Shown here piece by piece: positions 1 through 64,000 of a stretch of DNA of 64,000 bases. The first letter of the stretch is position 1. Each line of letters starts with the position of its first letter. This DNA comes from Planctomycetota bacterium (GTDB taxonomy: Bacteria; Planctomycetota; SZUA-567; H5-PLA8). The notes beneath the pieces were generated by a model that saw nothing but the letters and a program-made list of their open reading frames with translations, had not been told where the DNA came from and made no database searches. A program made the translations under genes and the position numbers. The stretch spans positions 1 to 64,000 of the forward strand of contig JBBRPR010000036.1 of the NCBI GenBank assembly GCA_038227875.1, read 5' to 3'.

Positions 1-98
1 ACAATCTGATTCTATTCCCGCTGCGGCACCGTCACGCGATTCATAACGCCATATATTTTGAGAATCAATCCGCGCCGTTCACACTTTCCCGCGCCGAT

Positions 99-1130
99 TT
101 ATCTGAGACTCACAACGCTGAAGTACGTGATTCCCGACAGCACCAATGTCGAAATTCTGGCCACGTCGATGCAGTCGATGCACTCTTTCCGGACGGCGAG
201 TTCCACGGCCGTCTCGATGATCACACTTTGTTCCCGCGGAATTTTTTCGTTCTTGGGGTTGGGCAAGGCGATGGAGGGACCCCGCTGCAGTTGCTCCAGC
301 AATTCGGGGGAGTCGATACGCATGTCCTTGGTCACAACGCATTTTGTGAAGTCGGCGATCATCGCTCGGCGAATGATCGGCTCATCAAAGCCCAGTCGTT
401 CGATCAGCGTGCCGCTCGCTTTTTTGTAGTTGGTCTCAAGGATCGGCGTGGCCTCGGCGCGGAATTCGTTGTTCTCGATTTTGATGGATTTGCTGCCGTG
501 CAGCAGCGTCTCCAAGTCTCGCTGTGCCGCCTTATCCATCCGGGAACATTCGTTCATCCAGACAAACGGCATTTTCATAACTTCCGATTCGTAGACCGTT
601 TGTCCGCGCGCGTCCTTCCTTTCCAACATGCCCCGCGGACGAACTTGCATCATCTTCATTTCGATGGATTTTGGATCGATCTTAAGCAAAGCGCACAAAG
701 CCTTCACGACAAAGCTTTTAAGTCGCTGTGTGGCGCCGGCCAAAATCATCGAGACATGCAGGTCCTCGACAATCTCGGCCTTCCGAACGCCGATGGCCAC
801 GATTGAAATCGCCAGCGAAGCAGTATGGAGGGGGGTCGGCATCAACTCGATTTGGGGCCAGACACGGTTGAGCGCGGACGGCGGGAAGTGTGAGAAATCG
901 ACGCCGTCGATGGCCTTAAGTCCCGCTTGGCTGGTCACGAACAGCTGATCCTGACGATCCATCAGACCCTGTTCATGGAGTTTCAACAGCCACCGATGAC
1001 AAGCGCTGCGGCTGACGCCGGAGCGTTTGGTAATCTCGTCGAGCGTCCCCGCCGAGGTGGCCGACTTCAGAATTGCGACGCGGCGGCTCTCGTCGGTGGA
1101 AACTTTGGACGGTTCGGGTTCCGTTTTCAT
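99..1130 (-). CDS. N-terminal HTH plus MCM/MoxR-like AAA+ ATPase with deviant Walker motifs; putative element replication protein
   Basis: HTH TLDEITKRSGVSRSACHRWLLKLHEQGLM; Walker A-like MILAGATQRLKS; Walker B-like FVWMNECSRM; sensor-1-like ILETN; Arg-finger-like FDEPIIRR. The start overlaps the upstream stop (ATGA, 1127-1130). Confidence 0.65.
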   Translation of the reverse strand: MKTEPEPSKVSTDESRRVAILKSATSAGTLDEITKRSGVSRSACHRWLLKLHEQGLMDRQDQLFVTSQAGLKAIDGVDFSHFPPSALNRVWPQIELMPTPLHTASLAISIVAIGVRKAEIVEDLHVSMILAGATQRLKSFVVKALCALLKIDPKSIEMKMMQVRPRGMLERKDARGQTVYESEVMKMPFVWMNECSRMDKAAQRDLETLLHGSKSIKIENNEFRAEATPILETNYKKASGTLIERLGFDEPIIRRAMIADFTKCVVTKDMRIDSPELLEQLQRGPSIALPNPKNEKIPREQSVIIETAVELAVRKECIDCIDVARISTLVLSGITYFSVVSLR

Positions 1131-1681
1131 TCTGGGGTTCCCTCATAGGCCATCCCACTTTCCATCCCAGTAGTTGAAATGGGATGGGACGGGACGGGAG
1201 CCAGTCTTGAGCTGTCGAGAAAGTCAATCAAGGACAGGGGCGTCCAGTAGCGGACATGGTTGCCGGTGACAAAATAGATGCACCCTGGTTCCGTTGCGAT
1301 GAATCGCCCATTTAGAGGGCGGTTGTGGATGAAGGCCTCAATCATGTCTGAGGGAATTGACGCCAGTCGCCCGCTAGACGAACGGAATTGTTTCGCCGCG
1401 ACTTCGCCAATAAACACATCACCCAGAAACTGCCAGGTTTCGTCAGAGAGCGGCGTCTGAAGCCCCTCCAAACTACGCCGCAGGAGTGCCAGTTCCTGTT
1501 TCAGGCTCTCGGTTTGTACCTGCAGACTTAGTAGCGCCAGTTCCGTTAGGGCAAAGGATGAACCTGGCTCTTCATTTGGAAGTCCAATTTTAAAATTTTT
1601 AAGCGCTTCACGTTTAAGGATATCCCAATATTTTTGTAAACTTGGGGCCACGCCGATCGCCTGAGACCAGGTTTTGATCAT
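1127..1681 (-). CDS. Hypothetical island protein (184 aa, MIKTWSQ...), short coiled coil
   Basis: The ATG at 1681 has a GGAGAG RBS and overlaps the TGA of 1678..1944. Its own TGA overlaps the next ATG. The track's 1960 start is probably too long. Confidence 0.65.
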   Translation of the reverse strand: MIKTWSQAIGVAPSLQKYWDILKREALKNFKIGLPNEEPGSSFALTELALLSLQVQTESLKQELALLRRSLEGLQTPLSDETWQFLGDVFIGEVAAKQFRSSSGRLASIPSDMIEAFIHNRPLNGRFIATEPGCIYFVTGNHVRYWTPLSLIDFLDSSRLAPVPSHPISTTGMESGMAYEGTPE

Positions 1682-1944
1682 GGAATCTCTCCGTCGTTGT
1701 CGGTTAGCAGAATTGAAAATTTCGCACCCGGAAATTTTCTCAGATGGACTGAAATCATGTCGACCAACTGCGGGACAGTCGTGCATTCCACACGCAACCC
1801 CTTGTCGCTGGTGACGATGAATTGCCCCGATTCGCGCGGCAGGGTGTCGGGTTCGGCGGTGGGCGAAATATCGTTGGCGAAATGGCCAATGCCTCCAACC
1901 GAGGCGGCATAGCCCTGCAGATTTTCGGTAGCTTGTCGTCGCAT
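1678..1944 (-). CDS. Small hypothetical island protein (88 aa)
   Basis: GGAG-like RBS upstream of the ATG; ATGA coupling to the next gene; first gene of an apparent 3-gene operon. Confidence 0.55.
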   Translation of the reverse strand: MRRQATENLQGYAASVGGIGHFANDISPTAEPDTLPRESGQFIVTSDKGLRVECTTVPQLVDMISVHLRKFPGAKFSILLTDNDGEIP

Positions 1945-2029
1945 CCCATCTCCGCCGCATGAAACCTCGACGAAGATTACTAAGAGTGGGATGGTGAAAG
2001 GCTACTAACGTTAATAAACCTGATAGGTT

Positions 2030-2887
2030 TTATGGATTCAATGGCTTGCGATGGGCTATGTAGCTGGGATTGAGGGAAAGTCTCCCAGCACTCGATTTTG
2101 TTTTTCTTCGATAGGAGAGGACGTCAGCCGGGGCACCGGCAATCGCCAGTTTGGTGCGCAGGGATGAGAGCAGCATGCGCTCCGCACTAGTGGCTTCCGT
2201 CAAGCGTATCAATGGCTTGCCTTTCAGATCGTAAACGCTCGTCAGGAGGCGTTCTTCATCCGGCTCCAGAAACAGCTTCGCACCATTAAAATAATACGCT
2301 TCCTCATACCAAATGAGCTGCATCTTCGGCGCAATAACTGTTCGCAATAACTTTTCCCGTCTCCGGGCAAAGTCTGGATCCGTGAAATGAATATCAACGA
2401 ACTCTCTGCACTCTGCAATCGTCTGCAGCGCTTTGTCCAGGTTCTCACTAAAATAACAACATATGAACGCAACTTCTTCCATCCTCTCCAGCGTTGTAAT
2501 CACGATCTGGAGGTTATCTTTCCAGCACTTCTGCCGCGCATAAGCGCTCGGCGGGAGGCCTCGATTCACCGCGTTTTCCATTAACTTAAATATCGCCGGC
2601 AGCGCCCTCAATCCGACATCCGGTCGAAGCAGGACCGGTTGCTGATACCGGGGTTCAAGCAAATAATGACTGCGTAGAAAGGAAAAGGTCCGATTGGCAT
2701 CGTCTTCATAGCTCGCTTTCATGTTCTTGGTTAATGCAAGGATTTCTGTTCTCGCTTTCTTAGCCGCCCCTTTTTTCACTTCTCCCAGAGTTAGCTTTGC
2801 AAGTCCCTCCGAGATTTCTCGCAGCGATTCCAGATACTTTCGATACGTGTGGAGGGTCTCGATCAGTTCATTCTGCGTGGGATCCAT
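2030..2887 (-). CDS. Hypothetical protein with probable C-terminal OmpR/PhoB-type winged-helix DNA-binding domain
   Basis: The C-terminus YFNGAKLFLEPDEERLLTSVYDLKGKPL...ERMLLSSLRTKL...SYRRK..GRLSL follows the Trans_reg_C pattern. AT-rich codon use; no receiver-domain motifs. Confidence 0.5.
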   Translation of the reverse strand: MDPTQNELIETLHTYRKYLESLREISEGLAKLTLGEVKKGAAKKARTEILALTKNMKASYEDDANRTFSFLRSHYLLEPRYQQPVLLRPDVGLRALPAIFKLMENAVNRGLPPSAYARQKCWKDNLQIVITTLERMEEVAFICCYFSENLDKALQTIAECREFVDIHFTDPDFARRREKLLRTVIAPKMQLIWYEEAYYFNGAKLFLEPDEERLLTSVYDLKGKPLIRLTEATSAERMLLSSLRTKLAIAGAPADVLSYRRKTKSSAGRLSLNPSYIAHRKPLNP

Positions 2888-2961
2888 GAAGGGTATCCTG
2901 TCGTAAGATTGTCCGCCGCGCCGTGGACCGTCGCCGTCGACCGCCCGTCACCCAAAAGTGC

Positions 2962-5040
2962 CTATCGCCAGCGAAACGGCCAGCGTTGTCCGGTGTCTTC
3001 GGAAGCGATGGAAATATAGTGCCGGTCGGCGATGGCTGGGGAATTGCCCATCATGCGCGCAATCTCCACCCCGCTGTACCCGCACATCCCCAGTATGGTG
3101 CCGAAGGTATGCCGCCACTCGGAAGGGCCAAATGTCCAATAGGCCCCGGCCCCGTATTGCTCTTTCGGTGCCCTCTGCCCGGCCTGCTCCAGGGACTCGG
3201 ATTGATCCGGTTGGGTTGTTTTGCAGTTGGGTTCGTTGCCATTGAGCTCCACAGCTGTATCTAAAGCCCCACCGGCTGCGGCAGCACGCCCAGAGGTCCC
3301 GGTTGACTGAGCCGCCCTCGCGGCGCGCCGCATCTTTTCCAGTTGCGGTACGTCGCATTGCAGGTCCTGGATCATGCCCATAAACATCCGGTCCTTGATC
3401 GCCCACGCGGGCAACCGGCGGTAGAGATGTTCAACGAACGGTTTTAAAGCCGGTTGGCGAGTGGAGCAGAGGAGCTTCAACCAGTCACTCGTGATGGATT
3501 CAGGATGGCTGTGTGCATACCGATCGAACAATTTCTCCGCGTCCTCATCGCCCGTTCGGGCCAGGATGACGAGTACCTTGGCGGTGGACTGAGGATCGGC
3601 GTCTTGGGCCGCGTGCAGAAGACTTGCGTTCAACGCAACAACCTGCGCTCGCGCGGGGTTCTCCTTGAATAAAGTGTCGATGGCATGGGTTCTAATGTGC
3701 GCATCCTGCTGTTCCAGTGCGGCGGCGGTCTGGACGATGTTCCAGCTGTCGAGGAACGCACTGCTGCCGGACCAGAGGCCCATTAAGGTCTTTTTGCGGA
3801 CGACGGAATGATCCAGCAGCGAAGGAAACAGCCAGGGATAGTTGCTCTCGCGCGTGTTCAAGTAGTCTTTCAGAATCGGCAGCAGCGTCGTGCGTTCGAT
3901 CGGCACGTTGCGCTCGCGGCCGGTCTTGGTGCCGACTCTCTTCGGTCCGGAAGTCCGGGCGGTGATGCGGAGATATCCCTCCTTCAGGTACACGTCGTCG
4001 ACCTTCAACCATTGCTGTTCGGCCCAACGGGGGCCGGCGAACACCGCCACGGCAACCCAGGCGCGCCAGTAAGGCCACGGCCGCAACCCTTCCAGCAACG
4101 CGTTCAATTCGTCCAGCCGCCGGACGGCGAGGATGTGCTCCGGAGCGCGCGAACCGCCGGCGAGTGTCCCGCAGCGGTCCATTGGGTTTTCTGACAGGTC
4201 GTATTCACGCACTGCCCACTTCCAGAAGATGCGCACGTACGCTTTGAGGCGGGCCCGGGTGATCATCGAGACGTCCTCATCGCTATTGGCGCCGCCCTTA
4301 TAATTCAGCAGCCATTCCTCAATCTCACGCGCGCGGACCCTGGCGACATTCTGCGCCGGACCGAGGGTCTGCACAAACGACTGCAAAGCACTGTGGACGT
4401 GACGGATCGTGGACGGCGCATGATCCACGGCATAGTTTTTCTCGAAGCGCAGTTGCGCTTCACCCAGCGTGGCCTTTACGTGGTGGTTGTGGGCGCGCTG
4501 GAAGCGTTCCAGTTGTGAGACCAGCGAAGCCTTTTCTCGCTCCAACTTGGCGGCGCGCTGTTCTGCGTCAACCCTCAGCCGACGCTCGTCGGCCAGTGCG
4601 GGGGAACTCTCTTCGATCTTGACGACATGCTTCAGAAATCCAGCCGCTGCGAGCGCGTCGATGGCCTCTTTTAATTTTGGCGTGAGCGTGTGGGTCGGGT
4701 CGGTGCGTTGGGGTTTTCGTCCCAGGAAGATCGAGAGCGAGCGCTCATCGAACGTGATGAACGCCGGATCTTCAGGCGCGAGTTTCCAGAGATCGGGTGT
4801 GTTGGCCAGCCGCTCGAGATCCCACGCGATCTTGCGTGCTTCCAACTCGTCGCGCGTGCCCAGTGAGCGGCTGACGCGCTGACCCGACAGGGGGTGCGGA
4901 AAGTTGACGACAAACCCCGGACGTCCGGTGGCCTGATAGGCGGAGATGTGTTGCACCGCGCGCGGCGTGGCGGTGCCGGAACGGGGGTTGGCGCGGGGCA
5001 AATTTCGGCTCGTTTTCACCGCTTTCAGGGTATCACCCAC
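2962..5040 (-). CDS. int: Tyrosine recombinase/integrase (692 aa) with large internal insertion
   Basis: N-terminal arm-binding-like RVSRSLGTRD; SAM-like region ending ENPM; Box I FAGPRWAEQQWLKVDDV; TKTGRERNVPI; WLFPS; Box II PSEWRHTFGT...IARMMGNS...RHY; adjacent to tRNA. Confidence 0.92.
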   Translation of the reverse strand: MGDTLKAVKTSRNLPRANPRSGTATPRAVQHISAYQATGRPGFVVNFPHPLSGQRVSRSLGTRDELEARKIAWDLERLANTPDLWKLAPEDPAFITFDERSLSIFLGRKPQRTDPTHTLTPKLKEAIDALAAAGFLKHVVKIEESSPALADERRLRVDAEQRAAKLEREKASLVSQLERFQRAHNHHVKATLGEAQLRFEKNYAVDHAPSTIRHVHSALQSFVQTLGPAQNVARVRAREIEEWLLNYKGGANSDEDVSMITRARLKAYVRIFWKWAVREYDLSENPMDRCGTLAGGSRAPEHILAVRRLDELNALLEGLRPWPYWRAWVAVAVFAGPRWAEQQWLKVDDVYLKEGYLRITARTSGPKRVGTKTGRERNVPIERTTLLPILKDYLNTRESNYPWLFPSLLDHSVVRKKTLMGLWSGSSAFLDSWNIVQTAAALEQQDAHIRTHAIDTLFKENPARAQVVALNASLLHAAQDADPQSTAKVLVILARTGDEDAEKLFDRYAHSHPESITSDWLKLLCSTRQPALKPFVEHLYRRLPAWAIKDRMFMGMIQDLQCDVPQLEKMRRAARAAQSTGTSGRAAAAGGALDTAVELNGNEPNCKTTQPDQSESLEQAGQRAPKEQYGAGAYWTFGPSEWRHTFGTILGMCGYSGVEIARMMGNSPAIADRHYISIASEDTGQRWPFRWR

Positions 5041-5093
5041 ACAACGCTACACAACAAAATTCACACAACAAAAAAGTCGCGAAAAAACACAAC
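5039..5093 (+). repeat. Four direct ACACAAC repeats, candidate integrase arm-type sites
   Basis: ACACAAC at 5039-5045, 5049-5055, 5063-5069 and 5087-5093, between the integrase start and the tRNA 3' end. Confidence 0.6.
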
Positions 5094-5164
5094 GCCGGCG
5101 TTTTGGGCGCCTGTTTTCATAGGAGAAAGGAGGGAAGTGGGTGAGTGGAAAGGAGTAGTGAAAA

Positions 5165-5237
5165 TGCGCCCTGGAGGACTCGAACCTCCGACCCGGTGAT
5201 TAAGAGTCACCTGCTCTACCAACTGAGCTAAGGACGC
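5165..5237 (-). tRNA. tRNA-Lys (anticodon CTT), CCA not encoded
   Basis: Reverse complement GCGTCCTTAGCTCAGTTGGTAGAGCAGGTGACTCTTAATCACCGGGTCGGAGGTTCGAGTCCTCCAGGGCGCA: 7-bp acceptor stem, D arm, GGTGA/TCACC anticodon stem with CTT, and GGTTCGAGTCC T arm. Confidence 0.97.
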
Positions 5238-5307
5238 GCTGAATGACTATCGATTTTTGACGTTCGAGATCCGACAGGAGTACCCTTTGCGGCTCAGAAC
5301 GGCGCGT

Positions 5308-5335
5308 ACTATAGCGCATGGCATAAAGCGCGCAA
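5308..5335 (-). promoter_or_regulatory. Probable sigma70 promoter of tRNA-Lys
   Basis: Minus strand TTGCGC-N16-TATAGT followed by a GC-rich discriminator (ACGCGCCG), ~70 bp upstream of the tRNA. Confidence 0.55.
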
Positions 5336-5537
5336 GTCGAACTCGCAAACTATTGCGCAGCAGGCTGAAAATAGCGCGATCTTCCACCTGAAGTACACCC
5401 CGGCCTCAGGGCACTCATATTCGGCGCACAAATTACAATTTTTCTCACACCGGGGCGGTTTCCGGATACTCTAAAGATACTGTCTGGCCGAGGATTCCGG
5501 CCCCTGACCCTAAAGCTGCTAACGGAGGCTTTTACCG

Positions 5538-7445
5538 ATGTTGCGTGCAGCGTTCTTCTGCTCCCTTTTTGCGGTTCTTTTGAGCGGCTCCGGGCTGGTC
5601 CAGGCGGCTACCACGTCGCCGACCAAGACGCCGGGTGTCGCCGATCCGCCGCCGAAAGCCCCGGAAGGCTTCACGCAGATCATTACACCCTCGTTCGTGG
5701 TTGAAACCGACGTCTCGCAGGCCTTCACGCAAAAAGTCGCCGGGATGGTTGCGAAAGCGGAAAGCAAGTTCAACGTCCTGTTCAAAATCAACGCCGATTA
5801 CCTCAACGGCGTCTCCAAGCAGTTCATCGATAACAAGTACCACATTCCCGGCACCTTCATGAGCTGGCGGCGCGCGTTTGTCGAAGTCCGCGTCTACAAA
5901 ACCGAAGAGCGCTTTGCCAACGAGTGGTTCGACCTGACCGGCGTCACCGACAAGCTGCAACGGCTGAAGCAGGGCATGCCCGGCGCCTACACCGGCCCGC
6001 GTTACGAGAAGGATTCAGAAGGCAAGAATGTTGGCAAGCCGATCCTGATCATCCGTTCGTTCCTGGCCAACCGCGACGACGACGAACTGGAACGCACGAT
6101 CCTGCACGAAATGGGACATCTCTACATGCAGGCATTCCTGCTGGAATACTTCGGCGCGCCGCCGAAAGGCCAGGAAGGTCAGAAGCGCGGCACGCCCGCG
6201 TGGCTGGGCGAAGGCACGGCCCAGTTGTTCGAAAACCGCTGGTCCAACGCCGCCAGCGCGCAGAAAGCGCGGCTGCGTCAGGAAGGCATGATCTACGAAG
6301 CGGTGAAACTCGGCGACAGCTATCCGTTCGAAGAATTCACCAACATCACCAACGCGCACAATCTTGCGGCCGTCGCCGGCGATCCACTAAAGGCAACCTT
6401 GAACTACGCGCAGTCGGCGTCGGTCATGGACTTCATGGTGAATGTGAACGGAGCGATGTTCTTCAGCTTCCTTGAAAATCTGCGCGCCATGAATTTCGAA
6501 AAGAATCTGGCCAATCCCGACAAGAACCACGTCGGCGAACTGTTCTCGTTTCAGAACGAATGTTTCAAGAAGGCCTTCAACAACGATCTGTCGCAGGTGG
6601 AGCAGTACTGGAAGGACAACGTCAAGAAGACGATGGAAGCGCAGTTGAAGAAGTCGCCGGAGCTCTATTACTGGATCGGCGAATATTATCTGCGGCGCGG
6701 CAAAGACAAGGCCAACGATCTGGCGCGCGCCGAGGAGAATTTCAATCTGGCGATGACCCAGGCGCCGAACAAGGGTGAAGGCTACCTCGGCATGGGCCGC
6801 ATGGCGATCCGCAAGCACGACGACGAGAACGCGCTGAAGGAACTCACCAAGGCCGTCGAGCTCATGCCGAAAGACGAAGACGCGTGGTACTACCTCGGCA
6901 TCGCGCAGGTCAACGTCGGCAAGCTCAAGGAAGCTGTCGAAAGTCTGACGAAGTCGGTCAAGATCTACCAGCTCAATCACGTCGCGCTGGCGGGGCTGGG
7001 CCTGGCGCAGTTCCATTCCGGTGAATACGAGAAGTCGATGGAGAATTACGAAAAGGCGTACCAGGCGTTCCGGAATCCGTACTACCTCTTTCAGAAGGGG
7101 CACGCCGCGTTCTTTGGCAAGAAGTACCGCGAAGCGCAGCAGGGCTTCGCGGCGTTCTGTGATTGGTTCCCGCAGGACGCGCAGGGGCAGATGTGGTATG
7201 GCCTGGCCGCGTGGCGCCTCAACGACAAGGATTTTGCGATCAAGAAGCTGGAAGAAGCCAGCAAGCTCAATCCGCAGGATCCGACGATCATGGAAGCGCT
7301 GGCTCGCGCGAAGAAAGGCGAGACGCTGACCTTCGCACTGGAGAAACCGGAAGTCGCCGAAGCCAAACCCGATCCGAAGAACACCGACCCGAAAGCCCCG
7401 GCGGAGGCCAAGAAGAAGCCCGACATCCGCATCGAGGACGAATAG
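5538..7445 (+). CDS. Secreted gluzincin-like (peptidase MA/DUF1570-like) protein with C-terminal TPR array
   Basis: Signal peptide; ILHEMGHLY (HEXXH) plus PAWLGEGTAQLFE (third ligand Glu) and YAQS; about 6 TPRs (e.g. EDAWYYLGIAQVNVGKLKEAVESLTKSVKIYQ); GGAGG RBS. Confidence 0.85.
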   Translation: MLRAAFFCSLFAVLLSGSGLVQAATTSPTKTPGVADPPPKAPEGFTQIITPSFVVETDVSQAFTQKVAGMVAKAESKFNVLFKINADYLNGVSKQFIDNKYHIPGTFMSWRRAFVEVRVYKTEERFANEWFDLTGVTDKLQRLKQGMPGAYTGPRYEKDSEGKNVGKPILIIRSFLANRDDDELERTILHEMGHLYMQAFLLEYFGAPPKGQEGQKRGTPAWLGEGTAQLFENRWSNAASAQKARLRQEGMIYEAVKLGDSYPFEEFTNITNAHNLAAVAGDPLKATLNYAQSASVMDFMVNVNGAMFFSFLENLRAMNFEKNLANPDKNHVGELFSFQNECFKKAFNNDLSQVEQYWKDNVKKTMEAQLKKSPELYYWIGEYYLRRGKDKANDLARAEENFNLAMTQAPNKGEGYLGMGRMAIRKHDDENALKELTKAVELMPKDEDAWYYLGIAQVNVGKLKEAVESLTKSVKIYQLNHVALAGLGLAQFHSGEYEKSMENYEKAYQAFRNPYYLFQKGHAAFFGKKYREAQQGFAAFCDWFPQDAQGQMWYGLAAWRLNDKDFAIKKLEEASKLNPQDPTIMEALARAKKGETLTFALEKPEVAEAKPDPKNTDPKAPAEAKKKPDIRIEDE

Positions 7446-7525
7446 CAGCCCGTGATCATCTCCAGGCCTGAACCGCGAAACGCCTTTACAGCCAGGCGTT
7501 TCACGGACATATTTGGCGTGATGAA

Positions 7526-8845
7526 TTGCTTTCAACGGGCTGCTTGCCTGTGATCCACGATCTCCGGCAGACACGTCTGGCGGACCGCCGGCTCGGTAAT
7601 TTCGTGCTGCCGGCGTACGGCGGCCACAACTTCGCGGATATTCCCAATACAGTGCTCTCGCTGTTCGGCGCCGATCCGCGGCGGCCCATGCTGGATGCGG
7701 AGATCCTGGCCAAGATCACCGCGCGGAAATTCAAGCACGTCCTCGTGCTCCTGATCGACGGCTTTGGCTTCGGCGATTTCGTCGCGCGCGCCCCGCGCTA
7801 TCCGTTCTTCCGGAAGATCTGCGAACGCGGCGACGTCTTTTCGCTGACGTCCGTGTTTCCCTCCACGACCTCCGCAGCACTGACCACATTTTTCAGCGGA
7901 CTTACGCCGCAGGAACACGGGCTGCCGGAGTGGAACATTTACCTGAAGGAAGTCGACGAGACGATCCAGACACTGCCCTTCAAGCGCATGAGCGGCAAGT
8001 ATGGCGACGAACTGGTCGACGCGGGTCTGAATCCCAGTCTGCTCTACGATGGCACGACGATTTTCGAAAAACTGAAAGCGCACGGCATCCCATCGACGTG
8101 CTTCAATCAGCGCTCGTACGCCTACAGCGGGTATTCCTCCGTTACGCGCCGGGGCGCGGCGGCGATGGGCTTTCAAAACGGCTCCGACCTGATGGTTCAC
8201 CTCGCGCGCCGCCTGCAGGCCGCGGAGTCGCCGCAGTTTTTCTACGTGTACTGGGATGCCTTCGACAACCTCGAACACACCTATGCGCCGGGGTCGGCGG
8301 AGACGGAATTCGAGCTCGAAAGCATCTCGCACATGTTCAACGAGCAACTGCTGGCGCGACTGGACGGCAAGGTCGCGGAGAACACGCTGCTCCTGATCAC
8401 CGCCGACCACGGGCACGTCCCCGTGCTGCCGGAGCAACTGACGTTGCTCTCGAAATATCCCGAAGTTGCGTCGGCATTAATGCAGAGCCCCGCCGGCCGT
8501 ACGATCTACCCCACCGGCGGCATCCGCGATCTGATCCTGCATCTGCGGCCGGAGAAACTCGCGGCGACGCAGCAGTTCCTCGAAGAGAAGCTGCGCGGCA
8601 AGGCCGATGTCTGGACCACGCAGCACGCGATCGAACGCGGCGTTTTCGGCATCAACGCGCCCACGGCGCGGTTTCTGGAACGCGCCGGGAATCTGTGGGT
8701 GCTGCCGTACGAAAACCAGACCGTGTGGTTCGAATATCCCGACAAGAAAGACAAGACGCACTTCCGCGGGCATCACGGCGGGCTCTCGCCCACGGAAGTG
8801 TTCATCCCGTTGGGCGTGGCGACGCTGGCGGAGTTGCTGGACTGA
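7526..8845 (+). CDS. Alkaline phosphatase superfamily / nucleotide pyrophosphatase-phosphodiesterase; exact start uncertain
   Basis: LLIDGFG, SVFPSTTSAALTT, PQEHGL, DNLEH, LITADHGH, GHHGGLSPTE motifs. Confidence 0.88.
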   Translation: MLSTGCLPVIHDLRQTRLADRRLGNFVLPAYGGHNFADIPNTVLSLFGADPRRPMLDAEILAKITARKFKHVLVLLIDGFGFGDFVARAPRYPFFRKICERGDVFSLTSVFPSTTSAALTTFFSGLTPQEHGLPEWNIYLKEVDETIQTLPFKRMSGKYGDELVDAGLNPSLLYDGTTIFEKLKAHGIPSTCFNQRSYAYSGYSSVTRRGAAAMGFQNGSDLMVHLARRLQAAESPQFFYVYWDAFDNLEHTYAPGSAETEFELESISHMFNEQLLARLDGKVAENTLLLITADHGHVPVLPEQLTLLSKYPEVASALMQSPAGRTIYPTGGIRDLILHLRPEKLAATQQFLEEKLRGKADVWTTQHAIERGVFGINAPTARFLERAGNLWVLPYENQTVWFEYPDKKDKTHFRGHHGGLSPTEVFIPLGVATLAELLD

Positions 8846-8859
8846 TTTTTTGACGCGGC

Positions 8860-9516
8860 TTACTGCCCCTTCGCCGAACCCTTGCTGCTGCCCGAGAACA
8901 ACGTCACGTTGTCCACCAGCTTGCCTTTGTTCGTGTAGCTGGCCGTGTACGCAATCGTTTCCACGCCCGCCGACAGCGTGCCCACCGCAATCGTGGAGCG
9001 CGCTGTCTTCGTCCCTGTTCCCTTGCCTTCCGGATTCTTCTTCGGCTTGAACGAGAAATTCAGGAACTGCTGCGCGAACACCGGGCGCACCGTATCGTTG
9101 ATCGTGATCACGATCGACGTCTTGCCGATTTTCACGCTCGCCGTGCCCAGCACTCGGCCCGTCGGCGACGGAATGCTGCCCAGCGTCGTGAAGCCCACCT
9201 TTACCGACGACGCGCCGGCCACGTATTTGGGATCAGCGCTGAATTTGAACGTCAGATTGTAGTCGTCGCTGCCCGACGTCTCTTCGACAAGGTAGCTCAC
9301 GGTCGTGTCACCGGTGAACGACTTGGGATCGTACGTGCCGTTGATCACGATGACGTGCTTGGAGTTGGCTTTCGCGAGCGTCTCCAGCGATGAACCGATC
9401 GGCGTTTTCAGAATCTTCGAGCTGGCCGAATCGGAAAATGAAACCGTCGCTGTCACCGCCTGCGCATAAACGGTCGACGAGATCACCAGCAACAACGCAC
9501 TGACAAAATACCGCAT
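8860..9516 (-). CDS. Secreted hypothetical beta-rich protein
   Basis: Signal peptide MRYFVSALLLVISSTVYAQA; GGAG RBS; Thr/Ser/Val-rich. Confidence 0.75.
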   Translation of the reverse strand: MRYFVSALLLVISSTVYAQAVTATVSFSDSASSKILKTPIGSSLETLAKANSKHVIVINGTYDPKSFTGDTTVSYLVEETSGSDDYNLTFKFSADPKYVAGASSVKVGFTTLGSIPSPTGRVLGTASVKIGKTSIVITINDTVRPVFAQQFLNFSFKPKKNPEGKGTGTKTARSTIAVGTLSAGVETIAYTASYTNKGKLVDNVTLFSGSSKGSAKGQ

Positions 9517-9636
9517 GAGAAAATCTCCCGAGTGAAGGTCACGGCTGAAAAGTTGAATCGTGACACGTTAAGTTCGGCTGGGAGAAAGTCAACGGTTACT
9601 TTTGTGTGTTATTTTGCCGGAGGTGCCATGCCGTTT

Positions 9637-9660
9637 GTAGTCCGGGCGGCTCGCCCGGAC
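9637..9660 (+). repeat. GTAG-type REP-like palindrome
   Basis: GTAG-TCCGGGCG-GCT-CGCCCGGA-C just after the stop of 9670..10440. Confidence 0.5.
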
Positions 9661-9669
9661 CACGGGAAA

Positions 9670-10440
9670 CTACATCACCGCAGCGCGAAAATCCGCCCAT
9701 GAACAGCCGCCGTTGAGACGCGGAAATTCGAAGACGCCCTTTTCCTTCAGCAGCGCCGCGCGGCGTTCGTGCATCTTCCCATCGCGCGTGATGAACTGGC
9801 CCCACCAACCGTAGCCCTTGGGAAATTCCTCCGCCTTCACCAGCGACGCCGCGAAGCTTTTCGGGAAGAGTTCCTGAATCGGCTTCAAATGATTCATCCA
9901 CGAATCGAACGACATGCGCTCCGGTTTCCCATGCTGCTCCTCGATCTCCGCGATGATCTTCCGCAGATCTTCCCGGCGCTTCCCCGGCTGAGCGAACGGG
10001 GAGAGCGGCGCGTCCAGGTTGTGGAAGTGCAGATGAACCGCACGGTGCTCGGGATTGAAATCGTAGCGAAAGCAGCCCGTGTACTTTTCCGAAAGCAGTC
10101 CCCGCTCGTAAATCGGAAACGCCGTTAACCAGCGCGTGCCCCAGCGCTCCCATAGAAACGCCACGAACGCCGCGCGGCCTGCCCCGAGCTCCGTCGAAGG
10201 GCCTGACTTGCCGGCATGCCGCTGCAACGCGTTCCAGCACTCCGAAAGCAACCCGCGCCAGGCGTGATCGTCCAGATCCATCGTCACGCCAGGAGCGAAT
10301 TTGCAGATGCCTTTGAACTGCGTGAAATTGCCGAAGCCGTAGTCCATCCCCCACCACGGCTCGCGGGACAAGCGATGGTGCAGGTAGTTGGCCTGAAGTT
10401 CAAACATCTCTTGCGGAAACGATGGAACCGTGCCGCTCAT
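9670..10440 (-). CDS. Hypothetical protein (256 aa), possibly GNAT-like fold
   Basis: Host-like codon use; ATGA overlap with the upstream amidohydrolase; VHLHFHN...SPF...SFDSWMN only loosely recalls GNAT-like acyltransferases. Confidence 0.65.
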   Translation of the reverse strand: MSGTVPSFPQEMFELQANYLHHRLSREPWWGMDYGFGNFTQFKGICKFAPGVTMDLDDHAWRGLLSECWNALQRHAGKSGPSTELGAGRAAFVAFLWERWGTRWLTAFPIYERGLLSEKYTGCFRYDFNPEHRAVHLHFHNLDAPLSPFAQPGKRREDLRKIIAEIEEQHGKPERMSFDSWMNHLKPIQELFPKSFAASLVKAEEFPKGYGWWGQFITRDGKMHERRAALLKEKGVFEFPRLNGGCSWADFRAAVM

Positions 10441-11468
10441 CGGTGGTTCCCGATTCCTGCAGGCACGGGCAGCGGCTTGGGTACGCGGCTGACGAAGCGC
10501 TGGAAATTCAAGCCCATCACTTTATCCAGCGTTGTCTGTGGCAGCGCCAGCCCGCGCAATTCCACGCGGCCGTTGCTGCCCGTCGACGGCTGCTGCCCCA
10601 TCGCCAGTTCGCTCAGGTTGAAAAACGTTTCGCTGGTTTCGAGGAACAACCGCAGCGTCTCAGCCTTGGCACGCGCGTGCTTGAGCGCGTTGCGATCGTT
10701 GATGTCCGTGCCGTACAGCACGCGGTCCTGGAAGCGGACGAAGAAATCGCGGCCGCGGTCCGGGTTGTCGGAGAGGTAGTAGAGAAATTCGCCGCCCATC
10801 GCCAGGTCGATCATGATCCCCGGGTAGCGGTCGAGCAAACCCGTCAGACGATCCAACTGCGGCGCCAGGTACATGAAATGAGGAAAGTTAATGCGCAGGG
10901 TCGGGTGCCGCTTCAAAATCGCTTCGGCTTGGCGGTGGAATTCCTCCTGCGGCTGGAGGTCCTGGTACGAATTCGGGCCATGCCACAGATTGATCGGATC
11001 CGAAACATGCAGCGTCACCGGCGCTTTCAGCTCCGCGACGCGCGCAAAAAACGGCGCGTAGTACGGATGATCCAGCCCCAGCGGCATCCACGTGCGGCGC
11101 AGCGCCGGCTTGCCTTCCAGCATTTTGATGCCGTCGTATCGCTCCATGATACGCGTGGCCTGATCCGCCAAGTACGCGCCGTCGCCCGACGCGACACGCT
11201 GCGGATCGTGCTCCAGGCAACCAAACGCGTAGAAAAAGTCCGGCCGCTCCGCCTTCCGTTCCAGCACAAACGCGTTCTGAGTCACCGCGTTGGGTCCCGG
11301 TATCGCGAGCAGATTAAGATGGGTATAATTAACGAGATCGAGGATTTTGTAGAAGTGTGGAAGTGGCTCGGCACCTAAATAATGTACGTGAGAATCGATG
11401 ACGACATTGGATTTCCAACGAATTGTGTCCAAGCAAGGCGTCCTCCGAAGGTCTATGAAAGATACCAC
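10437..11468 (-). CDS. Amidohydrolase family (amidohydro_2-like) protein; start uncertain
   Basis: VVIDSHVHY, GIKML, PVTLHVSDP, RHPTLRINFPHF, DRVLYGTD motifs. Confidence 0.88.
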   Translation of the reverse strand: MVSFIDLRRTPCLDTIRWKSNVVIDSHVHYLGAEPLPHFYKILDLVNYTHLNLLAIPGPNAVTQNAFVLERKAERPDFFYAFGCLEHDPQRVASGDGAYLADQATRIMERYDGIKMLEGKPALRRTWMPLGLDHPYYAPFFARVAELKAPVTLHVSDPINLWHGPNSYQDLQPQEEFHRQAEAILKRHPTLRINFPHFMYLAPQLDRLTGLLDRYPGIMIDLAMGGEFLYYLSDNPDRGRDFFVRFQDRVLYGTDINDRNALKHARAKAETLRLFLETSETFFNLSELAMGQQPSTGSNGRVELRGLALPQTTLDKVMGLNFQRFVSRVPKPLPVPAGIGNHR

Positions 11469-11517
11469 GTAAACAACGTGCAGCCATTAAAATATGTTGT
11501 AGTTTTTGCGACAAAGG

Positions 11518-11543
11518 ACCACATGGCCAATTGGCCATGTGGT
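11518..11543. repeat. Perfect 26-bp palindrome
   Basis: ACCACATGGCCAATTGGCCATGTGGT; related imperfect copy at 54116-54143. Confidence 0.8.
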
Positions 11544-11579
11544 TAGAATCCAACATCCGGTAAATTTACCGGGGCTGTC

Positions 11580-11718
11580 TGGTGCCACGGATGCGCGGAC
11601 TCTTGAGCGAAGCGAAAGAGTCCGTTCATCCGTGCGGACGCATTGCCTTGACGGCGCGCAACGCACGGATGAATAAACTTCTTCGCTGCGCTCAGAAGTT
11701 TATGCATCCGTGGCACCA
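11580..11718. repeat. ~139-bp double-hairpin REP/MITE-like element, copy 1
   Basis: Terminal inverted repeats TGGTGCCACGGATGC...GCATCCGTGGCACCA with two internal hairpins; inverted homologue at 53132-53271. Confidence 0.85.
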
Positions 11719-11727
11719 GAAGATCTC

Positions 11728-14265
11728 TCAACTTTTCTTGCCGCGCGTGAATCGCCAGATCAGCCCAAACAGCACCGCGATCACCGCCAGCCACGGCAGC
11801 ATCATCCCCAAGCCGCGGATCAGGTAGCCCATCGACGTCAGGAAACCGCCGAAGGTGTCGCGCATCAGCATGCGGAAGGAGCCTTCCTCCTGCGGCGCGA
11901 TTGTGGGTTTTTCCTGGATCGTCACCGCGATCTCGCCGACGACGTTGGGATCGACGCGCGAAAGCTCGCCCAGCCCCACGCCTTTCACATCGCGCGATTT
12001 GACGCGGCCGAGTTTCTCGAGCTGGCCGATCACTGCGTCCATCTTTTCCGCTTTGACGCTGAGCTTGAACGCGCCCGTCCACGAACCGTCCGAGCGCTGC
12101 CGGCTGTCCGCTTCGCTGACGTGCAGGCCCTGCTCCTTGGTCAGCGCCGTGAGCCGATCGCGCGCCTCCACGAACTCGGTGACCTCCAGCGTTATCGCCC
12201 CGCCGGGAACTTCCTTCGGCTGCTCAAAGAGTTGCAGTTCGACCGTGCACGGTACATCCGCCGCGCCGCCTTGAATTTTTCCAGACTCGCCGCCCACCGT
12301 ACGGTGCGCGATGCGGCCCAGCGACGGAAGCGCATCGACCAGCGCCGCGAAGTTCCCGGCTCGGACGCGCAAGCTGATCTGCGCCGTCGAGACGCCGTTG
12401 TTCTGGCGCTGCGTCTGATTGCTGACGACCGTCGCCTGTGCGGCTGCAAGCGCCACGTCGAGCTTCGCGATGGCTTCGGGCAGCGCGCCGACTTCGATCT
12501 GCAGACTTTCCGTCGGCAACTGGATGCCCCGTTCGAAGAGCACCAGCGCGATGTCGCAGGGCACATCCTGAGCGCCATCGGGCACGCCGGATCCGAAGGG
12601 CTGATTGACAATCTTCTCGTCCTGGACGCGGCCGAGGCCCTTGATCGCCGCCGCGACCTCCGCAAAGCGCCCGAACTTCGCGCGCAGCGCGTAGGTGCCC
12701 ATCAACGTGCCATCGCTGCGCTTGTTGGTCTGGCCGTTGAGCAGTTGTGCACCGGCGTTGGTCAGCGCTGCGTCGAGCGCCTTCTTGGCTTCGCTCAAGT
12801 TCGCTACTTCGACCGACAAACTCCCCGTCGGCACCGCGCGCGCCGGTTCCTGCAGCGTCAGGCGAATGGTCGACAGGCCAATCTGCTCCTGCCAGACGCG
12901 CATCTGCCCTTCCATCCCTTCGATCTCGCCGCGCACGCGCGTCAACTCGCGCTCCACCTCCAGCAGGCTCTGGATCTTGTCGAGGTACGTCTTGCTCTTC
13001 ACCAGCTCCTGCAGCCGCTCTTCCTCCACCCGCATGTTTTTGATGCGCGCTTCGGTGTCGACGTACTGCGCCGTAATATCCGCCGCCCCCGCGCGATCCT
13101 GCAGCACCGTGCCGAGCTTCTTCAACTCACCGAAGAGTTCTTCAAAGCGTTCCGGCACGACGCGAATGACTATGTCCCCGCGCTTGGCCGCGCCGGACAG
13201 GTCGCTCGTCCGGCTGTCGGCGATCTGCGCCTGGAATTTGGTAACCAGAGCTTCGACCGCGCGGGTGGAGTCCGTGTAATTCTTGATCTCGAGCGTCAGC
13301 TCGCCGGTCTTGATGATCTTGAGCTTGGCGTCGGCTTTGGTCTCTTTGGGAGGCGTGTCGATGGCTTTTTCGGGATCGCCTTTCGTGCGACTCGTCTCAG
13401 TGGGATTCGCTTGGGTGTTGTTGAAAAGATTGAAGCTCATTGGGCCAAACCAAGAGTTACTCATCCGAATATTAGGATTTGACAGGGCGGGATACTCCGG
13501 GCGTTTCCCTAGAATAAACGCCTTCTGGTCGTCAGTGAGTCCCGGTAAGTCGCCAAGCTTTTGTGGTGCCTCCACCGGCATGACAGGAGCGTTGGGTGGT
13601 TGGAGGACGAGGTATTCTTCGTTATGTGCAGTGAGTGCCTTATTCTGCTCAGCCAGGCCATCGGCTTCGTTTCTTTCTTGAGCCACAAGACTTTCTTGCT
13701 GCCGAATCGTGTTGTCCTTCGCTGCAAGTGCAACCTCGTGGCGACCGTCGTCTTCTCCGACGGGACCTCGCGCATACTTCTTGTCTTCGACCGTTCGGCG
13801 ATAAACCTCTTCACCTTCCGCGTAAGCCGGACCACCGGTAACTAAAGGGATTCTAATCGGCGTCTGCGCGGCCCCAGCGGTAAGCCACTCGTGCCGTTCC
13901 TGCATCGTTCCCAACTGCATCGCCACAATAAACACCGCCGCAACCATCAGCGACGCGACCGCAACTTTCTTCCAGCGCGTGAGCGAAATCGGCGCGTGCG
14001 GTTTGGGCATCGAGCGTGCCATCGCCACGCCGGAATTGGCCGCGGTGGCGTTCTGGATCGCGAGCCACGTGTTGCGCATGGTGTTCTCCGGAGCATGAAT
14101 GTCGCGGGCCGTGTGCAGCATCGCGCGGGTCTTCTCCAACTGGCGCAGATCGTCGCGGCATTCACCGCAGCCGCGCAAATGCGCGTCGAGATTCGCCGCC
14201 AGATCGCCCGACAGCGATCCGTGCACGCGCTCGTCGATCAGTAATCTTGATTCATGACAATCCAT
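11728..14265 (-). CDS. Zinc-binding anti-sigma factor (zf-HC2) with TM, four DUF4349-like modules and C-terminal TM
   Basis: AHLRGCGEC (HxxxCxxC); TM VAVASLMVAAVFIVAM; canonical DUF4349 KIIKTGELTLEI...DITAQYVDTEARI...LLEVERELTRVRGEIE...STIRLTLQEP; three further repeats; downstream of an ECF sigma. Confidence 0.85.
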   Translation of the reverse strand: MDCHESRLLIDERVHGSLSGDLAANLDAHLRGCGECRDDLRQLEKTRAMLHTARDIHAPENTMRNTWLAIQNATAANSGVAMARSMPKPHAPISLTRWKKVAVASLMVAAVFIVAMQLGTMQERHEWLTAGAAQTPIRIPLVTGGPAYAEGEEVYRRTVEDKKYARGPVGEDDGRHEVALAAKDNTIRQQESLVAQERNEADGLAEQNKALTAHNEEYLVLQPPNAPVMPVEAPQKLGDLPGLTDDQKAFILGKRPEYPALSNPNIRMSNSWFGPMSFNLFNNTQANPTETSRTKGDPEKAIDTPPKETKADAKLKIIKTGELTLEIKNYTDSTRAVEALVTKFQAQIADSRTSDLSGAAKRGDIVIRVVPERFEELFGELKKLGTVLQDRAGAADITAQYVDTEARIKNMRVEEERLQELVKSKTYLDKIQSLLEVERELTRVRGEIEGMEGQMRVWQEQIGLSTIRLTLQEPARAVPTGSLSVEVANLSEAKKALDAALTNAGAQLLNGQTNKRSDGTLMGTYALRAKFGRFAEVAAAIKGLGRVQDEKIVNQPFGSGVPDGAQDVPCDIALVLFERGIQLPTESLQIEVGALPEAIAKLDVALAAAQATVVSNQTQRQNNGVSTAQISLRVRAGNFAALVDALPSLGRIAHRTVGGESGKIQGGAADVPCTVELQLFEQPKEVPGGAITLEVTEFVEARDRLTALTKEQGLHVSEADSRQRSDGSWTGAFKLSVKAEKMDAVIGQLEKLGRVKSRDVKGVGLGELSRVDPNVVGEIAVTIQEKPTIAPQEEGSFRMLMRDTFGGFLTSMGYLIRGLGMMLPWLAVIAVLFGLIWRFTRGKKS

Positions 14266-14418
14266 GGTACGCCTCTGCTCTGTCGCCTGGTCTGATTGGT
14301 GCCAGTGCCTTCGCCGTACGCGTCACCGAACTTCGATTCCACTGCGATCGCACTGGCAAGGCCGGTCTTTCGCACGCTCCAAGTCCGTCACGTGCCAGTG
14401 GCACCACTTCTCACGCCT

Positions 14419-14967
14419 CTACGCGCTGACGTGGCTCGCCAGCATCTCCTTCAATCGCCGCCGCGCGCGAAACAGCGTTACTTTCACGCGCGGTTCGCCC
14501 CAGCCGAGAATCTCGCACGCGGCTTTCAGCGGCAGGTCTTCGATCTCGCAGAGCAGCACCACTTCGCGCTCGGCTTCCGGCAACCGCGCAATCGCCGCGC
14601 GGACCACGGCGCGGGTTTCGTCCAGGGCGAACTGTTCGGCCGGCTCCATGTTCTCGGAAGGGACCTGGTTCATCGTTTCCGGCTCGGTCTGCGGCATGCG
14701 CCCGCGGTGGCGCGACAATTCCACTGCCGACGAACGCACGATCGTGAACAGCCACGTCGTAAACTGCGCGCGCCCTTCGAACGACTTCAGGTGCTGAGCC
14801 ACGCGGACGAATGTTTCCTGCAGAATCTCCGCCGCCGCATCGTCGCGGCCCGAAAAGTACCGCGCGTAACGCCAGACCCGGTCCGCGTGCCGCCAATACA
14901 ACGACTCCAGTGCCGAGGCATCCCCGGCTCTGTGCGCGCGTATCAGATCAGCATCACTTTCGTTCAT
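14419..14967 (-). CDS. ECF RNA polymerase sigma factor
   Basis: SDADLIRAHRAGDASALESLY, AAEILQETFVRV, FEGRAQFTTWLFTI, LPEAEREVVLL, VKVTLFRARRRL. The ATG at 14967 has a GGAG RBS; the track's start at 15192 is too long. Confidence 0.93.
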   Translation of the reverse strand: MNESDADLIRAHRAGDASALESLYWRHADRVWRYARYFSGRDDAAAEILQETFVRVAQHLKSFEGRAQFTTWLFTIVRSSAVELSRHRGRMPQTEPETMNQVPSENMEPAEQFALDETRAVVRAAIARLPEAEREVVLLCEIEDLPLKAACEILGWGEPRVKVTLFRARRRLKEMLASHVSA

Positions 14968-14984
14968 GGCGTCTCCATCTGTAG

Positions 14985-15015
14985 TGTACGAGGAACTCGC
15001 CGCAGAAAGGTTACA
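14985..15015 (-). promoter_or_regulatory. Possible ECF-type autoregulatory promoter
   Basis: Minus strand TGTAAC-N19-CGTACA just upstream of the sigma RBS. The AAC/CGT cores fit ECF promoters but the spacing is longer than the usual 16-17. Confidence 0.3.
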
Positions 15016-15378
15016 ACTTTGTGGCAATAAAATGAGCCGCTGCGGGGGCAATAAGGCAATAGGGGTTTTTACAATGGGGTTACCTGCCGCGGATGAATTT
15101 GCCGGTAATCTTCGTGAATGCAGTGACCGCAACGCCTGCTGATTCGTTATCACGGGTGATACAGCGCATCTGTTTTGAACAATTTGTTGCAACGCCTGGC
15201 CGGAAGGAACGTCTTAATCATGTTGAGTAAAATAGACCGCGTGTGACCTGACGGTTCGCACGCTATTAACGCGTGGTAGCGCAGTTGGCGTGTCTCTTTC
15301 GAGACGTGGCCGGCCTGTGTGCGCACAGCTCGCGCGAACTTTACCGACGAACTGAATACTGGGCGAGGGGAGCCAGCA

Positions 15379-17085
15379 ATGCGAATTGCTCTGGTCACGG
15401 GTGTACTGTTGTCACTTTTTTGCGGCGGCGCGGAAGCAGCGCAGAGCCACTCCGCCGCAACAGCTCCCGGCGCCACCGTCGACGACGGACAACGCGCCGC
15501 CAATCGCGCCCAACGCGCGTCGACCGCCAAGGAGTACCTCGACGCAAAAAAGTCCGCCGAAAACACCTGCCTCACCTCTTTAGCAGGAATCGCGCGCTGG
15601 CTGGTCACGCTCAACGCCAAGGCCGATGCCAAACAGATCGTGAGCGAGATCCGGGACGCCGACCCGAAGTTCACCGGACTGGCGCAGTTGGAGAAGCTCG
15701 TCGACGACATTGCCCAGCCGACCGTGCTCGATGAAAAAAAGAAACACGAACTCGCGACCCGCAAGACCAGCGCGCAGCACCAGAAGGCCGCCGCGCTGCT
15801 GGAACTGGCCGGACGCTGCTACCGCGCAGAGTTAATGGGCTACGCGTACGACGTGGCGTGGGCGGCGCTCGACGCCGACCCGGACAACACCATCGCGCGC
15901 TCGGCGATGGGCCAGACGAAAGTCGGCGACAAATGGTACACGCCGTACGAAGCCGCGGCGTTGGGTGAAGGCAACGTCTATGTCGCCGAAGCCGGCTGGG
16001 TGCCCAAGGACAGCCAGAAGCGCGTGGCCGCGGGTGAATGGTACGAAAACGGCAAGTGGATGACGCTGGCCGACGCCAACAAGCTTCACGCCAATTCCGC
16101 GACGCCGTGGACGATCGAGACTGACAATTTCATTCTAAAGTCGACGGCGACGCGCAAGCAGGCCATCTTCATCGCGGAGAAACTGGAAGCGATCCGCGAG
16201 CTCTGTTTCCGCGAGTACCTCGAATTTTTCCTGCGCGGCTCGAAGAAGGCCGGCGGGCAGATGCTCTTCAACAAACCGTTCGCCAAAAAGCTGATCGTGA
16301 ACTACGCCGGCAACAAGAGTGGTTTTGAGCAGGAGATCAGCGCGTCCGCCATTCCGGCGGAACACAAAGGATTGCTCCTCCGCTCCGCCGGTTTCTATTC
16401 AGGGCATGTTCACGCCTCGTTCTTCTACTACGATCCCAATTTCGGGCCGTTCCAGGTCTCGGTGATGCAGCACGAAGTCACGCATCAGATCCTCGGCGAA
16501 TACTCCAACGGCAGCGCGCTCTTTCCGTGGCTGTCCGAGGGCGTCGCGGAAGTGCTCGAAGCCGCCGCGCCCAACTCCGCCGGCCGCATTCTTCTGCCGC
16601 ACGGCTACGAGCATCCCGATGTCATTGCGGCCGCCGAAATGGCGCGGCGCAACACGCTGCCCGACCTCACCAAGTTGACCGCGCTGACACGCGAAGGTTT
16701 TCACAACGAAGCCGTGCGCAGCATCAACTACCAGGTCTCCGGCGCGTTCTGCCGCTTCCTGCTGGAGTACAAAAACGGTGCGTACGCCGCGGACTTTCTG
16801 GAATTCCTCTACGACAGTTACCAGCAACGCGCGTCGAACAATCTCCAGAAGTACATGGATCTGGACATCGCTGCGCTCGACAAAGAATTCCGAGTGTACC
16901 TCGCCGGTTGCGATTCGAGCTACTCGCGCCGCGAGGTTGCCGACCGCCCCGTGAAGAAAGCTGCCGCGGGCGGATCGACGCCGTCGCGTGACGCCGCGAA
17001 AAAGTCCGAGCCGCTTAAGAGCAAGGACGCCGAAAACGGCGGCGGACTGAACACCGACGACCCCTTCAAACGCAACGAGAATTGA
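15379..17085 (+). CDS. Secreted gluzincin-like (DUF1570-like) protein
   Basis: Signal peptide MRIALVTGVLLSLFCGGAEA with GGGGAG RBS; ALDADPDNTIARSAMG...W motif; WTIETDNFILKS; MQHEVTHQIL plus FPWLSEGVAEVLE. Confidence 0.85.
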   Translation: MRIALVTGVLLSLFCGGAEAAQSHSAATAPGATVDDGQRAANRAQRASTAKEYLDAKKSAENTCLTSLAGIARWLVTLNAKADAKQIVSEIRDADPKFTGLAQLEKLVDDIAQPTVLDEKKKHELATRKTSAQHQKAAALLELAGRCYRAELMGYAYDVAWAALDADPDNTIARSAMGQTKVGDKWYTPYEAAALGEGNVYVAEAGWVPKDSQKRVAAGEWYENGKWMTLADANKLHANSATPWTIETDNFILKSTATRKQAIFIAEKLEAIRELCFREYLEFFLRGSKKAGGQMLFNKPFAKKLIVNYAGNKSGFEQEISASAIPAEHKGLLLRSAGFYSGHVHASFFYYDPNFGPFQVSVMQHEVTHQILGEYSNGSALFPWLSEGVAEVLEAAAPNSAGRILLPHGYEHPDVIAAAEMARRNTLPDLTKLTALTREGFHNEAVRSINYQVSGAFCRFLLEYKNGAYAADFLEFLYDSYQQRASNNLQKYMDLDIAALDKEFRVYLAGCDSSYSRREVADRPVKKAAAGGSTPSRDAAKKSEPLKSKDAENGGGLNTDDPFKRNEN

Positions 17086-17109
17086 GATTGGGAAGAGCAA
17101 CGGGTGGCT

Positions 17110-17166
17110 AACGAGATCGATGGTTTTTGGTGGTCAATTTGCGACCACGAATTCGCGCACAATGTG
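17110..17166. repeat. ~57-bp dispersed intergenic repeat, copy 1
   Basis: AACGAG-N5-TGGTTTTTGGTGGT...TTTGCGACCAC-N6-GCGCACAATGTG; matches 28867-28926. Confidence 0.75.
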
Positions 17167-17288
17167 AGAGCGCTTCCGTTACAGCGCTCTCATCAAGTGT
17201 GCTCAACGAGCAACAGTGAGAACCGTTGGTAAGTATTTTTAATAGGAGACTGCCGTTGAAAGTGGATTGGTGGCCGTTCAGGGCTGAT

Positions 17289-18716
17289 TCACTTCTGCGA
17301 TAACTTTTCAAGCCACTTGGGATCGAGAGTTCCAGCGATTTGGACGCCCGTTAAGGTGTAACTCGTGTCGTGAAACGCCCCGATCGCACAGCAGTGCTGG
17401 TCATTGTCCGCTTTTAAATCGTACTCAATAATATCGTTGCCATTGGTCTTTGCGCTGAGGTGCCGGTCGGCGCAAATTGCCTGGAACCGGCCTGTCGCAG
17501 GTCTACTCGTGGGCTTGGTGAGCAGCACCGTAGTGTTGATATCGATTTTTCGAACCGCAGCTTCGTTGGTGACAAATACTTTGGTTGGAGAATCGGGCGA
17601 CGTTGTGATTGCGAACGCCACTGCCAGCGTGCCTTTCAGATCCTTGTACGCGACATCGATCGACAAATTCCTGGAACTAAACCGGTTTGAAATCAGATGG
17701 TCGCCGAAGGGGTCGCCGTTCGCGATCTGAATTCCGCCCTTGATCCACTTCACGGAGTTGTATTCGTGTCGAAGGGTTATTTCGAAATCCTGCAGCTGAT
17801 CCAGGGTGGAGAAATCATAGGCGACGGTGATGGCTTTGGTATTCGCGGCGTAGGAAAGAATTTTCCCTTTAAACGCGGCCTGGACCCGAGGGTCCATTCC
17901 CGGTGTGTCGGCAACTGGCGTCGCGATTTTCGTCGGCGTTTCCGGGGGAAGGGGGGATGCAAGGGGCGGCGGCTTTGCAATCTCATTTGGCTTCGCAACG
18001 TCATTCGACTTTACTACTGTACGCTCGTCGTTGGCCTTCACTTGTGGCCGGCGATTGGCGATCAGAAATACAGTTCCCAGAACGATCAGCGTTCCCACTC
18101 CAGCGATCGCGGCAATGAGCGGGCTAAACCCGGCCTTGTTCGAAGATCGCTCATGACCCGCGGACGGCAGCGGGTGCGATTCTGCGCGTTTGACAGGCGA
18201 CATGCCAATTTTTGACCCGTGCCGGACAGGTTTGGAATCCCCGTGGGGAATTTTGTTCATCGGCGTTGCGCTGCCACTGGGAGGTTTGAAATCCCCCGAC
18301 GGGATTTTGTTCAGCAGCGTGGCGTTGCCGCCGGATTTGCGAACAGGCTTGCGCAGTTCCACTTCAGAAATTGCGTCGAACTCCTGAGTCGTGACGCCCA
18401 CGGCGCAGGTCTTGCAGAAGATCCCCTTGAGCTTCTTGTCGCGACCGAGGCCCTCCAGGATCTGCTTGTCGGTAATCCGCTTTCCGCAGGTCTCGCAGAA
18501 GTAGAACTTGGTAACGCCGTGTGACGGCGCAGGCTCGCTTACGGGAGCGAATTCTCCCGTTGGCTCATCGGGACCGACGACTTTGGTGGGATGGACGTTT
18601 CGAGGTGGCGTTTCTTTATGCAACGGAGCGCATTGGACACAGTAGTTCTTGCCATCGTGGGTGAAAGAATTCGTCCCGACGCGGTCGCCACAAATGGCGC
18701 AAAACATATTTTCCAT
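17289..18716 (-). CDS. Membrane protein: two N-terminal CxxC..CxxC zinc fingers, disordered linker, TM, C-terminal ConA/DUF1080-like beta-sandwich
   Basis: CAICG-...-YCVQC and CETCG-...-FCKTC; TM LIAAIAGVGTLIVLGTVFLIA; C-terminal YDFSTLDQLQDF...beta strands. Start set at MENMF because the longer ORF runs through a terminator. Confidence 0.75.
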   Translation of the reverse strand: MENMFCAICGDRVGTNSFTHDGKNYCVQCAPLHKETPPRNVHPTKVVGPDEPTGEFAPVSEPAPSHGVTKFYFCETCGKRITDKQILEGLGRDKKLKGIFCKTCAVGVTTQEFDAISEVELRKPVRKSGGNATLLNKIPSGDFKPPSGSATPMNKIPHGDSKPVRHGSKIGMSPVKRAESHPLPSAGHERSSNKAGFSPLIAAIAGVGTLIVLGTVFLIANRRPQVKANDERTVVKSNDVAKPNEIAKPPPLASPLPPETPTKIATPVADTPGMDPRVQAAFKGKILSYAANTKAITVAYDFSTLDQLQDFEITLRHEYNSVKWIKGGIQIANGDPFGDHLISNRFSSRNLSIDVAYKDLKGTLAVAFAITTSPDSPTKVFVTNEAAVRKIDINTTVLLTKPTSRPATGRFQAICADRHLSAKTNGNDIIEYDLKADNDQHCCAIGAFHDTSYTLTGVQIAGTLDPKWLEKLSQK

Positions 18717-18905
18717 CAATATGGGTCTCTTGGCGAACGCTCCGAAGTGCGACAGTGAGAGAGGACCCTGACTGCGTAGCAAGCAATCTACCATATCACC
18801 AGGTAAGTCATCAAACTTCATTGCGGCGGCATTTGTCGCTCGGCAATACGGCCCGCTCCCTCTTTCTGTTGAAGAAATTGAACACAAACCCGAGTTGCAG
18901 AAACG

Positions 18906-18938
18906 AAAAAGCCCGGCGCTGTTAACGCCGGGCTTTTT
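18906..18938. terminator. Intrinsic terminator (bidirectional form) after the TM2 gene
   Basis: AAAAAGCCCGGCG-CTGTTAA-CGCCGGGCTTTTT. Confidence 0.85.
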
Positions 18939-18992
18939 CAAAGTCATTCGCAAGAGCAGCAATGAGAACTGCTGTTTGCTGCCGGCTTGGAT

Positions 18993-19220
18993 TTAGAACC
19001 AACCCTTGCGGCCGGTCACGTACGTCGCATCGAATTCTTCGTCGCTCTTGGTCAAATAGATCACGCCTTCGACCAGTCCGATGATTCCCGAAACTCCAAC
19101 ACAGCACAGAAGAAGTTGGATCACTCCCTCTTTCGTGTAACCCAAGTAGAATTTGTGAACTCCCAATCCGCCCAACAGAATTGCGAGAACACCTGCCGTT
19201 ACCCGTTTGCCTGAAGCCAT
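18993..19220 (-). CDS. TM2 domain membrane protein
   Basis: KRVTAGVLAILLGGLGVHKFYLGYTKEGVIQLLL...IIGLVEGVIYLTKSDEEF; AGGAGGAG RBS. Confidence 0.93.
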   Translation of the reverse strand: MASGKRVTAGVLAILLGGLGVHKFYLGYTKEGVIQLLLCCVGVSGIIGLVEGVIYLTKSDEEFDATYVTGRKGWF

Positions 19221-19450
19221 GGCTCCTCCTGTGATCGCACTTTTATCTACATGAAATGAGCACGTGAACCTAACCGCAAATGACGGCGAGTCAAGCCACT
19301 GAAACGAAGGAAATCCACCGAAAATGCATAGGCTATTTTATTTCTTATTACAGGTTTGATCGCACTGCATTTTACTCTCCCGACTCCCGCTTGTAGATTC
19401 CTTCCACGCCGTTTATCACACACGCCACTGACACACGGGTTGGGTCTCTC

Positions 19451-22400
19451 ATGTCCGGCAGCACACTCCATCTCAGCACCCTGCTGGAACCCCTCGCCGA
19501 GAAACTCGACGCGCTGCTGCGGCAGGAAGCCGCCGCGCTGAAAGATCCGTTTGTCCCCGCCACGATCATTGTGCCCAGCGCCGACGTGCGCACGTGGCTG
19601 CAACTGTACCTCGCCCGCAAGCAGAACGTCGCGATCAACCTGCGCCTCCAGTATCTCGAAAACGCGCTCTGGGAAATTCTCGGCGAGATGACCACGATGC
19701 GCGATCCCGTCGCGCGGCTTGAGCATGAAAACTACCGGCTGCTGATCCTCTCGATTCTGCTCGAAGAAACCGTCACCGATCCGGCGCTTCAGCCGGTCGC
19801 GGCGTATCTGGGCAAGAAGGATTTGAAGCAGCGCGAATACTGCCGGCGGGTCTGGGATCTCGCCGACCAGCTCGCGCGGTTGATCCGCGATTACGAGTAC
19901 CACCGCCAGGACGATTTCATCCAGAAATGGATCAAGCAGCAGTCCGCGCTCTCCGGCGTAGCCGGCATCACGCCCGATGCGCTGGCGCTGGAACGCTGCC
20001 AGCGCGCGCTCTTTGCGAAAATCATCGACGAGAAAACCGGACTGCGCGCGCGGCTATCCAAACATCATGGCATCACGTTCAAAACGCTGCCGCAATATGC
20101 GCAGGAAGTAATGGAGCGGCCGTTGCGCGAGCGGGAAGAATGGCCGCAGAGTCTGCAGACCCGGCCGGTTCACCTCTTCGGCGTCGCGCAGATTTCGCCC
20201 TACCATATTCGCGTGCTGCGCTGGCTCAGCTCACACCTGACCGTGCGCATCTACCACGTCAACCCGCTGGTCTCGCGGCTCGATCCAAAACTGTGCGCAA
20301 AGGATGGTTTCAAGGCGCTTAACGAAACGGCCAAACGCTTCGACCATCCGCACCGCGCCAAAAAAGCGCCCGGTGACGAATTGCTCGGCTCGTGGGGACA
20401 GGCCGCCGCCGCCAGTTTTCATCGCATGTCGGAACTGCTCGCTTCGGGCGACAGCAAACCGCTGACGTGCGAACTGCTCCTGCCCGCCGAGCGCAAACCG
20501 CGCGGCGTGTTGCAGCGCGTCCAGAACGATCTGCTCGCGCATCCCGAGAAAAAGCATCTGCGCCTGGGACAGGACGTCTCCGTCCAGATCGCCGCGTGCC
20601 CGGGAATCGTCCGCGAAGTCGAAACAGTCTGGAACAGCATCGTCGCCAATCTACTCCGCGATAAGGAACTGCGCCTCAGCGACATCGCCGTCCTGGTACC
20701 GCGCATGGCGCTGTATCGGCCCGTGATTCAGACCATTTTCGATCGCGACGTTCAACACATGGCCACCGGCGCGCGCATCCGTCCGCCGATCGCCTACAAT
20801 CTCGGCGACTGCCGCGCGTCGGAGTTGAGCGTCTTCGGCCAGGCATTGATGGCGATGTTCGACGCCGCGCTCGACGGCTTCCCGCGCACGCGCGTTCTGG
20901 ATGTCTTGTCGAACCCCTGCTTCCTCGCGCGCCTTCACGCCGCGCCGGAACAAACGGCGGTGTGGCTCAACTGGGCCGAGCAGCTGGGCATCTATCACGG
21001 CTGGGATCAGCGCGACAAGAAGGAGTCCGGCTATACCGACTCGCCGCTCTATTCGTGGCGGCGCGCACTGCAGCGCTTGCGGCTGGGGCGCATCATGGAG
21101 ACGCCCAGCGGTTCGCCCGACGAGCCGCTGCCGTCGTACCGCGAAATCGTGCCGTATGCCGATCTCGAAAGCGGCGACGCGGAGCAACTCAACGCGTTCT
21201 GCCGCGCCGTCGAAGAGCTCCTGCCGCGCTTGACCGAATTTCGCCGCAAGCCCGCGACCGGCGCGGAATGGGCGCAACGCCTGCGCGAACTGCTCGTCGA
21301 TTTTCTCGACATTCCCGAAGACCGCGAAGACGAGGCGGCTGTCCGCGCGGCGCTGCTCCGTTCGTTGGAACTGCTGGAGACACTCGACGGCGTCTCCACG
21401 AAAAGCGAGCAGCTCTCGCTGCCGCTCGTCCGCGAATTCATCGCCGCGCAGTTGGAAGACCTTGGCGTCGGAAACGCCACGGGCCGTTACGGCTGCGTGA
21501 CCATCACCGCGCTCCAATCGGCGCGGCCGCTGCCCTTCAAAATCGTCTACGTGCTGGGACTCGGCGAAGGGCTTTTTCCCGGCCCGGAAATCAGCTCGCC
21601 CTTCGATCTGCGCGAACGCAAGCGTCTCCCCGTCGACATCCGTTCCAGCGACGCGCAACGCCTGCAATTCCTCGACGTCCTCGCCGCCACGCGTCAGAAG
21701 CTCTACCTCCTATATAGCAGCAAGGAATTGCAGAAGGATCAGACGCTTTATCCCTGCTCGCTGATCAACCAGCTCCGCACGTACATCGACGATCGCGTGC
21801 TGCCGGCGTTCAATCCGGAAAAGATGCCGCTCTTTGGCGAGGAATTTAAAGCCAACGACGGTTTCATCGACGCGCAGATCCCGCTTAACGGACACGATCC
21901 CAAGTTTCTGCAGGAAGCCGGCGAGGAGCAGCAGTATTGCGATCTGGCCACGAATGTCCGCCGCGCCGATCGCGTGCTCGCCTTGCAGGAAGCGCTCGCC
22001 GCCGGCCAGCTCGATCTGGGACTCTCAGCTGAAGCCACGCAATCGCGCGTCGCGGCGCTGGCGAATGCGTCGCGCGGAGAACTCCTGCAGTCGTCCGGAA
22101 CGAACTCCGCCGATCCGCAGACGATCGCGCGCGTAACGCTGCGTGATCTGCGTTACTACCTTGAAAATCCCGCGCGCGCGGCCCTGCGCCGGCATCTCCG
22201 CGTTCAGACCGAATTCGATCTGGAGGCCAGCGACGACGAGCCGTTCTACACCGACGACCGCGAGACCGATGCCGTGGTCCAGACCGCGCTGCAGCGCTTC
22301 GTCGCGAAGGCTTCCGTTCCCGACGCGCCGGAGCCGGATTACAATTCGGAATTCGCGGAAGCATACGAAGACCGACGCCGCATGGGGCTGGCGCCCGATG

Positions 22401-23278
22401 GCGATTTCGCGGCCGCCGATCGCGCGCGGCTGCGCGCGGTGCTCCGCCAGCGCATTGAAGGCGTGACCGGTTCGCTCTCCGAATTTGTCGACACGCGCGG
22501 CAAGCCCGCGTTTCTCGGACGCATACAGATCGGCCAGAGCCGCGTGCCGGCTGGCGCGCAGCTCCACTTTCCCGCGCTTCGCATCCCGCTCGAACGCGGC
22601 GGTGCGCCGCTGGATGTTCAGGTCAGTGGATCGTGGGACTTGGTCTGGCGCGCCAGCGACCGCCTCGATCTCGCCGTCGTGCTTCATGGAAGCGACGACA
22701 TCGACGGCCGGGAACTCTCCAAGCATCTCTTCGAACCGGTGCTCTTCTACCTGGCGCTGCTGGCCGGCGAGGACAAAAACGCAGGCGGACAATCCTCGTC
22801 GGAATGGGTCGGCGCGCGGCCGCTTCGCTTATCAGTGGCGTTCGATACAAACATCGCCGAATTTACCTATGCAGGCATCGAACCGGATGCGGCGCGCGCG
22901 TATTTGAAATCGCTCGCCGCCGATTTCCTTGCGACGGGCACGTTCGATAACTTGCCATTCAAAACCGCCAGCCACCGGACGCTGAACGCGGCTTATATGG
23001 GAGAAGACGGCCCGGAACTGAGCACGCTGCGCCAATATTATGTCGAGCGTTTTCAAACTGCGCTCGATCAGGAATTCGACACGGAAAACACCGGCGAGCC
23101 GCGCATCGATCCGCTCGAATTGATCGAACTGCATGTACCCGACGACGCGTTCGAGAAAATCCGCCGCCGCTTCCGCCTGCTGGATCTCGGACCGCGCGTC
23201 AATCGCAACGCCGCCGCTGAAGAAAAATCCAAGCCGCGCGCCACCGGCACGATTACGGGGAGCGCCAAAAAGAAATGA
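19451..23278 (+). CDS. recC: Exodeoxyribonuclease V gamma subunit
   Basis: DPFVPATIIVPS...WLQLYLA, LLGSWG, DVSVQIAAC..REVE, DIAVLVP, RPLPFKIVYVLGL..G.FP, YLENPARA; first gene of an overlapping recCBD operon. Confidence 0.92.
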   Translation: MSGSTLHLSTLLEPLAEKLDALLRQEAAALKDPFVPATIIVPSADVRTWLQLYLARKQNVAINLRLQYLENALWEILGEMTTMRDPVARLEHENYRLLILSILLEETVTDPALQPVAAYLGKKDLKQREYCRRVWDLADQLARLIRDYEYHRQDDFIQKWIKQQSALSGVAGITPDALALERCQRALFAKIIDEKTGLRARLSKHHGITFKTLPQYAQEVMERPLREREEWPQSLQTRPVHLFGVAQISPYHIRVLRWLSSHLTVRIYHVNPLVSRLDPKLCAKDGFKALNETAKRFDHPHRAKKAPGDELLGSWGQAAAASFHRMSELLASGDSKPLTCELLLPAERKPRGVLQRVQNDLLAHPEKKHLRLGQDVSVQIAACPGIVREVETVWNSIVANLLRDKELRLSDIAVLVPRMALYRPVIQTIFDRDVQHMATGARIRPPIAYNLGDCRASELSVFGQALMAMFDAALDGFPRTRVLDVLSNPCFLARLHAAPEQTAVWLNWAEQLGIYHGWDQRDKKESGYTDSPLYSWRRALQRLRLGRIMETPSGSPDEPLPSYREIVPYADLESGDAEQLNAFCRAVEELLPRLTEFRRKPATGAEWAQRLRELLVDFLDIPEDREDEAAVRAALLRSLELLETLDGVSTKSEQLSLPLVREFIAAQLEDLGVGNATGRYGCVTITALQSARPLPFKIVYVLGLGEGLFPGPEISSPFDLRERKRLPVDIRSSDAQRLQFLDVLAATRQKLYLLYSSKELQKDQTLYPCSLINQLRTYIDDRVLPAFNPEKMPLFGEEFKANDGFIDAQIPLNGHDPKFLQEAGEEQQYCDLATNVRRADRVLALQEALAAGQLDLGLSAEATQSRVAALANASRGELLQSSGTNSADPQTIARVTLRDLRYYLENPARAALRRHLRVQTEFDLEASDDEPFYTDDRETDAVVQTALQRFVAKASVPDAPEPDYNSEFAEAYEDRRRMGLAPDGDFAAADRARLRAVLRQRIEGVTGSLSEFVDTRGKPAFLGRIQIGQSRVPAGAQLHFPALRIPLERGGAPLDVQVSGSWDLVWRASDRLDLAVVLHGSDDIDGRELSKHLFEPVLFYLALLAGEDKNAGGQSSSEWVGARPLRLSVAFDTNIAEFTYAGIEPDAARAYLKSLAADFLATGTFDNLPFKTASHRTLNAAYMGEDGPELSTLRQYYVERFQTALDQEFDTENTGEPRIDPLELIELHVPDDAFEKIRRRFRLLDLGPRVNRNAAAEEKSKPRATGTITGSAKKK

Positions 23279-26200
23279 GCGCACTCGATCAGATTAAACC
23301 CGGCTCGCACGCCATTTTCGAAGCCTCCGCCGGCACGGGAAAGACCTACACCGTCGAGCAGCTGGTACTCCGTTTCCTGCGCAATGGCGTGCCGCTCGAA
23401 CAGATTCTCATCGTCACGTACACGGAAAAAGCCGCGGCCGAATTGCAGGACCGTCTGCGCAGCGCGATCACCGCCGTCGCGCGCGACGTGACCCAGTCGT
23501 CAGAAACGATGACCCACGCGCTGGAACGCTACGACGACGCGCAGATTTTCACGATTCATGCGTTCTGCCTGCGCATCCTGCAGCAATTTCCGTTCGATCA
23601 CGGCCACAACCCGCGCGCCAAGATGACCGCCGACGACGAAGTGATGGCCGCGTGTCTGCGCGAAGTTCAGCGCGGCCAGTGGCCGGCCGCGTACCAGAAG
23701 GATCTGACCAGCCTGCTGGCCGTGGCGCGATTCAATCTCGACAGCGGCGGTTCCGAGTGGGATAAAAAAATCTCGCGGCTGGCCAACAGCTTCCGTCCCG
23801 ACTGCAATCACAAGCTGGAACCTGATCAGACGATCGCCGCCCAGGATCTGCGCGACCTGCGCGAGCATTTCACCGCGGAACTCGCGGAGATCACGCGCCT
23901 GGCCGGCGCGCACGATCCAAAAGCGCACTTGCACCAGCATCCGTTTTATGTCGGGTATGGGCAGCTCAAATTTAATTCGACCTGGCGCGATTCGCGCTGC
24001 CGTAAGTATCTCGTCCCGATCCTGCTGTGGATTTCGGATCCCGAATCCAAGGTGGACGCCATCGCCTCGTTCGCCCGTGCGTACAACGCGTGCATCAGCG
24101 CCGATAAAAAATTCGACGGGTTCGATGTTCTGTCGCGGGACGCCAAGCAGGTGAACACCGCCTGCCAGCATCTCGAAGAGATCTGCCAGCGCCTCGACGC
24201 GCTCCGGGCGCGGTTGGCGCAGATCGAATACGTCCTCGCCAGCGGCACCATCAAGGATCTGCTCAATCACATGGACCGCTACAAGCAGGAACGCGGCCTG
24301 CACAGCTTCGAGGATTTTCTCACGCGGGTTGCGCGCGCATTAAAGCCCGAATTCAATCCCCGCGCCGCGGATCTGATCCGCACGCTGCGGAAGAAGTACC
24401 GCGTCGCCATCGTCGACGAATTCCAGGACACCGATCCGCTGCAGTGGAGCATTTTCAAAACGATTTTCGTCGACGACACCGACGAGCACCAACTCGTTCT
24501 CGTCGGCGATCCGAAACAGGCGATCTACTCGTTCCGCAACGCCGACGTCAACACGTACCTGCAGGCCCGCGAGGAGCTCAAAATGCGCGGCGCCAACGTC
24601 GTGCGGCTGGAGACCAACTTCCGGTCCTGCGTGCCGCTGGTTCACGGGCTCAACACGCTCTTCCGCGACGGAACTTTCTTCCCGGGCAACTCGGGGATCG
24701 GCTACGACGACGTCCTGCCCGCGCCCGACGGTTCACGGCCGGAAACAACTCTCGATCAGACCGGCCGCAAGGCGATCACGGTCGTCAACTTTCCGCCCGA
24801 CACCAGCGGCGCGGCGGCGCGGCGCCAGATGTCGCAGTTTGTCGCTGAAGAAATCGCACGGCTGCTGCGGCCGCAGGCCGGCAAGCCGATGCTTGCGTTT
24901 GAAAATCGCGGCAAAGAGGAGATCGTCCGCGCCGACAGCATTGCGGTGCTGCTCTTCCGTCGCGCCGAATCCCGCTGGATCGAAGAACAGCTCCGCCAGC
25001 GCGGCATCCCGTTCATCTTCTATAAAAAGACCGGCATCTGGCAGTCGGACGAAGCGATCCACCTCAACATCGTCCTCAAGGCGCTCGCGCGCACCGACCA
25101 GCCCGCGCTCTTCCGCGAAATGCTGCTCACGCGCTTTTTCGGCGTGCGGCCCGAAGACGTCGCCGCCTTCGAACACTCGTCGCAAACCGATCTGCTCCAC
25201 CGGCTTTTCCTGCGCTGGCGGGAACTCTGCGACCGACGGCGCTGGGCGGAACTGTTCCGCTCCATTCTCGAAGACACCGGCACGCTCAGCGCCGAATTCG
25301 GAGCGTTCGACGGTTCGCGCCGCGTCGCCAACTTCCGCTACATCACGCAGGAACTTTCGCGCGCGGCGTACGAGCGCGGACTCTCGCTGATCGACATCGT
25401 CGACCTGCTTCAGCACAAACGCATGACGTCCGGCGAAGACGAATCCGGTCTGCAGCCGCTGGAGACCGAACGCCCGACCGTGAAGCTGATGACCATTCAC
25501 GCGAGCAAAGGGTTGGAATTTCCCATCGTCTTCCTCGCCGGCGGTTTCACGGGCAAAAAGGTCCGGTCGTTTTTGAAGTACCACGATGATTCCGGGCGGC
25601 TGGTCTTCAACCTCGACTCCAGCCACGAAGCCGGAAAAGAAAAAGCGAAACAGGAAGAGCGCGAGGAGTCTCACCGTCTGCTCTACGTCGCGCTGACGCG
25701 CGCGATGCTCAAACTTTACATCCCGAGCGTTCCCAAGTCGCGCTTCTCCGATGGCGTAGTTTCAGAAATCCTCACGCCCGCCTTGACCACAGCGAAGCTC
25801 GATCATTCGGAATACGCCGGGTTCATCCCACCGCCGCCCCGCGCGACTGCGGGCAGTCCGTCCACACCCGTGGCGGCCGTGATCGATGAACACCTAGTGA
25901 AAATCAAGCTCGCTGAACCGCTGATGCCCGGCGTCGATCTCGGGCGGCTCGCGTTGCGCCGCGTGGAATTGCAATCGTTCTCGCGGCTCGTTCATCACAC
26001 GCCGGTCGTGCAGATTCCCGTGCTCGATCGCCCCGCCCGCGCCGACGACGATGCGCGTCCCGAGGAGCTCGCCAAGGACGATCTGCCGCCCGGCGCGGCC
26101 GCCGGCGACGTGCTCCATTCACTGATCGAGACCATTGAGTTCGCCACCGTTCGCGACGCGACAGACAGCGCCGCGTTGCTCGTTGAGAAGAGCATCCCGC

Positions 26201-26817
26201 GCCTACTGATCGAACGCAGCCTGCGCACAAACATGCCGGAAGGCGCCGACGACCCGGACGTCTTCTCGCGCCGCAGCAAGCGCGTGGCAGAGTTGGTCTG
26301 GAATGCGCTGCGTACACCGCTGCCACAATTAAAGGGCACGCCGCTCAGCGCGCTCGAACCGCGGCAGCGGCTGCACGAACTCGAATTCCACATGCCCTTC
26401 CAGATGAACCCCGGCAAGAATCTTCCGGCGGAAGTGAGCGCCGGAGAGGGTTTCATGACCGGCTTCATGGACTTGGTCTTCACGCACGGCGGCCGTTACT
26501 TTCTGCTCGACTGGAAAAGTAATTCCCTCGCGTCGTACACCGCCGACGACTTGGCGCGCGACATGGACGCGCGGCAGTACCACCTTCAATACCGCATTTA
26601 TTTGCAGGCGCTCAGCCGCTGGTTGCGCGTCACGCACAAGACCGCCAATCCGGCATCGCTGATCGGCGGCGTCCTCTACATTTATCTGCGCGGCATGAAC
26701 GTGGCCGATCCCACGCGCGGCGTCTTCTTCCGCGAACCCACGGCCGACGACTTCGATGAGCGTACGCTGGCTGATGCGTTGCGCGCCCAGGCCTTTGCCG
26801 GGAGGTCCGCGCCATGA
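23275..26817 (+). CDS. recB: Exodeoxyribonuclease V beta subunit
   Basis: EASAGTGKT, TYTEKAAAEL, IFTIHAFC, VDEFQDTD, VGDPKQAIYSFRNAD, TIHASKGLEFP, LLYVALTRA, nuclease GFMDLVF...LLDWKSN; ATGA overlap with recC. Confidence 0.96.
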   Translation: MSALDQIKPGSHAIFEASAGTGKTYTVEQLVLRFLRNGVPLEQILIVTYTEKAAAELQDRLRSAITAVARDVTQSSETMTHALERYDDAQIFTIHAFCLRILQQFPFDHGHNPRAKMTADDEVMAACLREVQRGQWPAAYQKDLTSLLAVARFNLDSGGSEWDKKISRLANSFRPDCNHKLEPDQTIAAQDLRDLREHFTAELAEITRLAGAHDPKAHLHQHPFYVGYGQLKFNSTWRDSRCRKYLVPILLWISDPESKVDAIASFARAYNACISADKKFDGFDVLSRDAKQVNTACQHLEEICQRLDALRARLAQIEYVLASGTIKDLLNHMDRYKQERGLHSFEDFLTRVARALKPEFNPRAADLIRTLRKKYRVAIVDEFQDTDPLQWSIFKTIFVDDTDEHQLVLVGDPKQAIYSFRNADVNTYLQAREELKMRGANVVRLETNFRSCVPLVHGLNTLFRDGTFFPGNSGIGYDDVLPAPDGSRPETTLDQTGRKAITVVNFPPDTSGAAARRQMSQFVAEEIARLLRPQAGKPMLAFENRGKEEIVRADSIAVLLFRRAESRWIEEQLRQRGIPFIFYKKTGIWQSDEAIHLNIVLKALARTDQPALFREMLLTRFFGVRPEDVAAFEHSSQTDLLHRLFLRWRELCDRRRWAELFRSILEDTGTLSAEFGAFDGSRRVANFRYITQELSRAAYERGLSLIDIVDLLQHKRMTSGEDESGLQPLETERPTVKLMTIHASKGLEFPIVFLAGGFTGKKVRSFLKYHDDSGRLVFNLDSSHEAGKEKAKQEEREESHRLLYVALTRAMLKLYIPSVPKSRFSDGVVSEILTPALTTAKLDHSEYAGFIPPPPRATAGSPSTPVAAVIDEHLVKIKLAEPLMPGVDLGRLALRRVELQSFSRLVHHTPVVQIPVLDRPARADDDARPEELAKDDLPPGAAAGDVLHSLIETIEFATVRDATDSAALLVEKSIPRLLIERSLRTNMPEGADDPDVFSRRSKRVAELVWNALRTPLPQLKGTPLSALEPRQRLHELEFHMPFQMNPGKNLPAEVSAGEGFMTGFMDLVFTHGGRYFLLDWKSNSLASYTADDLARDMDARQYHLQYRIYLQALSRWLRVTHKTANPASLIGGVLYIYLRGMNVADPTRGVFFREPTADDFDERTLADALRAQAFAGRSAP

Positions 26818-28847
26818 ACGACGACCGCGGCATCTCGCTGCAGCGCCTGTTCCCGACGTTCAACGCCGAACGGCTCCACCTTTTTCTGCGCGCAGCGGAA
26901 TCGGGACTGGAGGCGATCGACTTCTACACAATCAAGGATCTTCAGGATCTTTCCGGCTACAGCGACGACGACCTGGCGACGCTGCTGCTCTGCCAGTTCC
27001 TGGCCCTGCGCGAAGGCAGCGTCTGCATTGAACTTTCTCCGGAAGCGCTCGCCCGCCGGCTCGAAGGACTCGCGAGCGCCGACGACGCTGCGCGCCACGC
27101 GGCGGCGATGCTCGCGGCGCTCCAGAAAAATCCGTATCCCGACCTGATCGGCACGCGCGACGACGCCACCCGGCCGCTCGTCCGCCCGGGAAAAGCCAAG
27201 CGCGATCTGCTCTACTTTCAGAAGCACCTGCGCCACGAACGCGCGCTGAAAACGCTGCTCGATCAACGTCTCGCCGCGCCGCAGCACAGTGCCGACCTGA
27301 AAACGCTGCAGCCCCTGTTCAAGGCCAGCCTCGCCGCGCATGCGGCGGTCGGCGTGAATTTCAGCAGCGAACAGAAACTGGCCATCGCCCTCTCGCTGCT
27401 GCGGAATTTTGTCGTCATCTCCGGCGGGCCGGGCACGGGAAAAACGTCGGTGGTCTTCGCGCTGCTCAATTGCCTCATTCGCAACGGCACGCCGGCCGAA
27501 CGCATCCAACTCGCCTGCCCGACCGGACGAGCCGCTCAGCGCCTGACTGAATCCCTGCGCGCCGGCGCGGCGAAACTCGGCGGCGAGACTGCCGGCCCGC
27601 TCTCCAAACTCAGCGCCCAGACCGTCCATCGCCTGCTCGGCTACAATCCGCGCTCCGGCACGTTCGGTCAGCACCGCGAAAATCAGCTCTCCGCCGACGT
27701 GCTCATTGTCGACGAAGTCTCGATGATGGACGTGGTCCTCATGTCGCGTTTTCTGGAAGCCTCCGCGCCGCACGCGAAGATCGTGTTCCTCGGCGACAAG
27801 GATCAGCTTCCGTCCGTCGACGCCGGCTCCGTACTAGCCGACCTGATGCCCCGTGACGGCAAGCCCGCGTTCAGCGAATCGGTCCGTGAAAAACTGACGC
27901 AGTTGACCGGCGTCGAACTTGTCGGATCGCAGAGCAAAGAAGCGATGCGACTGGCCGACACTGTTGTGATCCTGAAGAAAAATTTCCGCTCGCAGCAGCA
28001 GATCACCGAGATCGCGCGCAGCATCAACGATGTCGGCACGGATCCGGCGCAAGCCACGGCTGTCGTACAGAGAATTCCGGCGCTCAAACTGGAAGCGTCA
28101 AAGGCGGCTGGTTTCCCTTACACGTGGCCCGCACAAGCTGGCGGGTGTTTTCGCCTGGACCATGCGCACCATCCCGATGAATGGCGCGCCGTGCTCGATG
28201 CCTGGGCGCGTTTTCATTATGTCGAGAACGCTGGCTATCCCGAACTCGTCCGCCGCCTCGCCGTCAGCGACGATGGCGCGTTCACGCCGGAACTCGAAGC
28301 GGAGATCGCGAAGGTTTTCGCTGTCGTCAGCGGCGCGCGCGTGCTGACGCTGATCCGCGACGGCATCTGGGGCTGCGAAGGCGTCAATCTCCACCTCGCC
28401 CGTCTGCTTTCCGACGCCAACGACCGCCGCGGCAGCGCCGGCATTTTCCCCGGCGCGCCGGTGCTCGTGACATCCAACGACTACACGCTCGATCTGTTCA
28501 ACGGCGACGTCGGAGTAACGTTGAAGACCGCCGACGGCGCGCTGCGCGTGGTTTTCGAACGCCAGGACGAGTCCGGCCGCCGCAAGTTCATCAGCCTGCC
28601 TCACGACATCCTGCCGCAGCATGAACTGGCGTTCGCGATGACCGTGCACAAAAGTCAGGGCTCGGAATACGGCCAAGTCCTGCTCGCGCTTCCGCCCGAA
28701 GGCGCGCAACGTCTACAGAACCGACAGCTTGTCTACACCGCGATCACGCGGGCGAAACAGGCTGCTGCTTGCTTCGGGGCGCCGACCGTGCTCAGCGCCG
28801 CAATTGCGCGCGCGCTGGAACGCTGCTCGGGCCTGACACAGGACTGA
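26814..28847 (+). CDS. recD: Exodeoxyribonuclease V alpha subunit
   Basis: ISGGPGTGKT, CPTGRAAQRL, TVHRLLG, VDEVSMMD, GDKDQLPSVDAG, LFNGDVG, AMTVHKSQGSEY, YTAITRAK; ATGA overlap with recB. Confidence 0.96.
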   Translation: MNDDRGISLQRLFPTFNAERLHLFLRAAESGLEAIDFYTIKDLQDLSGYSDDDLATLLLCQFLALREGSVCIELSPEALARRLEGLASADDAARHAAAMLAALQKNPYPDLIGTRDDATRPLVRPGKAKRDLLYFQKHLRHERALKTLLDQRLAAPQHSADLKTLQPLFKASLAAHAAVGVNFSSEQKLAIALSLLRNFVVISGGPGTGKTSVVFALLNCLIRNGTPAERIQLACPTGRAAQRLTESLRAGAAKLGGETAGPLSKLSAQTVHRLLGYNPRSGTFGQHRENQLSADVLIVDEVSMMDVVLMSRFLEASAPHAKIVFLGDKDQLPSVDAGSVLADLMPRDGKPAFSESVREKLTQLTGVELVGSQSKEAMRLADTVVILKKNFRSQQQITEIARSINDVGTDPAQATAVVQRIPALKLEASKAAGFPYTWPAQAGGCFRLDHAHHPDEWRAVLDAWARFHYVENAGYPELVRRLAVSDDGAFTPELEAEIAKVFAVVSGARVLTLIRDGIWGCEGVNLHLARLLSDANDRRGSAGIFPGAPVLVTSNDYTLDLFNGDVGVTLKTADGALRVVFERQDESGRRKFISLPHDILPQHELAFAMTVHKSQGSEYGQVLLALPPEGAQRLQNRQLVYTAITRAKQAAACFGAPTVLSAAIARALERCSGLTQD

Positions 28848-28866
28848 GTACGGCGCGTCACAAGTA

Positions 28867-28926
28867 AACGAGTACGTTGGTTTTTGGTGGTTGCAAATTT
28901 GCAACCACGGTTTTGCGCACAATGTG
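28867..28926. repeat. ~60-bp dispersed intergenic repeat, copy 2
   Basis: Contains the perfect palindrome GTGGTTGCAAATTTGCAACCAC; flanks match 17110-17166. Confidence 0.75.
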
Positions 28927-28955
28927 GTGGGCATCAGGCAGCGCAGTAGTTAAGG

Positions 28956-31094
28956 CTACACCACTACCTGGAACATTACGTACCGTCCGACTTCAGCGAA
29001 CTCAAAGAGAGCGCGTCCGTTGTCGAACGTGACGTTGACCGGCGTCTCGCGTTCGGTGTCGCTGGCCAGGATGCGGTGGGCGATGACCTGGCGCGGGGCG
29101 TTCTCCATCTGCAGTGAAATACGCAGCCCGGTCGCCGGTGTTTCGTGCGTGTTGATCGCGTGCACGGCGATCGCGCCGCTGCGCGTCGTCACGGCTTCGA
29201 CCACCACGTGTCCCTGCGCGACCTCTGCCTTCACCGGCAATCCGGCGTTGCACGCATACTCCAGTGCTTCAATCGCGGTCGACGCGTCTCCGTCGTGCAG
29301 CGAGGGCAGGTAGACCACGCGTCCTGTGCCGTGCCCGTGCTGCGTGGCGTACGGAAATTCCGGACCGCAAAGCGCCGCAATCGCCGGTTGCGGACGCACG
29401 CGCCGCCATTCGTCGCGCCGGCCGGTGGAACTTAGCGCCAGCAGTCCGCCGCCCGTGGAAACATAGCGCTCCAGCTTGCGCACGATTTCGTCTGAAATGC
29501 ATTCGCACCCGGCGAGCACCACGCAACGGTAGCGCGTGAGGTCTTCCAACTGTTGCGCGTAGACCAGATCGAACGGGACGTTGTTCTCGATCAGCAGATT
29601 TTCCAGCGCCAGTTGCGCCGCGCCATTGTCGCCTTCATCGAAAGAAAGGCTGGGCGTGTCGCGGTAGACGGCGATCGTGGAGACGGTGCGCGTGTCCAGC
29701 AGCAGCGTCTGCTTGTGCCGCGCGTAGAAATCCAGGTACGCGCGCAAGACCTTGAACTGCGCATCGCCGGCCACGCGGTGCTCCCAACCCGGCCCGAACC
29801 ACGGCGACAACACGTCGCCGGCCACACCAATGCCTTTGTTGTTGAACGCGAGCTGCAGGGCCAGGGTGGTCTCCAGCGCCGTGGTGCTGCTGGTATCGAG
29901 CGTCGATTCCGCCGCGCCGCCGAATGCGCGCGCGATTTTGAAATTCCGGATCGCCACGCGGTGCGCCGTGTTCACGCGCTCCATCGCGCCCTCCGGCGTC
30001 TCCGCAGCCGTCATCTCTTCGGCGTCCTGCGCTTCATAGGCGGCGCGCGGGTCGTTGCCGGATTCCGCGGACAGTTTCAGCGCGCGCGGCGGGCTGACTT
30101 CGGCGGTGATCGGTTCGTCTTCGAACACGTCGTCGCGCCGCGCCAATCCGGCGACGTCCAGATGCGGCAGCAGCTGCGGAACGCTCAGGCCATGCGTGGC
30201 ATCGGCGAAGACATTCTGCGTCAGAAGTTCCGCCCCGACAGCGCACTGCGGGTTGCGCTTGAAAATTGCGCGCGACAGGCGCGAGACGCTCTGCGCCAGC
30301 GTGTGCGCCTTGAACTTGATCCATTCCTGTTCGTGCGGCGAATCGGCGGTCGACGCCATGCTCGCGCTGGCGGCCGAGAACACCGGCGGGCGGACGTGGG
30401 TGAAACTGTTGTGGCCGAAGCGTTCTTTGCCCGCGTGGCGCGTGCGATCTTCCTGAGCTCCATATTGCGCGCGCAGATATTCGCGGAAGAGGCCCACACA
30501 GATCGGACAGCGGCACGTATCGGGCTCGGCGTTGTAGCCGACGGAGTCGAAGTAGATCAGATCCGCGCCGAAGTCCACCGCCATGCCGCAAACGCGTTCG
30601 ATGTAGCGCAGGAAACTTTCCGAGTTGTAGCACGGGCGCGCGGCGGGGCGACCCGGATGACCGCGCTCGGCGCTCCACAGATGACCGCCCTGGTCCGGCA
30701 CAAATGTTCGGCCGTCGGAGTTGAACTGCAGCCAGTTCTGTGCGTCGTTTTCTTCGGAAAGCAGCGTCTCGCTGGTCAGCGTGCCCAGCGCGACGACGGC
30801 AGCGACCTTGATCCCCCGCGCATGGGCGCGCGTGATGTAGTCGTGGACGCGCTCCATCTCGTCTTTTTCGAATTCGATGCCAAACCCGCTGAAGAAGCGC
30901 ACGTACACCAGTGTTACGCCCGCGCGCACCAGGCTGTCGAGCGACGCGTCGGAGTAATTCAGGTCATAGTGCTCTTCAAAATCCGTGCGCTGCCCGCCCG
31001 CATATTTGCGCAACGTCGGCGGCGGCGGGAGGGTGACGGCGACCAGGCCCGCGTCGCGGATCCACTGCGGTTTGCTCTTCGAAAATTCAGACAT
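28956..31094 (-). CDS. Glycoside-hydrolase-like TIM barrel with beta-galactosidase trimerisation (GATase1-like) domain
   Basis: RAHARGIKVAA, PCYNS..F, GADLIYFD, CRCPICVGLFREYL, NVPFDLV...LTRYRCVVLAGCECISD...LERYVSTGGGLLA; GGAG RBS. Confidence 0.7.
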   Translation of the reverse strand: MSEFSKSKPQWIRDAGLVAVTLPPPPTLRKYAGGQRTDFEEHYDLNYSDASLDSLVRAGVTLVYVRFFSGFGIEFEKDEMERVHDYITRAHARGIKVAAVVALGTLTSETLLSEENDAQNWLQFNSDGRTFVPDQGGHLWSAERGHPGRPAARPCYNSESFLRYIERVCGMAVDFGADLIYFDSVGYNAEPDTCRCPICVGLFREYLRAQYGAQEDRTRHAGKERFGHNSFTHVRPPVFSAASASMASTADSPHEQEWIKFKAHTLAQSVSRLSRAIFKRNPQCAVGAELLTQNVFADATHGLSVPQLLPHLDVAGLARRDDVFEDEPITAEVSPPRALKLSAESGNDPRAAYEAQDAEEMTAAETPEGAMERVNTAHRVAIRNFKIARAFGGAAESTLDTSSTTALETTLALQLAFNNKGIGVAGDVLSPWFGPGWEHRVAGDAQFKVLRAYLDFYARHKQTLLLDTRTVSTIAVYRDTPSLSFDEGDNGAAQLALENLLIENNVPFDLVYAQQLEDLTRYRCVVLAGCECISDEIVRKLERYVSTGGGLLALSSTGRRDEWRRVRPQPAIAALCGPEFPYATQHGHGTGRVVYLPSLHDGDASTAIEALEYACNAGLPVKAEVAQGHVVVEAVTTRSGAIAVHAINTHETPATGLRISLQMENAPRQVIAHRILASDTERETPVNVTFDNGRALFEFAEVGRYVMFQVVV

Positions 31095-31174
31095 GGATGC
31101 TCCAGAGTGCGTACATTTTTAGCGTGGAAGAAAGGTACGCCGTGCGGTCCGGTTGCGCAAGAGGAGGGGCGTGG

Positions 31175-31222
31175 ATGTGTGAGAAGGAGCAAGCGGCTGT
31201 ATGCTTGCTCCTTCTCACACAT
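31175..31222. repeat. Perfect 20-bp-stem intergenic hairpin
   Basis: ATGTGTGAGAAGGAGCAAGC-GGCTGTAT-GCTTGCTCCTTCTCACACAT, 7 bp after the U32 gene stop. Confidence 0.85.
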
Positions 31223-31228
31223 TCATTG

Positions 31229-33997
31229 TCACAACATTCCTGAATCGAAGTTCGCGGCATGTCCGCCCGGCACCGGTTGTCCGGCGCGTAGCGTGCGCCA
31301 GATCTTGCGGACGGCGGAAGGTTCGTACGGTCGATAGATAAATTCCGCGCGGACGCTCTGCGCGCCGGCATTTTGCAATTCTTTGAGCCGGGGACTCAGG
31401 CAGAAGGGTCCTTTGTTGAGGACGATCGTGCGGCAGTGGTAATCCAGCGCGGTGACTTTTTCGCCGTGGCTGGAGATCATGTCCATGCTCTCGAAACTGC
31501 AATTCGCCTTGCCGGGGCAGCCGCCGATCAGGTTCGCGTAGGCGCAGGATTCCGCAAGAAAGAGCGGCGTGTCCTGGTAGACGATTACCGTCGCGCGGGC
31601 GCCAAACTCGCGCAGCAGCGGCGCGAAATTCTGGAGGCCGTCTTCCGGCGAGAGCGTGAAGCGCCGCGCGCCCATCGCCAGCGTCTGCAGTGCGGCTGCG
31701 CGGTTGACGACGTAGACCGACCAATCCGTGGCGAGATCGATGGCGGCATCGGGTTGCAGCGGGTCGAGTCCCAGGAACGACCACGCCGACGCGTTTCCGG
31801 CCTCCCACTTCGTCCAACCGGCGGCGCGGAGCTGCGCGATCTTCTGCAGCAATCCCTTTTCTTCCCACTTGCGCGTCAGCGCAGGCAGCGCGAGCCGGAT
31901 GTGTTCGCGGCCGACGGTGGTCGCCAGCGCGTTCAATTTCTCCAGCAGCAGTGTCGGATGATCGCGCGCGATGTCGACGGTGATTTCGTCGATTTCGCGC
32001 CAGTCTTCAGCGTCGAACGCCTCCAGAAACGCTGCGCGGTCGACTTTGATCGACCACTTCAGAGACTGCGCGGTGAGATTGGTGGTATTTAACCCCTGCG
32101 CCTTATCCTTGCGGAGCACATCGGAGCAGACATCCGCATGCCGCCGCGCGGAGGCCGCGTTCAATTCCCGATCGAGCGCCTCGGTGATTTCGCGGCGCAG
32201 CGGGTTCAGCCGCGAGGCAGGCACGAACAGCGCGGCCGGATTGGCGAGCTCAAACTTTTCCAACGTGAAGCGCGTGTCGCCGAGCTTCTCGAACGCGCCC
32301 CGCACTGCGCCATCCATCTTCGCCGCGTCTTTCGCCGGAGTGAATGGACCGGGCAGCGCGCGCTGGAGTTCGATGAGTTTGTCGCTCGCGCGTTTCGGCT
32401 CGATCCGCGCCGTGACGAGCAGTTGATTGGCGTCCAGCCGCGCGGAAATCGCGACACCGCGCCGCGCGCGGTGTTCACCGGGCTTAGGAGTTGAATGACG
32501 ATAGCGGCGCTTCACCGATTGCGAGGACGAACAGTAAATCCGCGCACCGACGGGAATCGGCGGGTGCTCTTCCGGGAGATCGACTTCGACAGTGGCGTTG
32601 GCCGGAGCTTCGAAAATCGTGCCGCCCGACTTGCCGCGTCCTGCAACGATGCGCAGCGTCTCCACCGCGAAACCGAAGGGCTTGCCCAGGCCGGGCACGT
32701 CGATCTGCAACCCGTCGTGGCGTTCAATGCCGAGCTTGGTCGTGAAGCGCAAGCGCGGCGCAGATGAGCCGGCATTGACGATCTCGTCGACGCTGCCGAT
32801 CGGGTTGCCGCGGTGGCCGACGGTGTCGCGGTCGGCGACTTCCTTGTCTTTGTGCGACTGCACGAACAACCGCGTCCACGGCCGGCTGAAAACGGTCTTC
32901 ATGTCCGCTTCGTGCGACTGCCGTTCTTCCGGCGGCAGCGTGCCATCGAGCAGCTTGCGGTAGTAATCGGTGGTCGTCGCTACATAAAGGGGGCTTTTCT
33001 TGCGGCCTTCAATCTTCACGCACGAAACGCCGGCGGCCTGGAGCGCGGGCAGATGGTCCGGCAGCGCCAGGTCCTTCATCGAAAACGCGAAGCCGACGTT
33101 AGGATCGCGCCGCGTCGACGAGCCGTCGCGCAGCGTGTCCGGCGCGCCGCTGACCTTGAATTCATCGCGGCAGGAGTACGCGCATTTGCCGCGGTTGCCG
33201 CTGCGGCCCAAAGTCTGCGACGAAAACAGGCACAGCCCGCTGTACGAATAGCAGAGCGCGCCGTGGACGAAGACTTCCGTTTCGACGCCGGACGTCGCGG
33301 TGATGTCGGCAACCTCCTCGAGCGTCAGTTCGCGCGCCAGGACCACGCGGGTGAAGCCCATGCGCCGCAGCGTCTCCGCGCCCGCGCGGTTGTGCACGGC
33401 CAACTGCGTGCTGGCGTGCAGTTCGAGCTCCGGAAAATGCTTGCGGACGATGTTGTAAACGCCCAGGTCCTGAATGATCAGCGCGTCGACGCCGATGTCT
33501 GACATCGCGCCGAGCGCGTCGACCAGTTCTTCGAGTTCGTGCTGCAGCACCAGCGTGTTGACGGTCACGAACACACGGCGGCGGCGTTCGAGTGAGTGCG
33601 CGAAGCTGGTGATTGCATCAAGATCGTCGAATGTGAAATTCTCTGCTTCGGCGCGAGCCGAGAATTTTTTCAGGCCGAGGTAAATCGCGTCCGCGCCGTA
33701 GTAATACGCCGCGTATCCGGCATCGAGTCCGCCGGCCGGCGCGAGCAGCTCCACCGCGTGTTCGGCGCGCTTACCATCCAGCGGCACGACCAGCGGCGCT
33801 TCCGGCGCGAGCGGGTTGTACTCGCCTTGCGGACCTTCGGGTTCCGGCGGCGCGTCGGCGGGCACAAAGCCGGGCGCGGGCAGCACGGAGGCGAGCGTCA
33901 AGCCTTCCCAGGCCTTCGGCTTTTTCAGTCCGGTGGTGGAGCAACCGCAGTCTGCGGCGGATGTCTCTTTGGATGTACTGGATTCTGGAGCGGACAT
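31229..33997 (-). CDS. rlhA: U32 family protein with DUF3656, RlhA-like 23S rRNA hydroxylation protein; start uncertain
   Basis: ELLAPAG, GADAIYLG, FSARA, LHASTQ, RVVLAREL, EVFVHGALCYSYSGLCLFS...SGNRGKCAYSCR, KIEGRKK; long C-terminus with KLGDTRF...FVPASRLNPLRR. Confidence 0.78.
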   Translation of the reverse strand: MSAPESSTSKETSAADCGCSTTGLKKPKAWEGLTLASVLPAPGFVPADAPPEPEGPQGEYNPLAPEAPLVVPLDGKRAEHAVELLAPAGGLDAGYAAYYYGADAIYLGLKKFSARAEAENFTFDDLDAITSFAHSLERRRRVFVTVNTLVLQHELEELVDALGAMSDIGVDALIIQDLGVYNIVRKHFPELELHASTQLAVHNRAGAETLRRMGFTRVVLARELTLEEVADITATSGVETEVFVHGALCYSYSGLCLFSSQTLGRSGNRGKCAYSCRDEFKVSGAPDTLRDGSSTRRDPNVGFAFSMKDLALPDHLPALQAAGVSCVKIEGRKKSPLYVATTTDYYRKLLDGTLPPEERQSHEADMKTVFSRPWTRLFVQSHKDKEVADRDTVGHRGNPIGSVDEIVNAGSSAPRLRFTTKLGIERHDGLQIDVPGLGKPFGFAVETLRIVAGRGKSGGTIFEAPANATVEVDLPEEHPPIPVGARIYCSSSQSVKRRYRHSTPKPGEHRARRGVAISARLDANQLLVTARIEPKRASDKLIELQRALPGPFTPAKDAAKMDGAVRGAFEKLGDTRFTLEKFELANPAALFVPASRLNPLRREITEALDRELNAASARRHADVCSDVLRKDKAQGLNTTNLTAQSLKWSIKVDRAAFLEAFDAEDWREIDEITVDIARDHPTLLLEKLNALATTVGREHIRLALPALTRKWEEKGLLQKIAQLRAAGWTKWEAGNASAWSFLGLDPLQPDAAIDLATDWSVYVVNRAAALQTLAMGARRFTLSPEDGLQNFAPLLREFGARATVIVYQDTPLFLAESCAYANLIGGCPGKANCSFESMDMISSHGEKVTALDYHCRTIVLNKGPFCLSPRLKELQNAGAQSVRAEFIYRPYEPSAVRKIWRTLRAGQPVPGGHAANFDSGML

Positions 33998-34052
33998 GGC
34001 TTCTCGAACTTTCGCAGCTGGACTTAAAAAGGCGAAGTATAGCCGAACGCCC

Positions 34053-36941
34053 CTACTTATACAGACCAAACAGCGCTTTTACTTCCGCTTCGCTCAGCGC
34101 GCGGTTGTAGATGCGGACCTCGTCGAGCGCGCATTTATGTTTCTCTTTGCTGGTGGGATCGTCGGCCAACCGCAGCGCCGTCGGCGTTGAGGCGATGGTC
34201 GCGTTGTTGGTGGCAATATCTCCCTCTTTCGATCCGTCGACGTAGATCGCAATTCGGCCTTTGGGCCCGTCGAACACGCCCACGACGTGGTGCCAGGTGC
34301 CATCGACCGGAAACACCCGCTGCGTCAGTACCTCGCTGAATTTCTCGCCGGATAGCGACGTTTGGAATTTCATCTTCTGCTGTCCGTCGTCGCCGTCGTT
34401 CATCAGGAGGCCATAGCAGATCCACGGAGATTCGAATTTACTCCAGCCCTTGCTGACCACGCGACCCCAATTGCGCGTCTTGCCCAGGTTTTTGAACCAG
34501 ATTGAGACCGTCAGCGCCTCGGTGATGCGCAGGCCCGGCTTGTCCGCGAATTCCACAAAATCGTCCGCGCCGTTGAACGAAAGCCCAGTGCCGACGTGAG
34601 CCGGCCCCCATTCCGCACCCATGATTTTTCCGGTGTTGAGATTTCCCGACGCGTCGGCCGTGATCGTGCCCTTGCCTTCGTCGAGCTTCCAATATCCGGC
34701 CAATCCCTTGGCGAGCGGAATTTCGATCGACCGGGTCTGCAGCATCTTGATTTCGTCGGTCTTTTTCGCCGCGAAGGCCGTTGAGCCGAATTTTTCCTTG
34801 AAGGCATCCAGCGCCGGTTTGATCTGGTCGTATCGTCCCGCTTCGAATGCCTGCGTGATCACGATCCATTCGTGCGACGCGGTCAGTTCCAGCCGCGTCA
34901 CCGCCGCTTCGGCTTTCTCGATGTCCTGCGCCTTGGCCAGCAGCACGTCCAACTCGCGCTTCAGCGACGCCAACTCCGGCGGCGCGCCCGCTGCTTTCGC
35001 CTTGTCCAGCAGCGCACGAGCTCCGGCGAGTTGATACGCTGCCGCCTTACCATCGAGCTTTTTGACCGCGATAAACGCGCGCAGCAACGCACCCTTGCCG
35101 TCCGTGTCGAGGCCCAAAAGCGTGAGCTGATCGCGGGACTCTGTCTCGAGCGCTTCGAGCGCCACCGGCACCCGCGCCGCATCGCTGGCCACCTGGAACA
35201 CGCCGTCCTTGAACTCATCGATGTGAAACTTGCCCTTTTTGCCGACGTTCATCGCCGAGGCTTTTTCGGGCTTCAATTCAAAGCTGTCGACGTCTTTGAG
35301 CTTCTCAACGCCCTTCGGCAGCGCTGCCTCGAGATCCGTCAGCCACGCCAACGCCTTCCCGTCCTGCGCGAGTTCCGATTCTTTGCCCGGAAACGACGCG
35401 GCATTCAGCAGCGCTTCGGCCGACGCGCGGTCGTAACGGCGCAGCACGGCGTAGTATTCGTAAAGAAAATCCTCGTAGCCGGCGATTTTGCCCGGCTGAA
35501 CCACCGCTTTTGGCGTGTCGGTGCGTACGCTCGTGCCTGTGCCGGCAGGGACGGGAGTGGCCGCCGCACCCGGGACGCCCAGCCAGATGTCGTCGACGTA
35601 GGCCACGATTTCGCCGTTACCCCAGGTGTTAAACCGGATCTCGTCGAAGACCGCGCCGGGTTTGATCTTTTCGCCTGTGTCGACTTGCGCGCATTCGCTG
35701 ATCGGCACGTCGACGCTCGTCCAGGTGTTCTTCACCACCGCGTCGAGCGGGTGTTCGTAGGCCCTGGGCTCCCCGGCGACTGCGATCACGAAGCGGAAAT
35801 CCTTGGCGTTGCCGATGTAATAGCGGAACCTCACATGCATGGCTTCTGGAATCGGAAAATCGAACTTTCGCTGCTCGCCGCTGCGCTTGGCCCACTTTAC
35901 CAGCGCGGCCTTGGCCCAATCGGTTTTGCCGCGCAGCGCCAGGACTTTGCCCGTTCCGGGCGCCGGCGCATCGACGACTTCGCCAAACGCCAGGCCTTCC
36001 ACCGCCGCTTCAAAGTTCTCGCTGAACAACGCCGCTTCCGTTCCGCCTGGCTTTGCCACGGGTGTCGGTGCAGGCGGAGTCGGGGGAGGGGGCGGGGGAA
36101 CGGTTTGCGCCGCCTCCGTCGGCGGTGGTGGTGGCGGCGGCGCGGGTTGGCTTGGCGTAGCTTCGGCGGGCGTCGCGGCCTTCAACTCATCGCGCACGCG
36201 CCGCGCGCGAGCCGCTGCGATGGAGTCGCCGTACTTCGCGATGAAGTCATCGAGCCGCTTCACGCGTCCGTCCACGTCGCCGGCCGCCAGGCCGTCAAAC
36301 GTCCGCACTTTTTCGAAGGCATCGGATGCGATGGTTTCGGGGTCGTTCTTCGACAGCGGCGCCAGCATCGGTGAAGGCGTCTGCGACGGTTGTTCGTACA
36401 CCGGGTTTTGCGGCCGGGTGTTGGTCGAGGCGGTCGAGCTTGTCGTCGAGGATTGCGTGCGCGTGCCGGTATCCGAATAGGTCTCGTGGCTGGAGACGGA
36501 CTTCTCTTTCGTGCCGCCGCCGCCACCCCCGCCGCTCATGGCAACCAGGCCGATCAGCAGCGCGCACGCGCCGACGCCTGCCGCGATGGGCAGGGCCATG
36601 TTCGCGGGTTTCTTTTGCTGCGGATGCGCGCCGCTCGGCGGATGAGCCCCGTGGCTCCCGTGCGTTCCGTGCATGACCACGCGCTTGGAATCGTGCGACG
36701 ACGTTCCGGCGCTGGTATGCCCGGTGCCCATCGAGGGCGAATTACGCTTGGGAACTTCGACGGCCGGAATCAGCCGCGAGCCGACTTTCTTCGAAGCGCT
36801 GCCGACATTCCCGACGTTGGGCAATGGCGGCGGCGCGCATTTGGGGCAGAACACTTTTTCATCAATGCGTACGGCGCGTCCGCCGGCCAGATCCTGCTCC
36901 GAAACGCGAAACCCGCAGCGGTCGCAATACACCAGTTCCAT
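34053..36941 (-). CDS. Membrane protein: N-terminal CxxC..CxxC zinc finger, linker, TM, CBM-like domain, helical region, C-terminal LamG-like domain
   Basis: YCDRCG...VFCPKC; TM ALPIAAGVGACALLIGLVAM; LFSENFE...AYVDDIWL (CBM-like); GLAGYWKLDEGKG...LTVSIWFK...WHHVVGVFD...IYVDG...LDEVRIYNRALSEAEV (LamG). Confidence 0.85.
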   Translation of the reverse strand: MELVYCDRCGFRVSEQDLAGGRAVRIDEKVFCPKCAPPPLPNVGNVGSASKKVGSRLIPAVEVPKRNSPSMGTGHTSAGTSSHDSKRVVMHGTHGSHGAHPPSGAHPQQKKPANMALPIAAGVGACALLIGLVAMSGGGGGGGTKEKSVSSHETYSDTGTRTQSSTTSSTASTNTRPQNPVYEQPSQTPSPMLAPLSKNDPETIASDAFEKVRTFDGLAAGDVDGRVKRLDDFIAKYGDSIAAARARRVRDELKAATPAEATPSQPAPPPPPPPTEAAQTVPPPPPPTPPAPTPVAKPGGTEAALFSENFEAAVEGLAFGEVVDAPAPGTGKVLALRGKTDWAKAALVKWAKRSGEQRKFDFPIPEAMHVRFRYYIGNAKDFRFVIAVAGEPRAYEHPLDAVVKNTWTSVDVPISECAQVDTGEKIKPGAVFDEIRFNTWGNGEIVAYVDDIWLGVPGAAATPVPAGTGTSVRTDTPKAVVQPGKIAGYEDFLYEYYAVLRRYDRASAEALLNAASFPGKESELAQDGKALAWLTDLEAALPKGVEKLKDVDSFELKPEKASAMNVGKKGKFHIDEFKDGVFQVASDAARVPVALEALETESRDQLTLLGLDTDGKGALLRAFIAVKKLDGKAAAYQLAGARALLDKAKAAGAPPELASLKRELDVLLAKAQDIEKAEAAVTRLELTASHEWIVITQAFEAGRYDQIKPALDAFKEKFGSTAFAAKKTDEIKMLQTRSIEIPLAKGLAGYWKLDEGKGTITADASGNLNTGKIMGAEWGPAHVGTGLSFNGADDFVEFADKPGLRITEALTVSIWFKNLGKTRNWGRVVSKGWSKFESPWICYGLLMNDGDDGQQKMKFQTSLSGEKFSEVLTQRVFPVDGTWHHVVGVFDGPKGRIAIYVDGSKEGDIATNNATIASTPTALRLADDPTSKEKHKCALDEVRIYNRALSEAEVKALFGLYK

Positions 36942-37085
36942 GCACTGATCCCATGACCTTGATCCCCAAAATCCTATGTGTTTACCGTGGTGAAGTAAAT
37001 GAGGATAAGTGTGGACGTGAGCAGACCGGACGGTCCGCCTGTTCAGAGTGAGGCGGGCGCTTTACGGCCGTTCGTGGAGAAAAAA

Positions 37086-37310
37086 TTAGTATTGCGTATC
37101 GACGACGCGATCGGGCCCGGAGGCAATCAGCGAACCCTGGCTTAGCGCCTTGCGGGCTTCTTCCAGTGCGGCGTCGAGCTGATCGGTTTTCGACGCATCA
37201 TCGAGGTAAATCTGGACGACGTCGGCAAGATCGCGCAGCCGGGCGCGCAGGATCTCAATTTCGCCCTCGAGTTTAGCTATGTGAGCGGGGGAGTTATCGG
37301 GAGTTGGCAT
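37086..37310 (-). CDS. Small hypothetical coiled-coil protein (74 aa)
   Basis: GAGGG RBS; heptad pattern IAKLEGEIEILRARLRDLA; fills the intergenic gap in the local gene orientation. Confidence 0.6.
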   Translation of the reverse strand: MPTPDNSPAHIAKLEGEIEILRARLRDLADVVQIYLDDASKTDQLDAALEEARKALSQGSLIASGPDRVVDTQY

Positions 37311-37399
37311 ATATAGGCCCTCGTGGCGCGGGATGACAGGTGGTCATCACATAATTAAACGCAACAGACGGGCCAAGAATAGTAGCGCTAAGCCGAGTC

Positions 37400-39742
37400 T
37401 CACTTCCCCTTCTGCCGCTGCACCGCCTCGATCACATGCGAGGGCAGCACCACCGTTCCGCCGGCCATTTCGCAGGTGACGCCGTCGGGGGTGATCGCCA
37501 GCAGCACGATTTCGAAGCGGCTGCCTTCGCGCAATGTCAGAATCCAGTCGCGGTACTTGGGGTTGGCTTTCGTAGCGGCGGGGTCCTTGGGCAGCACGAA
37601 ACTTTTGATCATGGGCAGACCAATCGGCAGATCGCCGTCTTCGTCGCGGATCGTGACGACGCCCTGTTCGGGATCGACTTCGACGACTTCCGCGTTGTCC
37701 ATGTGCGAGATCGCCGGGGCGGGGGTGTTCTCTTTTTTCTTCGGGTCTTTTTCCTTCTCTTTGTCTTTGGGCGGATCTTTGGGCTGTGGCGCGGCGGGGT
37801 CTTTCTTCTCGGGCTCGCCGGTCGCTTCTTCGCGCGTTCGCAGGTCGACGTTGGCGGCTTCGTCGTCTTTGACGGTCGTGGGCGCAGGCAGTTCGCCGGG
37901 TTCAACTTTTGCCGGCGAGAATTCGACTTTGCGGATGACCGTGCGCGGCAGCGCCAGTTCCACGCCGCCGGGCAGCATGAAGACCACGCCCTTTTCGTCC
38001 ATCTTCATCAGGCGCGCGCGGAAGCATTCGCCGTTCTGCAGCAGGACGCTGTGCGGCGTGCCCATGAATTTGCGCTTCTTGTCGGTGTTCTCGAATTCCA
38101 GCGGTGGTTCGTAGCGTTCGATGGAATTGGCTGCGATCTGCAACGCGGGATGCCTGGCGTCGAGGAATTCCGGCGCGATCCAGAGGAACTCTTCCGCCTT
38201 CGGCGCGTCCTTGGGGGCCGCGAGCATCTTTCCCGCGATGCGTTCGCCGCTGGTCAGCCAGAGGCACGCGCGTTCGGCGGCGCGGTCGACGGAGACGACG
38301 TGATCGAAGACCAGGTCGTCGAAAATGATGCTGCGCGGCTTGGTATTGGCGTCTCCGACGCGGAAAAAGCGTGCGCGGACGATCGGCACTTTCGAACGGA
38401 TGCCCAGGAATTCATCCTGGCGCATGCCCCCGGGGAGCAGGTTGCTGTCGTTCTGATTCAAGACCTGCGCCAGCACCCGGCCGCTGCGGTCGTAGACGGC
38501 CAGGCCGATCGTGCCGACGTTCTCGGCCTTGATGATCGCACCCACAGAGCTCACACCGCCGGCGCGGAAGTCGCCGGTCTTCGGTTCGAAGCTGCCGGGC
38601 AGCAGGAAGTTCACGTCCAGATCCGAATCGTGTGCGATGGCCGAGAGTCCCTGGCTGGCGCCGAGCAGCGGGACGTCGCTGACTTCAACGGTGGCCTTGG
38701 GTTCGGAGGCCTTCAGCAGCACGCCCCACGGCGTGTAGGCCTGTTCGAGACTGTCGCCGGCCTTGGCGTCTTTCATCGCGCCGCGTTTTTCAGACTTGGT
38801 GTCCGGCACTCGTTGCATCGTCAGCGTGCGCAAGCCCAGCAGCGCTTCGCCGATGGTCTGCGGATTTTGCTGCGCCTGCGGCCCGAGGTTCTCGGCGTCG
38901 TTGAGCGGCGTCCAGCGTTCGGCGGCCTTGCCCACCGGCTGCGCCGCGGTCTGGTTGATTGCGGCGCTCGCCTGTGTGGCCGGCACCAGCGTGGGGACGT
39001 TAATCTCGGCCACTTTCAGAAATTCGATCGCTTCCAGCGCCTGCAGCGGCACAGTCATTCTGGCCCAGCGCGTGCGCACGGACAATTCCGGCGTGTTCAG
39101 GATTCCGGATAGGCCCGTGCCGTCGGCTTGCGTAAGGCGATCGCCGGCGTCGGCGGCGTTCTGCAGATTCATTTCAGTGATCAGCGCGCGCGCCCGGTTG
39201 GCTTCTTCGGCATCGGACGATGCCGTGGCGCGGCGCAGCGGCCCGAGCGCCGCGCGCCCGAGGCTGCGCAGCGTGGCCAGCGCCTTCTCGCGCACCGCAA
39301 ACTGATCGCTCTGCAAATCGCCCAGCGCCAGCCGCGCGTCGTTTTCAGCGTTGGGATCGACGCGTTCGCCGAAGGTGATGCGCGCAGTCTTGACCAGATC
39401 GACCGGCCGGATCGCGCCGGTATCGTGGCGAAAGAGCAGCGGATGAGAAACGTCGAGCATCCCCAGCAACCGCGAGCCGCCGGAAGTAATCAGCGCGACA
39501 GGAACTTCCTGGGCGTCGTCGGCGGCGAATGCCAGTGTTGGGAGCATGCAAAGCAATATGGCGATAAGGCGCGTAGCGCGGCTGAGCCGCGAGGGGCCAG
39601 GGGTCAGGGGCCAGGGGTCAGAGATTGGCAAACGCTTCCTGAGAGCGAAGGTGCGAACCGATGATGAACGGAAATTGACTGCCGGAATAGCGCTATCCAT
39701 TTCTGCGCTCGGCTTGCTCATAATTTCTCGCAGACATTGCAT
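37400..39742 (-). CDS. Secreted hypothetical protein with HEAT-like motif and repeated beta modules; true start probably downstream of 39742
   Basis: Signal-like RLIAILLCMLPTLAFAADD; HEAT-like LGDLQSDQFAVREKALATLRSLG; repeated L.[S/N/E]G motifs (LITSGG, LTSGE, LLQNGE, LREGS). Confidence 0.75.
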   Translation of the reverse strand: MQCLREIMSKPSAEMDSAIPAVNFRSSSVRTFALRKRLPISDPWPLTPGPSRLSRATRLIAILLCMLPTLAFAADDAQEVPVALITSGGSRLLGMLDVSHPLLFRHDTGAIRPVDLVKTARITFGERVDPNAENDARLALGDLQSDQFAVREKALATLRSLGRAALGPLRRATASSDAEEANRARALITEMNLQNAADAGDRLTQADGTGLSGILNTPELSVRTRWARMTVPLQALEAIEFLKVAEINVPTLVPATQASAAINQTAAQPVGKAAERWTPLNDAENLGPQAQQNPQTIGEALLGLRTLTMQRVPDTKSEKRGAMKDAKAGDSLEQAYTPWGVLLKASEPKATVEVSDVPLLGASQGLSAIAHDSDLDVNFLLPGSFEPKTGDFRAGGVSSVGAIIKAENVGTIGLAVYDRSGRVLAQVLNQNDSNLLPGGMRQDEFLGIRSKVPIVRARFFRVGDANTKPRSIIFDDLVFDHVVSVDRAAERACLWLTSGERIAGKMLAAPKDAPKAEEFLWIAPEFLDARHPALQIAANSIERYEPPLEFENTDKKRKFMGTPHSVLLQNGECFRARLMKMDEKGVVFMLPGGVELALPRTVIRKVEFSPAKVEPGELPAPTTVKDDEAANVDLRTREEATGEPEKKDPAAPQPKDPPKDKEKEKDPKKKENTPAPAISHMDNAEVVEVDPEQGVVTIRDEDGDLPIGLPMIKSFVLPKDPAATKANPKYRDWILTLREGSRFEIVLLAITPDGVTCEMAGGTVVLPSHVIEAVQRQKGK

Positions 39743-39829
39743 ACCTTACCTCTACTCGAACGCGAAACCCGTTAGGGGCCACCCCTTGCCATCTCTGCCC
39801 GTGACCCTGACCCTGCGCGCGTAAGCGCC

Positions 39830-42800
39830 TTACTCGCGGACCGGCTCGCCGTCGGCGGCGCGGCGGATGGCTCCCGCGAGCGCTTCGATGGCAAAGGGCT
39901 TCTGAATCAATTCTTGTGCACCGGCGTTGAGCATGTCGGTCACTGTCTTATCGGCACTGTATCCAGAAACCAGCACGATGGGAACAGCCGGGAGGCGTTT
40001 GCGCAGCTCGTCCAACAGCGGCAGACCGGCGAGGCCGGGCATCATCACGTCCAGCAGCACAACCTGGGGCGTGATCTGCGGGCGGGCGTCGAGTAGCTTC
40101 AAGCTTACCACGCCGCCGGCGGCGGTGACGACGTCGTAGCCGAGATTTTCGAGCAGCTTGCGGACGGTCTCGCGCAAAATGGTATCGTCGTCGATGACCA
40201 GGATCGTCTCCTTGCCGCCCAGCGAGACGGCACTGTTCATCGCCGAGGAACGGGCGACGGCCGGAAACGTGGCGGAGCTGCGGATAACATTGGACGATTT
40301 CTTGCGCGACTGGCGCATCGGCGCGGCGGGCAGACGGATGGCGAAGCGTGTGCCGGACCCCGGCTGACTGTAGACGTTGATCTGTCCGCCGTGGCTGCGC
40401 ACGATGCCGAAGACGACAGACAGCCCCAGGCCGGTTCCTTTGCCGGGACCCTTGGTGGTGAAGAAGGGCTCGAAGAGATGCTGCTGCACGTCATCGGTCA
40501 TGCCCGTGCCGTTGTCGCGGACTTCCAGCAGGATCGCGCCGGCGCTGGATTCCGAACCCGAACCGTGCGGGGGAGTGGCGGAAATCAGCAGCGTACCGCC
40601 GTGGGGCATCGCGTCGCGCGCGTTCACACAAAGGTTGATCAGCACCTGCTGCAACTGCGTGGGGTCGCCGTAGACTTTTTCGAGAGTGCTCGAGATTTCC
40701 TGCACGACTTTGATGTTCGACGGCAATGACGGCGCGAGGAGATCGATGGTTTCGCGAATCAGTGCTCCAAAGTCGACCGGCTGCGGCTGCAGCACGGATT
40801 TGCGCGCGAACGCCAGGAGCTTGGCGGTCAGGTCCGCGCCGCGCTGCGCGGCCGATTCGATGCGCACGAGACAGGTGTCGAAATTCTGCGCGGCCTGTGC
40901 GTCGGTGAGCGTGGGGCGCGTGAGTTCCGGGCCGAACGCGCCGCGCAGTTCCGAGCGCGCCAGCGTGCACTGGCCGATGATGCCGCCGAGCAGATTGTTG
41001 AAGTCGTGAGCCATGCCCCCGGCCAGCGCGCCGACGGATTCCATCTTCTGAGCCTGGAGCAACTGGGCTTCCAGCATGAGCTGATCGGTGATGTCGATGC
41101 CCAGGCAGACAAGGCCGTTGGGAGTGCCGTCGGAGCCGCGCAGGAAGCTGGAACTGAAGCGGATCTTGCGTTCGCGCCCATCGACGGTGGTCCAATTGAG
41201 CGTCATCTCGCTGCTGCAATCCTGCGTGCGGAAGGCGTTGGCGATGGCCGTGGCGATGCGGATCTGTTCGGACTGGCGCGGCGAGACGATGCGCGCCAGC
41301 GCTTCGCCGATGACCGCGTCGCGCTTCCAGCCGCTGATCCGTTCGGCGGCCGCGTTGAAACTTAAGACGTGACCGCGCGCATCGACGCTGAACATCATGG
41401 CATGGACGCCGTCGACGATCTCCTGCACGCGCGCTTCCGAGAGCCGCAGCGCGCGGCCGAGTTCGTCGCGTTCCACCGCGGCAGCGGCCAGGCGCGCGAT
41501 GTTGCCCAGGCACTGCAGGTCGCGCGGCAGGAAGCGGTGCGCCTTGGACTTCCACATACCCAGCACGCCAACGGGGCCGTGGGCGCCGGTCATCGGGACC
41601 AGCACCCCCGAGCAGACATTGGGAATGCGTTCCAGCAGCATGGGGTGGACGCGCCGGTCGTTCTGCGCGTTCTCGATGATGATCGGCTGTCCCCGCTTGA
41701 AGGCCTGCGCGGTGACGCCGTCGAGCGCCAGCGGTACGCGCGTGTATTTCAGCTGCTCGCGGAACTGCGACGAGACGCCGCGGCTGATCAGCGCGTCGCC
41801 CTGCGCGGTGGCGAGCATGAAGCCGACGCCGGTGGCCTGGAAATTCCGGTTGACCAGGTCGGCGATGCGTTCGAGCGTGCTTTCCAACGCCGGGTTTTCG
41901 ACCAGCAGATGGCCGACTTCGTTGAGCAGGATCAGTTCGTCGGCGCGCTGGCAGGCTTCTTCGTAGAGCTTCGCACGTTCGATCGCGGCGGAGGCGAGCT
42001 GCGCGAGCTGTTCCATGCGGCGGATGTCATCAGCGCTGAAGTCACGGGGCGCGCTGTTGTTGGCCATCAGTACGCCAAAGCGATGTCCCGGCGGTCCCAG
42101 CGGCACGACGATGGCCGAGCCCGAATTGAATTTCTCGTTCATCGCCTGATTCGCGCGCGGGTCCTTCAGCATGTCCGGCGAGACCAACGAACGGCCTTCC
42201 TTCAGACACAGCGCGGTGATGGATATGGCATGAATGGAGATCCGCGCCGTCTTGATTTCCGGGTTGGGAATGGTCGATGCGCGCGATTGCAACGTCTGCG
42301 ATTCGGGATCGTAGACGAATACCGTGGAGTATTCGGCGTTGATGATGCGGGGCACGCTCTGCACCAATTGTTCCAGCGTGCCGGCGGTATTGAGGTGCTG
42401 CGACAGCGAGCGGCCGATCTGATCGAGGATGCGCAGTTCTTCGGCCTGCTTGCGCGTGGTTTCGACCAGGCGCGCGCGGCGCAGTCCGGCGCCGGTCTGA
42501 CGCGCGATTTCCTCAGCCAGGCCCGATTCTTCCAGTCGCAGGTCTTCGCGGCCTTCAAAGGCCAGCACCAGCGCGCCGGGGGAAGGCTCGTCTTCCGCGG
42601 CCGGGGGCAGGGGGATGATCAGCGCCAGCGCCTCGCGCCAGCCGCCGGCCAGCACCTGCGAGCCTTCGCTTTCTTGGACGAAAATGCGGATCATCCGGTT
42701 CTCGCGGATGGCTTCACACAGTGCGCCTGTTTCTTCGCAGGGATGAACGAGGCCTCGAATTTCTGTCGCGTGGGGCGCGGAACTATCGATGCTGGCGCAG

Positions 42801-44527
42801 CGCAGCACGTCGATGGGCGGCGAGGCCGGGCCCTGCGCTTTGCTCAAACGAGTCTGGCTGCGCAGAAACACGGTCGCCGTCTGCGCACCCAGCAACCGGC
42901 GCGCGGTGGACGTGGCCACCGCCAGGATCCGCTCCTCATCGTTTTCGGTGGCCAGTTCCTGGCTGAAGCGGTAGAGCCCGCCCAGTTCATTGGCGTAGTG
43001 GCGGGCCTGCGCGTGCGTCTCGGCGCGTTCCACGGCCGAACCGACGGCGCGGCCGATCAGGCGTAGCAGCCGCCGCTCTTCTTCTTCCGGATCGTACGAC
43101 GTGTCGAAGAGCATCTGCACGACGCCCAGCGTGCCGTGTTCGCTGAGGATCGGCACGCAGACGGTCGCTTCCATTCCGTGGCTCTGATACTGCGCGCGCA
43201 TCTCCGGATTGGGGACGACGGCATGCATGTTTTCAGAGATCGAGACAATCGTCCCGGTCGTGAAGCATTCGCCGACCATCGGATCGTCCAGCGGCACGCG
43301 CGGGGGATGATCGAACTTCGCGGGCCGCAGGCTCACCTGCTGAACCAGGCGCAGGTACGACGCCTTGCGCGCGTTGGGGACATACACGGTCGTCTGCGCG
43401 GCATCGGCCAGTCGCGCCATGCTCTGCGCCATCTGTTGAAAGACCGATTCTGGTTCTAGACTGCGGCTGGCCGCTTCGGTGACCTGCTGTAGCGTGGCCA
43501 GCTGCAGATGGCGGTGGCGCAGGGCTTCAGTGCCGCGCTGGACTTCCGTCTGCAGTTCCTCCTGGTAGCGCTGGAACAGCAGCATCACCAGCGCCGCGCC
43601 GCCGCAGATGATGCCCAGCAGCAATGCCAGCAGCGCGCCGTCCCGGAAATCCGAGAGTCGCTGCAGCTTCAACAGATGCGCCTGCGCGGCAGGATCGAGC
43701 ACCAATTGCTGGATCGAGCGGCTGACGATCGCTTCCGTGGCCAGCGTCCAGATCACGCAGAAATCCACCGCAGTGGCCATGCAGAGCAGCAGCGTCGCCA
43801 GGTGCATGCGCGCTGTGGCGCGGTGCGCCGGCAGGCCGCTCAGGCTTGCGCGTTTTACGCGTTCGACCAGGGGGCCCAGCAGGAACGCCAGCGGCAGCGT
43901 GGCGATCAGATCGACGGCCATGTGCGAAAGCCAGTTGTGATCCCAGTTCGCAAGCATCTCCACCGACGGTACGTGCTGGGAGAACTGGTGGAGCAGCGTG
44001 ATGCTCGCCGCCGTCACTGTGCCGCAGAAAATCGCGACGAAAAACAACCCCAGCGCGCTGGCGCGGCGCAAGGCGACGTCAAAGCGGTAGCCGCGCAGAA
44101 TGACGCTGAGAATGGCAATGCCGCAACCTTCGCTCAGGCCGTTCATACCCATGTTGGCGTGCGGCACGAGCAACCCGCTGGCGAGGATCAGCAAGACGGC
44201 GTATTTCCAGCCGGCGTGAATCGTCCACAGCACCGCCAGAATCCACGGCGCGTTGGCGCAGATTTCACCGGCCAGATTGAGCAGCGTCGTGACGTCGTCG
44301 CTTTTTAAATAATGGTTGCCCAGCTGGCGGACGATAACTCCGAACACCAGCGAGAAGAGCCAGAGCCCGAAAACCACAACTGCGGCGCGTGGGGAGCCAT
44401 GACGGCCAGACCATGGCGGAAACGGCAACGGACGCAGTCCGGGTTCATTCAGGAATCGGCGCGATGAGGTCGCATTCCGCTCGCCGGCAGAGACAGTTCC
44501 CGAAATGGATGAGGACGACTCCGACAC
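39830..44527 (-). CDS. Hybrid sensor histidine kinase: multi-TM, 4x GAF, PAS, HisKA, HATPase, receiver
   Basis: LAGGMAHDFNNLL (H box), QVLINLCVNARDAM, DNGTGM, FEPFFTTK, GTGLGL; REC ILVIDDD/LLDVMMP/QKPF; four GAF repeats; PAS FNAAAERISGW. Confidence 0.93.
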   Translation of the reverse strand: MSESSSSISGTVSAGERNATSSRRFLNEPGLRPLPFPPWSGRHGSPRAAVVVFGLWLFSLVFGVIVRQLGNHYLKSDDVTTLLNLAGEICANAPWILAVLWTIHAGWKYAVLLILASGLLVPHANMGMNGLSEGCGIAILSVILRGYRFDVALRRASALGLFFVAIFCGTVTAASITLLHQFSQHVPSVEMLANWDHNWLSHMAVDLIATLPLAFLLGPLVERVKRASLSGLPAHRATARMHLATLLLCMATAVDFCVIWTLATEAIVSRSIQQLVLDPAAQAHLLKLQRLSDFRDGALLALLLGIICGGAALVMLLFQRYQEELQTEVQRGTEALRHRHLQLATLQQVTEAASRSLEPESVFQQMAQSMARLADAAQTTVYVPNARKASYLRLVQQVSLRPAKFDHPPRVPLDDPMVGECFTTGTIVSISENMHAVVPNPEMRAQYQSHGMEATVCVPILSEHGTLGVVQMLFDTSYDPEEEERRLLRLIGRAVGSAVERAETHAQARHYANELGGLYRFSQELATENDEERILAVATSTARRLLGAQTATVFLRSQTRLSKAQGPASPPIDVLRCASIDSSAPHATEIRGLVHPCEETGALCEAIRENRMIRIFVQESEGSQVLAGGWREALALIIPLPPAAEDEPSPGALVLAFEGREDLRLEESGLAEEIARQTGAGLRRARLVETTRKQAEELRILDQIGRSLSQHLNTAGTLEQLVQSVPRIINAEYSTVFVYDPESQTLQSRASTIPNPEIKTARISIHAISITALCLKEGRSLVSPDMLKDPRANQAMNEKFNSGSAIVVPLGPPGHRFGVLMANNSAPRDFSADDIRRMEQLAQLASAAIERAKLYEEACQRADELILLNEVGHLLVENPALESTLERIADLVNRNFQATGVGFMLATAQGDALISRGVSSQFREQLKYTRVPLALDGVTAQAFKRGQPIIIENAQNDRRVHPMLLERIPNVCSGVLVPMTGAHGPVGVLGMWKSKAHRFLPRDLQCLGNIARLAAAAVERDELGRALRLSEARVQEIVDGVHAMMFSVDARGHVLSFNAAAERISGWKRDAVIGEALARIVSPRQSEQIRIATAIANAFRTQDCSSEMTLNWTTVDGRERKIRFSSSFLRGSDGTPNGLVCLGIDITDQLMLEAQLLQAQKMESVGALAGGMAHDFNNLLGGIIGQCTLARSELRGAFGPELTRPTLTDAQAAQNFDTCLVRIESAAQRGADLTAKLLAFARKSVLQPQPVDFGALIRETIDLLAPSLPSNIKVVQEISSTLEKVYGDPTQLQQVLINLCVNARDAMPHGGTLLISATPPHGSGSESSAGAILLEVRDNGTGMTDDVQQHLFEPFFTTKGPGKGTGLGLSVVFGIVRSHGGQINVYSQPGSGTRFAIRLPAAPMRQSRKKSSNVIRSSATFPAVARSSAMNSAVSLGGKETILVIDDDTILRETVRKLLENLGYDVVTAAGGVVSLKLLDARPQITPQVVLLDVMMPGLAGLPLLDELRKRLPAVPIVLVSGYSADKTVTDMLNAGAQELIQKPFAIEALAGAIRRAADGEPVRE

Positions 44528-44858
44528 GGAATGGCTCCCCGGAAACGGCCAAAGGCGAAATGACCTGATAGTCTCTCAGTATTATAGGACGTGGGCAAGC
44601 ATGCAGTGATTAAATTAATGTGAAGGGGGCCGAAAACATTCCAAAATAAGCGGCCCGCACTTGTCACCGGGCACGCCTTGGTTATCCTCGCATGTTCAAT
44701 CTTCAACAGCGCACGTGTGCTTGATGCGGGTACCAGTTTCGCGACATCTGTTTTAGTAACTGTGACCGGAGGTTCAACTTGCGTGTAAAGATAAGCTTAT
44801 GATGGGGCTGTTGGGGTGACAGTGCAGTTGGCAGTGAAGTGCAGTGGGGGGAGATAGA

Positions 44859-47711
44859 ATGCTTCACCAAGTTCGTCCAATTCCGGACTTCGCGTCCGGA
44901 ACGGGGTGTCGTCTGCGCTCCAAATCGAACCTGCGCGTTCGGCTTTGGGTGCTGCTGGCGACGCTGACGCTGACGCTCTCCATTTTTCGGGCCGCTCGCG
45001 CTGAAGACGTGCCGGTTCCGGCCACGCCTGCTCCAGCACCCGGCAATTCCACCGTTCCTCCTGCAACCTCCGAGAGCAAAGCCGCGTCGGCTGATGCGCC
45101 GCCGCCGGCCGATCGCCCCAAGATTCGCCGCTGGCTGGATGAACCTGCTCCCGCCGCGCCTGCTCAAAACACCGCCCCCGACGCACCCCGCACGGAAACC
45201 GCCGGCGAAGCCGCTCCGCCGCAGTCGCTGACCGGTCCTGAACCGCTCGTCGCCACCGATCCGTTGCTGCAGCCGGAAGATCCCGCGATCGCCGAACGCC
45301 GCGCCGCGCTCCAGGCGGAGATCAAAGTCAAACTGCTGGAAGCCAAGCGCGCCTACAAGTCCGGCGATTTCGTGCGCGCTGAAAGTATCGCGCGCAACGT
45401 CATCTCCTGCGATCCGCGCAACACCGCCGCCGCCGAAATGCTCCGCAACGCCCGCGGCCGGATGCTCGACGCCGACGAAAAAGTCACCAACGTGGCCGGC
45501 GAACGCCGCGACCGCGAAGCACTGCTGGAAGCTGATGAACACGCCGTCCGCCCGCCGCCGCGCCTGTCGACCGTGCGCCCGCATTTGCAGCGCCGCGACG
45601 AAGACATCGAGTCCGCGCGCCGCAAGACCATGTCGCAGAAACTCGAACAGCGCGTCAGCTTCGACTTCATGAAAGCCGACCTCGAGTGGGTGCTCAACTC
45701 GCTGTTTATTTTGACCGGCGTGAACATCATCGCCGACCAGGCCGCGCTGGAAGGCAAGAGCCTCACGCTGCATGTCGAAGATCTGCCGCTGAAGGAAGTG
45801 CTCAACTTCATCGTCCGCAACAACACCGGCATTCAATATTCCGTGACGGAAGACGCGGTCTGGATCACGGCGACGGAAAAAGACGACCTCAAGAACATCA
45901 TGTTCCCGAAGGTCTATCCGCTCCATCACGGACTGGTCAGTTCCGAAGGCGGCAGCGGCGCGGGCACGGGGCAGCGCTCGGGTTCCACCGGCCGCGGCGG
46001 TAGTTCCGGCGGCGGCGGTGGAGGTGGCGGTGGCCGCCGTGGCGGTGGCGGAGCAGGCGGCGGCGGAGCCGGTGGCAACAAGGCCGGCGGCAAGCAGGGC
46101 GAAGAACCGACCTACATCGAAACCGTCTTGAAGTGGATGAAAGACGTCAAGGACGCCCACGTTTTCCCGGAAGGCTCCGACTACCTGATCGACCGCCAGT
46201 CCAATCAGCTCGTGGTCTTCACCACGCCGGCGGGACACGAACGCATTTCGCAGTTCCTCGACTTCTTCGATCAGCCGGCGATCCAGGTGCTGATCAAGAG
46301 CCGCTTCCTCAAGATCGACGCGACCAACGAAAAGTCGCTCGGCGCCAATCTCGACCGCTTGAACACCCGCATCCTCAACATCGATACCACTGGCGGCACC
46401 GACACGTCCACATCGACGGGCACGGGGGTCACCGACTTCCCCCCCGGCGGACAGAACAACCCGACCAAGCGCTTTGGTTACACTGGCGGCACTGGCCCGC
46501 TCAATTTCCCCGGAACGCTCGGACCGGGCAACGTGCTGACGCTGATCGGCCGCCGCACGGATCCGCAGTTCCAGATTACCCTGGCGGCGCTGCTCAACAG
46601 CAGCTTCACGAAAGTGCTCTCCGAACCGCAGGTGCTGGCGATCAACAACAAGCAGGCCGTGATCGACATCTCCACGCAGTTCTCGTACATCACCGACCTC
46701 CGCCCGGTGCAGTCGACCACGGCGGTCGGCAATGGTACGGCGGTGCAGAACGTCTCGGCGTTCATTCCGGAATTCGACACGGAAGAAATCGGCTTCACGC
46801 TCACGGTCACACCGTCCGTCGGCCGCGATTTGAAGACGATCAATCTCCATCTCGAACCGATCATCGACTCGCTCTCCGCCGGTCAGCAGATCCAGGACTT
46901 CCAGACGTTTGACCTGGGCACCAGCAACACCACGCAGCCGGCCGTGCGCCGCCCGACCATCGACCAGACGCAGGTCGTCACCGACGTGGTGCTGGAAGAC
47001 AACGGTTACGTAATCCTCGGCGGGTTGCTCCAGAGCCGCAAAGACATCGTTGAACGCAAAGTTCCGGGGCTGCACAAGATCCCGGTGCTGGGCAACCTCT
47101 TCACCTCGAAGAGTACCAATACCACGCGCAGCAATCTGTTGATCATCGTCGAAGCGCAGATCATTGCGCCCAGCGGCCGGACGTATTTCTCCGAACCGGC
47201 GCCCGACGACGTCAACCCGCGTGAAGGTGGTTCCAACCACCCGCCGATGCAGGTTTCCGACGCGGTGCGCCCGGGCAACGTGAACCAGGCGCTGGGTGTC
47301 GCTCCACGCCAGATCACGCCGCCGCTGGTTTCACCGGCCGATCCACGCCAGGCGCCGGATGCCCGCAGGACCCCCAATGTACCCGCGACGCCGCGCAGTG
47401 CTCCGGCCGTGGCGGAGACGCCGTCAAAGCCCATCGTCATTCCGTCGCCGCCGTCGCGATCGGTGGTCAACGCTCCACCGGTGGCCGCGCCGAAGAATGC
47501 GTCAATCCGCGAGCAAATGGAAATCCTGGCGAAGACCACGCACACCACCGCGTCGCTGCGCGTGTCGCCCAACGACTGGGTCGTTTCGGAAGAGGAAGGC
47601 GTCGCTGCGGACAAACCTGCCGATGACAAGTCGGCACAGCCGGCTCCGGCGGCTCCGTCAGCTCAGGATCGCGGCGCGACGCGCGGTGAAGTCATTCAGC
47701 CGGACAAGTAA
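44859..47711 (+). CDS. Secretin (PilQ/GspD-like)
   Basis: RVSFDF..ADL..VL...TGVNII (N0), IDRQSNQLVV (N3), QVLIKSRFLKI, KVLSEPQVLAINNKQA, EIGFTLTVTPSV, VILGGLL...KVPGLHKIPVLGNLF...NLLIIV.A.II; GGGGAG RBS before ATG 44859. Confidence 0.92.
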   Translation: MLHQVRPIPDFASGTGCRLRSKSNLRVRLWVLLATLTLTLSIFRAARAEDVPVPATPAPAPGNSTVPPATSESKAASADAPPPADRPKIRRWLDEPAPAAPAQNTAPDAPRTETAGEAAPPQSLTGPEPLVATDPLLQPEDPAIAERRAALQAEIKVKLLEAKRAYKSGDFVRAESIARNVISCDPRNTAAAEMLRNARGRMLDADEKVTNVAGERRDREALLEADEHAVRPPPRLSTVRPHLQRRDEDIESARRKTMSQKLEQRVSFDFMKADLEWVLNSLFILTGVNIIADQAALEGKSLTLHVEDLPLKEVLNFIVRNNTGIQYSVTEDAVWITATEKDDLKNIMFPKVYPLHHGLVSSEGGSGAGTGQRSGSTGRGGSSGGGGGGGGGRRGGGGAGGGGAGGNKAGGKQGEEPTYIETVLKWMKDVKDAHVFPEGSDYLIDRQSNQLVVFTTPAGHERISQFLDFFDQPAIQVLIKSRFLKIDATNEKSLGANLDRLNTRILNIDTTGGTDTSTSTGTGVTDFPPGGQNNPTKRFGYTGGTGPLNFPGTLGPGNVLTLIGRRTDPQFQITLAALLNSSFTKVLSEPQVLAINNKQAVIDISTQFSYITDLRPVQSTTAVGNGTAVQNVSAFIPEFDTEEIGFTLTVTPSVGRDLKTINLHLEPIIDSLSAGQQIQDFQTFDLGTSNTTQPAVRRPTIDQTQVVTDVVLEDNGYVILGGLLQSRKDIVERKVPGLHKIPVLGNLFTSKSTNTTRSNLLIIVEAQIIAPSGRTYFSEPAPDDVNPREGGSNHPPMQVSDAVRPGNVNQALGVAPRQITPPLVSPADPRQAPDARRTPNVPATPRSAPAVAETPSKPIVIPSPPSRSVVNAPPVAAPKNASIREQMEILAKTTHTTASLRVSPNDWVVSEEEGVAADKPADDKSAQPAPAAPSAQDRGATRGEVIQPDK

Positions 47712-47842
47712 CGCCGAAAAAAGAAGTCGGCGTTACCGCACTCGGAGCGGTCATTTTCAGTAACTTACCACGCCCCTCATCGGTTATATTCTCCTGTACC
47801 CTGAGTCGTTGAGACGGGGTGAAACGCGGAGCTGAAAACACA

Positions 47843-50425
47843 GTGTCCACCTTAGCCGGCATCGATATCGGATCTGAAGCGATCAAGGGCGTCGTGCTCA
47901 ACATCGCCAAGAGCGGCAAGACGGAAATCGTCGCCGCCGGCACGATGCCAATCAGCGATCTGGCTCACATGGAGGACAGCCCCGACAAGGTGCTGGCCCT
48001 CGGCGTGAAGCTTAAAGAGCTGGTCAAGGGCGCGCGGCTTAACGGTTCGGTCCGGCGCCTGGGTGTCAGCGGCAAGAACACCGGCATCCGCTACCTGCAG
48101 GTTCCGCCCGTGCCGCCGTGGCGCCTGGACATGCTGGTGAAGTATGAAGTCGAAGAAAAGAGCGGAGAAAAAGAACCCACCGCCTACGACTATCATATTC
48201 TCGGCGTTCCGGAAGTCGGCGGACAGTACACCGTCATGATCGGGACGTGCCGTGAAGCGACGTCACAGGAACTGCTGCAGGTCGGAAAGTCCGCCGGACT
48301 GGGCGAAGTCGAAATCGACCTCGAAGTCCTTGCGCTCTACAACGCCTACTACCACGGCCACGGCTACGACGCCGACAAGACCGTGTTGATCGCCGACATC
48401 GGCGCCGACGACATGACCGTGCTGCTCTGCCGCAACGGCGTGCTTTGGTACGCGCGCACGATCCTGGGCGGCGGCCGGCGCTTCTCGCAGGTTCTCGCCG
48501 ACGAGCTGAAAATCGAATTGCCCGAAGCCGACGAACTGAAAAAGACGCAGGCGGAAATCTCCTTCGATCTCGCACCCGTGGCCACGACCCGCGTCGGCAT
48601 TCCCAAGCGCTTTGGTGCGGCCAGCCTTTCGGCGCGCGGCGCGACGGGCATTATCCCCAAGCCGGGAACTCCGGAACGCTCGGGCGTGATCAAGCTTGAT
48701 CCCTCCGCGTCGTCCACGAACCCTGCGCCGGCTGGAGCAGGAATCACTCCGGCCAACTCCACGCTTATCACGCTGAAGTCCAACGATCTGGGGACCTCCG
48801 GCGCGCCGACCGAATTGCTCGACCGCGAGCAGATCAAGAATGCGATCGCCGCCGCGAAGGCCAATCCGCCCGCTGCCGCCGCGCCCACGACCCCGGATTT
48901 GCCCGGCTCCGAAGATCTGTTTGTCATGGATCTTCCGCCCAGTCTCGAATCGCTGACGCCCGCCGGCCCGGTCACGCCGCCGGTAGCCGCAACACCTGCG
49001 TCTACTCCCGCGTCCGCCTCCGCAGCTCCCGTGTCCGAACCGTCCTCATCGCTGGGCGACGACACGATGATGTCCATTCCGTCGCTCGATGAACTCGCAC
49101 TGATGTCGACCACGCCGGCGACGGCGGGTTCGCCGGCTGCTCCTGCGGCGGCCAGCGCCGCCGCACCGGGCGCGTCGGCTCCAACAACATTGCCCGGCGC
49201 GTCCGTCTCAACGCCCGCGGCCGGCGGCGATGTTCCGCTTGATGAAAAACGCAAGAAGCAGATGTCCGCAGCGCTGGTCCGCGAAGCCGCGCAAGTTTGT
49301 GCCGCACTGGAAAACGCGGTGCTCTTCACCAAGCAGCAGACCAAGCTGCGCGAACTGAAGATCGACCGCGTCTACCTCACCGGCGGCGGCAGCAAGCTCA
49401 AGGGCCTGCAGGAATTCATGGGCCGCCGCATGCGCATGGAAGTGGTTCCGCTGGAACCGCTGCGCCAGGTTTCCACCGACCGCTTGCCGGCCGATCAGGC
49501 CGCCGCCTTGAAGAACGATCAGCACACCATGTCCACGGCGATTGGATTGGCGCTTTCGCATCAGCCTGGCACGTTCTCATTCCAGCTCTGGCCGGCGATA
49601 CTGGAGCAGCGCAAGATTTTCTGGTCTCGCGGCGCGTACCTTTATTACGCCGTCGCCATGGTGGCCGTGGCCATCCTCCTGTTCGTCTTCACGCCGTATC
49701 GCAATGCGCTGGCGCTGGCGGCCAACAACGATGCGGCGACCCAGGCCGTGGCGCGAGCTCAGGAAGAGACCAAAAAAATTGGCGCGCTCAAGACCGACTA
49801 CGACGAAAATGTGCAGCGCCTCAAGCAGATCGATGAAAACATTCAGTCCGGCGACAAGTTCCTCAATATTCTCGCCGAGCTCAAGAGCCGCGATTCCAAC
49901 GAACAGAAAGGCCGCATCAGCGACGACATCTACATCACGTCGATCTCGACCCATGTGCCGAAATTTCTAATCACGCTCTATGGGGCCGCCAATGGCGGCA
50001 CGGCACCAAAAGGCCCGGGATCCGGACTCGGCACCGCCGCTCAAAATTCCGCCAACAGCAGCAATGGCGCTCCAGACACGTTCCAGGCGCAGCGCCGCAT
50101 TTACATCCGCGGGTTCGTCAGCGGTCCCAAGCAGACCGAACTGGTCAGCAAGGTTCGCGCGTTCTGGAAGAATCTCGTCCCTCACGAAGATCAACCTGAG
50201 CACGCCGACAATCTGTTCAAGGACGTCTTTGACATCTGGTACGGGCGCCCGCAGCAGTCCGGCAGCAACTATCTGCTGGAGTTCGTGCTGGAAGTGTACA
50301 CGGAAGGTACGCGCGAAGAGGCCGCCCCGGCGGCTCCAACCAAGGGCACCGGGCGGGGTGGACGCCCGCGCATGCAGGGGACTCCCACGGGAGCCACGAC
50401 CACACAGAAGCCGATTTCGGATTGA
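47843..50425 (+). CDS. pilM: PilM-like actin-fold protein fused to a TM/PilN-like region, with a large low-complexity insertion
   Basis: GIDIGSEAIKGV, AYDYHIL, LALYNAY, IADIGADDMTV, GGRRFSQVLA, ADELKK, IDRVYLTGGGSKLKGL, STAIGLAL, then TM and coiled coil. GTG start inferred. Confidence 0.82.
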   Translation: MSTLAGIDIGSEAIKGVVLNIAKSGKTEIVAAGTMPISDLAHMEDSPDKVLALGVKLKELVKGARLNGSVRRLGVSGKNTGIRYLQVPPVPPWRLDMLVKYEVEEKSGEKEPTAYDYHILGVPEVGGQYTVMIGTCREATSQELLQVGKSAGLGEVEIDLEVLALYNAYYHGHGYDADKTVLIADIGADDMTVLLCRNGVLWYARTILGGGRRFSQVLADELKIELPEADELKKTQAEISFDLAPVATTRVGIPKRFGAASLSARGATGIIPKPGTPERSGVIKLDPSASSTNPAPAGAGITPANSTLITLKSNDLGTSGAPTELLDREQIKNAIAAAKANPPAAAAPTTPDLPGSEDLFVMDLPPSLESLTPAGPVTPPVAATPASTPASASAAPVSEPSSSLGDDTMMSIPSLDELALMSTTPATAGSPAAPAAASAAAPGASAPTTLPGASVSTPAAGGDVPLDEKRKKQMSAALVREAAQVCAALENAVLFTKQQTKLRELKIDRVYLTGGGSKLKGLQEFMGRRMRMEVVPLEPLRQVSTDRLPADQAAALKNDQHTMSTAIGLALSHQPGTFSFQLWPAILEQRKIFWSRGAYLYYAVAMVAVAILLFVFTPYRNALALAANNDAATQAVARAQEETKKIGALKTDYDENVQRLKQIDENIQSGDKFLNILAELKSRDSNEQKGRISDDIYITSISTHVPKFLITLYGAANGGTAPKGPGSGLGTAAQNSANSSNGAPDTFQAQRRIYIRGFVSGPKQTELVSKVRAFWKNLVPHEDQPEHADNLFKDVFDIWYGRPQQSGSNYLLEFVLEVYTEGTREEAAPAAPTKGTGRGGRPRMQGTPTGATTTQKPISD

Positions 50426-50469
50426 TCGTCAGCACCCAGTAAAGTGTGTAAGACCGGAGCACGACCGCC

Positions 50470-51630
50470 ATGCCGATGGACGACACAGACAAGCGACTGG
50501 TGAATGGCCTGATGTGGATCGCCGCCGTCTGCCTGGGCGCTTATTTTCTGCCGTGGGTGGGCTACCAGGAACAGCAGCGCGAAGAAGAGCGCGCGCGCGA
50601 AGCGTTGATTGAAACTGACAAGCAGTACCGCGTCAGTTATGCGGACATGCATCCCGCCAACCAAGGACGCACCAGCATCGAGGAAGTCGTCGACGCGGCC
50701 GGCGTCCCGCTGGCCGAGCTCAATGCCACGTACACCAAGGGCAACAAGGAACTGGCCGTCGACATCGACAAGAAGGAAAAGGCCAGCCGCATGGCCTTCC
50801 CCGAGTGGACCAACATCCCTGAAGAATGGAAGCGCCACGAGGGCGGTTACTTCAAGTACGTGCTGCTCAATGACCTCGTTTCGATCGGCAACCAGCTTCG
50901 CCTCAACCAGGTTTCCTGCGACGACGATCAGTTCGGCTTCGGCGAATTCACCGGTGAGGCCCGCATCGATGACATCCAGGCCAAGGAATACCTGCGCGAA
51001 CTGTTCATCGATGAAAAGATCATTGGGCTGTGCATCCAGGCGAAAGTGAAGGAAGAGAAAGTCGAACGCGACCGCGGCTTGAAGCCGGAAGCGTACATGC
51101 GCATCGTCAAGATCTCCAAGGAAGCGTCGCAACCCGACGGCCCGACGGCGCTGGTGCTCAACCGCAATTTCAGCGAGGAAGAGCACAAGAAAAATCCGCT
51201 CTCCGAACGCGCGCGCAAGTACACCGTCAAGCAGTGGAAGAAATTCATCCAGCAGTATCCCGTCGAATTCGTGCTGCAGTGCGATTCGAATACCTTCCAG
51301 CGCTTCCTCTATTCCGTGCGCGAACCGGGACAGTTCCTCGTCATCCGCAACCTTGAAATCGTTTCGCCGTACATCACCGATAGCAAGGAAGACAAGAGCG
51401 AACTGATGGGCCAGGAACTGCTGTCCACGCCCGATAAACTGAACAGCCTGAAGCTCGACAACCGGCACATCCAGGTCAAAATTTCAGCCGCGGGTATGGA
51501 CTTCTTCGACCCGGAGGTGTATCCCAAGGGTTTGTACAGTCCGCCCGTCGACAAGAACAAGCGTGTGGAAAAGTCCCGGCACATCATTCCGGCTGCACCG
51601 GCCCCGCAGGCTCCGGCTCCGGCGAACTGA
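50470..51630 (+). CDS. PilO/GspM-like membrane protein (mainly by position)
   Basis: N-terminal TM plus coiled coil; C-terminal QYPVEFVLQCDSNTFQRFLYSV...FLVIRNLEI fits the PilO ferredoxin-like pattern; GGAG RBS. Confidence 0.6.
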   Translation: MPMDDTDKRLVNGLMWIAAVCLGAYFLPWVGYQEQQREEERAREALIETDKQYRVSYADMHPANQGRTSIEEVVDAAGVPLAELNATYTKGNKELAVDIDKKEKASRMAFPEWTNIPEEWKRHEGGYFKYVLLNDLVSIGNQLRLNQVSCDDDQFGFGEFTGEARIDDIQAKEYLRELFIDEKIIGLCIQAKVKEEKVERDRGLKPEAYMRIVKISKEASQPDGPTALVLNRNFSEEEHKKNPLSERARKYTVKQWKKFIQQYPVEFVLQCDSNTFQRFLYSVREPGQFLVIRNLEIVSPYITDSKEDKSELMGQELLSTPDKLNSLKLDNRHIQVKISAAGMDFFDPEVYPKGLYSPPVDKNKRVEKSRHIIPAAPAPQAPAPAN

Positions 51631-51651
51631 ACGCAGTACGAGGTTAGAAAC

Positions 51652-52497
51652 ATGCACAACACGACGACGGGCAGCTTCAATAAGGAGAAGATGATCTTTC
51701 TGATCAGCTCCGTTGTCGTTGCTGCCGGCGTGTATCTGTTTCTCACCAGCGGTCCTGTGCCCCTGGAACCCGGCGCGCCGGTCAGTTACCAGATGGCGCG
51801 GCCCGAAGCGCTGGTGATGTCCGAGATTGCCGCGCGCGAAGATGAAGACTTCTATGTCGTCGACGGCAAAGTCACGAAGATGACCGACAAGCGCACCAAG
51901 CAACTGGTCAACCGCGACCGCAAGTCTCCGTTTGAACCCTTCTCCACCTTCGCCACCCGCACGCCGGTCAAGCCCGTCGCCGTCGCCAACAACACTCCGC
52001 CGCCTCCGCCGCCTCCACCCGCCGCACCGGAAAAGCCGAAGGACCCGAAGAAGGAGTTCACCGGTTCCACCGCTGAAGCCGAAGTTGAATTCATGGGCGT
52101 GATGACGATGGCCAGCGGTGAAACGTTCGGATTGCTCAAGCCCAAGGACGGATCGCCCACCATCCGCGTGAAGATGGGGTCTGAAATCGAAGCCGGCGGC
52201 ACCAAGTACACCGTCACCGCGCTTGAAAAACAAGCCATCTGGGTGACCGACGGCGACCAGCGCCCGTTCATTCTGAAAGACTCGACGTTCGACGGTTCCG
52301 AAGAAACGTCGTCGGAGAGTTCGGAGTCAAAGACGAGCAGCAAGCCCAAGGACGCGCCCAAGGTCGCGCAGACGACGCCGAAAGAGTCCACGCCGGCGCC
52401 GAAGGACACGACCGCCAATCCGCACAAGGATCAGCCGAAGAAGCCTGATCGCCCGCGGAAGAACAAGAACGGCATGGCGCCGAAGAGCGGTAATTAG
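51652..52497 (+). CDS. PilP/GspC(HR)-like protein, paralogue A
   Basis: N-terminal TM, RKSPFEPF motif, Pro-rich linker, VEFMGVM...GLL...RVKMGSEI....YTVTALE beta domain; GAGG RBS. Confidence 0.65.
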   Translation: MHNTTTGSFNKEKMIFLISSVVVAAGVYLFLTSGPVPLEPGAPVSYQMARPEALVMSEIAAREDEDFYVVDGKVTKMTDKRTKQLVNRDRKSPFEPFSTFATRTPVKPVAVANNTPPPPPPPPAAPEKPKDPKKEFTGSTAEAEVEFMGVMTMASGETFGLLKPKDGSPTIRVKMGSEIEAGGTKYTVTALEKQAIWVTDGDQRPFILKDSTFDGSEETSSESSESKTSSKPKDAPKVAQTTPKESTPAPKDTTANPHKDQPKKPDRPRKNKNGMAPKSGN

Positions 52498-52525
52498 AAA
52501 TTCACTGTTGGGTTGCGAGGTAATC

Positions 52526-53128
52526 ATGAGACCGATCCGGACAGGATTTGGGCGGGAGAAGCTCTGTTTTCTCATCTGTTCCACCATCGCCGCGTCCGCC
52601 GTTTACTACGCGCTGGTCAGTGCGCCGTTGCCGCTGGTCCCTGGCGCGCCGGTCACCTACAGCACAGCGATCCCGGCGCCGCCGGAATGCGTGCCGCTCT
52701 CGATCCGCCACGACGAAGAAGGGTATGTCTTCAGCGTCGTCGACGCGCAGAGCGGCGAGCGCGCCAACCGCGACCGACCTAATCCGTTTGCGCCGTGGAT
52801 CGCGATCGTGCGAGTCACTCAAATAATCGTCCCTCCGGCCACCGTGGTTCCTCCATCCGTTACCGTCAAAGACGATCCTGCGCCGCGCATCGACAAACGC
52901 GAATTTCCGCCCGTCGCGCTGTCCTCCGCCGTCGCCTACACCGGAGTGCTCTCCGCCAACGGCGACACCATTGGCCTGCTTAATCGTAAAGATGGCTCCG
53001 GCTATCTGCGTGTCCGGGAAGGCAGCGAGTTCGCGGTCGGCGGCACTACCTACCGCGTTGAGCGTTTGGAAAAACAAGCGATCTGCGTGCTGCAGGGCGG
53101 GGTGTCGATCCGTCTGAAATGCGAGTAG
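52526..53128 (+). CDS. PilP/GspC(HR)-like protein, paralogue B
   Basis: Aligns along its length with 51652..52497 (EKL.FLI.S, PGAPV.Y, NRDR..PF.P, GLL..KDGS...RV..GSE...GGT.Y.V..LEKQAI); GAGG RBS before ATG 52526. Confidence 0.65.
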   Translation: MRPIRTGFGREKLCFLICSTIAASAVYYALVSAPLPLVPGAPVTYSTAIPAPPECVPLSIRHDEEGYVFSVVDAQSGERANRDRPNPFAPWIAIVRVTQIIVPPATVVPPSVTVKDDPAPRIDKREFPPVALSSAVAYTGVLSANGDTIGLLNRKDGSGYLRVREGSEFAVGGTTYRVERLEKQAICVLQGGVSIRLKCE

Positions 53129-53131
53129 ATC

Positions 53132-53271
53132 TGGCGCCACGGATGCGTGAATTTCAGAGCGCAGCGAAGAAATTCATTCATCCGTGCGTTGCGCTTCCCT
53201 ATGGCTGAGCGCCCTGCACGGATGAACGGATGCTTTCGCTAGGCTCAAGCATCCGCGCATCCATGGCACCA
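53132..53271. repeat. ~140-bp double-hairpin REP/MITE-like element, copy 2 (inverted)
   Basis: TGGCGCCACGGATGC...GCATCCATGGCACCA; co-linear with the reverse complement of 11580-11718. Confidence 0.85.
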
Positions 53272-53326
53272 TTATTCGCGTGCGTTTTTGAATTTTTAAT
53301 TCCAGATTTTGAATTATCATTCGTTC

Positions 53327-54073
53327 ATGGACGCCTTTGACCTGCCCGGCAAAACCTCCTTCGGCACCACGCGCTGGACTGTCGTGCTTCAGGCCAAGGG
53401 CGATCACGCCGAACCTTCGCCAAAAAATAAAGTCGCGCAGGAGCGTCGGGAGGCGCTGGGCAAACTGATCGAGATCTACTGGAAGCCGCTCTACTTCTAC
53501 CTGCGGCGCAAAGGCCACGGAAACTCCGACGCCGAGGACCTCGCGCAGTCGTTTTTCACTGCGTTTCTGGAGAAGGATTTCCTCAAGTCCGTCGACCGTG
53601 ACCGCGGACGCTTCCGCAGCTTCATCCTCGTCGCCATGGACCATTTTCTGGCCAACGAATACGACAAGGCTCACGCTCAGAAACGCGGCGGCGGGCACAA
53701 GATTCTCTCGCTCGATTTTGCCGACGCAGAAAAGCGCTACTCGGCCGAACCGTCCACCAACGAAACACCCGAACGACTGTACATGCGCAAATGGTCGCGC
53801 ACGCTGACCGACCAGGCCATGCTCGCGTTGGAAGAGGAATTCAAGGAGAAGGGCAAAGGCCCGCTCTTCACCGCGATCAAGCCGCACCTCGGCGGCGGCG
53901 AAGACTACGCCAAAGTCTCCGAAGAACTGGGACTAACCGTCGCGAACTTAAAAGTCATCGTACACCGCGCCCGCGCCCGCTACCGCGAAGTGCTCCGCGA
54001 TTTCGTTCGCGACACCGTCGCCACCGATTCGGAAGTCGACGCCGAATTGTGGGAGCTGATCCGCTCGCTCTAG
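53327..54073 (+). CDS. ECF sigma factor of the PVC FxTTxW type usually found beside Ser/Thr kinases
   Basis: SFGTTRWTVVLQA, ALGKLIEIYWKPLYFYLRRKG, DAEDLAQSFF, RGRFRSFIL, AQKRGGG, YAKVSEELGLT...VHRARARY. Confidence 0.9.
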   Translation: MDAFDLPGKTSFGTTRWTVVLQAKGDHAEPSPKNKVAQERREALGKLIEIYWKPLYFYLRRKGHGNSDAEDLAQSFFTAFLEKDFLKSVDRDRGRFRSFILVAMDHFLANEYDKAHAQKRGGGHKILSLDFADAEKRYSAEPSTNETPERLYMRKWSRTLTDQAMLALEEEFKEKGKGPLFTAIKPHLGGGEDYAKVSEELGLTVANLKVIVHRARARYREVLRDFVRDTVATDSEVDAELWELIRSL

Positions 54074-54148
54074 TTGCGGTTTGGGATGGGGACCATAGTC
54101 CCCATGTTGACTTTTGACCACATGGCAAATTTGCCATAAGGTCCCCGG

Positions 54149-57100
54149 CTACTCCGTACGTTTCAATAGCGCTTCGATGCCTGGCTGGCTATGCGTCCAG
54201 CCGTAGGCGGGATTGCGGCACGGGGCGGCCAGAGCGTGAGCTTCGCGGCGGCGGCCCTTTCCTTCCAGCCAGAGCGCCAGAAACCAGCGCCATTCCGGAT
54301 GCCAGCGCGGACTCGGCCATAGTTCTCCCGGCACGGGCTCCCGCTCGCCGCAGAACATCAGCGCGAGATCGCGCGAAGCGCCGAAAAAATACTGTTCCAG
54401 CAGCGCGCGGTTTTCCGCCAGCGACGGGCGTTTGAGCAAGCCCAGGGAAGCCAGCAACATCTGAAGATGCAGGCGCGTTTGGGCGACGATGAAATCTTCG
54501 GGCTTATGTACATCCGTGAGAAAGCCGGCCGCGCGCTCGAAGTCGCCACTAATCAATGCGCGCAGCGCGCGGAAGACCTGGATGTGGCCGTCGTTTTCCT
54601 TCAGCATTCCAAATCTGGCCACGAAGAGTTCGAATAATTCCTCCTGCCCGCTGTCGGCCAGTGCGTAGCCGTGGCGCCAGCAGTTTTCACTAAACGCAAT
54701 GTCTGTCGCCTTGAGGCTCAGCGCCGTCTGGCGTTTGGCGCCGTCCAGATTGCGGCGAGCGAGTTCCAGGATCGCGCGCCCCATTTTGATGTTCTGTGTC
54801 CAATCCTCAGGGCGCGCCAGCCATTCGCCGATCAAGTTTTTGTGAACGAGATAATGCAGTGCCACACCGGAGTGACAATCGTTCAACCCTACGGTGCCTT
54901 CCCTGCTGATCGAGTCTGGAAAGTGCTCCATTCGGTTCGTGGCCAGAGCCAGCGGGATAAGCGGAGCGGTGACTTGATGTATGGCCATCTGCTGTTCAAA
55001 TAACTTGCCGCGGAAGTCGAGAAGGAAATCCAACGCCTCATTCCAGCGGCCCAGCCAGCACAGGTAGTTGACTGTGCGACTGGCGCAGGAGAGCTGGCTT
55101 TGAGCGGGCGGGCGGATGTGCTCGGCACCCAGCCGGTTGATCGCCATGATCGATTCGAGTGCATGGGTCCGGGTGTTGGGCGTGGCGGAGACCCAGCTGA
55201 ATTGCCGCGCGGCATCGAAGATGCGCACGCGCGCCTGGCTTTCCGGAAAACGCTGAAACAAATCGCGAAAGGTGTTCAGTGTACGTTCGAGACTGGTTTC
55301 ATTCTTCGCTCTCATTTCATAGATCGCACGTTCGGCCAGCGCGAAGGGTTCGAAAATCGTCCCCTTTGTTTTCTGGAGAGTTTCAAAGGCCTCTTCGTCG
55401 CGGTTCATTTCGGCCAGGCACATGCCGGCCTTCAGCTGCGCTTCGGCGCCTTGCGCGCCGTCGGGACTTTGAGCTGCAATTTCCCGGTAGCAATCCAGGG
55501 CTGTGCCAAAGTGTCCGGCCGAATAATTTCGATCGGCCGCGCGCATCGCTGGAATCTGCTTGCTCCAGTTCTGGCTCTGGACTTCCAACGGCTTGAAATG
55601 GGTGCGCGCCGTGAAGCTGTAGAATCCCAGGTGCGCGCCGCTGAACGGAAACAATTCACGGAACGTGAGCACGCGTTTGCCATTTATGGCGCAATGGAGC
55701 AGGCCGTCGGCGTCCTGGTATTCAATCTCAATCCGGTAGCGCCGACCCGGCTCGATCGTCATGCCGGCTTTCACCACAACGTCGTTGTCATGACGGGCGA
55801 TTTTGAAGACTGTGTTGTATTCGGCTCCCACCTGAAAAAAGTAGCCCCAATAGCGATTGACACCCGGCACCGTGGCGGGCTGACAATGGCCAATGATCGA
55901 CAACTCGGAATTGGGCAGTTCCGCCCAGGCTTCACAACTGAAGCGGAACGAACCCGGCACGGGAACTTTCCATTTCAAAATTCCTTCATTGGATTCCTGT
56001 GAGACCCAGTTGTCGCCTTCGATCCTCCACGAACCGAATTGCGCGGCCCATTCGTCTTCGCGAAGCGGATGTGCGTCCGGGCCGAATCGCGTCGTGGTCC
56101 AATCTGTTTCGCCGCGCAGAAACTTTCCCAGCCGCTCCGCAAACCGTTCGGCGTTCGGCCGCTGAGCGGGATCGATCGCGAGCGCTTCACCACTCAGCGC
56201 TGAGAGCTGCGAATCGATGCCGCTTTCCGGCTTGAGCGCATCGGGCGGCGTGAAACTGCCTGTGAGCAGCGCGTCAACGCTTTCGCTTGTGGAGGCGCGC
56301 TGGAATGGCAGCGCGTCGGTGAGCAGATAATAGAGCAGCGTCCCGAGCGCAAAAACATCGCAGGCCGGCCCGATCTTGTCCTTTCCGCGGACCATTTCCG
56401 GCGCAATAAAAGACGTCGAGCCGACCAGTTTGACGCCTTGAGAATCGCTGGCCCGCCCGCTCTCATGACTACCGGTGGACCAGTCGATCACAGTTACTTC
56501 GCCGTACCTTCCGACCAGGATGTTTCCGGGCGTCAGGTCCAGATGCAGTACGTTCTGCATGTGCGCGTACGCCACTGTTTCACTGACGCGCTGCAGAATC
56601 TCCAGCAGGCGGCCGGGCGTGAAGGTATGCAGCGTTTCCATATCGCCTTTGCGCCGCGCGTCGACGATTTGCTGAAGCGTGCGGCCATCCAGTGGCTTCA
56701 TGGTGTAGTAGCGGCGGCTGTCCTGATCGCGGCCGATGTTGAAGATGGGCACGATTCCAGGGTGATTGAGGCCGGCCGTAACCTTCGCTTCCCGTTCGAA
56801 GGCCTGCGATTGTTCGAAGGACTGATGTGCCGTCAGCGGCCGTTTCAAGGCCACATCGCGGTCCAGGCCCGGCTGCGTGACCAGCAGCACTTCGCCCATG
56901 CTGCCCACGCCCAACCGGCGTTTGACGATGTGTCCGTCGACCATCTCGACGGCGCCGGGCTTTAATGCGCTCGGGGGAACATCCGTCTCTCCCGCCGGAC
57001 TGACCGTGCCCAGCAGCCGCACCGCGCGCTCGGCCGAAACCGCGTCGGAATCGGCTCGGTCTCCGGGTTTGGCGGACGAGGGAAGCACGCGATTGCGTCC

Positions 57101-58027
57101 GCCTTCCTTGGCGGCGTACAGCGCTGTGTCAGCGCGGAGAAACAGTGGCTGCGCCGAAAACGCGTTGAGCGGAAAGCTGGCCAGCCCGATCGTTGCAGTG
57201 ACCTTCAGGCCCTGCGGAAGTGGAATCGCCTCGACTTTTTCGCGAACTTTCTCGGCCACCTTTAAACCGTCTTCGGCGTTGGTGTCGAGCAACAGGATTT
57301 CAAATTCGTCGCCGCCAAACCGTGCGAGAATATCGGTGCTGCGAAAGGTGGCGCGCAGGATTGACGCGACCTGCAGCAGGCACTGATTGCCCGCTTCATG
57401 TCCGCAGGTATCGTTGAGCGCCTTGAAATGATCGAGGTCCATCAGGAGCAGCGAAAGCGGCTCCTCATTCCGAATCGCGCGGCGCACGGCCTGGTCAACT
57501 TCCTGGCGAAAATGGCGGTGGCAGAAAAGTCCCGTGAGCGGATCGGTGATCGCCGATTGATAGAGGAGGGTGTGTTCCAGCGATGCGGCGGCTTGCGACG
57601 CGAGCATCTCGAAGAATTGCTGATCCTTGTCGCTAATCTTCCGCGATTGCTGTGTCGTGAGAAGTTGCAGCGCTCCAAGAATTTCCCGGCTGGCGGTGAG
57701 CGGTGCGCAGAGCATTGTGGCGGGCTTGCCGTCGATCGTTCTCTGCACGAAGACAGGCCGTCCGCTGTGAATTACGCTTTGCGCGACTTCCAACATCAAG
57801 GACTCGGTGGCGGCATTCATCGGCTCGGACGATGCCGGCCAGTGCCCACGCGGGATAAGGTCGCTGTTTTCGAGTAAAAATGCTGAGGCCTGATCGAAGC
57901 CGAGAAGATCGTGGGCGGTGCGGCAGACATCGGTGAGAAGCTGTTGTACGTCGTATTGTATCTGCCAGCCGCGACTGGCCTTAAGAAGTTCGGCCCAGCT
58001 ATTCTCGTAGAACGCTGCATCAGACAT
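54149..58027 (-). CDS. GAF-GGDEF diguanylate cyclase fused to a PknD-like Ser/Thr kinase, ConA-like domain and TPRs
   Basis: GAF (LCAPL...ILGAL...LASQAA); TDPLTGL, DLDHFKALNDTCGHEAGN, RSTD-ILARF-GGDEF; kinase LGVGSMGEV, VALK, HPGIVPI, YYTMK, HLDLTPGN, VIDWS, FIAPE, DVFALG; beta-sandwich; TPR ALDCYREIAAQSP...AEAQLKAG. Confidence 0.9.
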   Translation of the reverse strand: MSDAAFYENSWAELLKASRGWQIQYDVQQLLTDVCRTAHDLLGFDQASAFLLENSDLIPRGHWPASSEPMNAATESLMLEVAQSVIHSGRPVFVQRTIDGKPATMLCAPLTASREILGALQLLTTQQSRKISDKDQQFFEMLASQAAASLEHTLLYQSAITDPLTGLFCHRHFRQEVDQAVRRAIRNEEPLSLLLMDLDHFKALNDTCGHEAGNQCLLQVASILRATFRSTDILARFGGDEFEILLLDTNAEDGLKVAEKVREKVEAIPLPQGLKVTATIGLASFPLNAFSAQPLFLRADTALYAAKEGGRNRVLPSSAKPGDRADSDAVSAERAVRLLGTVSPAGETDVPPSALKPGAVEMVDGHIVKRRLGVGSMGEVLLVTQPGLDRDVALKRPLTAHQSFEQSQAFEREAKVTAGLNHPGIVPIFNIGRDQDSRRYYTMKPLDGRTLQQIVDARRKGDMETLHTFTPGRLLEILQRVSETVAYAHMQNVLHLDLTPGNILVGRYGEVTVIDWSTGSHESGRASDSQGVKLVGSTSFIAPEMVRGKDKIGPACDVFALGTLLYYLLTDALPFQRASTSESVDALLTGSFTPPDALKPESGIDSQLSALSGEALAIDPAQRPNAERFAERLGKFLRGETDWTTTRFGPDAHPLREDEWAAQFGSWRIEGDNWVSQESNEGILKWKVPVPGSFRFSCEAWAELPNSELSIIGHCQPATVPGVNRYWGYFFQVGAEYNTVFKIARHDNDVVVKAGMTIEPGRRYRIEIEYQDADGLLHCAINGKRVLTFRELFPFSGAHLGFYSFTARTHFKPLEVQSQNWSKQIPAMRAADRNYSAGHFGTALDCYREIAAQSPDGAQGAEAQLKAGMCLAEMNRDEEAFETLQKTKGTIFEPFALAERAIYEMRAKNETSLERTLNTFRDLFQRFPESQARVRIFDAARQFSWVSATPNTRTHALESIMAINRLGAEHIRPPAQSQLSCASRTVNYLCWLGRWNEALDFLLDFRGKLFEQQMAIHQVTAPLIPLALATNRMEHFPDSISREGTVGLNDCHSGVALHYLVHKNLIGEWLARPEDWTQNIKMGRAILELARRNLDGAKRQTALSLKATDIAFSENCWRHGYALADSGQEELFELFVARFGMLKENDGHIQVFRALRALISGDFERAAGFLTDVHKPEDFIVAQTRLHLQMLLASLGLLKRPSLAENRALLEQYFFGASRDLALMFCGEREPVPGELWPSPRWHPEWRWFLALWLEGKGRRREAHALAAPCRNPAYGWTHSQPGIEALLKRTE

Positions 58028-58183
58028 GGGCTAAGTATAGGAGAGTGCGACGCGTTTGGAAATAGCGGTCTCGGTTCAAAGCACACCGTTTTGGCTAAAT
58101 TGGGGGAGGCACGCCGGTTATGAGCCAAAGCCTCTCGTTAAAACCGCTAGAAAATCCAGCGCCTTCGCCTACGCTCTTTGCCT

Positions 58184-58669
58184 ATGAAGAAACTCGGTAT
58201 TCTGGCCGATACCCATGACCATCTGGACCGCATCCGTTTGGCGGTGCTGCTGTTGAAGAAAAACGGTGCGGAAGGGCTGTTGCACCTCGGCGATTTCGTG
58301 GCGCCGTTTGCATTGAAGGAAGTGCTGAAGTTCGAGGGGCCGATTTATCTCATCTACGGCAACAACGACGGTGAGAAAAAGGGCCTGAAGAAGCTTTTTC
58401 CTGAGATTAAAGACGGCCCGCACGTCTTTGAAATCGGTGGCCGGAAACTGGGCGTGGCCCATTCGGTCGAAGAAATTCCCGCGGATTACCGGACCACGTG
58501 CGACGGCGTCTTCTACGGACATTCGCACACCCGCGTGCACAAACCGAAGGCCGACGGACAAGCGCTGGAACTGAATCCCGGCGAATGCTGCGGCTGGCTG
58601 ACGGGAAAACCCAGCTACGCGATGCTGGATCTGGAAACAATGCAGGCCGAGATTCTGGAGCTGTCATGA
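58184..58669 (+). CDS. Metallophosphoesterase (YfcE/MJ0936 family)
   Basis: GILADTHD, LHLGDFVAP, GNNDG, VAH, YGHSH, LNPGECCG. Confidence 0.92.
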   Translation: MKKLGILADTHDHLDRIRLAVLLLKKNGAEGLLHLGDFVAPFALKEVLKFEGPIYLIYGNNDGEKKGLKKLFPEIKDGPHVFEIGGRKLGVAHSVEEIPADYRTTCDGVFYGHSHTRVHKPKADGQALELNPGECCGWLTGKPSYAMLDLETMQAEILELS

Positions 58670-59586
58670 GACTGGTATCCGTGTGTGGAATGAGCGCGAT
58701 GGCGCTGCTGCTTCTGGTCACCACCGGCTGCACCAGCCGCGGCATCACCGTGACCAGCGAACCGCCGGGCGGGGAGCTGTCGATCAACCGCCGCGTCGTC
58801 GGCGACACGCCCATCCGCGTGGGCTTCACACATTACGGCACGTACCGCATCGAAATTCGCAAGTATGGCTACAAGGTCCTGGTGCGTGAAGAGAAGATCA
58901 GCCCGCCGGTCTACGGTTACGATCCCGTCGCCGCCGTCGCCGACAATTTCATTCCTGCCCGGTTGAATGACGAAGTCTATCTCCACTACGTTCTCAAGCC
59001 GCTCGACGCCGTCGACGAGAAGGACGGCGACAAGAAAGCCGACGACGACAAATCGCCGGACGCGAAAACCGCGAAGGCGCCCAAGAGCGACGCCGACCTG
59101 CTGGCCGAACGCAGCGCCCGTGAGCAGGCGCAGAAGTCATCGCTGCTCGAACGTGCCGTCGCCGCGCGCACCGGCCAGATCACGCATCCCAAGACGCACG
59201 AACAGATCCAGGTCGCCGTCGGCAGCGCCGCGCCGACCAAGGCTAAAAAGCCGATCGACTCCGATCAGCCCGTGACCATCGCCGACACGTACACTGTGAT
59301 CGGGCCGTCGCTGACGCCCATGCTCGACCTGCCCCCGGAACTCGGCAGCGTCGCGCCGATCAACGCCACCGCGCCGCAGGGAGCGGAACTGGCGAAGGAA
59401 TACGGCTTCGGCCCGACCAATCCGCAACCGCCCGCAGCCGCGCTGGAGAAGTCGAAGTCTGGCGAATTCGCCAAACCTGAAGAGAAGAAGCCCGTCACCC
59501 CCGTCCCTGTCGTCCGCACGCCGAAGGACGAAGAGCTGATCTACGACAAAGCCGCGCCCAAGGACCCGGAAGAGAAGAAGAAGTAA
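58666..59586 (+). CDS. PEGA-domain lipoprotein
   Basis: Lipobox-like VTTGC; ITVTSEPPGGELSIN...GDTPI....HYGTYRIEIRKYGY; ATGA overlap with the upstream gene (the track's start at 58498 is too long). Confidence 0.85.
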   Translation: MRLVSVCGMSAMALLLLVTTGCTSRGITVTSEPPGGELSINRRVVGDTPIRVGFTHYGTYRIEIRKYGYKVLVREEKISPPVYGYDPVAAVADNFIPARLNDEVYLHYVLKPLDAVDEKDGDKKADDDKSPDAKTAKAPKSDADLLAERSAREQAQKSSLLERAVAARTGQITHPKTHEQIQVAVGSAAPTKAKKPIDSDQPVTIADTYTVIGPSLTPMLDLPPELGSVAPINATAPQGAELAKEYGFGPTNPQPPAAALEKSKSGEFAKPEEKKPVTPVPVVRTPKDEELIYDKAAPKDPEEKKK

Positions 59587-59612
59587 CGAGGAGACACGTT
59601 CGACACGCTCCG

Positions 59613-59645
59613 AAAAAAGCCCCGGCGATTTGCCGGGGCTTTTTT
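59613..59645. terminator. Intrinsic terminator (bidirectional form)
   Basis: AAAAAAGCCCCGGC-GATTT-GCCGGGGCTTTTTT, about 26 bp after the PEGA stop. Confidence 0.88.
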
Positions 59646-59738
59646 ATTTCTCGTTGAATCGAGCGGCGAACGCGCCAGACTGAACGAGGTGCCGACTGCC
59701 CGTTCCACCTCGGCCATGCGCGCGAATTGCAGGTCACC

Positions 59739-62700
59739 ATGCCGCTCTCCAACTTCCATCCCGCTGTCCAAGCCTGGTTCAAAGCGCACTTCAAAGCGCC
59801 GTCGCCGCCGCAGGCGGAAGGCTGGCCGCTGATCCAATCGGGGCGCGACACGCTGATCTGCGCGCCGACCGGCAGCGGTAAAACGCTGACGGCATTTATG
59901 GCTTGCCTCGACGCGCTTTTCCGCCAGGGCTTTGACGGGACGCTGCGCGACGAGACGCAGATCGTCTACGTCTCGCCGCTCAAGGCACTCTCCAACGACA
60001 TCCAGAAAAATCTCCGCGAACCGCTCGAAGGCATCGCCGCCACTGCCGCCGAAATGGGCCTGCTCCCGCCGCAGATCCGCGTCCGCGTGCGCACTGGCGA
60101 CACCACGCAGGCCGAACGCGCCGCGATGGTCAAACGCGCGCCGCACATTCTGGTCACCACGCCGGAGTCGTTGTTCATCCTGCTGACTGCGCGGCGCACG
60201 CGCGAGATGTTGCGCAGCGTCCACACCGTGATCGTCGACGAAATCCACGCCGTCGCCCGCGACAAGCGCGGCGCGCATCTCAGCCTCAGCCTCGAGCGCC
60301 TCGACGCGCTGGTCAAAACCGCGCCGCCGGATTCGCTGCTCGGCGCCGATCCGACGCGGAAAGTTCAGCGCATCGGCCTGTCCGCGACGCAGCGGCCGGT
60401 GGAGCTCGTCGCGGATTTTCTGATCGGCGACCGCGGGCAGGCGCGACGGGAGGACTGTCCGGCGGCGTCGCCGGACGGACGCCCCACCACCCAGGACCTC
60501 TGCGCCATCGTCAACCTCGGCCATCTCCGCAAAATCGAACTGTCGCTGGAGATCCCCGGCACGCCGCTGGAGGCGGTCTGCTCGCACGAAACATGGGGCG
60601 AAGTTTACGAACGCATCACGGCGCTGATCGCGCAGAACCGGACCACGCTGATCTTCGTCAACACGCGCCGCCTCTGCGAACGCCTCGCCGCGGAACTCTC
60701 CAAGCGCCTGGGCGAAGACAAGGTCACCTCGCACCACGGCAGCCTCTCGCGCCAGCAGCGCTTCAACGCGGAAGCGCGGCTGAAGTCCGGCGAACTTAAA
60801 GCGCTCGTTGCCACCGCCTCGCTGGAACTGGGCATCGACATCGGCACCGTCGATCTCGTCTGCCAGATCGGCGTGACCTCGGCGATCGGCACGATGCTGC
60901 AGCGTGCCGGACGTTCCGGCCACAGTCTCACCGGAATATCGCGCGCCAAAATCTTCGTGCTCACGCGCGAGGAACTGATGACCGGCGCGGCGCTGCTGAG
61001 CTCCATCAAGCGCGGCCATCTCGACCGGCTCGAAATTCCACTCCAGCCGCGCGACATCCTCGCCCAGCAGATCGTCGCGGCCTCCGCCGATGAAGAATGG
61101 AAAGAGGACGACCTTTACGCGCTGGCGAAGCGCTCGTGGAACTACCGCGACCTGGAGCGCGACGAATTCGACCGCATCGTCGGCATGCTGGCCGAAGGCT
61201 TCTCGCGACGGCGCGGTCACAACGCGGCGCTGATCCGCTACGATGGCGTCAATCACCTGATCTCCGCCCGGCGCGGGGCGCGGTTGGCGGCGATCACCAG
61301 CGGCGGCGCGATTCCCGATACCGGCGATTACCTCGTCGTCCAGGAACCGCAGGGCATCACCGTCGGTACGCTGAACGAAGATTTCGCTGTCGAAAGCGTA
61401 CCCGGTGACATTTTTCAGCTCGGTAACACCTCGTGGAAGATTCTGAAAGTCGAACCCGGCCGCGTCCGCGTCGAAGACGCGCACGGGCAGCCGCCGTCCG
61501 TGCCGTTCTGGCTCGGCGAAGCGCCGGCGCGGACCAACGAGCTCTCCGAAGAGGTCTCGCGGTTACGCGTGAGGATCGAAGAGCTTCTTAATCTCTCGCA
61601 AAGACGCAAAGACGCAAAGAACGGCAACGACGGGGAGGGTGGGGACTTAGAGGCCGCGACTCTTTGGGTTATGGAAGAGGCTGGCATTGAACGGGCTGCG
61701 GCTGAGCAGCTTGTGCAGTATCTGGCGAGTTCGCTCAAAATTCTCGGCGCGGTTCCGACGATTGATACGCTGATTCTCGAACGCTTCTTTGATGAGAGCG
61801 GCGGGATGCAATTGGTGCTGCATACGCCGTTCGGGCGGCGCATCAATTGGGCGTGGGGGTTGGCGCTGCGCAAGCGGTTCTGCCGCGGCTTTAACTTTGA
61901 GCTTCAGGCAGCAGCGTCCGAAAATGCATTGCTGCTCTCACTCGGACCGCAGCACAGTTTTCCGCTCGCGGACGTGTTCAATTTTCTGAATTCGGAGACC
62001 GTCGAAGACCTGTTGATCCAGGCCATGCTCGTCGCGCCGGTCTTTCAGTCGCGTTGGCGCTGGGATGCCTGTCGCGCGCTGGCGTTGCTGCGCTTCAGCG
62101 GTGGCAAAAAAGTGCCGCCCGCGCTGATGCGCATGCGCTCCGATGATCTCATGGCCGCGGTTTTTCCGCACGCGGCGGCCTGTCCGGAAAATCTCGAAGG
62201 CGACGTCGAAATCCCCGACCATCCGCTTGTGAAAGAAGTGATCTACGACTGCCTGCACGAGGCCATGGACATCGACGGACTGCGCGCGGTCCTCTCGCGC
62301 ATCCGCGAAGGAAAGATCCGCTGCGTCGCGCGCGACACCACCGAGCCCTCGTTGCTGGCGCATGAAATTCTGACCGGCAAGCCCTACACATTTCTCGACG
62401 ACGCCCCGCTGGAAGAGCGCCGCACGCAGGCCGTCTTCATGCGCCGCGGCATGGAACGCAGCGACGACGCTGCGCTCGGCGCGCTCGACCCCAGCGCCAT
62501 CGCCGCCGTCCGCGAAGAAGCCTGGCCCGATCCGCAGGACGCCAACGAGATGCACGACACGCTGATGCTCCACGGTTACGTCCGCGACGCCGAAGCGCGC
62601 ACGTGGATGCCGCTGCTGGAGAAGCTGGTCGAGACAGGTCGCGCGCGGCCGTTCAACGATCTGTGGATCGCGACCGAACGTATCCCCTTGTTCGAAGCGG

Positions 62701-64000
62701 TCTATTCGACGGGGACTCCGGGCGAGCCGCCCGGACTTCAAAAGGAATCGGCGCTCATCGAGATCGTACGCGGGCGCATGGAAGCGATTGGACCGGCGAC
62801 CGTCGCGCGGCTCAGCGAGGAATTGCATCTGCCCGCGTCGGAACTCGAAGCGGCGTTGATCGGGCTTGAGACACAGGGCTCGGTGCTGCGCGGCTTCTTT
62901 GAAATTCCGCCGACGCGCGAAGTCAACAGCGGGCAGGGTGCGCCGGAATGGTGCGACCGGCGGCTCTTGGCGCGCATCCACCGCTACACGCTCGAACGAT
63001 TGCGCAAAGAAATCGAACCGGTCACCGCCGCCGACTACATGCGCTTCCTCTTTTCGTGGCAGCACGCCACTCCGGGCAATTTGGCCGAAGGCCCGGCCGG
63101 TGTGCGGGAAGTCATTGAACAGCTGCAGGGCTATGAAATTCCGGCGATGGCCTGGGAGCGCGACATCCTTCCCGCACGCGTGAAGGGCTACGACCGCCGC
63201 TGGCTCGATCAGCTCTCCCATTCCGGCGACGTGACGTGGGGACGACGGCTTCCGGCGCTTCCCGATCCGGAAAAGAGACACAGCGGGCTAGTCAGGCTCT
63301 CGCCCATTGGGCTTTATCTGCGCGATCACCTCGATGCGTGGATGGCGCTGGCGCCGCCGCTGCCCCCCGATGAATCCCATCTCAGCAGCGCCGCGCGCGC
63401 GGTATTGCTGCAATTGCGCCAGCGCGGCGCGGTCTTCTTTCAGAATCTCGTCCGCGACGCCAAGCGCCTGCCCATCGAGATCGAAACCGCGCTGGGCGAA
63501 CTCGTCGCGTTCGGCTTCGTCACCGGCGACGGCTTCGGCGGTCTGCGCGCATTGCTGATTCCGCCGTCGAAGCGCGCCAAGGTGAATCAGAAGCAGCGCG
63601 AACGGATGATGCGCCGCGCCGCGCGCTGGAGTGCCCTGCGTAATAGCCCGCACTTCCCGCAGCCGCCCGCGCCTGGGCAAGCGGGCAACACGACGCTCGG
63701 TGCGATGCAATCCGCCGGACGCTGGTCGCTCTTCCGTAATGAGCCGGACTTGTTTGGAAAGTCAGAACCCACCGACGTTGCCGAGACCGTCGCGCGTACG
63801 CTGCTGCGTCGCTGGGGCGTCGTCTTTCACCGCGTCGTCACGCGTGAAGACGGGCTGCCGCCGTGGCGCGACATCATGCGCGTGCTGCGCAGGCTGGAAG
63901 CGCGCGGTGAAGTCCGCGGCGGCCGCTTCGTCGCCGGCTTCAGCGGCGAACAGTATGCGCTGCCGCAAGCCGTCGAACTGCTCCGCTCGATCCGCCGCAC
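59739..64000 (+). CDS. lhr: Lhr-family ATP-dependent helicase, 3' end beyond window (not in the ORF track)
   Basis: Manual translation: MPLSNFHPAVQAWF..., APTGSGKT, YVSPLKALSNDI, RTGDT, LVTTPESL, VDEIH..DKRG, GLSATQRP, HHGSLS, ATASLELGIDIG, QRAGRSGH, SGGAIPD, VPFWLGE. The last codons (GEQYALPQAVELLRSIRR) are in the same frame as the start. Confidence 0.95.
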   Translation, partial: MPLSNFHPAVQAWFKAHFKAPSPPQAEGWPLIQSGRDTLICAPTGSGKTLTAFMACLDALFRQGFDGTLRDETQIVYVSPLKALSNDIQKNLREPLEGIAATAAEMGLLPPQIRVRVRTGDTTQAERAAMVKRAPHILVTTPESLFILLTARRTREMLRSVHTVIVDEIHAVARDKRGAHLSLSLERLDALVKTAPPDSLLGADPTRKVQRIGLSATQRPVELVADFLIGDRGQARREDCPAASPDGRPTTQDLCAIVNLGHLRKIELSLEIPGTPLEAVCSHETWGEVYERITALIAQNRTTLIFVNTRRLCERLAAELSKRLGEDKVTSHHGSLSRQQRFNAEARLKSGELKALVATASLELGIDIGTVDLVCQIGVTSAIGTMLQRAGRSGHSLTGISRAKIFVLTREELMTGAALLSSIKRGHLDRLEIPLQPRDILAQQIVAASADEEWKEDDLYALAKRSWNYRDLERDEFDRIVGMLAEGFSRRRGHNAALIRYDGVNHLISARRGARLAAITSGGAIPDTGDYLVVQEPQGITVGTLNEDFAVESVPGDIFQLGNTSWKILKVEPGRVRVEDAHGQPPSVPFWLGEAPARTNELSEEVSRLRVRIEELLNLSQRRKDAKNGNDGEGGDLEAATLWVMEEAGIERAAAEQLVQYLASSLKILGAVPTIDTLILERFFDESGGMQLVLHTPFGRRINWAWGLALRKRFCRGFNFELQAAASENALLLSLGPQHSFPLADVFNFLNSETVEDLLIQAMLVAPVFQSRWRWDACRALALLRFSGGKKVPPALMRMRSDDLMAAVFPHAAACPENLEGDVEIPDHPLVKEVIYDCLHEAMDIDGLRAVLSRIREGKIRCVARDTTEPSLLAHEILTGKPYTFLDDAPLEERRTQAVFMRRGMERSDDAALGALDPSAIAAVREEAWPDPQDANEMHDTLMLHGYVRDAEARTWMPLLEKLVETGRARPFNDLWIATERIPLFEAVYSTGTPGEPPGLQKESALIEIVRGRMEAIGPATVARLSEELHLPASELEAALIGLETQGSVLRGFFEIPPTREVNSGQGAPEWCDRRLLARIHRYTLERLRKEIEPVTAADYMRFLFSWQHATPGNLAEGPAGVREVIEQLQGYEIPAMAWERDILPARVKGYDRRWLDQLSHSGDVTWGRRLPALPDPEKRHSGLVRLSPIGLYLRDHLDAWMALAPPLPPDESHLSSAARAVLLQLRQRGAVFFQNLVRDAKRLPIEIETALGELVAFGFVTGDGFGGLRALLIPPSKRAKVNQKQRERMMRRAARWSALRNSPHFPQPPAPGQAGNTTLGAMQSAGRWSLFRNEPDLFGKSEPTDVAETVARTLLRRWGVVFHRVVTREDGLPPWRDIMRVLRRLEARGEVRGGRFVAGFSGEQYALPQAVELLRSIRR

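Follow-up and report, generated by a model that had tools for sequence, protein, structure and literature searches.

A HEAT-like gene fragment inserted in frame in the catalytic domain of a tRNA-associated tyrosine integrase from a Planctomycetota genome

The window analysed herein is a stretch of 64,000 nt corresponding to C36:1-64000 of genome G000, a metagenome-assembled draft of 9.3 Mb in 176 contigs that is 88% complete, and all coordinates refer to positions in this stretch. It carries a tyrosine integrase gene, P0001, and, 125 nt upstream of the integrase start and on the same strand, a tRNA-Lys(CTT) gene (Table 1). The database copy of the integrase, P0002, starts 13 codons downstream of the GTG from which the open reading frame is counted here.

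Table 1. Coordinates of the integrase, its domains and the adjoining attachment-site features in the window
Feature	Position	Strand	Description
Tyrosine integrase ORF (P0001)	2962..5040	-	692 aa + stop; GTG start
N-terminal domain	4711..4953	-	Residues ~30-110; two strands + helix; AF2 pLDDT ~90
Core-binding (SAM-like) domain	4156..4476	-	Residues ~189-295; VIA matches; PF02899 weak
Catalytic domain, N-terminal part	3721..4128	-	Residues ~305-440; R338 (Arg-I) and K372 (Lys); Pfam, XerA 4a8e profile alignment
Insert, donor-matching part	3280..3720	-	Residues 441-587; all-helical, HEAT-like; 50% identity to P0019 131-277
Insert tail	3169..3279	-	Residues ~588-624; low-complexity, predicted disordered
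Catalytic domain, C-terminal part	2965..3168	-	Residues ~625-692; S640, R643, N666, Y675
tRNA-Lys, anticodon CTT	5165..5237	-	ARAGORN; 3' half is the left attachment-site repeat
attL-like stretch	5070..5211		tRNA 3' half + spacer resembling C82:380-518; blastn, MAFFT

Assignment of P0001 to the tyrosine integrases is supported by a Pfam match above the cut-off (PF00589, 29.3 against 27.1 bits) and by PHROGs (phrog_1 integrase, 1.7e-25), while a single-sequence search of the PDB gave no match. The insert splits the catalytic domain, and the PF00589 match consequently spans only residues 326-411 (profile positions 25-103 of 172). An AlphaFold model of the full-length protein (mean pLDDT 73.7, pTM 0.33, with a shallow alignment over the insert) is confident for the N-terminal and core-binding domains and for the start of the catalytic domain, and it recovers the recombinase fold in comparison with XerA (Foldseek, 5hxy, 1.6e-6) and lambda Int (VIA, 1z1b, Z 13.5). 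Among the VIA matches, the core-binding domain pairs with 3nrw (Z 12.4, rmsd 2.4 over 102 residues) and 2oxo (Z 12.1, rmsd 2.0 over 92), and the N-terminal part of the catalytic domain with the C-terminal domain of XerD (5dcf, Z 8.8, rmsd 2.9 over 116, model residues 305-442); both the core-binding and the catalytic fold are thus present, with residues 633-692 outside the aligned ranges. The N-terminal domain has a weak DUF6538 match (E 0.0043) and resembles an arm-binding domain, from which an arm-binding role may be inferred.

The surroundings of the gene have the arrangement of an integrated element, with an integrase beside a tRNA and a direct repeat of the 3' part of that tRNA elsewhere in the genome. 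The last 47 nt of the tRNA and its flank recur at C82:380-431 (52 nt, 94% identity; blastn, MAFFT), where the copy of the tRNA half is followed by ~90 nt resembling the spacer between tRNA and integrase, with putA beyond; the site contains no whole tRNA. The C82 copy is read here as a putative right attachment site (attR-like), in which case the element would begin at the tRNA, continue past the start of contig C36 and finish on C82. After the integrase come three genes, which encode proteins of 285, 277 and 343 aa with no family matches save weak helix-turn-helix (HTH) matches in the 343-aa protein, and no paralogues of these neighbours were found in the genome or at related loci. The integrase family is multi-copy in many relatives within a set of 40 genomes, and five of the six full-length family genes of G000 adjoin a tRNA; judged by copy number and genomic position, the family looks like working tRNA-targeting integrases.

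An earlier note on this stretch, drawn up from the letters and reading frames, had described a ~190-residue in-frame insertion in the catalytic domain at 3150-3720 and had proposed that alignment with the nearest integrases would define its borders. The insertion is borne out by alignment A1, which comprises P0001 and 15 homologues of 381-562 aa, the latter retrieved together with the integrase's own record (P0002) from a collection of 5.8e9 clusters at 31-60% BLASTP identity. An extra block of ~184-192 residues lies between ...NIVQTAA (residue 440, window 3721) and ...KEQYGAGAYW (626 onward), and comparison of linker lengths places the insert at residues 441 to ~624, equivalent to ~3169-3720 in the window, ~552 nt and ~184 codons, in frame. 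All homologues in A1 pass from ...W..VA.AA through a linker of ~9 residues to GEFW.YGP.EWRH, and none of the 15 contains the insert; it is likewise missing from the five other full-length family genes and the single family fragment of G000. Among 40 related genomes, the family occurs in 18, and its N- and C-terminal matches always adjoin without the block. The insert-bearing integrase is a singleton from one metagenome-assembled genome. The alignment further places the insert at the C-terminus of one helix, the one from which the chain loops into the HxxR helix; this point is of variable length, and the homologues P0011, P0012 and P0013 have ~8-35 additional residues there.

That the segment might be a standard, already described part of this integrase subfamily was named at the outset as what would overturn the idea of an insertion, and the absence of the segment from every homologue, paralogue and related-genome match speaks against it. 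Moreover, the insertions into the catalytic domain that are described in the accessible part of PMC8138268 are short, examples being the extra helix of integrons, the beta hairpin of the Tn916 type and the strands of lambda. The case for an intein or another kind of self-splicing element is no better: as the earlier note had observed, intein terminal residues are absent, the first residue being Ala441 and no Cys, Ser or Thr standing directly after the insert, whose C-terminal border (...RAPKEQ...) has no His-Asn-Cys/Ser/Thr; a Pfam search of the insert at E values up to 10 returned no intein or Hint family; and the segment instead matches a HEAT-like protein (see below). A standard segment or a self-splicing element is scarcely tenable as an explanation.

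An artificial fusion produced by a mis-join during assembly is an explanation of another kind, to which the origin of the sequence in a draft of 176 contigs, and its comparison at the level of contigs only, lend some substance. The earlier note had asked for read support across both junctions, and the two junctions are bridged, at contig level, by the product of a second assembler: over 2700-4400, a 5079-nt Logan contig built from run X1 agrees with the assembly at every position, has no joints and shows an even depth of 12.1. As X1 is probably the source sample, these data are not independent, and since contigs rather than raw reads were compared, the Logan contig excludes an assembler artefact better than a read-level problem. 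No joints indicative of an insert-free allele were reported among the X1 contigs, which drop rare variants, and a soil run (X2) gave only pieces of 36-151 nt at 85-92% identity. Together with the bridging contig, the in-frame junctions and the failure to find the donor elsewhere in the assembly make a chimera very improbable.

The origin of the insert was traced by searching it alone, a step likewise proposed in the earlier note. A HMMER search of 1.84e9 representative proteins with the insert returned two proteins, P0002 and P0019, the latter at E 2.3e-38, a match far beyond chance. P0019 is an uncharacterised, non-integrase protein of 416 aa from a public metagenome assembly, and its residues 131-277 correspond to the first 147 residues of the insert at 50% identity and without gaps (in BLASTP, insert 3-146 against P0019 133-276 gives 72 of 144 identical, 69% similar, 0 gaps). 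The insert alone shows no HEAT_2 (PF13646) match in Pfam, its matches all being to helical-domain families well under threshold (e.g., ERAP1_C, E 0.0045, 16.9 against 38.2 bits), and HEAT_2 in P0019 is sub-threshold (19.9 against 27.7 bits); the language-model neighbours of P0019 are bacterial HEAT_2 clusters (0.90). The AlphaFold model of P0019 (mean pLDDT 64.5) consists of an alpha-solenoid (1-273), a disordered linker (269-296) and a beta-rich domain (~298-400), and its Foldseek matches include HEAT, ARM and alphaRep chains, mostly at E ~1e-3, among them the alphaRep 7q1e with an rmsd of 5.8 over 163 columns. The helices of the insert (pLDDT 60-77) and of P0019 coincide in position in the two separate models, both all-helical, and the insert is assigned to the alpha-solenoids on this basis with the moderate confidence that shallow alignments allow.

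In the P0019 model, the solenoid runs unbroken across residue 131 (pLDDT 77-88), and the other integrases lack the segment; transfer therefore went from a HEAT-like gene to the integrase. The earlier note had offered a captured domain or an inserted gene fragment as its readings, and the match to P0019, with no other member of the integrase family holding the segment, shows the insert to be a captured internal gene fragment, namely the C-terminal half of a solenoid, as far as the linker between the domains, with a disordered tail behind it. The final 37-45 residues of the insert find no match in P0019 in any frame and have no detectable relative, and residues 581-631 of the integrase, with pLDDT below 50, are predicted to be disordered. 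The rest of the donor gene was sought in other frames around the insert with nothing significant (best E 0.2), and a donor copy was sought in the 88% complete G000 by tblastn and blastn with both the insert and P0019 as queries, the other matches having E >=0.36. A search of 5.8e9 clusters with P0019 returned P0019 alone; across 20 genomes of the order, the best match to the donor family was a 1388-aa frame of genome G001 at 25% identity (E 1e-3); none of 595 pattern matches in JGI metagenome contigs was confirmed; and 260 pattern matches in GTDB genome contigs yielded one weak match (32% over 59 residues) in an unrelated metagenome-assembled genome. The donor family of P0019 is extremely rare.

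Base composition and border sequences add little to this history. The impression that the codons of the insert are more AT-rich than those of its flanks holds weakly, in that the insert has a GC3 of 0.672 and the N-terminal part of the integrase one of 0.761, but 31% of the 1636 genome windows of 192 codons each lie at or below 0.672 (mean 0.729, sd 0.098), and the GC3 of the insert is thus ordinary for G000 and gives no sign of foreign origin. Codon-position GC in the tail is without bias (0.69/0.63/0.65). A search of the insert borders for target-site duplications and terminal inverted repeats met merely short repeats at chance level.

With the insert delimited, the catalytic positions could be fixed through the A1 profile, which aligns to archaeal XerA (4a8e, E 6e-10). 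Arg-I is R338 (in GPRWAE), the lysine K372 (TKTG), Arg-II R643 (SEWR) and the tyrosine nucleophile Y675 (RHY), and these four residues, which had been listed as retained, align to the XerA motifs and are invariant in all 16 sequences. Of the RKHRH pentad, both histidines are replaced, the first by S640 (His-I position, in SEWR) and the second, for which Trp is also allowed, by N666 (His-II position, in MGN). According to the available text of PMC8138268, the pentad is elsewhere strictly conserved apart from a few subgroups; the missing histidines do not exclude P0001 from the superfamily, and catalysis may differ in detail. Both motifs read as the earlier note quoted them, yet they are a property of the whole family and not of P0001 alone: position 666 is Asn in >=90% of the 16 sequences and position 640 varies across the family. 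The link between insert and altered motifs that the earlier note implied is mistaken, because relatives without the insert hold the same SEWR/MGN-type positions. W642, R643 and H644 are invariant in the 16 sequences, and H644 adjoins Arg-II. P0001 departs from the family at five of 73 highly conserved columns (6.8%, against 1.5-25.6% in the other 15 sequences), no such departure occurs beyond the insert, and its C-terminal 29 residues match those of the homologue P0003 exactly. By these measures of conservation, the integrase gene shows no decay.

Modelling had been suggested as a means of seeing whether the catalytic core still assembles, and the AlphaFold result is divided: the N-terminal catalytic part is folded, whereas residues 633-692 are not aligned onto the core by VIA. 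In 49 of 50 VIA rows the alignment extends no further than model residue 452, and the Tyr-bearing C-terminal segment is therefore not seen docked in its usual manner in the model. In the VIA alignments to Cre chains, Cre 274 falls opposite model residues 442-443, and the insert ends ~15 residues before S640. If His289 and Arg292 are the HxxR residues of Cre, as is presumed here, the junction between Cre residues 278 and 279 stands ~10 residues ahead of the HxxR histidine. At this junction, pentapeptide scanning located an insertion-tolerant site shared by Cre-type recombinases, and enzymes with Zif268 placed there worked only when the zinc finger was bound to a site close by, as stated in the accessible portion of PMC11631766. 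By the model-based pairing, the natural insert lies within a few residues of the engineered one.

These observations bear directly on the possibility that the insertion was an inactivating hit, one that killed or crippled the integrase and left the island fixed at tRNA-Lys, the gene being a young pseudogene caught before stop codons have accumulated. Insertion of a folded domain at the corresponding position of Cre eliminated activity on the normal targets, as far as the available text of PMC11631766 describes, and a 184-residue insert could therefore well inactivate the integrase. The failure of the AF2/VIA alignments to bring residues 633-692 onto the core points the same way, as does the occurrence of the insert in a single gene, which is expected of a recent event before selection. 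Set against this are the intact 692-codon frame, the retained catalytic positions of the family and the lack of departures from conserved columns after the insert, all of which would look alike shortly after such an event. Inactivation is accordingly considered a serious, if rather unlikely, account.

A functional gain may be imagined from the same evidence; the earlier note had raised it as gating through a partner protein, a proposal for which the engineered insertion at nearly the same site in Cre-type enzymes provides the support. HEAT-like solenoids are typical protein-binding scaffolds, and the half-solenoid could act as a protein-binding or autoinhibitory module that makes recombination dependent on a partner, by analogy with engineered insertion-gated recombinases. 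The 147 residues aligned without gaps at 50% identity fit a maintained fold, which a passenger need not retain, and the insert occupies the site that makes Cre-type enzymes conditional, in the part of PMC11631766 that could be consulted. However, no second lineage carries the insert, the fragment is a truncated half domain rather than a whole one, and no partner candidate was found, the island neighbours having neither paralogues nor family matches beyond the weak ones already mentioned. Such a gain is regarded as unlikely, and its most specific form, a natural domain-insertion switch in which the half-solenoid would keep the integrase inactive until a partner, or its own docking, frees the HxxR helix and the Tyr segment, is proposed by analogy and is quite doubtful.

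On balance, the somewhat favoured explanation is that the insert is a tolerated passenger without an evolved role, in an integrase that is still active or merely weakened. A single illegitimate-recombination or repair event would have brought the fragment in, with both frames kept by chance, and the insertion could be tolerated since it falls at a junction on the surface. The tail, disordered and ~40-50 residues long, may lead the chain back along the rod-shaped solenoid, from its far end to the site of insertion, and the reading frame would persist because any frameshift would cost the enzyme its catalytic Tyr675.

Seen once, in one metagenome-assembled genome, the insert-bearing integrase is a curiosity for now. 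It nevertheless documents a raw event, the arrival in frame of an internal gene fragment at the very junction that engineers have found to permit insertions and to create switches. If the integrase is active, it would point to a site, permissive by nature, at which conditional integrases could be built; if dead, it would be a clean example of an island becoming fixed in place. Should the switch reading be true, the locus would reveal a new means by which a mobile element ties its excision to a signal from the cell, as well as a snapshot of the first acquisition of regulatory domains.

Finally, the integrase may be set beside systems already known. With the tRNA-targeting tyrosine integrases (lambda Int, XerA/XerD and Tn1549 Int; PF00589) it shares the fold, the three domains, the R/K/R/Y residues and the tRNA 3'-half repeat; it differs from them in the foreign segment of ~184 residues in the catalytic domain and in the replacement of both pentad histidines, the latter common to the whole of the present family. 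Presumably, the extra helix of integron integrases is also located between the Lys and HxxR motifs. No natural case of a large foreign domain in the catalytic fold of a tyrosine recombinase was found in the literature as accessible in part, and the variations listed in the available text of PMC8138268 include none. The natural insertions described there (the integron helix, the beta hairpin of IntTn916 and IntBPP-1, and the strands of lambda Int) are likewise extra elements in loops of the catalytic fold; unlike the present one, which is ~184 residues long, confined to a single gene and derived from an unrelated gene, they are short and subgroup-wide and act in DNA handling, within what that text covers (PMC8138268). 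The Cre-type enzymes with Zif268 at 278/279 are similar in that a domain stands near the end of helix J, yielding a dormant enzyme that is switched on upon target binding; as presented in the accessible portion of the source, they are man-made, with a DNA-binding domain and designed Gly-Ser linkers (PMC11631766), in contrast to the natural fragment of a protein-type solenoid found here. P0019, for its part, is a separate protein in which a full solenoid is joined by a linker to a beta-rich C-terminal domain, whereas the integrase holds its residues 131-277 alone.

In alignment A1, which compares P0001 (the integrase carrying the captured HEAT-like insert) with 15 homologues, both histidines of the catalytic pentad are replaced throughout the family: the His-I position is variable, the His-II position is Asn, and an invariant His stands directly after Arg-II (W-R-H). 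Given that the family occurs in multiple copies and is associated with tRNA genes, its members are probably active despite the altered catalytic site.

The closest homologue of P0001, P0003, has an insert of its own (about 58 residues, A1 columns ~432-489), which is rich in proline, of low complexity, and unrelated to that of P0001; the catalytic domains of the two closest members thus each bear a lineage-specific insert, and the two inserts differ. The P0003 insert, flanked by SGP and K.VGTKTG, occupies the hairpin directly ahead of the catalytic Lys, a place corresponding to that of the beta insertion in Tn916-type integrases.

The database copy of P0001, P0002, begins 13 codons downstream of a GTG codon; as the N-terminus of the homologue P0017 (MADTLKA) resembles the VGDTLKA encoded at this GTG, sequence comparison favours the longer start. 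Read by eye, the translation of the 635-aa ORF begins with what resembles a signal peptide, and its C-terminal half is TPR-like.

Positions of the features discussed (window coordinates unless a contig is named)
Feature	Position	Strand	Remark
Replaced pentad histidines, P0001	3040-3120
GTG start, P0001	5040
Region between the two starts	5002-5040
635-aa ORF	5538-7445	+	chromosomal side of tRNA-Lys
attR-like copy (L014)	G000:C82:340-560		compared with window 5040-5211

The attR-like copy, after which putA comes next, includes the tRNA-Lys 3' half as well as about 90 nt similar to the spacer between the tRNA and integrase genes. So long a match may mean either that the element bears a long mimic of the tRNA downstream flank or that the copy is a remnant of an older related element.

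Two paralogous integrase genes of the source genome, on contigs C59 and C11, are oriented away from the adjacent tRNA (Leu-CAA, Thr-CGT) instead of following its 3' end, an arrangement that is unusual for tRNA-targeting islands.
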